Below, one piece after another: positions 1 to 64,000 of a stretch of 64,000 nucleotides of DNA. The first letter of the stretch is position 1. Each line of letters starts with the position of its first letter. The position numbers were made by a program, and so were the translations under genes. The stretch lies in NCBI GenBank assembly GCA_951406725.2, contig OX597819.1, positions 88,164,001 to 88,228,000 on the forward strand, in the 5' to 3' direction. The notes under the pieces were generated by a model. That model was not told the origin of the DNA and did no database searches. It worked only from the letters and a program-made list of their open reading frames with translations. Origin of the DNA: Octopus vulgaris (lineage: Eukaryota).

Positions 1-338
1 CACCACTGTTATAATGTGAATCCTCCTCCACTTGTATGTTACTGGCAGCACTGTAATATTCTTGTCACCATAATGTTGTTGTGGCGGTATTCCACATCTT
101 ATCTTTGACTCGTCAATTGTGCTATCACTGATAGCTCCACAAGACAATGACTGAAAAACCTACCTTGATGGTAACTCAAACTCGTATATATTATGTAACT
201 GACACTGGCTCCAACTGAGAACTCGTACAATGTCTCTACTACTACTGACCTCCTACAACGACTGATAGCCTGACTTTATAGTGGCTGTATCATACCACTT
301 TGTCATGTGGGAAGGGGAGTACCATTTTCACTGCAACA
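1..338 (-). mobile_element. Probable LTR of an LTR retrotransposon with start of the primer-binding site at the window edge
   Basis: Positions 7-338 are bounded by TGTT...AACA. On the minus strand the LTR end (AACA) is followed after 1 nt by TGGTG, typical of a PBS start. A TATAAA lies on the minus strand near 275-280. The partner LTR is not in the window. Confidence 0.45.
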
Positions 339-844
339 GCTTGTTTCTATGTTGACCACTGAAAACAATTAATAAAATTGATAATATTTCATGATTTTCA
401 TGTGATTTAAATTTATTTCATCATTCTGCAGATAATTGTGCACTTATTTTCTGAAAACAGATTGGGCTAAGTTGGTGGTATATTGGCTCCTACTTTTAGC
501 AATCCATGTACTGTCTATTTCACCATAATGCTTTTTACAGAGTGAAAAAATACTCTACCTATCACTCAACCCACCTCCAACTTTCTTTCAATTTATACAT
601 TACGTTTATTCCTTTGAAGTCGCCACTGAACCTTTGCTTTCTCTCTGCCTATATGTCCCTCTCTATGTCACTATCTCCCTCTCTCTTTGGTTGTATATGT
701 TTCTCTCTCTCTTTCACTCGCGCTCTCTCTCTCTCACTACCTCTACTTCTTTTCTCTCTAGAGAAAAAAACGCATGAGAGACAGACAGACAAAGATGGTT
801 ACGGAGAAAAAAAACAAGTGAGACTGAAGTGGGATGGAGGTAGC

Positions 845-1175
845 CACATCTATAAATCTATCAACAAAGTTGTTGACAAGGACGATGCAGTTCATAATCC
901 TGTTGAATTCCTCAACAGTCTGGAACCATCCTGTATTCTGTCACGCAACCTTGAATTGAAGAAGGGTGCAGTCATCATGCTTCTCAGAAGCCTGGATCAG
1001 CCAAGATTGAGCAATGGTATACATATGGTCGTGATTTAACTAAAGCCTCACATCATCAAAGCAAAAATCCTCACTGGATGTGGTAAGGGAGACATTGTAT
1101 TTATACCTACAATACCACTAATACCAACAGATGCCCCCTTTCATTTCAGACAATTGCAATTACCAACAAGATTGC
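845..1175 (+). pseudogene. Helitron PIF1-like helicase fragment
   Basis: Translation PVEFLNSLEPS..LELKKGAVIMLLRSLDQPRLSNG..*LKPHIIKAKILTGCGKGDIVFIPTIPLIPTDAPFHFRQLQLP matches the Helitron helicase C-terminal motifs. It has an in-frame stop at 1037-1039. Confidence 0.85.
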
Positions 1176-1177
1176 CG

Positions 1178-1290
1178 AAAATTGAAGAAAATATCTTACA
1201 AATATCTTACAAACTACAGAATTTTCTCAAGAAAGCCAAGAGAAAAAGATGTTTTATAAACACATTCTACCGTTCAAAGCGAAAAGATCC
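1178..1290. mobile_element. Internally deleted end of the interspersed repeat also present at 22718-23100
   Basis: Shares aaatatcttacaaact..gatgttttataaacacattctacc and the terminus ccgttcaaa(g/c)cgaaaagatcc with 22937-23100. Confidence 0.7.
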
Positions 1291-1876
1291 CATTTTATAT
1301 TCTATCTTGAACACTTTCCTTTACCTGCTGTAAGTACTCTATACTCTTTGATTCATGCTCCCATTCTTGCTCTCTAGTGATTTGACCCTCTGCTTCTCTT
1401 TATGTCATTGCCTATACCACCTCATTCTTTCTCTTGTTAGCTTACATCGTCTGTCATCCATATTTTATGAACAAATATAAATTTTCAAGTGAGCAGATGA
1501 TAAATAATTGCACTTATGCGCATGTGTTAAGTGTATATAAGCAATATAAAAAATTTGGTTCAATTAATAAAAAAAGACTACACTTTTCACTATCCAATCA
1601 CCATCTCCACCACGATGATGACGACAAATGACCACCACCACCACCACCACCACCATTATCATAGTTTTCAGTAACAAAGCTCAATCTTAGGTTGTTTGCC
1701 AACCAAGATTATTTCATTTCAGTTTAGTTGTTTGTTTATTTACATCTATCTACTTTTTTATTGCTGTCAATACAAAGTTCAAATAACAAATTTTTTTCAA
1801 AAAATTATAAAATTCACTGCTATTTTGCAAAGTTATTTCACTTCCATAGCAAAATCTATCTTTTAATCAATAAGTT

Positions 1877-1884
1877 TATTATTA

Positions 1885-1934
<50 letters not shown>

Positions 1935-1950
1935 GTTATTATTGTTATTA

Positions 1951-2012
<62 letters not shown>

Positions 2013-2053
2013 GTTATTATTGTTATTATCATTATTATTATTATTATTATTAT
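1877..2053. repeat. (ATT)n microsatellite
   Basis: Direct reading; it generates the poly-I and poly-N ORFs. Confidence 0.95.
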
Positions 2054-2368
2054 TCCTTCTTCCATCCACCCATCGATATATTTATTTGTCAATGTGGTTA
2101 GATAGATGAATAGATCGCCAGACAGAAGATATAAAAAAGAAATTGAATATTAAAATGTTATTTTCTTGTCAGTTACAATTAGGTATGATGTTTAAAATTT
2201 CCCTCTGCTAAACACTTTATCTTTCTTTCTCTCTCTTATTTTCTCTACCTCTAACTTCAACTAATTTTTTAACCATGTCATTCCCCTCTTCATGTCGTTA
2301 TCATTTCTCTTTCACTTCATCTCTCACTTCCACTAACCACAAGATAGCTTAATGTATTGTCTGGCAAT

Positions 2369-2596
2369 GGTGAGCTGGTGGACATGTTAGTGCACCGGGT
2401 GAAATGCTTAGCGGTATTTCGTCTGCAGTTACGTTCTGAGTTCAAATTCTGCCGAGGTCGACTTTGCCTTTCATCCTTTCAGGGTCGATAAATAAAGTAC
2501 CAGTTTTGCACTGGAGTCGATGTAATTGACTTAATCCCTTTGTCTGCCCTTGTTTGTCCCCTCTATGCTTAGCCCCTTGTGGGCAATAAAGAAATA
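2369..2596 (+). mobile_element. tRNA-derived SINE, family A
   Basis: Pol III A-box-like region and B box GAGTTCAAATT; more than 10 related copies in the window. Confidence 0.85.
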
Positions 2597-3221
2597 TATC
2601 ACTACTCTCTCTCTTTCTCTCTCTCTCTCTATCTCTCTCTCTCTATCTCTCTCTCTCTCCCCTCTCTCTCCCTCTCCCTCTCTCCTTCTCTTGTTGCCTC
2701 ACCACCAGAACATCACCCCCTGCTAAACATTGTATTTCTAACTCTCTTCCTCTAAATCACTCCCTTCAACTAACTTTTTAATCACATAATGAATATTACA
2801 TTCCCTCTACCTCTTCTCTCTCCCTCTTATTCTTTCTCCCTCTAGCTCTCTTCCTCTCTCCCCCTTTCTCTCTTGCTATTCATTTTCCCCTTCAACTAAT
2901 CATATAATAGCGTAACACATTTCTGACGATCTCTAACTGTGGAAGGAACCCGTGGAAAAGGTAGACCCAGAAAAACATTGGACAAGGTGGTCATGCATCA
3001 TCTTCAGATGCTGAGTCTCACAGAGGAGATGACAAGAGATTGAGACCTTTGGCAATTTGCTGTGCCTGAGAAGACATGTTAAGCCAAGTGATACCATAAT
3101 CATAGCCAGTACTAGTAGCATGTAAAATGCACCCACTACATTCTTAAAATGTTTGGCATTAGGAAGGGCATCCAACCATAGAAACCAATCCAAATCAAAT
3201 CAAAGCTTGTTATAGCTCTCT

Positions 3222-3544
3222 TGTTTTATTTATTTATTTATGCGCCCTTTTCAAGCCCAGCCAGGCTCATGGGCCCGGTTTCCCGGTTTCTGTGGCATAT
3301 GTGTTCCGCCCAGCTGGGCGGGATGCCAGTCCATTGCAACTTTACTCAAGAAACAGAAAGAAAAAGTAAGAGAAAGTTGGGGTGAAAGAGTACAACAGGG
3401 GTCGCCACCACCCCTTGCTGGAGCTTCATGTAGCTTTAGGTGTTTTCACTCCATAAACACACACAACGCCCAGTCTGGGAATCGAAACTGTGATCCTCCG
3501 ACCGCGAGTCTGCTGCCCTAACCACTGGGCCATTGTGCCTCCAC
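3222..3544 (-). mobile_element. tRNA-derived SINE, family C
   Basis: Minus-strand head GGAGGCACAATGGCCCAGTGGTTAGGG..GTTTCGATTCCC; second copy at 28828-29123. Confidence 0.85.
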
Positions 3545-3792
3545 TTGCGTCCTTTTAAAGCCTAGCCAGACTCATGGGCCTGGTTTCCTGGTTTCTATGG
3601 AGTATGTATCCCCCAGCTGGATGGGACACCAGTCCATTGCAGTGTTACTCATTTTTGCTAGCTGAGTGGACTGGAGCAACGTGAAATGAAGTGTTTTGCT
3701 CAAGAACACAACGCGTCACTCGGCCCAGGAATCGAAACCACAATCTTACGATCATGATGCTGACACCCTAACCACTAAGCCATGCGCCTCCG
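3545..3792 (-). mobile_element. tRNA-derived SINE, family D (shares its 3' tail with family C)
   Basis: Head GGAGGCGCATGGCTTAGTGGTTAGGG..GGTTTCGATTCC; related copies at ~40533-40700, 53512-53750 and 56005-56325. Confidence 0.8.
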
Positions 3793-3891
3793 AGCTCTCT
3801 GGCTTACCAATCCCAAACTGTCTCACCCATGCCAGCATGGAAAATAGATGCTAAATAATGATGACGACAATGATAATGATACTTACTAGTA

Positions 3892-5090
3892 ATGGAAGAA
3901 TTGGTGACGCGCATCCCCAATGATAGTGATGCTGTTGACATCGTTTTACTGGACTTTGCCAAAGCTTTTGACTCGGTAAACCACCGCCTATTACTTGTCA
4001 AGCTTCAAGCATATAGTTTCCATCCGGATATTGTACGATGGGTTGGTGCCTTCCTCTCAGATTGCTCCTTCCAAGTCCAAGTTAACGGTTCGCGGTCCGA
4101 CGTCTCCAGTGCGAGCAGTGGCGTGCCTCAAGGTTCAGTGCTTGGGCCCTTGTTGTTCTTAGTCTTCATAAATGACTTGCCCGACGACCTCACGCAACAC
4201 ACCCTTCTATTTGCCGACGATATCAAACTGGTCGCTCCTCGCGGTAATATAGAGGATCTTCGTCGATGCCTCCACCAAATTTGGAAGTGGTCTAACGATT
4301 GGGACCTGTGTCTGAACGTGTCAAAGTGCTGTCATCTGCCTGTCGGCTCTACTCCTGCAACTCAACTTGATTTCGAGCCGGGTCGTCTGCTGCTGGAGAG
4401 GACCGATCAGGTAAAGGACCTAGGTATCTTGGTGGATTCCTCCTTTTCGCCTTCGGCCCAGTGCGTCCATGCTGCCAACAAAGCACGCGGAATTCTGTTC
4501 TTGATTCAACGGTCATTCAGAATGCTCACAGCAGCCATATTCCTACCACTCTATGTCACGCTGGTGAGACCCATATTGGAGTATGGGATTCAAGCCTCTT
4601 CTCCTTATCTCCTCAAAGACATACAGCATCTCGAAAGAGTCCAGAAGCTGGCTACCCGCATGGTTCATGGTCTCAAAAATTTGTCCTACGAAGAAAGGCT
4701 GAGGACGCTCAACCTTTATTCTCTTGAAAACGCTGCCGCCGTAGTGATCTCATTCTCGCCCACAACATCATAAGCGGAAAGTGTAACCTCTCGAAAGAGC
4801 TGTTCTTCACTCCTGCTCCAGAGCGTCGGCTGCGGGGTCATTCCGAAAAGCTCTACCTGCGACGATTTCATCTCAATCGAAGGAGAGGAGCTTTCTCCGT
4901 CCGGGTTGTGGATCCGTGGAACAAGCTGCCAGACGAGATGGTAAAGATGCCGACGACCGCTTTGTTCAAAGCCTCCCTGGACCTCAAGTGGCCTGAACTC
5001 TTTACATGAACACCACCCTGTACTTAACTCCATGTCCCCCTACATGGCCTTGCTATTTGCTTTTGAGCCAAATTAACTAACTAACTAACT
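3892..5090 (+). mobile_element. 5'-truncated CR1/L2-group LINE (reverse transcriptase, C-terminus, short 3' UTR, (TAAC)n tail)
   Basis: RT motifs DFAKAFDSVNH, GVPQGSVLGPLLF and FADD. After a frameshift near 4730 the C-terminus reads RLRGHSEKL..FSVRVVDPWNKLP. A CCATGT/ACATGG hairpin lies at ~5030-5047, followed by the tail. Confidence 0.92.
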
Positions 5091-5091
5091 T

Positions 5092-5310
5092 GTTTCTACT
5101 ATAGGCACAAGGCCTGAAAGTTTTGGAGAGGGTGCGAGTCAATTACTTTGCCCCATTGCTTGATTGGTTCTTATTTTATTTTAATGACCCCCCCCCCCAA
5201 AGGATGAAAGGTAAGGTTGACCCTGGTGGAATTTGAACTCAATGTAAAGAGCTAGAAGACACCACTAAGCATTTTGTTCAACACAGTAACAATTCTGTCA
5301 GCTCACTGCC
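5092..5310 (-). mobile_element. SINE family A variant
   Basis: Reverse complement of the family A core (ggatgaaagg..ggaatttgaactc). Confidence 0.7.
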
Positions 5311-5339
5311 CTAACAATAACAACAACAGCAACGGTAAG

Positions 5340-5468
5340 AATGATGATGATGATGTTGATGATGGTGATGATGATAGTGATGATGATGATGATGACGACG
5401 ACGACGATGATGTTGATGATGATGATGGTGATGATGATGATGATGATGATGATGAGGAGGAGGAGGAG
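5340..5468. repeat. (GAT)n/(GAC)n/(GAG)n microsatellite
   Basis: Direct reading. Confidence 0.9.
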
Positions 5469-5692
5469 TTGAAAATGAAAAATCGTTTCTAGTTTAGATA
5501 CAAGGTTGTTACAAGGATGAGGAATGGAGCTGGGGGGTTATTAAACAATACAAAACAGAGATTCGGTGGTTTGATGCTAAAACATGAAAGTCAGTGACCT
5601 TGAATGGTACACTGAATCCCAAAAGTGATGTTAATAGAATTTATCTTCCTAGATCCAGAAGAGGCTTGGTAAGAGGTTTGGAAAAGTATATT

Positions 5693-5749
<57 letters not shown>

Positions 5750-5883
5750 GTACAGATATATATGAAATGTAGAAAACAATATTGTTCAATACATAAAGAG
5801 AATAATGTTGAACAGTGACTGTTGGAAGTAAATCAATGTGGCATTTTACAGATTGAAAGTTGCATTGATTATAAGAAAAGAAA

Positions 5884-5924
<41 letters not shown>

Positions 5925-5939
5925 TGTGAAAGGATAAAC

Positions 5940-7260
5940 TGATGCATGGCGCCAATTTATAAGAGACAGGATAAGTATTCATTATTGGAATGGATGTGAA
6001 GATCAAACTGTAAGGTCATGACAGATTCCCTTATAGGAACAGCACAGGAGCAATCCCTAAAAAGTAATAATGTGAAATATAACATTGACAAAATTGTAGT
6101 ACCATTATGTAAATTCTGAAGAATGAAAGGAGAAACAACCAACATATTGTGAGTGCAGTGTACTAGAATACACTGGCATAAATGGATTAGAAAAAGAAGC
6201 ATAATAGCATTGCTAAGATTGTACCCTGGATGTCATATGAGAAAAATAAGCTGAACAGAATGGAAAAGTGGTATGTGCACTAGCCTGATTCAGATGAAGT
6301 GAAACCATTTTGGGTCTTCAATATCCATTGTGAGCATGAGATAAATGAGAGAAGACCTGATAATGGTTGTTGTTGGGGAAAAAAAACAGAAGACTTTGTT
6401 GGATAATTGATCCAGCATTGCCAGGAGAAAACATGTGAAAAGAAAAAGATTAGGAGAATATAAAAAAAAATTGAAGAGAGAAATTTCCAAAATACAGAAC
6501 ATGAAACATGGTAGCATGTGCACCTTGGGAACAATAACAGCTAAAATAAAAACATAGATTGCACAGTATGGAATTAAGATACTTACAAAAGACAGCTCTT
6601 TTAAGAATGATGTGAATTCTGAGGAGAGTTCTTTAAATAAAAAGAAGTCATTTGTTATGTTGTGCTTTCTTGAGATAAATATTAGAACAGGATCAGGGTG
6701 TTAAAACAATGATAAAAATTGCTTCTATCTTAGGTAGACATTCTTACTCACATATTGTGAGTAAGTATAGCAAGGTGGCCCAAAAGCACTACAAAAGGAG
6801 GCACAATGATATGGCTAAGTTTCATCCACTGGAGGCTAATGTGAAAAGTACAGCCTGAACAGATCGTGGAAATGGTATGAACATGAACCAGAAGGAGTCA
6901 CCAAGAACAAGGAACATAAGATACTGTGGGATTTTATAATCCAATGTGACTCCCTAATCGAGGCTTGGAGACCAGATATTGTTGTGGTAGATAAAGAAGA
7001 AATGGAAACCAAGGTCATTTTCTACCTTGAGAAATAGAAAAGATTGCAAAGTACAGACTACTAAAAGACAAAATTGCAAGAATGTGGACTATGAGGAAAG
7101 TGTCCATCATTCCAATAGTTGTAAGGGCACTTGAAACACTAACAACCAAGTTTGAGAAATATGGCAAAGCAATTGAAATTGACATGAGAACTGAGCAAGC
7201 CCCCAAAAAACTACTCTGCTGGAGACAGCTAGGATTTTGAGATTGGTACTTGGATGTTGA
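5940..7260 (+). mobile_element. Decayed 3' fragments of R4/Dong-type LINEs (restriction-like endonuclease region)
   Basis: 6720-7260 reads YKRRHND..KWYEHEPEGV..KILWDFIIQCD..RPDIVVVDK..IIPIVV with frameshifts. 5940-6620 is a more degraded similar piece (LQKTALL). Confidence 0.7.
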
Positions 7261-7408
7261 ATGCATCCCACGATAAATAACAACCAAGTATCAAAGCTTA
7301 TAATGTGCAGAAAGAAATCCTGTGAGACCTCTGATGGTAAGCTGCTGTGCACTCACAAAAAACCTACCAGAACAAACAAGACTGAACATTCTGAGAAGTA
7401 AAACAATA

Positions 7409-7451
<43 letters not shown>

Positions 7452-9520
7452 GAGCAGAAAGGATGCCGCAAAGGCTCATATGACTGTAAAGATCAACTAA
7501 TGATTAATAAAGCCGTAACTGAAGACAGCCACAGAAAGAAGAAAGGCCTCAGTATGGCCTGGATTGACTACAAAAAGGCGTTTGATAGCATCCCCCACAC
7601 ATGGATCCTCGAAACACTAGCCATTAACAAAGTAGCACCAACAATCATAAAATTCATAGAGCACTCTATGAATAAATGGCAAACAGTCCTACACCTCCAA
7701 ACAAAAGAGGGACTCATGAAAACCAAAGACATCCCCATTAGAAGAGGAATATTCCAGGGAGACACGCTCTCTCCACTCCTTTTCTGCTTGGCACTGTCAC
7801 CTCTATCTGATATGCTAAATAGAACTGGATGCGGATATAAATGTTACGGCAAAACGATCAGCCACCTTTTATATATGGATGACCTAAAACTATACGCTGC
7901 AAATGACAAACAGCTGGAAACACTATTAAAGACAGTTCATGGATTTACCAAAGAAATAGATATGAAATTTGGATTAGAAAAATGCGCCAAAGTAACCATG
8001 AAAAGAGGAAAACTAGTTAAGAGTAACAACATCACACTAGATAAAACCAATGAAATAAAAGAATTAGACCAAAGCCAAACTTACAAATACTTAGGAATCC
8101 ATGAACTATATAAGACACAACACACACAAATGAAAGAGAAAATAAAAAAGAATATTATAGACGAGTTAGATCAATACTAAAAACAGAGCTCAATGCTAAA
8201 AACAAGATAATAGGTATCAACACTTTAGCTGTCCCAGTTATAAGTTACAGCTACAATATCCTTAACTGGACACGAAATGAACTGTCCAAAATAGATAGGA
8301 AAACAAGAAAAATACTGACAGGATCTAGGATGCATCACCCAAAATCTGACATAGAAAGACTATATATACAACGTATAGAAGGTGGTAGAGGCCTTATACA
8401 GCTGGAAAACTACTATAAAATAACCACCATAGGACTGCAAAAATATCTACTTCAGAAGGAAGGAAAACTGATCCAGATAGCAGCAAAACACGAGCAAAAC
8501 AAAAAACTGTTCTCAGTATTTAAGGAAGCTGACAAATACAAACAAGAAATCATACCACCTAATAAACACGAAGAAGAAGAAGAAGATGATGAAGAAACAA
8601 CGAAAGCTATAAAACAAATGAAATCCAAACTAAAAATAGAACAGCAATGAACGATGGCAAGAAAAGCCCCTTCATGGTAAATACTGCACTAAACTAAACG
8701 CAAAAGAAATAGACAAAGAAAAATCCCAGCAATGGTTGAGAAGCTCAGGACTCAAAGCAGAAACAGAGGGATTTTTAATTGCAGCACAAGACCAAAGCCT
8801 CCCCACCAGAAATTACCAAAAACATGTAATGAAAAGAAATATTACAAGTAACTGCAGAATATGTGGAGATGGACAAGAAACAATAAATCATATTATCTCT
8901 AGCTGCCCAGTCCTGGCTAAGAAGGAATATATTCACAGACATGACAGAGTTGGAACCTACATACATTGGAAACTATGCCAACATTATGGAATAACAACAG
9001 AAAAAAGATGGTATAGGCACACACCAGAAAAGGTCACAGAAAACGAGAAAGCAACCATACTCTGGGATATCCCGATACACACAGATAGAGAAATTAAGGC
9101 CAACAGACTAGATATAGTTGTCAGAGATCACGAAGAAAAAAATGCTTTCTAATTGATGTATCAATACCGGCAGATGACAACGTGTCTCTAAAAGAAATGG
9201 AGAAACTCTCAAAATACAAAGACCTGGAAATAGAGGTAACTAGAATGTGGAATCTGAAAACAGAAACAATTCCTATCATAGTAGGTGCATTAGGCATGAT
9301 AAAAAAATATTCAGACAAATACATAACAAAAACACCAGGACTTACAAACACATATAACATACAGAAAATTGCACTACTAGGCACTGCACACATCCTACGC
9401 AGAACACTTTCCATACAATAACCATCAGAGCATCACAACAAATCACAGCACATACCCAAGGCACACAGAGCTGCGCTCGGTAGTGAAGTGAAAGCACGCT
9501 ATAAAAATAAAACTACTGAA
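7452..9520 (+). mobile_element. 5'-truncated R4/Dong-clade LINE (RT, CCHC knuckle, REL endonuclease) inserted in (TAA)n
   Basis: WIDYKKAFDS, RGIFQGDTLSPLLF, LYMDD, YKYLG, CRICGDGQETINHIISSC, RHD and NRLDIVV; only a few frameshifts or stops. (TAA)n on both flanks (~7410-7450 and 9519-9597). Confidence 0.93.
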
Positions 9521-9531
9521 TAATAATGATG

Positions 9532-9597
<66 letters not shown>

Positions 9598-9614
9598 TAA
9601 ATAATAACAACAAT

Positions 9615-9820
9615 CTTTTCCACTATAGGCACAAGGCCTAAAATTTATGGGGAGGTGGTAAGTCGATTGCATTGATCCTAGTATTTGACTGTACTTAATT
9701 TATTCACCCCAAAAGGATGAAAGGCAAAGTTGACCTCGGTGGAATTTGAACTCTGAAGATAGGTGAAATACTGGTAAGCATTTTACCTGGCATGCTAACA
9801 TTTCTGTCAGCTAGCTGCTT
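9615..9820 (-). mobile_element. SINE family A variant
   Basis: Reverse complement of the family A core. Confidence 0.7.
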
Positions 9821-11072
9821 TATTAATAGTAATAATAATAGTGACTAATAATAATAGCAGCAGCAATAATAATAATAATAATAACAGTTTCTAATTTAGA
9901 CACAAGGCTAACAGTTTGAGGAGAAAGGTTAGATGATACCATAAGCCCTAGTACTTTATTTTATCTGTCTTGGAGGGATGAAAGGTGAAAGATTTTATGT
10001 GAATTAATGGACTATCAACATCCTTGATGTTTTATAGAGAAAATATGAACCAATTGTGCATAATACTGAAACATTGATTAAGTGTTAATTAAGATTAACT
10101 GACAATCTATTTTGATTATCAAACATTCATGGAAATAGGCTCATCATTCTATCATCCGTATAGTGATGAAATCAATTGATGTGCCCCAGCATGATCGCAG
10201 CTTTCGAGCTGAAACTAGTTAAAGGGTTATAGAATTCTAAAACATGGGGACTATCAAAAGGAAAAAAATGAAAGAAACTGATACAGTTTCTTTTCAAAAA
10301 GTATTGTGGGATTCGCAGTCAGTGAAGAGATATGCTAAAAGATAGTCAAAAACACATAAAAAAAGATAGATTAAAATCACTAGTGAGAAATATTTCTGGG
10401 AAAGAGATGGATAAAATATTATTCAGTTAAGAATGTCCAGCGAACAGTTTTCTCAAGTCTTCACATAGGAAAATACAGTGAGATTTGACACATTATAGTT
10501 AAATGTCTGTGAATTTCTCACAAATGCTGTTAATGTTCTGTATAGCAGACCAGTCTACTTCAGCATTATTATAAATGCATAACCTGTGATTGTATTCAAT
10601 AAATCAAGATTCTTCCAGCATTTCATCAGATGCATTTCAGTTTATTGATTGGATATCCCATGCAGATTTTTACGATGCATTAACAAAATCTCCAATACTT
10701 ATAGATCCGTTGAGCACTTTAGAATAAGTAGAATATGTTCGAGAAGACGGATAGCAATATAACTTCAAAGAAATGCATAAACAAACGAAAAAGTGTTATA
10801 AATATCAGGCATAACTTTAATAAATACTAAATACAGGGAGTAAAACACAGCATTACAAGGAGACGTATGGAACTTGGATGTCTGTAACAAATGTAAAAAC
10901 TCATGTCATTTTCTTCAATTCTCTTGTCTATCACATGACAGAATTTTTTCATTGCCCATTTTCTAAGCTTCCATGCCTGAAATGTATCAAAATATCTGCC
11001 TGTATAAGCTGTGTTACAACTCAGCTTAAGTGGTAATGTGTTAAAATAATGGGGCTTCACAATAAGAAAAAA

Positions 11073-11400
<328 letters not shown>

Positions 11401-11903
11401 TATTCATGTGTGTGTGTGCATGCGTGCTTAGTAGTTTAAAAGTGAGTGTTAATCTGCACCATCCAGTTCCACTCTTTAAACTTAGCTGTCTGATCACAGT
11501 GGCTAAGCAGGTTATGATGGTTGTGGTGACCAGCAAGCTGTAGGCTTTAAAATGGAGTGACCTTCCCATTGGTGAATTGCATTACAAGGCTAGAGTGCAC
11601 TACCTGAAGTTGTTGGAAGGGTGTCAAAGTGGTACTAGATTTTCCTTGGTTTACTATCAATATTGACTCCCCTAGTTTTTCCTTTCGTCAAGGGACTCAC
11701 AAAGAAGTGAGGGTCTTGCTTAGGGTTTCTTCCATGACATGGTAATTAACTTGTAGCTGAAACTCTTGCAGGTGCTACTACTCCAGGTCAGAGTAGAGCT
11801 AGGAACAGCTGTAGCTAAGAGATGGTTCCACACTCCTCAAAACCTTGGAACTCCTGAACCAAGGACCCACTTCTTGATGCAGTTTAAAGTTGTATACCCG
11901 AGA

Positions 11904-11955
<52 letters not shown>

Positions 11956-12242
11956 TTCACTTTTGTATTGAGTGCTTTTCTTTCATTTGTCTTGTCTACT
12001 CATTCATATACATACTTATATATATATATATATATCTACTACACACATATATATTTAAATAAATAGATAGATATAGATAGATAGATAGATAGATAGATAT
12101 AGATATATGGATAACTAGAGAGATATAGATATATGGATAGATAGATAGATAGATACATACATACATAATAAACATGGATACATACACACATACATACACG
12201 CATACATACAGACATACATAGGTACATACATGCATGCATACA

Positions 12243-12273
<31 letters not shown>

Positions 12274-12834
12274 GTACATGTGCACACACACACACACACA
12301 CACACACGTGCACACACGTGCCCCTCCCCCCCATAAAAATACTAAAGTATTATTGCTGTAGGGAAGAGGAGTTTCTAATGATTCAGAGTATCCTTCTTTA
12401 GGGTTTGGACAGCAGGGGAAAAAGAAAGCCAGGCGAATTTTGCATCCTTTATGTTTGAGCAGTCAGCAGTAACTGATAGGGGATGTAAAACAGCATGAGA
12501 GTGCATAACTAGAAAGGAAGCTGTAGATGTGAAAAACAACATGCGAGATAGCGGTTAGAAGAAAGAGACATAAAGACCAAAAGAGAAGCCAGTGAGGAAG
12601 AAGTGGAGGGAAACTCTAAGTGAGAGGAGAGTTGAAGGATAAAGCTAGGATTATTGTATTAAGAAGGGGTGGAGCTGTAGAAGGAAAAAAAAATGTTCAT
12701 TCAAATTTGGACGTCCTCTCATGCTTTTTGCATTCCCCATCAGTTGCAGCCTGTCACTCAGGCATCAAGGATGTAAAATATTTTGTTCTCCGCACTATCA
12801 TGTAAATTCCAAATATGGACACTGCTCAAAACGT

Positions 12835-13073
12835 TGGAGTTGGTAGATGGAAACTGAAAGAAGCCTGTCGTATGTGTGTGTGTGTATGTCTATGTTTGTG
12901 TGCCTGAGTTTGTCCCCCCACCATTGATTGACAACCGGTGTTGGTGTGTTCATGTCAAAAGAGACCAATAGAATAAGTACTAGGTTTACAGAGAATAAGA
13001 CCTGGGGTAGATTTGTTCAACTGAAGGTGGTGCTCCAGCATGGCACAGTCAGATGACTGAAACAAATAAAAGA
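12835..13073 (+). mobile_element. SINE family B, 5'-truncated
   Basis: Matches 25905-26258. Confidence 0.75.
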
Positions 13074-13122
<49 letters not shown>

Positions 13123-13129
13123 ACTTTGA

Positions 13130-14280
13130 TAATTTTGATAGGTTTTGGCCAGTATAGGCCCAGGACATGTCTAACTTAATAGCATCACCTGGTGAAGTCT
13201 TTTAGTCATATATGGGGCATCATGGCTCACTCTAGCAAAGAGTTATTATTGTTGGGAATATATCCAGGTGTTGGAGTTTGGTCCGGGATTTTTTGAAGAA
13301 ATTTGTCCAGGGAACATTTGAATTTAATGGGATCCATTTCCATTTTGACATATTTTAGTATGGTATTAAAGAGAGCTGGAGTGGTTGAGGTAAAGTAATT
13401 GTGATGTAATGCTACTATGTGTACTGAGTTTGATTTTTGCAGTGGGTGGATAGCATGGGAGCCAAGTCTTGGATGGATTTAAAAATTGATGCAATATTGT
13501 TGGAATATTTTCCATATCACACAAATGATATATATCATCATCATCACTTAATGACTGCTTTCCATGCTAGCATGGGTTGATGTATATAAATGTATCTCTC
13601 TAGATGCTGGTGCAGATTTCCGCCCCGACATCTGAAACTCTGAGTTTTATTATGGCAACCGAATAATTGTCACATATTATATTACAGATATATATAGTTA
13701 TGGTATATTCTGTTAAGAACGTTATTGAGTACAGAATAAAGCTTGTCTACCTTCAGATTTACCCTGTTCTATCCAGTAATAGTATTATACGTACTTCCAG
13801 GTTGGCATTTTGGTATCTGTTGTGTGTTTATAGATAATTGAAAACCTTGGAGTTAACAGGAAGAGGTATGGTTGGACATGGATTTTTTAATCATTACAAT
13901 TGTTTCCACCAATGTAGTTCTCCAGGAGTACAGGTACTTGATTATGCAACTGGCTCCTAGCATTATGAGAATTAGTTGTGTTTTCTCAGGCATTCTGCAA
14001 ATATTGTTTCCCTAAGTTTAAAATCCTCAGCTACAAAAACATCCTGTTTGTCTGTTGTGGCCTGAATTTAGTAGAAGTCACTGAGCTTATCAGGATGTGT
14101 TGTCGCTGAGGAGCCATTAGCAAACTGTTTTGAATGTGCAGATGTAGTGGGATGGTGATTCTGGTATTGTTAAAGTGGTTGCCATTTTAAAGGGATTGGA
14201 ATTTTATTTCTTTGTACAGCTGATTTGTTCTTCATGGCTGGTTACACATGCAATTGTTGTTAGCTGGCCTTTGAGATTCA
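13130..14280 (-). mobile_element. Highly decayed LINE (CR1/Jockey-like) fragments with later insertions
   Basis: Minus-strand pieces resemble a LINE ORF2 C-terminus (YIICVIWKIFQQ, ALFNTILK..FKCSLDKFLQKIPDQTPTPGY); many stops. Confidence 0.4.
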
Positions 14281-14327
14281 ATGTTTGGACACATTCATGA
14301 TAACATATGCACACGCACACATATACG

Positions 14328-14377
<50 letters not shown>

Positions 14378-14656
14378 CCTGCTCATGCACATATATACAT
14401 ACATTCATACATATACATATACACACACACGGTCACATATACAGATATGTACATACACTCACATACATTTACACGCATAGATGCTCATGTGTGCATACCC
14501 ACACTTATACATATATATATATCTACTTACATGCATACACATACGCACATGCACACACTCCTATATGCACACACACATACATATATATATATCTAATGTA
14601 GGATAAAATTTTTTCGAAAAATAATTTTATCAATGGCCAGCATATTAAAATATATA

Positions 14657-14736
<80 letters not shown>

Positions 14737-14832
14737 GCATACATATATATATATACGCATGTATATATATGTGTGTATATAATCTGTATCTGTTTGTCTA
14801 TCTATCTATCTATATCTATTTATCTATCTATC

Positions 14833-14870
<38 letters not shown>

Positions 14871-14871
14871 A

Positions 14872-14903
<32 letters not shown>

Positions 14904-16124
14904 GTAGGTATTTATGCATATCTATATATGAATGTATTGTCAATAGCTCATATATCTGGAAAAGAAGCACACTCTAAAGCATGGGAGCAGTAATATATTT
15001 TTTGAGGAAGTTAAAAGTTATGTCCATTCATAGAATGACCAGTGCTTGGTAGTATAGACTTCAGCCAGTTGAGTCTGACAAGTCGTTTATACCATTTAGC
15101 ACTTTATAGGGGTGAAATCAATGGTCACTCTATGACTGGCTGTAACTTTTAACTTCCTAAAACACACACACACATACACACACATACACACAGATGTGTG
15201 TGTGCTTTTATGTATGTGTGTAGTTGCATTAAATACTTTAGATGTGATAGAGGCAAATATATATAAGTTGAGTTTCCGGCAAAGTTAGGAAAAAAAAAAA
15301 AAAACTAACCAGATTTCAATTCCCACTTTTATTCATACTTTTCCTCTTCCCTACTCTAATTGTTGTTATACAATTGTTAACTAAATCAGAAATTTTTACA
15401 ATGATAATAACAATAAATAAAATATGCCCCTATACAGAAAAATGCACTCCTATAGTCATACAGAAACGGAAATCAATCTAACTTGTTAACAATATTTACA
15501 AGTTCACATAAACTACACATATCTTTATGGACTTTTATTCTCGCAAGCTTTCCTCTCTTTCTGTATGTGATTCTTGTCTTTTCCTATTATCAACTTCGCC
15601 CCTATCATTATGTTATCGTGAATTTTGAATATGTTCGATATTTCTTATTATTTCTTCTTTATTTTTGCTATCTTTTTTTTTACCATTTGTTGTTGTTGTT
15701 GTTGTTGTTGTTGTCCCACTTCATATTACTCCTTTGCATCTTTGCCTCCCAGTGCTTTTTATGTATTGGTCTCTATATAGTTTTTTTTAAAAAATATATT
15801 TTTTTTGTTCCTTTTGCACTCACACAGCCATTTAAGTTCTGCTTGTGATATCTCTTCACTACATTCTATGTATGATATTGATTATTTACACTATAGACTG
15901 CAAATGTCATCGTTGGTCGAAAGAAAAGAGAAGATATTATTGAAAAGATAACTAAACTTTTAACAATGTGCAGAATAGTAAACCTGACAGACTACGTATG
16001 AATGGTAAATGCAAATGTGGTCTTTTAACCTTAGCATTTTACCATTCGTTACCATGCAAGCATTGAGGGAATATAATATGTAATCTATAATAATATATGT
16101 ATGTGTGTAGGTAAACTCATGTAG

Positions 16125-16214
<90 letters not shown>

Positions 16215-16219
<5 letters not shown>

Positions 16220-16529
16220 CGTAAAAAGCACCATCCCGTTCGTGTCTGTTGCCAGCCTCGCCTGGCCCTCGTGCCGGTGGCACATAAAAAGCACCATCCG
16301 TTCGTGGCCGTTTGCCAGCTCCGTCTGGCACCTGTGCGGGTGGCACGTAAAAAGCACCCACTACACTCACGGAGTGGTTGGCGTTAGGAAGGGCATCCAG
16401 CTGTAGAAACACTGCCAGATTTGACTGGGCCTGATGAAGCCTTCTGGCTTCACAGACCCCAGTAGAACCGTCCAACCCATGCTAGCATGGAAAACGGACG
16501 CTAAACGATGATGATGATGATGATGATGA

Positions 16530-16532
<3 letters not shown>
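16215..16532 (+). mobile_element. RTE-related 3' UTR/SINE-like repeat with ~60 bp internal tandem units and a (GAT)n tail
   Basis: Three AAAAAGCACC-started units, then TAGGAAGGGCATCC and CCCATGCTAGCATGG; related to 3100-3190 and 3825-3870. Confidence 0.7.
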
Positions 16533-16573
<41 letters not shown>

Positions 16574-16584
16574 TATATAGAAGG

Positions 16585-16635
16585 AGCTTCTACAGGACTA
16601 GAACTGTTTCATTCAAGAGAAATCTTCAGGAAGCT
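16585..16635 (-). ncRNA. Type I hammerhead ribozyme motif (inverted copy)
   Basis: Exact reverse complement of 19344-19394. Confidence 0.75.
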
Positions 16636-17214
16636 AGTTAACAAGAATTGTATTGGCATTTATACATTTAGGCAGGTTTAAAGGGGTGTTGGTGGGGGAC
16701 TTTTTGGGGGTAGGCATAGCGCAAAATATCATACTTGGGGGAGTGGTCAAGGAGTCAGTGTTAAATTAGATAGAAGAATAAATAAAAAATAAAAAAAATA
16801 AAAATATATATATATAAAAAAAGGGGGAATAGAGTTTTAGGTAAATAAGGAGATTCTCACTTATACCTATGCACATATGTATACATATATACACACGCAT
16901 ACAAACATATATACATATACATACACACATACATACACACACATATATATATACATATATATACACTTACACATACATATACATATCTACACATACACAT
17001 ATATGTATACATACACACACTCACATGCATACACGTATACACACATGTATATATACACACACACGACCACACATACATTGTACATGTGTATGTATATATG
17101 TGTGTAAGTGTGTGTATATATGTAAATGTAAGTGTGTGTGCTTGTATGAGAATGTATGTATGTTTGCACACATGTATATATGTGTGTGTATGTGTATGTG
17201 TATATATATATATG

Positions 17215-17248
<34 letters not shown>

Positions 17249-17546
17249 TATTTGTATATATATGTGTATGTATATATATGTGTATGTGTGTGTGTGTGTA
17301 TACATGTGTGTATGTGTATGTATGTATGTATATATATGCGTGTGTATGTGTATGTGTATATGTACATATACGCGTACGCTCGTGTGTTTATGTATATGTA
17401 GGTACGTAGAGTATCTATGTGTTGTATTTATATGTACATGTGTAAGTATGTATATATATATATATATATATATGTGTGTATGTGTGTGTGTGTATATATA
17501 TATATATGTATGTATGTGTGTATGTGTATATATATGTGTATATATG

Positions 17547-17585
<39 letters not shown>

Positions 17586-18000
17586 ATCTATGTGTGTGTA
17601 AGTTTATATGTATGTATCCGTCTATATAATAGGTAACTGCACGTACATATACTTAATATTTATTATTTATTATTTATTTTTTGAGTATGCATGTATGAAT
17701 AACTGCGCGTATATATATTTTACTATTTACTTATTTTTTGAGTATGCATGTAAGTATGAATATAAGGAGGCGCGTGTGTGTGTGTGTATGTGTAAGCATA
17801 GATATATGTATACTTTTACGCATGGGTGTACTTATGTGTATATATGGACGCGCGCGTGTGTGTGTGTGTGTATGGGTACGCATGTACATGTGTATGTGCG
17901 TGTATGAGTATATGAGTATGTATGTATGTGTGTGCGTATATTTGTATATGTATGTATGTATGTATATGTATGTGTGTGTATGAATATATATGTATATATG

Positions 18001-18033
<33 letters not shown>

Positions 18034-18230
18034 AGATATATATATGCGCGTATATATATGTATGTATGTGGGTGTGTGTATGTGTATAAATGTATGTATG
18101 TATGGATGTATGGATGTATGTATGTATGTATACGTATGTATGTGTATGTGTGTATATGTATGTATGTGTATGTGTGTATATATGTGTATGTGTGTGTGTA
18201 TATGTGTATGTATATATGTGTATATATATG

Positions 18231-18287
<57 letters not shown>

Positions 18288-18699
18288 TTGTATGTAGGTG
18301 TACGTGTATGTGTGTGTATTTATATTTATTGGTGTATATGTATAGACTAGCCTTCTAAGAGTGTAGACATGAATCTGTAGGTACGCGTACGTATGTGTAT
18401 ATACGTGAATGTATGTAGATGTATGTATGTATGAATATAACGCGTGCGTGCGTGTATGTGTATGAGTGTACGAATGAGTGAGTGTACGTGCTAAAGAGTG
18501 TGCGTGAGTGAATGAGTGCTTGTTTTCCAGTAGACAGATAAATGGACTGGCTGTCATAGCCAAGATGTTTGTGACCAAGCGGCCAAAGATAAACAAAGTA
18601 ATAAACGAAGATAATAAAATTAAAATTAGGGAATGGGTCTGTATTTGTATGTGTATATATATATGTGTGTATGTGTAGGTATGCATAGGTACACATATG

Positions 18700-18736
<37 letters not shown>

Positions 18737-19343
18737 ATATATATATATGTGTATGTGTATGTATGTGTGTGTATATATGTGTGTATGTGTATATATGTGT
18801 ATATAGGGACTAGTGTGCTGTGTGTGCATGTGTGTGTGTGGATTTGTGTGTGTATGCGTGTATGTGAGTATGTGTGTGTATGTGTATATATATTTTTCTG
18901 TGTGTATATGTATGTGTGGTCGTGTGTGTGTATATATACATGTGTGTATACGTGTATGCATGTGAGTGTGTGTATGTATACATATATGTGTATGTGTAGA
19001 TATGTATATGTATGTGTAAGTGTATATATATGTATATATATATGTGTGTGTATGTATGTGTGTATGTATATGTATATATGTTTGTATGCGTGTGTATATA
19101 TGTATACATATGTGCATAGGTATAAGTGAGAATCTCCTTATTTACCTAAAACTCTATTCCCCCTTTTTTTATATATATATATATTTTTATTTTTTATTTA
19201 TTCTTCTATCTAATTTAACACTGACTCCTTGACCACTCCCCCAAGTATGATATTTTGCGCTATGCCTACCCCCAAAAAGTCCCCCACCAACACCCCTTTA
19301 AACCTGCCTAAATGTATAAATGCCAATACAATTCTTGTTAACT

Positions 19344-19394
19344 AGCTTCCTGAAGATTTCTCTTGAATGAAACAGTTCTAGTCCTGTAGAAGCT
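19344..19394 (+). ncRNA. Type I hammerhead ribozyme motif
   Basis: Stem I AGCUUC/GAAGCU; core CUGAAGA; stem II UUC-UCUU-GAA closed by U.U; GAAA; stem III ACAG/CUGU; cleavage triplet GUA, predicted cut after 19388. Confidence 0.75.
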
Positions 19395-19477
19395 CCTTCT
19401 ATATAATAAATTAATTTTACTCTGCTATGTATTGAGTACCTTATTTACTGTGGTTAACCCCGAATCAACCCGGGACC

Positions 19478-19515
<38 letters not shown>

Positions 19516-19517
<2 letters not shown>

Positions 19518-19746
19518 TCTTTATTACCCACAAGGGGCTAAACATAGAGGAGACAAACAAGGACAGACAAACGGGATTAAGTCGATTACATCGACCCCAG
19601 TGCGTAACTGGTACTTAATTTATCGACCTCGAATGGATGAAAGGCAAAGTCGACCTCGGCGGAATTTGAACTCAGAATGTAACGGCAGACGAAACACGGC
19701 TACACATTTCGCCCTGCGTGCTAACGGTTCTGCCAGCTCGGCGCCT
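19516..19746 (-). mobile_element. SINE family A, full length
   Basis: Reverse complement of 52497-52730. Confidence 0.9.
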
Positions 19747-19768
19747 TATCTCTCTCTATATATATGTA

Positions 19769-19814
<46 letters not shown>

Positions 19815-19944
19815 TGTGTGTATGTGTGTCCATAAATATTTACATACATGCATACATACATACATACATACATACATACATACATACATACATACATACA
19901 TACATACATACACACACATATATACATGCATGTACATACACACA

Positions 19945-20100
19945 GGGTTGTGTGGTTCAGAAACTTGGTTTACAACCTTGTCTACTCAGGTTCTGTTCCA
20001 GTGAATGGCACCTTAAGCAAGTATGTTCTCCTATAGCCCCTGGCCAACTAATGCCTTGTGAGTGAATTTGCTAGATAGAAATTAAGTGGAGGCCCACTGT
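19945..20100 (+). mobile_element. Diverged SINE family B head
   Basis: tggcaccttaagcaagt..atgccttgtgagtgaatttgctagatagaaa resembles 25800-25950. Confidence 0.6.
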
Positions 20101-20146
20101 ATATATATATATATACATATATATATATACACACACACATATGTAT

Positions 20147-20195
<49 letters not shown>

Positions 20196-20261
20196 CATAT
20201 GTGTGTGTGTATATATATATGTATATATATATACAGTGGGCCTCCACTTAATTTCTATCTA
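20072..20261. repeat. ~190 bp fold-back palindrome around (TA)n
   Basis: 20072-20148 is the reverse complement of 20191-20261, apart from TA copy number. Confidence 0.85.
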
Positions 20262-20262
20262 T

Positions 20263-20320
<58 letters not shown>

Positions 20321-20336
20321 TATATATATGTTATAC

Positions 20337-20416
<80 letters not shown>

Positions 20417-21249
20417 ATGTATGTGTGTGTATATATATATATACAGTTGTTGGCCGCTTATTTATCTGTGAAGCATTTCCGACATTTCTTAGAAGGGGCA
20501 AACTTTTATCATATACATTGATCACAAGCCGTTGATATACGAACTGTATTCTAAGACTGTTAAATACTCGCCTAGAGTTATCAAACATTTTGATTTTATT
20601 TCGCAATTTTTTGTAGATATTTGTAGAAGTAATTTACACTGTCATTATGTGAGATGTTTTCGTTTTAACTCATCTAACCTGAAATACCCATAAAACGGCT
20701 CCACAAGCTCATTTCGTTTCTGCGGTCACATGACCTCGTGATTAAACGAACCTGTTGTTTGTATTGGTCGGCTTCCAGCTGTCCAATCGCGTTGGCGCAA
20801 CAGTTTATTTTTCCTTACGCAGGAAATTAATCACTAGCTTCTGGGAGCCTCCTATTCTGTATAAGAAGGACAGTTTTCGCTTGCTCTAAGTTTTTGGCAC
20901 TCGCCACTGACCACACACACGTCTTGTCTCCAGCAACGATGTCCTGACACCAACCAGTCTCCACACTCATCATCTCCACCAGACGTCTGTCTGTATCATT
21001 ACTGTATGAAGACCACACGACCAACGGACCAAACGCCTGCCCCTACACAATATCAACAGCCCAGCCCAGCCTAACCACGAAGTTCTCGCACATCCTTGTT
21101 GTAACCTATTGAGTTATGCTAATTCATGTATGGCAAGTCATTGTATTTTATAACGGAGAATAAAACGTCACCTACCAGTTCATTCCATCTCAAGCTGTAT
21201 ATATTCACATTCACACTACCCCATTCACTCACTACTTCGTTACAAGCAG

Positions 21250-22640
21250 TGACACCGAGCTAAAACATCTTCGTTATATATTCATTCGAGCAAGGATGCC
21301 GATAATTCTGCAGTAGGCATCTTATCTTGTGTCTATGTCAATGCTTTTCCTTCTGCCTTTACTATTGACCTGCAACAGATTGCAATGGGCCAAACGGACG
21401 ATGAAGAGTTACTACAATTTCGAACATTAGAATCATTTTCTTTAGATTTTCTTTATTACCATTGTACTCTGCTGACTCACTTGCATGGTGTGATGTCTCT
21501 ACTGGATTTTTCTTGACCGTACACCCTCAGAGAGTCATGGATAGGCTTTTTTTTTCCTCCGCTCTCCATGATTTATCTCGTCCAGGGATTTCGGCAACGG
21601 TGAAATTAATTTCAAATCGTTTTGCTTGGCCTGCTATGCAAAAGGACATTCCTATCTGGGCGCACCAAAGTATATCTTGCCAAAAAAGCTGAGATTCAGA
21701 GTCACATCGAAAAACCTTTAAGCGCCTTTACTACTCCTGATGCTTGTTTTAAACATATCCACGTAAATATCGCAAGGCTTTTACCGACAGTCCAAGATGA
21801 AATGTATCTTTTGACCTGCATAGATCGTTTTTCCAGATGGCATTAAGTCATACCGATTAAGAACAGTTCCTCCCTTACTATTGCAAAGGCCCTAATTGTC
21901 GAATGGTTTTCATGTGCTTGTACTCCTTTAACAACAACGACCGACTGGAGTCGTCTGAGTCCAGTCATTTTGCCGACCTAACCTGCTAGGTACGCATCGA
22001 ATTTGTACTACAGCTTACCACCCCATGTCGAATGGTATGATAGAACGTTTTCATTGACCGCTTAAAGCAGCTTCACGAGCACTATAGGATTCAGATCGAT
22101 GGTTAGCAGTTTTACTGATCGCATTATTGGGTCTTCGTTCCACTGTTAAGGAGGACCTAGGATACTCCCCGACAAAATTACTTTATGGTTAACCACTTAC
22201 ACTGCTTGGTGAAATGATACTAGCTGCCACTACATCTGTTCGACAATATAATCTGACCAACTATATTCATCGGTTGCGAAATTACATGACAGAGTTATTT
22301 CCGTTAACAACGAGACCACGGTCGATTAAAACTTTCGTTTCATCCGACATCAATACTTGGACTCCTGTTTTTACACACAACGATGCAGTCAAACATCTCT
22401 TACAGACAGTTTGTTCTAGCCCGCACTGGGTGTTAAAATCTAAACCTGAGCACATGGTTTTGGACATTCAAGGAAGACAGGAGACCGTCCGCGTAGATCG
22501 ACTTAAACAGGCTTCTGTCGAATGTCTTTCTTATCAATAACAATCCTCTTTTTCTCCACACAATCTACACAGACACATAATATACCATCTAACAGCAGCA
22601 CACCTCTTGCCGACAGAGTAACCAGGAGTGGCAGAGGAGT
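21250..22640 (+). pseudogene. Ty3/Gypsy pol remnant (integrase zinc-binding domain, rve core and C-terminus)
   Basis: LHDLSRPGISATVKLISNRFAWPAMQKDI..SCQK, FKHIHVNI..YLLTCIDRFSRW, TAYHPMSNGMIERFH and TVRVDRLK; multiple stops and frameshifts. Confidence 0.88.
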
Positions 22641-22717
22641 TGCATTGTCTGGCTAGATACACTTGCACATACTTTTACTAAACATACACAACAACAAAGA
22701 CTGTGCTTTCCCTTTTC

Positions 22718-23100
22718 AAATTGTCACCCATAATTATGACCCATAATTATGACCCTAGTATCGATCTTATTGCATTTCAATCTGTTTTAGGGTTAGGGTT
22801 AGGGTGGGGGGAAGGGTATCTTTTTTTCTTCACAAATGTAAATAAACCCAATTTGTTTCTTAAACGTGGGACATATTCATACGGCACAGAATGTTTTTTA
22901 ACTCAATAGACGTCACTGATTGGTTGAAATTGCAGAAATTGAAGAAAAAAACAACAAATATCTTACAAACTATAGAATTTTCTCAATTAAGCCAAGAGGA
23001 AAAGATGTTTTATAAACACATTCTACCAGTATACGAAGTTTAAAATTTTTTAGTTACCTAGAAATTACGTTAAAAACTGCCGTTCAAACCGAAAAGATCC
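22718..23100. mobile_element. MITE-like interspersed repeat (partial) containing (TTAGGG)3
   Basis: Shares its terminus with 1178-1290; TTAGGG x3 at 22787-22804. Confidence 0.6.
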
Positions 23101-23998
23101 AAAAGCGTTTTTTCTGATCAATCCTTTAGAGATACTGGAGATTATATTATTAGAAGGTCTGGAAATTACGACTGAATTCTATAAATTCCAAGGAGGCCAT
23201 CAGCATGTTACTAACATTTTCGTGACTAGACTTTCTCGATACACCTGTGTTTATTCCATAAGGAGCATATTATCAAAGCGGAAACTACTCAACTATAATA
23301 ATATGAAGGCCTACATGTTTAAAACTGAATTTAACGTCACGTGCTAACATCTTGAAGATTCTCTCTCTCTCCCCCCTCTCTCTCCTCTCTCTCTTTCCCT
23401 CCCCCTTTCTCTCTCCTCTCTCTCTTTCCCTCCCCCTCTCTCTCTCCTCTCTCTCTTCCCCCCTCTCTATCTCACACAATTCTGCTTTCACTGCGCCTAG
23501 CATGAAAGTGGAAAAGATAAATACACAACGTACAGGTTACATTTCAAGACAAGGTCATAGAAAGGTGTGTCCAAGGGCTAGGAGGTCAGGTATGTAACAT
23601 AAGATTTAGTTTGAAACTAAACCTTCATATATGTATATGTGAGGAATAAAGAGAGGATTTCTGTGTTCAAAATGAATTTCTGTTAAATGAACAATGGAAT
23701 GCCGTAAATGTTTGGTAATGAAAAATTTATTAATTATGTAACGGCAATCTCGTAGGAATTGTCTGTGAATTATTACTGTGTGATCTCTGTTAGTCTGGCA
23801 AAACTGATAATCCGATACATGTCTGGGAGCAAGAATCCCGGAAAATCGGCGGTAGAAAATAGACGATATAATTCTATACAAAAAAAAAAAAAAAAAAAAA
23901 AAAAAGAAAAAGAAAACCTGATGGAACCCACAAACTCGTACTGAAAGTAATGCAAAAATAAATATGATTAATTTTTTTTTTATTTACTGACTGACATG

Positions 23999-24407
23999 CG
24001 AGGGTGGGCTGAAAAAGTTCATAAGCCGACTATGAAGGAGTGATGCTAGAACTGTGAAATCTTGCATGTATCAATTTCAATTCTTATTAAAAGCCGCATT
24101 GTTTCTTTCTGGGTAAACTGACATCTGGCGGTTCAAAGATTTCAAAAGTACCAAGTTTGCGACTTCTCTTGAAAACAGACAAAAAATTTAGCATCGTGGT
24201 GTTATCAGTATCAGCAGTAAAAGGGTTTAGCCCCCAAGGACATTCATTATTGATATGGCTGCTATATTAGGGGATAACGCTTCAGCTTCATCAACAATTC
24301 AAAAGTGGGCAACTGAATTTAGGAGCATAGCACTTATAAAAGTTTGGTAAATGGTATGAACGAAACTCTCAGCCTTTCGGTCACTTTTGTAACTTTCAGC
24401 CAGCTCG
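23999..24407 (+). mobile_element. Internally deleted mariner element
   Basis: Imperfect TIRs CGAGGGTGGGCTGAAAAAGTT / AACTTTCAGCCAGCTCG. Remnant N-terminal HTH KGLAPKDIH..LGDNASASSTIQKWATEFR. Confidence 0.75.
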
Positions 24408-24630
24408 TGCATAGGTGTGTGTGCGTGTGAGTGTATTTGTGTGTGTGTGTGTGTGTGTGTTTTTGTGTGAATTTAATATAATCTGGATAACAATCTTATA
24501 GTGTGCTATTCAAAGCTCCTCTCCGGATATCGGCTACCAAATGTTATCAGACAGTAGCACTTCTGTTACTCGATATACATGTGGAAATCTGTAAATATCC
24601 GCAGAATATGAAAAAAAAATTTCATCCGAG

Positions 24631-24752
24631 AAGATGGATTGAACAGGCTTTATTACCAATCAATACAATTGCTTCGACACATTGTTAGCAGCTGATGATG
24701 ATGCGTTGAAACATTTGTAGGGAATTGTAATAAAGCCTGTTCAATCCATCTT
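24631..24752. repeat. Short inverted repeat (~30 bp arms, ~63 bp spacer)
   Basis: AAGATGGATTGAACAGGCTTTATTAC at 24631 and its reverse complement ending at 24752. Confidence 0.85.
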
Positions 24753-24812
24753 TGCATATTAAAGTTAAAACTTACAAACATACATACATACATACATACA
24801 TACATACATACA

Positions 24813-24846
<34 letters not shown>

Positions 24847-25059
24847 ACATACATACACACATATATAACATACATACATGTCATTTAGTCATTTATTTAT
24901 TTCAGTTATTCGACTGCGGCCATGCTGGGACTGAACCCGGAACCATATGGTTGGGAAGCAAGTTTCACACCACACAGCCACTCCTGCGCTATATATATGT
25001 ATATGTGTGTGTGTGTGTGTGGTAAGTAGCTTGCTTACCAGCCACATGGTATATATCTA

Positions 25060-28732
<3,673 letters not shown>

Positions 28733-28827
28733 GATGTGTGTGTGTGTGTGTGTGTGTGTATGCATGCATGCATACATACATACATACATACATACATAAA
28801 ATGCATGTATGTCTTTTTTTCTTTTCC

Positions 28828-29123
28828 TGCGCCCCTTTCAAGCCTAGCCAGGCTCACGGGCCCGGTTTCCCGGTTTCTGTGGCGTATGCGTTCCCCCCCA
28901 GCTGGATGGGGCGCCAGTCCATCGCAGCGTTACTCAAGAAACAGTGAGAGAAATTTGGGGCGAAAGAGTACAACAAGGGTCGCCACCACTCCCTGCCGGA
29001 GCTTCGTGGAGCTGTTAGGTGTTTTCGCTCAATAAACACACACAGCGGCCGGTCTGGGAATCGAAACCGCGATCCTCCGACCGTGAGTCCGCTGCCCTAA
29101 CCACTGGGCCATTGCGCCTTCAC
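28828..29123 (-). mobile_element. SINE family C
   Basis: Homologous to 3243-3544. Confidence 0.88.
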
Positions 29124-30195
29124 ATGCATGTATGTGTATGTATTGTATATTCAATTTTAAATTTAAAAAAAAATCTGCAGAAACTTTGAAGTAGGCCAGC
29201 TTTGTGAAGAAACATTAACTTTCTTTTTTATTACTTAGGAACTAACGATCTGGATTGTGTAGATTTTTAACTAGTATGTTGCTACTGGCTTAGTCTAATT
29301 CCGAAGACTGTGTTCAGATGTGTTCGTCATTAGTTCATAAATATGTGAAGTAACATTGTTATGTATTATTTTTATTGTCATTTGAACTTAAAATAATAAT
29401 GTTTAAAAAGAGTTTCCTTTAAAAAATTTCTTCTTTGTCGGTTGTTTTATAATGGTACAAGTATAAACTCAAGTTACAAAACAAAACAGATGGGAGAAAC
29501 TTTATTATCAAAAAAAAAAAAAGAAAAAAAAGTCAGTGATTTAAACGACAAACAATGTTTAGGAACTTCTGTACGACAGCTGTACTCTTATCTCAAAACA
29601 GCTCTCATTTAGTATATCAAAGAATGCACATATTCTTCAACATTCTCTTTTCACAACTTTAGCAAGTATCTGTCTTCTATCTTTTTTTTTTTTATACTTG
29701 TTTCAGTCATTCTATTGCGGCCTTACTGGGGCAACGCCTTGAAGCGTGTAGTCGAATAAATCAGCCACAGTACTTATTTTTTTTATAACTCCGGTACATA
29801 TTCTATCGTTCTCTTTTGGTAAACCGCTATTCTATCGTTCTCTTTTGGTAAACAAACCATCAGCGATCGTCAAATGGTATTGGGGACAAACACAAACACA
29901 AGGACACACAAATGTAGATACATTTCCCCTAAAAGTAACAGAAATACCAACGAGTATGAGATTCTGAATTCCCAAAATGAAAAGGACTATATATAGCTAC
30001 TGGATTTATTGACTATATAAGTAGATTGCCTACTTGTTTCTCTGGGATTGGTCAAATTGATGTAGACACCTCTGATAAAAATCCAATAATGTTCAAAAAT
30101 CGATTAAAGGTGTTCATTTTTCTCAATAATTAAATTTACCCTGTTTATAGGTTATATATATATCTTTCTCTCTTTTTTCTCTTTTTTTTTTTACT

Positions 30196-30381
30196 TGTTT
30201 CAGTCATTTGACTGCGGCCATGCTGGAGCACCGCCTTTTAGTCGAGCAGATCGACCCCAGGTCTTATTCTTTGTAAGCCTAGTACTTATTCTATCGGTCT
30301 CTTTTGCCGAACCGCTAAGTAACGGGGACGTAAACATACCAGCGATGTTGGGGAAACAAACACAGACACACAAACACACAC

Positions 30382-30445
<64 letters not shown>

Positions 30446-30610
30446 GACAGGCTTCTTTCAGTTTCCGTCTACCAAATCCACTCACAAGGCTTTGGTCGGC
30501 CCGAGGCTATAGTAGAAGACACTTTCCCAAGGTGCCACGCAGTGCGACTGAACCCGGAACCGTGTGGTTGGTAAGCAGGCTACTTACCACACAGTCACCC
30601 CTGCGCCTAT
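30196..30610 (-). mobile_element. SINE family B, full length
   Basis: Reverse complement of 25800-26258. Partial copies also at 24900-24990, 29697-29910 and 37986-38091. Confidence 0.9.
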
Positions 30611-31194
30611 TAATTATAGCGCATCGGCATATATATATATTTATGTATATATGTATATGTATATGCGCGCGCACACACACACACACACATATATGAAAGG
30701 ATGTAACAGTTTCTGTCAACCAACTCCACTCACAAGACATTGGTGTATAATAGAAGAGAAAACACTAACCCAAGGTAAGTGGAACTGAACTCAAAAGTTA
30801 TGTGCCTAAAATGCAAACTTCTTAACCTACACAGAGATGCCTGCGCCTATGTAGTAAAGCTGGTTTCGCCGTTTCGCTCTTAGAGTGATGACACAGGAAT
30901 ATCTCCGGAATTTCCGCTCAACAATTAAAACTAACATTGGCAGTTAAAATAACATTTGTCGATGATTAATATATATTGTTTTGTTTTTTCCCTTTCACTT
31001 CGCGGTATTATTATTTCGAGTCAACTTTCATCGTTGTTTCCTGGGGTTAAGTATGTTAAACACTAATTCGTCTATTGTCCAATGTTAGTTTTTTTTCAAG
31101 TGCAATATCTATATATTTTTCACATTCCTTCCTTCCTATGTTTCTATGAAAGCAAGCGTTTATTTCCTTCCGTTCCTTTCACTTTCGTGCGCGG

Positions 31195-31245
<51 letters not shown>

Positions 31246-31249
<4 letters not shown>

Positions 31250-31363
31250 CCTGCTCGCTTAGCCAGCGGGGTGGCGTCATTTGAAGGCTAAAACAATGCG
31301 AAGCGCATTGTGACCAGCGACGTGTAGCAACATCTTATAGCTTGGTCGGTCACGGTCATCACG

Positions 31364-31367
<4 letters not shown>
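31246..31367 (+). repeat. ~120 bp interspersed repeat embedded in (TA)n
   Basis: Inverted homologue at 35068-35190. Confidence 0.8.
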
Positions 31368-31420
<53 letters not shown>

Positions 31421-31480
31421 TGGTAAAAACGTTAAGATAACAAAAGAAAGAAAGAGACCTCAATATTACGTAAATAGAGG

Positions 31481-31516
<36 letters not shown>

Positions 31517-31521
<5 letters not shown>

Positions 31522-31860
31522 GTTGAGTAAAAAGTAAGCAACGTTTTGAACCGTGGAGAATTTGAACCGAAGTTTTGCAGAGTTCTGAATGTATGAAAAT
31601 ATGTTTGTAATTGTCTGATAATACAGACACAAACTTACCCAAATGCATCGATAAATTAACATTGATATTTTTTTCACCGTTGTTACAACTATCAGAAACA
31701 GAACTGTCAAAGCATGACATTCGAGTAATTTTGCTATTTAACTCCAGAAACAGACGTAAAGGAGCTGAAACCACTCTCGATATCAACGAAACGTTTGGTG
31801 AAGAAATGACCAGTGAGTGGCCAGTTCGAAAATGGTTTAAGCGATTTCGCAGTGGGTCTT
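31517..31860 (+). mobile_element. 5' fragment of a mariner (Mos1-like) transposon
   Basis: TA-TCAGGTTG terminus; LSKHDIRVILLF..GAETTLDINETFGE..VRKWFKRFRSG is the mariner N-terminal HTH. Confidence 0.85.
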
Positions 31861-31919
31861 TTTTTTTTTTTTAGTTCTATGTGGTCTGACATAGAATGTT
31901 TTAAAAAACCATACTTGAC

Positions 31920-32720
31920 ATCGATACCACCATAGAAACTATCAAGCTAAAGGTATGTGCTAAAGCTGCTCGCATAGCAAGGTATGAAAAGCGAGTTAGA
32001 TTCTTCAAAGACAACATGTTCAAAAATAACCCCAAAAAGTTTTAAAGGAAGATAGGGAAAATACCAGTTACAGTAAAGTCTGTCCTATCAAAAGAAGTGC
32101 AGGAATTTTGGAATATAATTTGGGCAGAAGAAAAAACAAACAAATGAAAAGGCCCCTTGGATTGGTAGAATATCTACAGACTTAGACTCCTTAGAAGAGC
32201 AACAGTGGGAGGGTATCAAAGTAGAGGATGTAAAATTTGCTCTCAGGAAGTCAAGCAAATGGAAGATTCCAGGAAAGGTTAGAATTCTAACTTCTGGTTG
32301 AATGCCTTCACAGAGAGCTATGAACTGCTAAAAAAACAATACAACAATGTTTTGCAACAACCTAGTATGATTCCCTCTTGGCTAGTTAATGGTGTAACAT
32401 TCCTACTTCAAAAAATGAAGAAACAAATGAACCCCAAAAATATAGACCCATAACCTGCTTAACAACAATGTATAAAATACTAATATCTGTCTTGACTGAA
32501 TATGCCTATAGTTTTTTAACAGAAAGTGGCATATTCCCGAAAGAGCAAAAAGGGTGTAAACGTAAGTCCTATGGTTGTAAAGATCAGCTTCTCATCAATA
32601 AGATGATCTTGGAAGATTGTCACAAACGACACAAAAACTTGTCTATAGCCTGGATAGACTACATAAAAGCTTTTGATAGTCTACCATATAGCTAGATTAA
32701 GAAATATCTGGAAATGTCTA
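31920..32720 (+). mobile_element. R4/Dong-type LINE RT fragment
   Basis: YRPITCLTTMYKIL..EQKGCKRKSYGCKDQLLINKMIL..WIDYIKAFDSLP. Confidence 0.85.
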
Positions 32721-32726
32721 AAATAT

Positions 32727-32900
32727 ATACGACAGGCTTCTTTCCGTTTCCGCCTACCAAATCCACTCACAAGGCTTTGGTCGACCCGAGGCTATAGTAG
32801 AAGACACTTGCCCAAGGTGCCACGCAGTGGGACTGAACCCGGAACCATGTGGTTGATAAGCAAGCTACTTACCACACAGCCACTCCTGCGCCTATGTGTG

Positions 32901-32931
<31 letters not shown>

Positions 32932-33214
32932 ATATATATGTATATATGTAAGTATGTATGTATGTATGTATGTATGTATGTATGTATGTATGTATGTATG
33001 TGTGTGTATATGTTTGTGTGTCTGTGTTTGTCCCCCCACCATCGCTTGACAGCCGATGGTGGTGTGTTTACGTCCCCGTAACTTAGCAGTTCGGCCAAAC
33101 AAACCGATAGAATAAGTGCTAGGCTTACAAAGAATAAGTCCTGGGTCGATTTGTTCGACTAAAGGCGGTACTCCAGCATGGCCACAGACAAACGACTGAA
33201 ACAAGTAAGAGAGT
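32727..33214. mobile_element. SINE family B head (-, 32727-32894) next to a family B tail (+, 33010-33214)
   Basis: The two halves point in opposite directions across a microsatellite, unlike the intact copies. Confidence 0.8.
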
Positions 33215-33221
33215 AATATAT

Positions 33222-33317
<96 letters not shown>

Positions 33318-33689
33318 ACTACACGTGGACTGTTGGCGATTTTTTTCTCCTTCCTTTTCTTTTGGACTTTGTTATGTCTCCTGTTTCCGAAGAAACGTAG
33401 AACAACCACTCTTTCTTTCCTTCTTGCCTTTTTTCTCCGTTTTTTTTATTAATCATGTGTGTGTGTATGTGTGAGGCGATGGTGTTTAAATGAAAGAGTG
33501 TTATACAGTAGTTTATTCATTTGTTCAAAAACCCATCATTCACTCCGTTGCTACTTCGAGTTCTTGGTTTGTTACCCGAACGGACGGACAATAACTTCGG
33601 TGTTGATGACAATTCTGGAATAAGTTACACTCTTTGACATAACAGCTTTTCTTGTTTGAATCCCCATAAGTGTGTTAGTGTTAGTGTTA

Positions 33690-33740
<51 letters not shown>

Positions 33741-34951
33741 CGTGTGTAATTATATTTATGTGTAGATATATACTTACACACACATACTTAAACCTCAAAT
33801 GTGTGTAGAGGTAGGGAGTGTCAAGGCATTCACTCAGATTTATTTATAATTTAATCCCGAATAAAGTATTCTTTTATTATCGTTTTTCTTTTTGTGTGTG
33901 GTTTTAGATTTGGCCACTTTGTGTTTAAAATCTCATGACAACGTTAGTTTAACAAGCCGTCATCTGTCCCCAACGATATAAAACATCTGTAACATCAATG
34001 GCTACCTCTGCTAACAATTAAACATTCTGTCTATTTTTACTTCATATCTCATCTGTTTTCTGTTAGACTATTTATAAGTTTTTCCACCCCCTTTAACCCC
34101 ACCCTGCAACCAATTAAATACCACACGTAACTTATTATTTTTTTCTTTCTGTTTCCTTCTTTCAAGGTCGTTATCATTCAGCGAAAAAGTAGCTTTTACG
34201 TCTTTTGCGCTGCACTAATAACCTAATATTTTGTTTGTCTACCCGCTTCTCTTTTCTTCTGTTCTCTCCCTCATCACTCACTTACTCACTCACTCACTCA
34301 CTCTCTCTCTCACTCTCTTTCATTCTTCCTTCTTCCTTGACTTTTTCTCATACAATTTTCATTTCATTCACGTCGATGAATTTCTTTTGACGAGGCAGAA
34401 GACATTTTCAAGAGAGAAGTGTGATTAAAAGATTATCGGCTTTCATTCAAACAACACCTCTGTTAATATTGTCTTCAATCTTAGACTAAATGTAAGGACC
34501 CTTTAAAATGTTAGATTCTTCTCTCCTTACCGAAGCTGAACTTATTTTCCAAGGACTAATTATTACAAGCACAGATCATTTGCACTTTCCTCAGATTCCT
34601 AATTTAATTCCATAAACCAGGCTTCCCCAACGACGGGGCTGCGATCATTTGGTTGGAGGCTACAGAGAAAGAACAGTTTTTTAAATTTTATTTCCATTTT
34701 ATTGACCATTGCAGTCTGCGGAGTGTTTTAGTCTCATATACATGTTACACGCACATACACACACACACGCATTTTTCACAAAGGAATAGAGAGGAAGAGA
34801 CAGACAGGCAGACAGACTATGAAAATATTTACCTATTCAAAGACCTATTCCAATTTAATTGTTTCTCTTATTTTACTCTTAGTTGAAAAAGTCTAAAAGG
34901 CGGAAACCGGCACTAAAAATTATTTTAGCAATTTCTACCTTGTCTTATTTT

Positions 34952-35040
<89 letters not shown>

Positions 35041-35067
35041 TGTACGTATATATATATATATATATAT

Positions 35068-35190
35068 ATCACCGCGATCACTGTGACCGACCAGGCTATC
35101 AGATGTTGCTACACATCGCTGGTCACAATGCGCTTCACATTGCTTTAACTTTCAAATGACGCCACCCCGCTGGCTAAGCGAGCAGGCCAA
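35068..35190 (-). repeat. Second copy of the 120 bp (TA)n-associated repeat
   Basis: Reverse complement of 31246-31367 with several substitutions. Confidence 0.8.
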
Positions 35191-35200
35191 CGTATATATA

Positions 35201-35417
35201 CAGCATTCCCTCGCCATATCGCAGTTCACCTATCGCAGTCTATTACTTAAGCTTACGTCGATTCTTCCATGGTGTCGTTTTGCATTTATAATAAAACAGA
35301 TATATACAAATTATAAAAATAAAATAAAAAATATACAGTACTGTTTCTACTTAACGGATTTTCGCATATCACGTGGGGTTTTGGAACGTAACACCCACGA
35401 TAGTCGATGGATAACTG
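35201..35417. mobile_element. pogo/Tigger-like MITE
   Basis: TA-CAG...CTG-TA ends, imperfect TIRs (CAGCATTCCCTCGCCATATCG / CGATAGTCGATGGATAACTG) and subterminal GGAACGTAAC. Confidence 0.65.
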
Positions 35418-35799
35418 TATATGATTTAGTTATAAGGGTTTATTAGAATCAAAGTACATCAATACATAGGACGCCAGAAATGGCTAGGTACGATAACAGA
35501 GAGCTCAAAGTGAAGTAAACAATGTTGGAAACATCCTATATTAGTAGGACACTGTAGATCAGCAAACATCAAATCTAATTTAAGCCATAGATCACATTCT
35601 GGGGTTGAGTCTTGGTGTGGCGTAGGTATAAAAAGTAAACATAGATGGTGTTTAAAATTTACGACAGCTGTTTCTGTTGAAGATTATTAATGCGTTCATG
35701 AAAGATTAGATCATAATATAATATCCACCATCATCAGGTATAATTGCAATGGCAGTAATAGAACTGCCATTGCAATAGCAGTACTCTTACAAATATTCT

Positions 35800-35991
35800 T
35801 TTGTATCCTAGGCACAGGGCCCGAATTTTTTTTTTTTTTTTTGTGGGGGGCTAGTCGATTAAATCGACCCCAGTACGCAACTGATATTTAATTTATCGAC
35901 CACGAAATGATGAAAGGCAAAGTCGACCTCGGCGGAATTTGAACTCAGAACGTAAAAACAGACAAAATACCGCTAAGCATTTCGCCCGGCG
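35800..35991 (-). mobile_element. SINE family A
   Basis: Reverse complement of the family A core. Confidence 0.8.
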
Positions 35992-36029
35992 AACCCCGTT
36001 GGCTCTTGCTTAACACTGGATAATGCGAG

Positions 36030-36520
36030 TGAATTTAATAGGTCTAAAATAATTATCACTCTCCACAAACCACATATGAAAAACAGATTAATATTTCTGC
36101 TAACAGCACAGAAAATATTAATGTCTATGAATCTCCTTAATTGTGTAATTTTAGAAATAATAAGTTATGCCCCACTAAAAATAGTACCTATAGATGCGAT
36201 GTCCGAACTAATCTAACCACATTTACCTATATCGGTTCAACAGCGCGATTTAAGGAAATATTATATAATCATCATCATACTTTCAATAAACGTGATACAG
36301 CTAAAGTGACGCCGCTCGCGGAAAAAATTTGGGAACTAAAAGATAAAAAAAATAAATTCAAATTACCTGAATTATAATCAAACAAACATTAACCTGTTCT
36401 AACGATAGGTATGGATGTGGAATTTGCTGGACTGAGTTATGGAACATGTTAGAATGTTCAGGTAACGTCCTTAATAAATTCAGTGAACATAGGGTAAAAC
36501 GGTCGCACTACATTAGAAAA
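36030..36520 (+). pseudogene. Penelope-like element GIY-YIG endonuclease remnant
   Basis: CNFRNNKLCP..TYRCDV..TYIGSTARFKEILYNHHHTF..LAEKIWELKD, then after a frameshift IIKQ..CGICWTE..VLNKFSE, the PLE endonuclease signature. Confidence 0.8.
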
Positions 36521-37777
36521 TGGAGGCGCACACATAAGCACATTTAAAAAAACACATACGCACATTTATGTACACCTATGTTTTTAACACACATGTATAT
36601 CATACATACGGATATACATACACTCACACATGCATATACATATATGTGTATATATGTATGTGTGTATGTTGTTTTGCTCTAGATCATCCCCAATCGAATA
36701 GACTTATGAACAACTGCATTCTAGTAGTGACCATCCCTTAGAAATATTTATAATTACATTATCGTGTGATGTCTTTTTCCTTACTTATGACGGTAGAATA
36801 GGATTTGTAGGTGATTTAGCAGATAGTTCTCACAGGTCGAGCGACTGTATAGAGGCTCTCTCGTTGACCCAAGAGCTAGTGTAGTGATGTGTGTGTGTGT
36901 GTGTATGTGTGTGTGATACATATGCCTGCTTATAGAGGGAAAATAGGTGGGTAATGATTAGCAAGTTTAAGATTCGGTAAAGTTGGAAAAGATCCCTTTG
37001 GCGAAGAGCCAAAATGCATGTCTATATACTAGGAAGGGTAATGAACTTGCAAGCCTTTTTTTTCTTTTACTTCTTTTTAGCACAAAGGCATCTTTGCTCT
37101 CTGGAATGAATTACAGGTATTCTCACCCCACTTAGAGTCAACCGGTTGGTAATTTCTTCTCGATATCGTAGGTTGTGTGTGTGTGTATGTGAACAAGAGA
37201 ATGTGTTTGTGTGATAGTTACAATCATAAGTAAACCGTCTTGAAATTTTAATTCCTTCCGTCGGCCATTTTCCGACATGTGGCGGCTTCTGTAGAAGCCA
37301 TTTCATTCATCTCTCCTTTTCCTCTTCTCTGTTTTAGTTTTTCTAGACGAAAGGTTCATAATGTGGATTGCTGAAATGTTGAACGCTTTTCTTTTTCTTC
37401 TTTACAACCTATATTCAGCTCACACTTCTGTTTTCTTTTCTTCTTTTTATTTTTTTATGGGTGGTGGTGACGACACGAAACCTTTGGGAATCATTACCAC
37501 GATAGCGTAGATTTTACTTCCGGACTGCATTTGATTGAGGCTTCGTTATTAAGATTTGGTCGTGTGTAGGTAAAGTAAACATACCAACTTGGATTACACG
37601 TATATGTCAATCACTGTAGGATGGCAAACAAATTTCTCACCACTAGTGATTAGAATAGAACTGGCGATGATCTAATTAGTTAACCGATTTGACTGACCAG
37701 ATACACAGTCCTGGGGCTGTATAACTATCGCTTTGCATTTTGATGTGATATTTTGCTTCAGAATTTTATGCGTGCTA

Positions 37778-37825
<48 letters not shown>

Positions 37826-38499
37826 TGAAGTATATATGTCACTTAAATGTGGCTAACCCTTAAGGGTGGATGCTACTGTAGCTTGCAGCCCCAGGAGGAC
37901 CCCTCCTCCAACTGGCTATTGACATACTTTCTGTTCCCTATCGCGAAGGGAAGCCATCCTTCTCATCTTGAAGAGGGAGCTGGAGGAGGCTATAGTAGAA
38001 GCCAATTGCCCAAGGTGCCACGCAGTAGGAATGAACCTGGAACCATGTGGTTGGTAAGCAAGCTACTTACCACACAGCCACTCCTGCGCCTTTGACAGTG
38101 TTATTCAATTTTGAATCTGAAATCTCATACGATAAGAACTAAATTAGCATCAATCTATCCTCGAAATTGACGGATTATGGATATATGCAGTGCCGACTAT
38201 ATTTCAGTTTTCATTTCAATCATAAGCGTGAAAAATAAACTATTGAACTAGAATATACGATGTTGAACTAAATCTTTTAATACGTCCTCACTTATTGCGG
38301 TTGTATTTCAACTTTTTTTATTCGTATAGTGGCGAGAATTTACATCTTTTCAATTAATTTTGAAAGACTTCTCAAGAGAGTCCGATAACATGTGACACAC
38401 TGCCACTTTTCACAGCTCATTGGTCACTTGTCTCAGTCTCAGTTTCAATCTGTTAGTAATCTGTACTCTTTGTGCGAGCCAGTTCATATCAACTGACTA

Positions 38500-40532
38500 A
38501 ATTAGCCATAAAATAGAAAAATTTATTATGAGAAACCATAACCGTGACGATTATGAATCTGAAAATGAACGTTCGTCAAAAGCAACTAAGCGAAGTTATA
38601 ATAATGCAAAAGCTCGACCCAATCTTATATATCGCTATAACTATTTAAAGTCTGAGTTTCATTGGACTGACAATGTGTATCAACCTCTTCCGCTGTGTGT
38701 TGTCTGTGGTGAAAAGATGTCTAACGAAGGCATGTTGCCTAGTAAGTTGAAAAGACATTTTACAGCTAAACACCCACGTCTTCAATGTAAAGATCTGAAT
38801 TATTTCCAAAGACTGCTAGAAACTATTTTGAGTAAAGGATGAATGCTTCTGAAAAGGCTCGAGTTGCATCTATTGAAATAGCCGAAATGATTGCACAACA
38901 AACGAAATTGCATACTTTAACCGAGTCGATTATCTTACTCGCTTGTAGAAAGATGGCTAAAACCATGTTAGGTGATGAAGCCGAGCAAGAAATAAGCAAG
39001 ATTCCGCTCTCAAATAATACAATCCGTAGGAGGATTATGGATTAATCCGCTGATATAGAAGAAAATATACAGAACAAATTTCAAAACTCAGAATTTGCTC
39101 TACAGGTTGGTTAATCAACTGACATTAGCAACAAAGCACAATTACTTACATTTATTCGCTTTTGTGATGGTAACCAAATCATAAATTAGTTCTTTTGTTG
39201 CGAAGAAATGCCACTCACTATAAGAGGTCAAGATACTTTTAATATTTTATCTGCCTACCTCGTAAACTGGAATTTATCCTGGAATTCATGTGTTGGAATA
39301 TGTACCAATGGGGCACCATCTATGATAGGCTCTATTAAAGGTTTTGTATCGCTCATACAACAGCAACATGTTAATGTTATACGTAGTCATTGCTTCCTAC
39401 GCAGAGAGGTACTAGTTTCAAAAACTACCAGTTGAGTTAAAACAAGTAATAAACTAAGTTGTTGAAATGGTTAATTATAATAAAAGTAGGCCGTTGAAGT
39501 GTTGCTTATTTGAACAAATTTCTGTTGGTATGGATTCCTATTACAAGCGCTTACTTTTACACACAAAAGTCAGATGACTCTCAAAAGGTATGAGGCTACA
39601 TCGCATGCTTGAACTCCAGAATGAATTGCATGCTTTTTTAAAGAAGAAAAACAGGAATGCCTCTTGGAATATCTACAATGTAAATGTTGAGTTTCCAAGC
39701 TGGAATATTTAGCAGAGATATTTTCACAACTTAATAGCGTCAACACAAGTATGCGAGGTAGAGATGAAAACATTCTCATTTCGATAGATAAGCTGGTTTC
39801 ATTTAAAAAGGAAGTTGTAATTTGGGAAAATGGAGCTGAAGGTGGTAACTTCGAAATGCTTCCCTTAATACGTAAAAGCTGCATAAAAAATGTCTCCTAT
39901 TGTATTTGAACATTTGACAAATCTGGAAGAAAAAATAAACTTTCATTTTTCGTCATTGAACACAGAAGAGTAGGATTGGGTTCGGAATCCCTTCTCAAAA
40001 ATTCCATTTAATATTGGTCTGAAAATATGTGAAGAAGAGAAATTGGCATCTACATCCAGTGATCACGGACTTTAAAATCAAGTATGCTGAGTTAACTACT
40101 GATACATTTTGGATTGCTATTATAGGAGGTTACCCCTCAGTAGCAAAAAAAAAAAAAAAAAGGCCTTATCAATTTCGATGCAGTTTTTCACATCGTATTT
40201 ATATGAGTTGGGATTTTCAATCCTTAATAACATCAAATCCCTCCAAAAGAGAGAGGTTCCGTTGCTTCGAAATAGACACGAAGGCTTGTCTTGCTCAAAT
40301 ATGTCCCAGTATTGAAAACGTTTCCAAAAAACATCAAGTGAATGTTTCTCATTGATAACTTTGCTTCATGTATTGAATAAAGAGTAAGTACAGGCAATTT
40401 TTCTGTATTTTTAATTATCTACATATTGCTTCATAGTTTTGAATCAGTTTTAGAATTTATGTACAAAGTGCGCCAAAATATTTTGACTTCTTGTAAGATG
40501 CGCTGTGAGTAAAAAGAACTTGGGAACCACTG
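38500..40532 (+). mobile_element. hAT Buster/Charlie-type transposon, decayed transposase (ZBED8/SCAND3/FAM200-like)
   Basis: PLCVVCGEKMSNEGMLPSKLKRHFTAKH, KIPLSNNTIRRRI, CVGICTNGAPSMIG, HCFLRREVL and FTSYLYELGFS. Right TIR TTGGGAACCACTG ends at 40532; left end not resolved. Confidence 0.9.
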
Positions 40533-41128
40533 GGTTAGTGTGTTGCGCTCACAATCGTAAGGTAGTGGTTTCGATTTCCAGACTGAGGGATGCATTATGT
40601 TCCTGAGCAAAACACTTCATTTCACATTGCTCAGCGGTCTTTTCAGCATCTGACGTGCGGCACACCGTGCACCTGTACAATGTCAGTTTGATAGAGGGAA
40701 GTTCTTTTTACTTCTTTCACGATATTTCTTCCATTTTGAATTTCATTTTGGTAATCTCCTATGAGCGATCCTACAGCTGAATCTACAAGTAATAAATGTT
40801 GTGTGCATATATATCGAGGATAATTCTACTAATGATATGATATTTTGTTTTTGGTTTATTATCATTTATGACCAGCTTTGAGCAATTTTGCCCAATCTTC
40901 AAGTATTAAAAAAAAATGTATTAAAATGGGACATTAACCTTTAGCAAATTGCTTTCGTAGCGTGTACTGAGAAAAGTGTTAATTCCTGACTTACTCTCTG
41001 TTTCGAGATCACACGTTATATCACTTATCTGGAAGACATGGCCCGCTTGTCACTCTGTCCATCTCTTTCTCTTTCTCTCGTATGTGTATGTGTATAGGTA
41101 TATATATGTGCGTGTGTGTCAGCATGCA

Positions 41129-41194
<66 letters not shown>

Positions 41195-41203
<9 letters not shown>

Positions 41204-41257
41204 GAAGGAGCTTCTACAGGACTAGAACTGTGAGAAATCTTCAGGAAGCTAGTTAAC
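41195..41257 (-). mobile_element. Short solo remnant of the hammerhead-bearing terminal repeat
   Basis: Matches 16571-16642 except for a 9 nt deletion (TTCATTCAA) through the GAAA core; flanked by (TA)n. Confidence 0.8.
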
Positions 41258-41269
41258 TAGTGTAATATA

Positions 41270-41366
<97 letters not shown>

Positions 41367-41532
41367 CACATATACACACACACACTCACACACTCACAAA
41401 ACACAAACACGTATGTATGTGTGTGTATATATATATATATATATGTATGTGTGTATAAACACGCAAACACATATATACGTGTGTATATATGTATGTATAT
41501 ATACATTATATACATGTATGTGTATGTATTTA

Positions 41533-41588
<56 letters not shown>

Positions 41589-41854
41589 TGTGTGTGTATA
41601 GACTTATATATATATATACGCCCGATATATTTATCGTGTTTCCGAATGTGATACGTGTATAAATCATACCACACTTATGTATGTGTGCGTGTCTGGAGCG
41701 CGCGCGCATGATTTACGCGTATCTCATATATACAAGGCCATTATGCACAAACACATTAAACAATCCTCTCTTCTCTATCCATCTGTTTCTTTCTTTCTCG
41801 TCTAGCCTTTATGTGCTCTTAAATGTCTAATATGGCTCTTCCACATTGTAATAG

Positions 41855-41890
<36 letters not shown>

Positions 41891-41980
41891 GCACACTCAC
41901 GCACGTATGTATGTGACGTATACATGTAATGTCAGTAAGTGAGATATGAGTAACTAAGTACATATGTATAAGTGTGTATG

Positions 41981-42026
<46 letters not shown>

Positions 42027-42053
42027 TATATGTGTGTGTGCGCGCATGATATA

Positions 42054-42105
<52 letters not shown>

Positions 42106-42318
42106 GTATGTGCGTGTGTGTATGAAAATTTTTGCAGCTTCAATAAAAAGCATATTACTCTACCTCTGGTATTCGAGTACTACTTTTCCCACCTCGTTTT
42201 GCATTTATGTGCTTACTCATGTGTATCTGTATGTATGTATGTATATATAGTATATATATATATATGTATGTATATATATATGTGTGTATGTATATATATG
42301 TGTATGTATATATATGTG

Positions 42319-42353
<35 letters not shown>

Positions 42354-42500
42354 TTTACTACCCACAAGGGGCTAAACACAGAATGGACAGACAAGGACAT
42401 ATATACATATATGAGTCGCCATCATAGATCGTTAGCCAGTATACACTTTTTTTGTCTCTCCTTGTTTTTTCTGTATCCCATACATGCATACATACATACA

Positions 42501-42534
<34 letters not shown>

Positions 42535-42543
42535 CATACATAC

Positions 42544-42597
<54 letters not shown>

Positions 42598-43073
42598 ATA
42601 TATATAGGTATGTATGTATTTCTCTATAAATATACATTTAGCCATCCAGCCATGCATACATACAAATATGTCTATATATTTATATATGTGTGTGTCTATG
42701 CATATAAATACATGCAAATATATGTCTGTGTATGTGTTCAAATATTTACACGTTCACCTATATGTGCGTGCGTGCTTGTGTGTGTGTGTGTTTGTGCTGT
42801 TGTTTCTGGAGGTAAATTGATAATGTCAGCAAAGGATCGGATTCGTTCCCGTTGTTTGTGCTTTAAGTTCAAATTCTATCGATGTTAACTTTATACTTTA
42901 CATCCTTATGGTGTCGATAAATAAAGTATCAATCTTTTAATAAAGTCGACTCTTGTTCTTCTCTCTTATTTTCGTTAAGAAATTGTCGTGTGTTTAGACA
43001 TAGGAGAGGGATGGATTGTATGTAACGATGGTGCCCTTATGAATAAACACATACGCACAGACATACCTATATA

Positions 43074-43120
<47 letters not shown>

Positions 43121-43177
43121 CCTGTCAGTTTGTATATCTGTCTGTCTGTCTGTATGTCTCTCTCTCTCTCTCTCTCA

Positions 43178-43221
<44 letters not shown>

Positions 43222-43222
<1 letters not shown>

Positions 43223-43760
43223 CTACACATGGAAAATCGGTGTGTGTTTGTTTGTGGCATTGTTAGCTAACTCCCCCTACATTGTTTTATTCATTTTGAT
43301 GAAACTTGACACGTGAGTAGAACTCATGTCTGAAAACCTCGTGACATACTTAGATTGTTGAAGAAATCGATAATACGTCCTCTGGAAGGGACCTTTATAT
43401 CTACCTCATATAACTATTTTTTTAAACACCCAAGGGAAATAACCCATAGCAACTGCACAACATTTGTTTTAAACACTGAATGGAAATAACCCATTGCATT
43501 GTTTATGTTCGATTACTTTGAATATTGATTTTTTGTGAGTCCAATTTCTGATTTTTGCAGACAATATTACTTTATTTGACACGTGAGTAGGACTCTTGTC
43601 TGGAAACCTCGTGACATACTTAGATTGTTGAAAACAAATCGATAATAGGGCTCCGCTAATGGATCCTTCTATCTACTACATATTACTAATATTTTATTTA
43701 AACAACCAATGGGAAATAATCCATACCACCTGCAGTTTTTAGCGAAGCAATCAATATTTG
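43222..43760 (+). repeat. Two diverged ~270 bp tandem units, possibly a Helitron-like 5' region
   Basis: TTGACACGTGAGTAG..AACCTCGTGACATACTTAGATTGTTGAA at ~43306 and ~43576. The Helitron assignment is tentative. Confidence 0.5.
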
Positions 43761-44426
43761 ATTCTCACCATCAGCCGTGAACTGCTAAACATTATTATTG
43801 CACTTCTTTAGTTTGAATCTAAAACCTTAAAGTCTTCATTAGTACATTTCTATTCATACATACTTTTTTGAATGTCCATTACTCTGATAATTCTGCATTT
43901 TTACAGTAACACTTCTTCCATGACAGTAGATAAATTTTTTTTATTCTCCAACATATTAATACTGGCTTCATGCAGGCATAGCATAGATTCGATCCTCGAT
44001 TGCGAAATTTCACTTAACACTTCAAGAGCGCTTTTCTCACGGTAAGACAATAGTTTTTATGTAAATGATAACAGTTATACATTTCCCAGATGCCTTCGCT
44101 AAGCAGAATAATGTCTTTGTCGTTTGACCTTTCTAACCTCTTCTAGGCCACCAGGGGCTGGAATGGCGATAACAGACCTCCAGCGAAATCATTTGTTCTC
44201 AACAATATGTATATCCGTTTGGCTGTTTTTTTATAGTTATAATAACAAGAACTCCGTAAGCTAAAGGCAGTTACTGAGAGCGAAACATTTAGGAAATTGT
44301 AATATGAAATCGGCAAAATGAAATCGACCATCAGTGAGTGTGAACGTTATTATTGCACTTTCTTCAAACACTTCATTCATATATTTATATAACACTTCAT
44401 TCATATATTTATATCACCTCTGAAGT

Positions 44427-44655
44427 CGGTGAGCTGGCAGAAACGTTAGCACGCCGGGCGAAATGCGTAGCCGTATTTCGTCTGCCGTTACGTTCTGAGT
44501 TCAAATTCCGCCGAGGTCGACTTTGCCTTTCATCCTTTCGGGGTCGATAAATAAAGTACCAGTTACGCACTGGGGTCGATTTAATCGACTTAATCCCTTT
44601 GCCTGTCCTTGTTTGTCCCCTCTATGTTTAGCCCCTTGTGGGCAGTAAAGAAATA
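44427..44655 (+). mobile_element. SINE family A with target-site duplication
   Basis: Flanked by ATATATTTATAT(C/A)ACCTCT on both sides. Confidence 0.9.
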
Positions 44656-44668
44656 TATATTTATATAA

Positions 44669-44790
44669 CCTCTCTCACCAACCTCCGACAATCTTTCTCG
44701 CCAACCTCCGAAAATCTCTCTCGCCAACCTCCGAAAATCTTTCTCACCAACCTCCGAAAACCTCTATCGTCAACCTCCAACAATATCTCC
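44669..44790. repeat. ~22-23 bp minisatellite, about 5 copies
   Basis: Repeated CTCTCRCCAACCTCCGAAAAT units. Confidence 0.85.
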
Positions 44791-44934
44791 CTCCTCCAGC
44801 TGACATTTTTTTGTACTTTTTCGTGACAGAAAATACACCTTTTGTGGTAGTTATAACGAAATTGCTTTCTTTTATCAGAGTAATAAAGCATTTCAATAGA
44901 ACATCTTTACCCCCGGGAATATAGCTAGTACACG

Positions 44935-44996
<62 letters not shown>

Positions 44997-44997
44997 G

Positions 44998-45028
<31 letters not shown>

Positions 45029-45069
45029 TGTATGTATGTATGTATGTATGTATATATATATATATATAT

Positions 45070-45124
<55 letters not shown>

Positions 45125-45139
45125 TAGGTACATTAATTT

Positions 45140-47300
45140 CTATGGGACAAATGAAAGAGGTGTACTCAATACAGGATGTAGATGCCATTCTTTCCGTATC
45201 TTTTCGTGCATTGGTGAGTGCTGGATGCCATCCACTTCACACACACCTAAATATTGGTAATTTTTTTTTCGGGACTTAATTCCTTGGTGATAGACTTGTC
45301 TGTCTGTTATATTATTTGTTTCCGGGAATTTTCCCTTGAAGAATATGGCTGTAGCACATCTATGAATGTCGAACTGCATTCCAGTATGGTCATGCAACTA
45401 TTTTACTACAGTTAAATGATGTTACAGTTGTTGATCATTTCGTAAAATGCTCTAGAGCATCCATGGAAAGGAGATAATTGATTTATGTCATTCATCAATT
45501 TACTAAAGGGAATGAGATACACGCAATAGAACAGGGGTGATAGAGAATCGCCTTGAAAAATACTATAATTTATGTCGATGTCACCAGTCTTGCGTAGTAC
45601 CTGTCTCTAAATTATTCAAGGTTAAAAGTTGGTTTTCATTGCTTCATACCATTCGACAGAAAATTTCCAGTGTAGTAGTGTTTTTTGCGTCGTTCGTGGA
45701 ATCCCTCAAAAGCCATTTTTTTGATTAAAAGTTGGTCTTTACAATTGTTTGGTTTGCCGAGAATACCTTGTTATCCACCAGGGTGCAATATGCATATGGA
45801 GTAACGATGGTTCTGAGGCTTGTTGGTAGTCTTGGGGACTTTTTGTTCCAACTCCATATCTGATTGCCGTACTGCTCTCGCATTTATTGCTTCAATGATA
45901 TTTTTTTCTTAATTCAGCTGTGTATATTTTTCTCACTCTCCTTGTATACTCCCTACTTGTAATTCGATTCATCTTTTCATGTTTTATTTCATCTGCTTCC
46001 AGTATTCTCAAACACTTATACTGCTGTGTTTTCTCAACTGTTTTCATTGTTTTCTCATTTGGCATTTCAATTCCCTGGTTTTCTTCAAATCTTCTTCGCT
46101 TCATTTTCGATATAGCACACTTTTCAATCTCAAATTATATACTTACATCATCTGAGAAAATGCGAATAGTATGTACAAGACTTACAAATTGTTTCTCAGT
46201 TTTCGCATAAAGCTTTATATCACCCATAAAAATGAGATGATTTAATCTGACCATATCCTTTTTTCAAATCATAAGCTATTTTAACTTTTCATATCAAACC
46301 GAGCGGTACATTGCAAACACAGATAGTAATGGAGATAAGCTATCACCTTGAAATATATCACGTCTGAAGATCACTTTCCCAAGCCTTTGTTTTTCTCCAA
46401 TCAATTTCGTATCCAATGTTTCATACTTTCATCGACTATTTTCTCTATATTTTCTGCCTTATGATGATCCAACTATGCTACATTCAATCCCGTCAATTTG
46501 CGTCAACAATTTCTAATTGTCAATTTACCAACTATTAACTGGTTTTTAGCTGCCCTACTCTACTACCTGCATCCTTTCTTTTCTACGGGAATATATTGTT
46601 ACTTTCACGATGATTAAATAACTTTTCTGCGAAGACGACGGTCATAAGCTTCCACATAAAAGGTAAACAGATTATAGCTCGAAAATTTGATACCAATTTA
46701 CTTTTCATGGTGTCCTTGAGACATAACAACGTTCGTCCATCTGTCATCCAGGTAGGGACGTATCCCTACTGCAGGTATTCATCAAAGTGTGCAGCCATCC
46801 TTTCATGTAACTTTGTAAAATTCTTCAGCCAATAATCTTGCACTCCATCTAAGCCAGGTTCTTTCCGATTTGCTATTTTTTAAACTTTAGTCTTATATCC
46901 ATTCTGACATCCTTTTCGTTTTGATTTGCAAGTTGTCTCACCACCTGTTTGCCATGCTGCACTTTCTTTATGTCTCACTGGCCTGCTCCAGAGTCCGTCA
47001 TAAAATGCTTTACTTCCTTCCAGAAATCCAGGAATCACTGCCTAATATTGTTACCCCACCCTATTTCTTAAAAAACACGCTTTCTGTTTGATTGGAGCAA
47101 TTTAATCTCTTCAAAACCATTGCATCTAGCATCATTTCCTTTCAATTTGGCTTCTAGCGATGTCACTATTTCTGAGAATTCTTCATGTAGAGTTTGCTTT
47201 CCCCTTTCTTCTAACCATTACTGTCCATTCAATTTTCTAATTACTGTCACATTCTTCAGCTCTTCTCTCGTTATCCTATTTAATTGCTCCAGTTCTTTCT
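45140..47300 (-). mobile_element. Decayed R4/Dong-type LINE fragments
   Basis: Minus-strand YQYLGVCEVDGIQH, QYKCLRILEADEIKHEKM..EYTRRVRKI, DIFQGDSLSPLL and FRAIICLPFMWKLMT; heavily frameshifted, probably two copies. Confidence 0.7.
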
Positions 47301-47311
47301 TTGTCTTTCCA

Positions 47312-47347
<36 letters not shown>

Positions 47348-47359
47348 TATTATTATGGC

Positions 47360-47556
47360 AGGCAGCAAGCTGGCAGAATCTTTAGCCCACCGAGCGAAAT
47401 ATTTCGCGGTATTTCGTCTGGCGCTTCGTTCTGAGTTCAAATTCCACCGAGATCGACTTTACTTGTCATCCTTTTGGAGTCGATAAATTAAGTACCAGTT
47501 AAACATTGGGGTCATTACAATCGACTAGTGCCCTCCCCACCAAATTTCAGGCCTTG
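47360..47556 (+). mobile_element. SINE family A variant
   Basis: A and B boxes plus core. Further copies at 49052-49259 and 49317-49459. Confidence 0.8.
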
Positions 47557-47592
47557 TTATTATTATTATCATCATCATCATCATCATCATCA

Positions 47593-47623
<31 letters not shown>

Positions 47624-47624
<1 letters not shown>

Positions 47625-49044
47625 GCCTTTGCACAGCTTCTAACACTGGGGATGTACTATAGTGTCGGTGTCAGCTGTACCTCTTACTTTTCGAGCACCT
47701 TCCGGAGTATTCGAGCAGTTCCAAGCAGAGCTGTTTTCTGCAAGTGCTTCACCCTTCTTGCAGCCCCTATTTGTTCCATGTACTTCTCAAGGTTTTTACT
47801 CACTCTTCCCAGGGCCCGATAATTATTTGTACCACTACCACCTTTTTCCTCGACCACAACTGCTTTACCTCCCAAGCTAACCTGTCATATCTATCGACTT
47901 TTCTTTCTTCCTTATCGCATATCTTGTCAGCTGGGCATGCTATACCTCTGATCCAGTATAGTTTGCTTTGTTTCTTAATTAAGACTGTTTGGCTTCCTAT
48001 TCTCTATCTCATGGTCGCACTGAATCATAAAATCCCACGGGATCTTTGCATTATCATTTTCGATGATACCTTCAGGTTTGTTATCGTACCAATTTTTTTC
48101 TCTGTCAAGTTCATACTTGTTGCAAAGTATCCAATGGACAAGCCTTGCTATATTGTCGAGGCGTCTCTTATATTCTTTCTGGGCTAGTGGCGTACATTGG
48201 CTGGTAATATGCCATATGGTTTCACCATTTTGTCCACAGATTCTGCACTTATCACTTTCTGATGTGTTGTCTACTCTGTATTTTATGTAGTTAGTTCTTA
48301 GTGCTTGCTCTTAGGCAGCACAGATTAGAGCCTCCGTTTCCGGTTTTAGATCACTTTTAGTCATCTACAGCCATCTTTTTTCTCTGTCTGTCTTATCTTC
48401 AGCATCCCTATGGAATTGTCCATGCATTCTTTTCTTTACCCTCCTATTTTCAGTTTCATTCGTTTTCATTTGCTTGTATAGTGCTTTATCTTTGCAATAT
48501 TTCATCCTACACAAGCCTGACCTTCTTACTAGCAGTTCTGTGGCATTTTTTACATACCATGCTACGTTATTTTCTTCTGCTCTAATGCTGTGTTCGCATC
48601 CAATAAATCCTCTTCCCCCTCTTTTTCTTGATATATATAGTCTGTCTGTGTCACTTTTTGGGTGGAGTGTCCCATATCTAGTTAGCAACTTCCTTGTCTT
48701 TCTGTCTAAGCTGTTTAGTTCGTCCACTGTCCATACGATTACCCCTGCTCCATATCTAAGGAGTGAAACCGCCCAGGTGTTGATAGCTTCAATCTTATTC
48801 CGTCCGTTTAATTTCAGCTTAAGAATCAGTCTCAGTCTGCGCAAGTACTCCACCTTAATTTTTTTTCCAGATGTTCGTACATTGACTCTGCGAGTAATCC
48901 AGTCAATAATTTCCACATAAGTGGCAAACAGGATATCGGCCTATAATTGTCTACCGTATCGCCCTTTTCGATGTTTTTTTTCAAGCACAGCACTGTCATA
49001 CCCAATGTCAACCACTCTGGTGTTACTTGGTAAATGCTGACCAA
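47624..49044 (-). mobile_element. R4/Dong-type LINE with RT core deleted, 3' end in (TAA)n
   Basis: [16 protein letters not shown] is joined near 48860 directly to [22 protein letters not shown], then CRIC..HITSQC and LQKTALLGTARILRKVLE. Confidence 0.88.
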
Positions 49045-49457
49045 GTAACAAGCGGCGAAGTGGCAAAATCGTTAGCACACCGGGCGAAATGCTTTGTAGC
49101 CTCTCGTCCGCCGCTTCATTTTGAGTTCAAATTCCGTCGAGGTCGACTCTGCCTTTCATCTTTTGGGGTCGATTAAATAAGTATCAATTGAACACTGTTG
49201 TCGATCTAATCGACCTAATCTCTCCCCCAAAATTGCTGCCCTTGTGGCAAAATTTGAAATAATAATAACAACAACAACAATAATAATAATACTAATAATA
49301 ATTATTATTATTATTAAGGTGGCGAGCTGGCGGCATCGTTAGCACGCTGGACGAAAATGCTTAACAGTACTTCGCCCGTCACTACGTTCTGACTTCAAAT
49401 TGCGCCAAAGTTGACTTTGCCTTTCATCCTTTCATCCCTTGTGGCAAAATTTGAAAC

Positions 49458-49500
<43 letters not shown>

Positions 49501-49756
49501 TCAGTCTTTATTATCGTTATCCTTTTCTGAAGATGAAGCCAAAAAGAAAAAAAAAAAGAAAGAAAAATGTTTTTCCTTATTTCGATTGTGGCTGCAGGTT
49601 TAATAAGTTCGCTGCTTCAAGCGAAAAAGATCGCCTTATCTTACAAATTCTTAGACTTTTGTCGTGCCAGCAGTATTTTAGCTTTGGATTTTGACTGCGA
49701 AAACTCCAAGATGCACTTCAACTTTTACTGCTTCTCTTTCTGCTACTTCTGTCTCG

Positions 49757-49794
<38 letters not shown>

Positions 49795-50269
49795 ATGGTG
49801 GTGGTGGTGGTGGTGGTGATGGTGGCACTGTTCAGGTTATTGCTGTTGTTGTTGCTGAATTATTGTTTTACTGGTGCTGTTGCTATTGTTGCTGGTGTAA
49901 GTGCAGTAAACTATGCTAATTACGCATCGTTCTTTTCTTTCTTTCTTTCTTTCTTTCTTCCTTTTTTGTTGTTGTTTATTTCGCTTACGTATAAGTAAAA
50001 AAAAAAAATAATGACTAAAAAGTTATTCTGTGACATCTTTAACATTTACTCTCTCTCTCTCTCTCTCTCTCTCTCGCTTTCTCCCTCACTTTCTAGCATT
50101 TCCCTTTATATGCCTTTAGGCTACATACAAACACACACACACATATACACCCACATATGTATATGTGTGTGTGTGTGAATGTAAGCTTGCATACATACAT
50201 ACATACATACATACATACATACATACATACATACATACTTACATATATATATATATATAAAACGCATGC

Positions 50270-50307
<38 letters not shown>

Positions 50308-50670
50308 ATATCTGCATACATATATACATATAGATACACACACACACACATATATTTGTGGTAATAATAATATCAATAGAGTAATAATGATGATAAGTAG
50401 GAGGAGGAAGGGAGAAAGGTGAAGATGATAGTGGTGATGACGATAATGAAGATGATGATGATGCTGATAATAATGATAATGATGATGAGGAGGAGGATGA
50501 TGATGGAGAGGAGAAAGCGAAAGGCAAATGGAAGGAAATGTTTGTGATCCAGTGCCGCCAGCTTAAATCTGATAACTCCTTATACAAGCCTTTTATGCGA
50601 TTGTTCCCAACAGGCTAAATGAAGAAATATCATTGCAATAAAATTGCCAGTAATAACATCTAGTGTTGTG

Positions 50671-50727
<57 letters not shown>

Positions 50728-50800
50728 GTGTTTGTTGTGTATGTGTTGTGTTGCGTTGAGTGTGTATGTGTATATATATGTTTCTAAATATGTATATATA

Positions 50801-50837
<37 letters not shown>

Positions 50838-50922
50838 GAGTGCATGTATGTATGAATACACACACTTATACACACACACACACATGTATGCATACATATA
50901 TGTATATATTCATGTGCATATT

Positions 50923-50972
<50 letters not shown>

Positions 50973-51152
50973 GATAGATAGGAAGATAGAAATGTACATA
51001 CACACACATGTATATATATATGTGTATATGTATATATGTATATATATATACCCAAACACTTAGAACTTACACAAAGTGCATAGGGTGCGTATATATAAGA
51101 TACACACATATACACAATCTATTAAAAAGAGTGGAATCAAAATCTATTGTGT

Positions 51153-51228
<76 letters not shown>

Positions 51229-51846
51229 CCGTGTATTTTTGTGTATGTGTGTTCTGCATTTTATATTTTAACTGATGGCAACATGCTACCGAGGTGACTC
51301 ATGTAAGTAGACTCTTCAGCGGTTTTAGATTTAAAATAATACATTCGTTGTCTTTCTAATGCGATTGTATAACAAGAATTTGGTGATGGTACGAAAAAAA
51401 GAAGAAAAAAAAAAGAATATTACATAAAATAAAATATAACAGAAGAAAAGAAAGAGAAAAATTATTATACCACGTCGTTTTCTCCTCCCACTTCTTGATG
51501 ATTTTTTTGTCTTTTTTCTCTATTCTTGCCTTCAACTATGTTCGGTAAAATATACATTCCTTCCATCTTATTCTGTCTTGCTTACACACGCACACAACCT
51601 CTCTCTTTGAATTTTTGTGTTTCTTCATTTTCTGTATTTTTTTTAAAAACTTTCTCTTTAAATCTTTCCCCTCTATATCTCTGTCCGTTTTTCTTCCTTG
51701 CATCTCCTCCTCTTTTATTTTTCTATTAAGGGTCGAGTTGACGAGTTGAGCCCCGAAGGGTAAACTAGTAAAAGATGACGCCGGTTGAGTTGATCATCTT
51801 TTTAAAATTATGGCAAGCCATAAGTGAGTGAGTGGACGGCAGAATG

Positions 51847-51906
<60 letters not shown>

Positions 51907-52496
51907 GTAGTTTTTTTTTTCGCAGGTGGCTGCTGAGAAGACAAAAATTTAGAAAGCTTAACTAGAGAGCAAACTTTAGCGAAGCAAATCTATTAAAAAT
52001 GTATTCTTTAATGTTCTTTTATGGTACTTTCTTTCTTTCAAGATTATTTATTCACAGATATTTATTTATTTATTTATTGTTGTTGGTATTTTTTTTTATT
52101 CATATGATAAAAGCCGTGATGTTTTTGTTTTTCTTTCTTGACATTCACTACTGATCTTTAAAACCAAGAGATTTTGCAAGAATGGATAAAACTAAAAGTG
52201 TGGAACTTTTATTTCATGGAACTTTTATTTCATTCTAAAGATGGTTTATAAAATCGATGTGGCGGTGAATAATGATAATGATGATGATGATGATAGCAGC
52301 AGCAACAACAACAATAATAATAGTTTCTTATATTTGACCCAGATCAAATATTTTCACGGAAATTAACTCGACACATTTATTTTTCTGGAGCCTGGACGAT
52401 AAAAATACAATTACATCCGGAGGGATTTAAATTCAGAATATAGGCAACACATCGGCAGTATTGTTAGAGTGTCGGATAGATTGTCTCGCGGTATAT

Positions 52497-52971
52497 TAAG
52501 GCGGCGAGCTGGCAGAATCGTTAGCACGCTGGGCGAAATTCTTAGCGGCATTTCGTCTGCCGCTACGTTCTGAGTTCAAATTCCGCTGAGGTCGACTTTG
52601 CCTTTCATCCTTTCGGGGTTGATAAATTAAGTACCAGTTACGCACTGGGGTCGATGTAATCGACTTAATCCGTTTGTCTGTCCTTGTTTGTCCCCTCTGT
52701 GTTTAGCCCCTTGTGGGTAATAAAGAAATAGGTATATTAAGGCGGCGAGCTGGCAGAATCGTTAGCACGCTGGGCGAAATTCTTAGCGGTATTTCGTCTG
52801 CCGCTACGTTCTGAGTTCAAATTCCGCCGAGGTCGACTTTGCCTTTCATCCTTTCGGGGTCGAGTAAATAAGTACCATTTACGCACTGGGGTCGATATAA
52901 TCGACTTAATCCGTTTGTCTGTCCTTGTTTGTCCTCTCTGTGTTTAGCCCCTTGTGGATAGTAAAGAAATA
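52497..52971 (+). mobile_element. Two head-to-tail family A SINEs nested in an older family A-like SINE
   Basis: Units 52497-52730 and 52738-52971, with GGTATAT at 52490, 52731 and 52972. Confidence 0.9.
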
Positions 52972-55269
52972 GGTATATGTTCCGACTGTCTGTGCTCCGA
53001 GTTCAAATCCTGCAGTGGTTAGCTTTGGCTTTCATTCTTTCTAAGTCGATAAACGAAAATATTAATCCAGGATGGTGGACTGATAAAAGAGTGTCTTGCT
53101 GTATTTGTTCCGGCTTTTTAAGTTCCATGTTCAAATGCTGCCATGATCTGCTTGGTGATAAACTGAATCCAGGCTATGCCACAATCATATCAACAGTAAT
53201 AACAAGATTATCATACCTGAACTTGTTGTATATAGTTACGAACTATTTGCTGTCTAATGTATCAAGCGACATGAGCATATTTTTTTCTTTTTTACCAATC
53301 CAAAGGGGTGTGAAAAATGAAATTGGTGCTGGTTGGATTTGAAAGTAGAAATGCAGAAAGTTACGGTTAATAACTGAAAGGCAGTTAATCCGTTATTCCT
53401 TTGTTTCAGCCATTTTACCACATTCTTTGTGTTATTAAACGAGCTGGCAGAATCGTTAGAGTATCGGAAAAATGCTGTACAACATTTCTCCCGACTCTTT
53501 ACGTTCTTGTGAAGGCGCGTGGCATAGTGGTTAGGGTGTTGCACTCATAATCTTGCGATCGTAATTTCGATTCCCAACCTGGACAGTATGTTGTGTGTTT
53601 TGAGCAAAATATTTTATTTCGCGATGCCCCAGCCTACTCGGCTGTAAATAAGCAACTCTGAAATGGACTGGCGTCTTCTTTAGGGATAATGTGATTTCAG
53701 CCACTCATCTGTCATAGAAAATGAGTTACTGGCCCTATGACTCGTAGGACACGAGGCAGTAATTTCCAGGAGACATATACCTTAACTTTTCGTCCTGAGT
53801 TCAAATCCTGCAATGGTCAACTTTGCTTTTATCTTTTCGAAGTTGTTAAGGTACCAGTATTAGCGTCGATGATATCGACTAATCCCTTCTTCTCAAAACT
53901 TCTAGCCTTGTGCCTAAATCAAAAACCATTATGCCGAAGGGCACCAGATTGTAAAAGATTCTTAAGAAAGGTCAAATTTATGCCGGAGGAAGAAATTGTA
54001 CAAGTAATAAAATTGGAAGAGCTTTGTTTTGGGGCTTGAGAATTGAATACTCAAGGTAAACTATAAAAAAGTTTAAGAATTGTAAACCGAAAAATTTAAT
54101 TTACTGCATTACATGTCCACATTGCAATGAGAACAATATCAGTGAAACAGATATAAAATTAATGGATCGAATCATGGTACATAAACAACAAATCAATAGT
54201 CCGTTTTCTTTCTTTTCATTTTCATTGAGTGAATATTTAGACGTCTGTGCAAATGGGAGATTCAAAATATTCACTTATTAAAGATAAAGGAATAAAAGAA
54301 GAATATTTTATAATGATTTTTAATCCGAAATTAAACTGAAAATATTAACTATCTCTACTAAACACAATTATTATTTTACGGATATCGACATAGAAAAATT
54401 TGATTTATACCACGAGCTTGAAAGTCTGATGACAACGAAAGAGCTTACACGCAAACGTCCTCTTCACATCTCCTGTCAGGTTTGTGTTCATGTTTTTTAA
54501 AGAGGTTTTAGATAATTTTAAATTAAAAACAAGATTTTTTCATATAAACACACACACACACGCATCCAAGCTGGTAGAGCTTCGCAAAATTGGTAGCGTT
54601 CATTTCGGTGAAGTATGCACTGGAGCAGAGCAGTGGCCATTTCAGCAGACAAGCTGTATCTGAACGGATTTTACGCATGTATGCACCCCAGCAACACATA
54701 TTGTACACGTACATACACTTATTGTCTAAAAGTGCATGTGTACCTAACAGCAGTTTTCTTTACAAGTATTAATTTTCCCAACTCTTTTCTTCATTTAATG
54801 ATTTTTTCAAACATAATTTACAGGTTAGTGAAACTGAATTGTTCGATAGTTACTTGACAAGTACACAGAATATTCTCACGCTTATCAACACTTTACAAGT
54901 GAAGATTTAAATAAATTATTTTCATTTCTTTCCACTACTTAGGCAAGTATAGAAGTTTTGCCATTAAATAACATTGTATGAATACAATATTTCTTTCACA
55001 TATACAAAATATTTTTGCAGCATGTGTATGCGATTAGTATAATTTATAAAGTCTGTCTGAGAAGCACCAGTATACATGTACTATACAAATATTTTACAAA
55101 GGAAAACACTGGGTAACAATATGTAAGGAAATATATATAAAAGAAAAATAGATGTACATATGAAATAAATAATGCTGCCAACCATCGCTTATGAGCAAGT
55201 ATAGCTTGCTAGCATATTCTATGCGTTCGCTGTCTGTTTCAGGTGGATATATACCTTCTTGGCTCCAAG

Positions 55270-55498
55270 ACGGTGAGCTGGCAGAAACGTTAGCACGCCG
55301 GGCGAAATGCGTAGCCGTATTTCGTCTGCCGTTATGTTCTGAGTTCAAATTCCGCCGAGGTCGACTTTGCCTTTCATCCTTTCGGGGTCGATAAATTAAT
55401 TACCAGTTACGCACTGGGGTCGATGTAATCGACTTAATCTGTTTGTCTGTCCTTGTTTGTCCGCTCTGTGTTTAGCCCCTTGTGGGTAGTAAAGAAAT
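55270..55498 (+). mobile_element. SINE family A with ~15 bp TSD
   Basis: ATATACCTTCTTGGC on both sides. Confidence 0.9.
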
Positions 55499-56004
55499 AC
55501 ATATACCTTCTTGGCCCCATCACTCTTGATCCAGCAGAACATCTAAGATAGTCGTGGCTAAACTGCAGCCCGCGGGACTTTCTAGATAGTATAAATAAAT
55601 AAATAAATAAATAAAATGAATCTTTTAGTAGTGCAGCCTGCCTGATGATGCGGCATGTCTCATGCGGCCCACTTCTCGAAAAAGGTTTCCAATGCTTGAT
55701 CGAAGAAGTGACAGCTGGATAGAAATTGGGCTGCACCAGCACCTGGATGGTGCTCAATACAGCTAAGCAGACTCGTACGGTGTAAAATGAAGTGCCTTGC
55801 TCAAGAGTACAATGCGGTGACCAATCTAGGAACTGAATTCACGAACCTTATAATCAGGAGTTGAAAAGCCAAATTATTAAACCATGTGCCATCAAATGCA
55901 TATATGTCTGTTCATTTAAACATAATATAGAATTCTAAAATATGAATGAAACAGAACGTTCCATGCTCATAGTCCATTTAAAAATGTAGAGGGGATGACA
56001 CTGG

Positions 56005-56325
56005 CATTGGCACTCCGTCGGTTACGACGATAAGGCTTCCCGTCGATCGGATCAATGGAACAGCCCGCTCGTGAAATTAACTTGCAAGTGGTTGAGCACT
56101 CCACATACATGCGCATCCTTTACGTTGTTCTCAGGGAGACTCAGCCTGACAGAGAATGTGACATGGCTGGCCCCGTTTGAAATACAGATACTACTTGTTT
56201 TGCCAGCTGAGTAAACTGGAATAACGTGAAATAAAGTGTTTTGCTCTAGGATAAAACGTGCCGGCGGTTATCGAACTCACAACCTTGCGATCGTGAGCCG
56301 AATAACCTAACCACAAAGCCACACG
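56005..56325 (-). mobile_element. SINE with a family D head and a different tail
   Basis: The head matches 3655-3790; the tail is unrelated to 3545-3650. Confidence 0.7.
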
Positions 56326-57888
56326 TATTCACTGAGTAGAGAGGATAACAGAAGCGAAAGGTAGCATATATATTATGGCTGCAACACAGACGTTCAATAT
56401 TCATGTGATGTACATAACGAACAATTAAGTTCCATTGTTCTGTGAACTCCGCGTGAGAAATCAAGGTAATTGCTTTAAAAGTACATATATGCTTCTATTT
56501 TGTGATGCATAGAGAAGGGAATACGCTTTACAGTATTTCAGAATTAATTGTATTACTTGACTTTCTTTAATAAAAGCACAAAATTTTGACAACCATATGT
56601 CTAAGTACTATCTTTTATTACTCAAAAGGCAGTCTCGATATTTAAAATATAGCATCAGGGACGTACACGTAAATGATATAAGCTTTTCTATTTGAAGTAA
56701 GGCTATGTGTTTGAATGAACTTGTAATTCTATGAAGGTTTTAAAATATATGTTCTTATATGCACGTAAGAACGTGTAACAGGAACTGTAGCTGTTCTGTG
56801 TGTCACATATGGTAAACAGGGCAGGCAAAGGGTTAAGGTACAAGTATCTGTGGTCTACTCAGCCACATACACGTTACATCCACTTACATATTAATTAAGC
56901 TGAATTTTCATCGTCGAGACCGGCGGAGAATCCACCGTACTCGACTACATTATGTAATGTGTCATGTCCTTATAGAAGACGGTAGGACATGATTTGCAGG
57001 ATATTTGACTGTTATTTCTAGCAGGTTGTGCAAATAATATATTGAACCAGCCTCTACTGGTCGGTTCAATATAGTGTTTGGTATCCTGGTTGTGATGGCT
57101 CATCTTTTATACTTGTTGGGTCATTGGAGCACGTATGAAGACCTAGCCTTCGAAAAGTCATTCGAATGGCTTAACAAGAGAATTCAGTCTCAGACTGCGA
57201 CTTAATGGAACACTCGTGACTTTTGAATTCTGCTACTTCCAGTTTTTTACTATTTTATCAGCTTTTATTTATGTTTTTATATAATGCATTTGTTAACAAA
57301 AGCGTCTTTAATTATAGGTTTCCATTGCGCTAATCATTGGCTCACAGTATTTCCAAGAGAGTGAAAATTGACAAGGGAGTGTCTACAAAACTTAAGAGAG
57401 AAAAAAATCCCACAAAGCGTGTTTGTTCGACGCTACGGTTTATCAGAATTTTTTCACTAGTGTCTATATCTTTCACCGGTATAAGCCGGTACACACACAC
57501 ATACACACACACGCGTATGTAAGTATGTATGTATGTATATATGTATGCATGTATGTATGTATGTATGTATGCATGTATGTATGTGTATATGCATGTATCG
57601 AAATACTTAGTAGCGCTCAAATGATTTGACCTTATACTCCGATATCTTTATCGAGGACCAAGTCAACAGGGTAAAGAGTGGCTATGAAGGGAATCCAACT
57701 CAACAGACTATGGAGACAATGATTCAAATAAACAGGTAAAACCTTGGGCTTTAATGTACAAAATATATATACATGTATACATGTAAAATGTGAAGGCAAA
57801 CTTTAAATTTTCAGATGATAAACAATCAACAATATATATATATATATGAAAGAATGGAGTTGAACGACGAATTAACAAAATTCCTTTA

Positions 57889-57971
57889 TTTTCGACATAT
57901 GTTTCGAAGTCTGCATATTCCTAATTGCGAAGGAATAAGGAGTATATTATGCCGCTTTCTCATCAGGAAAA
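57889..57971 (-). ncRNA. Canonical type I hammerhead ribozyme motif with extended stem II
   Basis: Minus strand UUUUC-CUGAUGA-GAA..GCAUA..UAUGC..UUC-GAA-ACAUAUGU-C-GAAAA, with an overlapping AAUAAA. G10.1-C11.1 pair, GUC triplet and palindromic stem III. Confidence 0.85.
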
Positions 57972-58404
57972 GCAAGGAACTTATGTCAACACCAAGACGC
58001 ACAAAAAACTTTTAGATGACTGCTCACACGGAGCCCATAGTGAATATATATACACCCCACCCTTGCTTTCCCCACTCTCGCCTCCCCCACCTCCCAACAC
58101 CATCACACCACACCACACACCACTACATTATACAACACAATACCACACTACACATCACATCACAATACACCAGCACTGACCAGTTTCCAGCCCCACATTT
58201 TCACACCTACACATACACACACGCACACGTCAAGGTCATCAGCCCCCTTCCACACACACATACAAACTCTCTCATATACACGCACGCGCACCTTCGTTTT
58301 GGGATCACCACTACTTTATTATCTCTCCTTCTTCCTAGCTTTCCTGAGTGACCCTTTTGTCCGACATTCGGCATGATACACATTTTTTATTTTCTCTCCT
58401 TGAT

Positions 58405-58442
58405 TCTTTCTGTGGAAGAGCGTAGGCTCGAAACGCTAAAGA
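58405..58442 (+). ncRNA. Degenerate minimal hammerhead-like motif
   Basis: UCUUU-CUGUGGAA-GAGC-GUAG-GCUC-GAAACGCU-AAAGA; stems I and II pair but core positions are substituted. Confidence 0.4.
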
Positions 58443-58523
58443 CTTTTTCACTTCCCGAGCGTTATACTAATACATCTGTTTGTTGTCTACACCACCTGTC
58501 TTCGTCTTTTGTTTTTTGTGAAT

Positions 58524-58597
<74 letters not shown>

Positions 58598-58864
58598 AAG
58601 AGCAAACTTACTCCGATTATATAGACCCAAAGAATTGAGGGGGAAAGTTGTTACAAGTCCGACAGCTGTTTCTGAGGGCTCGGAGTTACTTCTTACTGTT
58701 GGCAGGTGTATGTATGTATGTATGTATGTATGTATGTATGTATGTATGTATGTATGTATATATATATATACACACACATATTATTATTATTATTATTATT
58801 ATTGTTACAATACAATAATATTATTTTCCGGCGAAAGTAAACACCGTAAAGATAGAATTATAAA

Positions 58865-59313
58865 TAGAAATAGTGGCACAAGAAGGTACCAATTTTTGCT
58901 GGAAATAACAGTCGATAATCGTTTGACGCTAGGTAAAGCTTCACTGAATGTATAGAGGCAACGATGTGTGCGGGCGGCGAATATAAGAAAAATTTTCGTA
59001 TGACAATAATATTTATATTTTTATATGAAAGTTTTTCACTGACCTCGGCTGGGGCTATTGGCCGAGTATACAGGCATTGATGTAGCGGATATTTTAAATT
59101 TAGTCTCTTCAGTGGACCTAGCTGACGAGAACCAATCAGTTTTACGATAACAAACGTATTTTGAAATGTTCGAAACTCGAGTACTAGGTTGTCCATTTCT
59201 CTGCCCGCACACATTTTGCCTCTATACATTTGGTGAAGGTTTACCTAGCGTCGAAAGATTGTCGACTGCTATTTCCAGCAAAAAATGGTACCTTGTTGTG
59301 CCACTATTTCCTA
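58865..59313. mobile_element. MITE-like element with ~120 bp imperfect TIRs
   Basis: 58865-58983 is the diverged reverse complement of 59193-59313. Confidence 0.8.
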
Positions 59314-59625
59314 TACATACACGCATAATACATCCATCTATCCATACATACATGCATACACACATACATACATACATACATACATACATACATACATACA
59401 TACATACATACATACATACATACATACATTTATATCATTTCACTTAGGTATAGTGGTGATAATAACTAGCTGTCAGAAGTCCATGTACGTATGAATAAAG
59501 CGTTAGACGATTACTGAGCGTAATGTATATGAATGACATGAGAACAGGAATAACGTAATCCACTTGAAGTTGATGACGTAATTCCAGTTCCCTTGTCATT
59601 CAATAATTCACACACACAGACACAC

Positions 59626-59656
<31 letters not shown>

Positions 59657-59879
59657 TGTATGTATGTATGTATGTATGTATGTATGTATGTATGTATGTA
59701 TGTATGTATGTGTCAAGTGGTCCGCTAACGTCATCTAGAGCTTAGCTTGATGTATTTTTAGTTTACAGAGAGAATGTTTTTCTCCGAAACAAAATCCTGC
59801 AGTAAACGTCTTTCATGTTCTTGAATACAAGAACGTGTTAAAACTAAATGTAAACGTCTTGCTGCTCAGTGTTATTGTA

Positions 59880-59951
<72 letters not shown>

Positions 59952-60156
59952 AGGAGGTTTTCCACAATATCTCTCGACCGAATTTTACCCACAAAGATTA
60001 GGTCCGCTCTTAGATTATGTTAGAAGACAGTCTAACCGAAGGGAACTACTTCACCACACTGCTAATGCCTGCTTAGAGATAAACAGAGATAAAGAAAGAA
60101 AGAAAAAAATCTTTGTGAATCTTGGCTACAGAAACAAAAGTTGTGGCTGTAATGAT

Positions 60157-60374
60157 ACGAAGGAGGGCAGAAAAGTTTCCGGTTTTCGGTAAAAGAAAAT
60201 ACAGGAGGGTCAGTTAATTATGATTTTATTCAACATATTCCACTCTCAGATTCACACAATTATTGCAGCGGTCCTTCAGTTTTTCTAAGTCCTGTAAAAA
60301 AAACACGGAAGTCTTGGCCTCCACCGAATCCTTTCGCGACACCCTTAATGCCAGGAACTTTTCTGCATCCCATG
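60157..60374. mobile_element. Mariner-derived MITE
   Basis: TACGAAGGAGGGCAGAAAAGTTTCCGG / CCAGGAACTTTTCTGCATCCC, TIRs similar to those at 23999-24407. Confidence 0.65.
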
Positions 60375-62879
60375 ATATATAAGCATCTCATTTATCTTTC
60401 TGTTATTCAATCGAGTTTCATATTCGCGCTCTCTAATACATATCTACTTTTTTATGAAGACATCATACAAATACAGGTACAGCACCAACTTTCTGGATTC
60501 TGATGGTTCTGGGCCTCTTATAATCCGCACAAATTTCTGAATAGGAAATTCAAATGTCCGCGGCTGCCAGACTAGTTTACGGGTGCCTTGCATAATTCAG
60601 TATTAATGAACTTGTATCGTTTTATACTAATGTACAGGTATCTGTATTTCATTTAATTATTTAAGTAAGTTCGAATGCATTTAAGTAAATTCGAATGTTT
60701 AATTAAGAGTGTGTTGACTAAAGTGACCACCCCTCATTCGAGAAAATCAGCTATCTGGAAAGGCTTTAGAACTAAGGGCTCTGGGAAATTCATGTGCCTC
60801 TACACAATATGATATGCTTACCATATCTAGATCGGCGCTCGTTCTGTAATTTCGACTGTCCCTGTATTTGATTTCAAGTAAGTACAATATTTTCTGCTTT
60901 CAGAAACTCTCTATAGTCATCTCAAGTATTTACTGCGCAATTTTACGTACAATTTACAAACGAATTACTCCTCCTAAAATATCGACATGCCCTAAGGGGA
61001 TACGCCCAAATACTTCAACTTTTCCGCTTCAATAATATGAAATAAATTGCTCTTTCGCTAATTCATTCCCGAGCCCAATTTATTTTTGATTATTCTGAAG
61101 ATCAATTAGAAAGTTTTCTTTGTTTCTCCCCCCCAAAAAAACTACTAATAATAATGATGGTAATGTTAATAATAACAACAATAACAACACCATCGACAAT
61201 AACAATTGCAACAACAACTACGAGGTTATTTAATTTCTTGTGGCATCCTCCGAGAGAAACTAATGACATGGGCATATTAGAAATAAACTGATCAAAAGAA
61301 AGCAATTAAAGGAAAACTAAATAGCTGTAGTCAGTAGCAGATAGATTAATTTTGGTTTCTGTGTGATAAAGAAGGAAAAAAAATAATAATAAAAAAGAAA
61401 ATGGAAAGACCCTGTATTTTAGTACTGTGTGATGTTGATGTCTTTATCAAGAAAAAGAATATGTGGCGTTCATGCTTTCCCTAGGAGAAAGGACGTTAGT
61501 AGAGTAAGAGAACTGAAATGTCGATCTGGTTAAAGCTTGTCGATGGTTTTTCTTATGACTTCTAGCTTCAAGGTGTTTGCCAACAAACGAACCACCACCA
61601 GTGTTCGCCTCAATTGAAACTATTATATTCTTATAAATCTACCATCCTAATATATCTACTCATTATTGCTCTAACTTACTTGAACTACATGAATCAATTA
61701 CTAGATTAATAGAAAGAAAATTAGATTCTAAGAATTCCTCTGAAGTTATCAGTCGTCCACTTAAAACTAAAAGAAAATATTGTTTATTTTTAGAGCAATT
61801 CATACTTGGTTAATGTGTTGCTTTTCTATTTGGTGGTAGACGAAGTAGCTCTCCACAAGCATTTGTACACGTTCATTGCACTGTTATGAACCGGGATTTT
61901 TTTTTCGCTCTCTTATTAATTTGTGTGATTCTTTCTGTTCACCTTTGACCTTTTTCATCACGAATTCTTGTCGCCAGTAAGACCACCACGAACTGGATAG
62001 TTCTTAAATGATAGCATTTACCCGAGGCCATATACAGTGTTGCACACGAAAGGCCAGGGATAGCTGTCATTTATTTTCTCTCTCTTTCTCTCTCCATATA
62101 TTGGATCCAACCTATCTAATATTGGATATCATATCGTGCACAAAGTTGCTCGGATTCCTTTATTTACCCATTCCTTTGAATTGCTGCTGTTGTATACCTC
62201 ATTAACTACCTGCTAGTTTAATATAATAAACAAACTCCGCGTTACAGAATCAGAAAAGAGAGATAGAGAAGAAGAGAGAAAGGCATAAAGAGATAGATTG
62301 ATAAATAGAGATAACAAAGAGAGAGAGGGGGGATAGAAAGGGAGAGAGAGAGCCAAGTGAGAAAGAATGAAAGAGAGAGAGAGAGAGAGAATGAGTGAGT
62401 GGAAGCCGTTCCTTTTTTTAGAGCAGTTAATGTACCTAATCAACTGTCCACTGAAAGCAGATGTAACATTCAGTCAGACATTTTACAAAAAAAAAAAAAG
62501 AAACAGAAATGTTCTGTACCGCGTAATAACTGCATTAGAGTGTCTGTAGAGTGAATGAATGGAAGCTAGGTATTTTAGTTTTTTTAATACACCTGCCTTA
62601 TTCTAAGTCACAAGCCTGAATTATCTCTTATATTCATTTATTTGTTTTATTATTTTTGTATCTGAACTCTGTTTCTTAAATGTACACAGTTAGAAGAAAA
62701 AGTAAATTATATGATATGACTGGCATTTCAGAAGAGAATCGTTTTGCGCTTAAAAAAAAATATAAAAAGTTTTAGTAAAGAAGAAAGCTTCAACAAGCAT
62801 ATTGTAGTGAAGAGAACTTCTGATAGACCATATAATTTAAATTAATTTTAGTAATTATTATTATTATTATTATTATTAC

Positions 62880-63300
62880 AGTGAGAGAGCAGCATATGCC
62901 ATCAAAGTGACAATGGGGTACAAATATACGAAGCCCAATATACCCATCATGACTACCCGTCTGAAAAGGGTACACCAGACACATGCTTCACAACCATATG
63001 TGCGTGACTTGGTGATCTCATATCAAGATAAACAGCGCATGACCTTGCAATAGAGCCCAGTAAAATTTTCTTCAAGTTGAGTAGCCCATCTCGCTCAAAA
63101 GGTCCCTGAATAAGGTTTGTTTAAGTATGCTGAACAAAACACCCATGTTTTCAGAGGTGAATTATTCAAAAGGTGTATTATTTAGAGGTGAATTATTGAG
63201 CAGAATATTTGCTGTAGCCGATCTTTTATACCAAGATAAAACAATGTATATGATAAGACCTCCAATCAGTTAAGATCAAAAGCCATGAGAGCCACAGCCT
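62880..63300 (-). mobile_element. Interspersed repeat (probable LINE 3' UTR) anchored at (TAA)n
   Basis: Diverged direct copy at 63682-64000; both begin right after a (TTA)n run. Confidence 0.7.
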
Positions 63301-63301
63301 G

Positions 63302-63384
<83 letters not shown>

Positions 63385-63681
63385 GTTGTTGTTGTTGTTG
63401 TTGTTATCATAATTAAATGCTTGGCTTTTGCTTTGTATTTGTACAAGTTGTCTACATGTCTCATCCAGAGATCTCAAGAGACAACATGTTAGAAGTTCAA
63501 ATTGGTGTTGTGATAAGGTTTGTTTTAAAAGTACTCTTCTGATAAGATGATAGTGAGATCTTAAGATGACGGTAAAAAGTGTTTGCTATTATGTACATTT
63601 AAAAGTACGTTTGGCAATGTTTACATATTGAAATGTTTATTATTATTATTATCATTATCATTATTATTTATTATTATTATT

Positions 63682-64000
63682 GAGTGAGAAAGCAATGCAT
63701 GCCATCAAAATGACACTGGGATACAAATATACGAAGCCCAATATACCCGTCTGACAAGAGTACACTAGGTACATTAGGCATATGTGCACGACGTAGTGAT
63801 TTTATATCAAGATAAGCAGCGCATAGCTTTGCAAGTGGGGCCCAGTTAGAATTTTCTTCGGGCTGAGTAGCCCTTCCTGTTCAAAAGGTCCCTGAATAAG
63901 GTTTGTTTAAGGATGATGAGCAAAACACCCATGTTTCCAGAGTCCAATTATTCAAATCCTCAAGAATTCCTTTCAGTACACGGCTATGATGGTCCCCCAC
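63682..64000 (-). mobile_element. Second copy of the (TAA)n-anchored repeat
   Basis: Homologous to 62880-63170. Confidence 0.7.

Follow-up and report, generated by a model that had tools for sequence, protein, structure and literature searches.

A young Penelope-like element of Octopus vulgaris: a truncated head-to-head insertion and the recurrent end points of its copies

The window (the whole 64,000-nucleotide stretch of Octopus vulgaris DNA that was analysed, positions 88164001-88228000 of sequence C6 in the 2.80-Gb assembly searched for family copies) contains a 2.9-kb insertion in a (TA)n repeat, which can be read at 16532-16567 on the left flank and at 19481-19514 on the right. The main arm of the insertion occupies 17079-19479 on the plus strand. 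At a head-to-head junction (17078-17079, defined by comparison with family copies) it meets an inverted arm on the minus strand (16568-17078), which is the reverse complement of 18908-19411 and may represent a second cDNA whose priming site lies 68 nt upstream of that used for the main arm. The arms are near-identical, as an earlier note made from the letters alone had claimed: an inverted-repeat comparison found the outer halves (16568-16795 and 19184-19411; 228 nt) to be 100% complementary and the inner halves (16781-17078 and 18908-19205; 298 nt) 98% complementary, and when 16568-17078 was aligned with 18908-19411 they differed solely by a single 7-nt indel and a single substitution, which lie in a T-rich tract. 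The right arm outreaches the left by 68 nt and ends at 19479 (the note had put this at about 70 nt), and (TA)n adjoins both insertion ends, as also described there. Target-site duplications are unreadable within (TA)n.

Positions 17079-19130 of the main arm are plus-strand TG/TA simple sequence, a portion of the 2.5-3.8 kb stretch that lies between the ORF stop and the hammerhead in full copies. The interior reading frames without stops consist of simple sequence only, and a tblastn comparison of the family's own protein with 16569-19479 gave zero matches, which upholds the note's view that no real ORF lies inside. Tandem units of 150-450 nt are absent at the window copy. The plus-strand sequence towards the right end carries TATAAAT (19315-19321), a predicted core promoter 29 nt upstream of A19344; A19344 itself, the putative RNA 5' end (cap site) and the first base of hammerhead stem I, which lies 180-182 nt 5' of the ATG in full copies; a type I hammerhead-like motif (19344-19394) with a predicted cut after A19388 and a self-complementary loop III; and AATAAAT (19405-19411), the end point of tail-less arms and putative priming site 2. 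The 68-nt tail follows (19412-19479), which in full copies runs on into the 5' UTR and ORF, and then CATAT (19480-19484), element-encoded but merging with the target repeat, which is putative priming site 1. The inverted arm carries an identical hammerhead-like motif at 16585-16635 on the minus strand, as seen by alignment.

The insertion derives from an autonomous Penelope-like element (PLE), whose 3' end it carries in 5'-truncated, head-to-head form; only because of this truncation is the window copy non-coding. Positions 17079-19479 are colinear with the last 2.4 kb of an ORF-bearing unit, matching locus L098 at 94%, most of the differences being gaps of repeat length. A search with the last 280 nt of the element returned 996 candidates, and 40 of the 40 scored were 100% identical, the window copy included; a unique island within the spacer (18340-18650) gave 1,389 genome candidates, with 40/40 scored at 99-100%. 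Exact patterns identified 2,459 tail ends and 1,378 tail-less ends genome-wide, the two being 68 nt apart and in (TA)n (reversed controls, 0), and all 30 fetched loci end on the identical base before passing into (TA)n. In longer copies the TG/TA body reaches up to about 4 kb, with the C-terminus of an ORF upstream of it. The complete unit has been defined as hammerhead, 68-nt tail, short 5' UTR, ORF, TG/TA spacer of 2.5-3.8 kb (72% A+T and 7.5% C in L096) and hammerhead, with a hammerhead-to-hammerhead length of 4.8-6.1 kb. Partial tandems of the pLTR type are found at L093/L094, L098 and L268-269. The points of truncation and inversion vary from copy to copy, and therefore the inverted structure is re-made at each insertion. 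The family copies thus support the relationship to PLEs, the youth and the origin of the inverted truncated arm by integration that the note had proposed, and its cryptic TA/TG body proved to be common to many copies. The note had also suggested that a genome search might link the element to an RT/GIY-YIG ORF, and such an ORF does lie directly upstream in longer copies; the same finding refutes its classification of the family as non-autonomous or retrozyme-like.

The ORF encodes a 713-aa protein with a reverse transcriptase (RT) plus, at the C-terminus, a GIY-YIG endonuclease (EN), and it is unbroken in two copies, L093 and one at C18:62342509; among the 65 matches listed, 2 span residues 1-713 without a break. 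The protein model has a pLDDT of 82, and its best fold match is to TERT (3du5, E 2.6e-08). Pfam searches with the 713-aa protein returned no RT or GIY-YIG match and sequence searches of the PDB likewise nothing relevant; in the aligned relatives Pfam detected RVT_1 in 1/14 and GIY-YIG in 1/14, in two different relatives. At E 1e-20 there are 1,116 relatives, the best 120 of which share 37-52% identity. Near aa 493 (e.g. in L096, L098 and L147) a run of C shifts the frame in 35 of 55 rows, which come from overlapping loci, whereas no deletion is listed at this place in contigs from four public runs; this break is probably a homopolymer error of the assembly, and intact ORFs may therefore be undercounted. 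Two main subfamilies, similarly abundant on C1, differ in loop III, in the tail and immediately upstream of the start, and recombinants between them make up 2/63 long tail-bearing arms. Other Hydra-like elements were also encountered: window positions 36144-36490 hold a C-terminal endonuclease fragment of one, with 37-44% identity to the family protein, and L047:4258-8919 holds another (ORFs of 636 and 189 aa, on the opposite strand) nested in the family's TG/TA spacer, which seems to act as a target.

On motif grounds, the family is an EN+ PLE with the motifs of the Hydra clade, a placement by motifs and not by a tree with named Hydra sequences; the characters used were those of section 11 of PMC8557442, and agreement with the supplementary alignment of that paper was judged by eye. 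As in EN+ PLEs, a single ORF combines a telomerase-like RT with GIY-YIG, and copies show partial tandems (pLTRs), an inverted 5'-truncated copy and a tail at one end. As described for the C-terminal EN+ PLEs of the Hydra clade (PMC8557442), the ORF is of ~710 aa, the GIY-YIG domain is C-terminal, LDKTK has DKT in place of DKG, the linker, read by eye, contains CNCPDKTTC (CxCX5C), and E and N, likewise by eye, are flanked by CxxC and CxH (CDLC..E..N..CMH); CCHH is absent from the EN, with one C only within the GIY-YIG core (by eye). Insertion into (TA)n, seen at 30/30 loci, a hammerhead-like motif near the end, an inverted 5'-truncated arm, a tail and partial tandems are further likenesses to that clade (PMC8557442), and truncated inverted insertions of coding PLEs are described there as common. 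The differences are that the unit measures 4.8-6.1 kb as against the usual, descriptive length of <3 kb, because of the 2.5-3.8 kb of TG/TA sequence, that the tail has 68 nt as against 30-40, and that RWR stands in place of RWK (PMC8557442); RWR is found in the family protein and two relatives, and RWK in the remaining 11 of 14 rows. With its long spacer of simple sequence and its 68-nt tail, the family is a variant within the Hydra clade. Identity with Hydra-1_Obim was ruled out, as that element is 2,507 bp long with another N-terminus and hammerhead, compared by eye (PMC8557442), and so was assignment to Naiad/Chlamys, since the EN motifs are C-terminal and not N-terminal.

At the motif the sequence can be arranged as a type I hammerhead, with stem I formed by 19344-49/19389-94, the core elements CUGAAGA (19350-56) and GAAA (19369-72) and a GUA site after 19388, a stem II of 3 bp closed by a U-U mismatch and a stem III of 3 bp. 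The claim of a complete hammerhead in each arm stands in that the fold is drawable and the arms are identical there; it falls short in that Rfam, over the entire 64-kb window, returned no hammerhead match at the gathering score, and in that the unconstrained minimum free energy (MFE) fold differs from the hammerhead and is no better than shuffles (z 0.19), with -5.7 kcal/mol for the drawn fold vs -8.5 for the MFE. The check with the Rfam hammerhead models that the note had recommended was thus negative, and among the 150 loose matches listed of 154 there was no hammerhead family, the loose matches being to simple-repeat microRNA models. A 30-mer spanning the core has 3,536 exact occurrences in the genome (reversed control, 0), which shows that the motif is not due to chance. 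Among the family copies scanned, motif variants recur in loops II and III and at core position 7, and no compensatory stem changes were seen, the family being too young for covariation. Loop III is self-complementary, with a duplex energy of -9.4 kcal/mol, or -11.8 in the second subfamily; type I motifs with a palindromic loop III are likewise reported for retrozymes and PLEs (PMC4209133, PMC7229834), and PMC4209133 describes dimeric forms and opposite-strand pairs for the latter. Main-arm starts at the predicted cut (19386-19392) number 0/70 sampled tail ends; genome-wide, 29 raw ends fall at the cleavage site, compared with 13 for a control site (p 0.02), and because 16 of the 29 are accounted for by a short inverted arm, which leaves 13 vs 13, there is no clear footprint of a cleaved linear RNA. 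At L148 (C15:44664127-44664278) tandem 125-nt units have their junction on the predicted hammerhead cut and are joined to the 5' UTR; this junction is the only hint, at the level of sequence, of cleavage in vivo. A descriptor scan also found unrelated type I hammerhead-like motifs in flanking DNA, at least at L013:65, L023:2241 and L212:1323.

Copies of the family share two fixed ends. In full copies the tail is followed by CATAT and then by unique UTR, and in insertions the same bases pass into (TA)n; tail-less ends halt at AATAAAT and then pass into (TA)n, and AATAAA thus coincides with the second fixed end. Tail-less ends also occur alone (window 41192-41270, L167 and L176). The solo mini copy at 41192-41270, on the minus strand in (TA)n, lacks the GAAA core as well as part of stem II through deletion. 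The two fixed ends may be read as two priming sites, at 19480-84 and 19405-11. Two tail-bounding RT start sites, with extension of both strands, have been demonstrated in vitro for PAc, a PLE of another clade (the Poseidon clade, from Anolis; PMC11167929), which further resembles this family, as interpreted here, in that the start sites are near the RNA 5' end, both strands are cut (in vitro for PAc) and the target is AT-rich. The start sites of PAc lie 111-118 nt inside the ORF and are without target homology, whereas those proposed here are located in the 5' UTR and have a few AT-rich bases in common with (TA)n; priming of PAc in vitro needed no target homology, which counts against base-pairing at the priming sites (PMC11167929).

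Copying also appears to stop at a preferred base. In the first 70 exact tail ends on C1, selected by the exact pattern alone, 30 main arms start at 19344-19356 (20 of them at 19344), none at 19329-19343 and 2 at 19216-19339, whilst 28 extend past 19215 and 10 start further 3'. At 50 junctions genome-wide where AGCTTCC follows an A/T-only flank, the base preceding it is G in 34, T in 7, A in 6 and C in 3; the excess of G over C has p 1e-7, 3 of the 34 G rows could derive their G from a short inverted arm, and the element itself has T there. Contigs from a public run include one joint to 19344 with a G between and 22 that are loose at 19344, and contigs with loose ends at 19344 were seen in three more public runs; the runs listed consisted of contigs throughout, with none recorded as RNA. 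The cap itself is the cause of the added G at capped RNA ends. In CAGE, reverse transcription adds an extra G at capped 5' ends (PMC5110153). The stop pile-up, the extra G and the TATA at -29 together suggest that the element RNA starts at A19344, capped and TATA-driven. The extra G could instead reflect terminal-transferase activity, and the palindromic AGCT at 19344-47 makes microhomology joints possible and may let the aligner stretch starts by up to 4 nt. In the literature searched, which lay mostly outside subscription papers, Repbase and Dfam, neither a cap G nor run-off products nor paired arm classes were reported for PLEs. What is new here is the stop/start footprint in copies, the insertion architecture being already published.

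The lengths of the two arms are coupled. An inverted partner was seen for 54 of the 70 sampled ends (33 short-short, 17 long-long and 4 mixed; p 4e-10) and none was found for 16; the pairing is unchanged after two doubtful rows are dropped. The subfamily marker is concordant in 26/26 scorable long pairs, 17 of which come from loci picked on their identity to subfamily A or because they extend as far as the ORF, and discordant in the short pair L181; arm differences are 8.7 within insertions vs 11.2 between them, a modest gap in a noisy window. Among copies that contain the beginning of the ORF and come to the hammerhead again, 16/18 clearly pass 19344, compared with 30/60 (p 0.005, or 0.009 with related copies collapsed); of the remaining two, L149 stops, and L272 probably goes beyond 19344 as well, with about 13 nt that belong to an older variant. 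This count leaves out L144, L150 and L266, which stop 3' of the hammerhead, and the short jump products L143, L145, L146 and L148. Two of these four products stop at the start site on the second passage, and the RT is therefore able to jump to internal sites of linear RNA. On a linear RNA with priming at the far end, copying would be expected to halt at the cap, yet 16/18 pass; independent jumps would be expected to mix long and short arms, yet 50/54 pairs are matched. Neither model fits. The favoured guess for the template of long copies, at a little under an even chance, is a unit-length circle produced by the predicted hammerhead cleavage of two successive repeats and ligation. Repeated end-to-end template jumps are a weaker candidate, doubtful on balance, and a committed RNP making an end-to-end jump on every occasion also fits the matched arms; a multimeric or read-through RNA, for which the one true dimer (L268-269) is a possible source, is somewhat more doubtful again.

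Given the family, its ORF and target, the two fixed ends, the pile-up at 19344 with its extra G and the arm-length pairing, all of which the data show, it is probable that the locus records one insertion of a young autonomous PLE, with two 5'-truncated 3'-end copies placed head to head in (TA)n, likely as both target ends were primed on one RNA at two sites 68 nt apart. The GIY-YIG domain would cut both strands of (TA)n, and each target 3' end would pair with a short AT-rich site (19480-84 or 19405-11) on a TATA-driven, capped transcript from A19344. On a linear RNA the cDNAs would run off after 136 or 68 nt and yield palindromes of ~200 nt, and long insertions like the window copy would derive from a template that is endless at 19344. 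A wider reading takes in the whole PLE cycle: a capped RNA from the hammerhead start, two RT subunits priming both (TA)n ends, linear run-off, a 5-6 kb circle formed by cleavage and ligation, an RT rolling past the start and an upstream promoter rebuilt. This we offer tentatively, as a scheme that is rather more apt to fail than to hold.

An unlikely alternative to double priming is that the tail-primed cDNA loops and copies itself, the second arm ending at 19411 by annealing to the target and later central deletions making the arms unequal. Such a fold-back accounts for the short-short and long-long pairing and the subfamily concordance, near-perfect palindromes do exist (L041, L049 and L052), L049 bears a nested insertion in both arms, and self-priming has been put forward for PLE palindromes (PMC3846280). 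It is at odds with the solitary tail-less ends, with a tail-less arm that exceeds the tail arm in L051, L056 and L059, with L243, where both arms reach 19344 and each has an extra base, and with the two start sites demonstrated in vitro for PAc (PMC11167929). L049 itself (C2:181519500-181529499) is a 6.7-kb palindrome with a nested mini copy at mirror positions in both arms, which implies that both arms copied one template that already held the mini copy. Equally unlikely is that the pile-up at 19344 marks a structural or microhomology hotspot (stem I or the AGCT palindrome), with the RNA starting further upstream and long copies requiring no special template: AGCT is self-complementary and several junctions read GGAAGCTTCC, but the extra G occurs at junctions to plain A/T flanks, TATA lies at -29, a 6-nt palindrome at 19337-42 gathers no stops, and a structural stop would be expected on the second passage too, yet 16/18 pass.

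That the family is a non-autonomous, non-coding PLE derivative or a retrozyme, with the inverted structure as its master copy, is highly improbable. The window copy does code for nothing, and C8:91.475-91.483 Mb does hold a retrozyme-like array of 271-nt units that belong to this family; ORF-bearing copies, however, have the same 3' region joined to the ORF, the truncation and inversion points differ among copies, and the window copy has no tandem 150-450-nt units. An animal non-LTR retrozyme was likewise rejected, as the window copy is not tandem and is part of a coding family; the C8 derivative alone fits. Even less probable is an assembly artefact with a misplaced or chimeric left arm, for although homopolymer-like assembly errors occur in the family, an indel distinguishes the arms, their ends lie at two distinct conserved sites, 54/70 sampled ends have inverted partners and an inverting joint is also present in the contigs of another run.

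Priming of both target ends on one RNA, the preferred reading, can be set beside other elements. A multi-copy mRNA is assumed for PAc and cap run-off products are unreported in the available text of PMC11167929, where hammerhead mutants left in vitro insertion unaffected in an assay that scored short products. Penelope of Drosophila virilis (PMC2377424) and of A. vaga (PMC3846280) share the pLTRs, inverted 5' copy, tail and palindromic junctions, and a putative TATA box was noted in one A. vaga pLTR (PMC3846280). The D. virilis promoter is internal and TATA-less (PMC2377424), in contrast to the predicted TATA upstream of the start in this family, which means that every copy would depend on its own 3' region being restored upstream. 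Head-to-head repeats are explained by an antisense template in PMC3846280, whereas the extra G points to one that is sense and capped. Retrozymes, which circularise through RtcB and are thought to be derived from PLE ends (PMC7229834; bioRxiv 10.64898/2026.07.22.740005), are tandem arrays of short non-coding units (PMC7229834), unlike the window element, a single truncated insertion of a coding family; circles have been demonstrated for retrozymes, and the accessible text of these sources reports none for full-length PLE RNA (PMC7229834; bioRxiv 10.64898/2026.07.22.740005).

The family has given rise to one array of its own. At C8:91475358-91483400 (L141, L142) lie 31 units, each 271 nt long and comprising the TATA, hammerhead, tail, 5' UTR and 45 nt of the ORF, of which 5 are inverted and 26 forward; the array has the two putative priming sites as its limits in (TA)n and contains a block of variants with a period of 10, one variant having the same rank in both arms and another not. 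It is a retrozyme-like derivative that arose in or after one insertion.

The locus is ordinary in itself and useful as a mechanistic record. How the tandem and head-to-head repeats of PLEs are made, and what their hammerhead does, are stated to be open in PMC8557442, PMC11167929 and PMC3846280, and this family, which is very young and has an intact ORF and near-identical ends in the thousands, allows predictions that are exact to the base (an RNA start at A19344, priming at 19411 and 19480-84, and a unit-length circle). If the reading of the whole cycle were true, one mechanism would account for the pLTR, the head-to-head inversion and the tail, and also for what the PLE hammerhead does. The microsatellite-like kilobases are the 3' body of a retrotransposon, and low-complexity masking would therefore hide the family, which may in turn carry TG/TA sequence, and with it fresh targets, across the genome.
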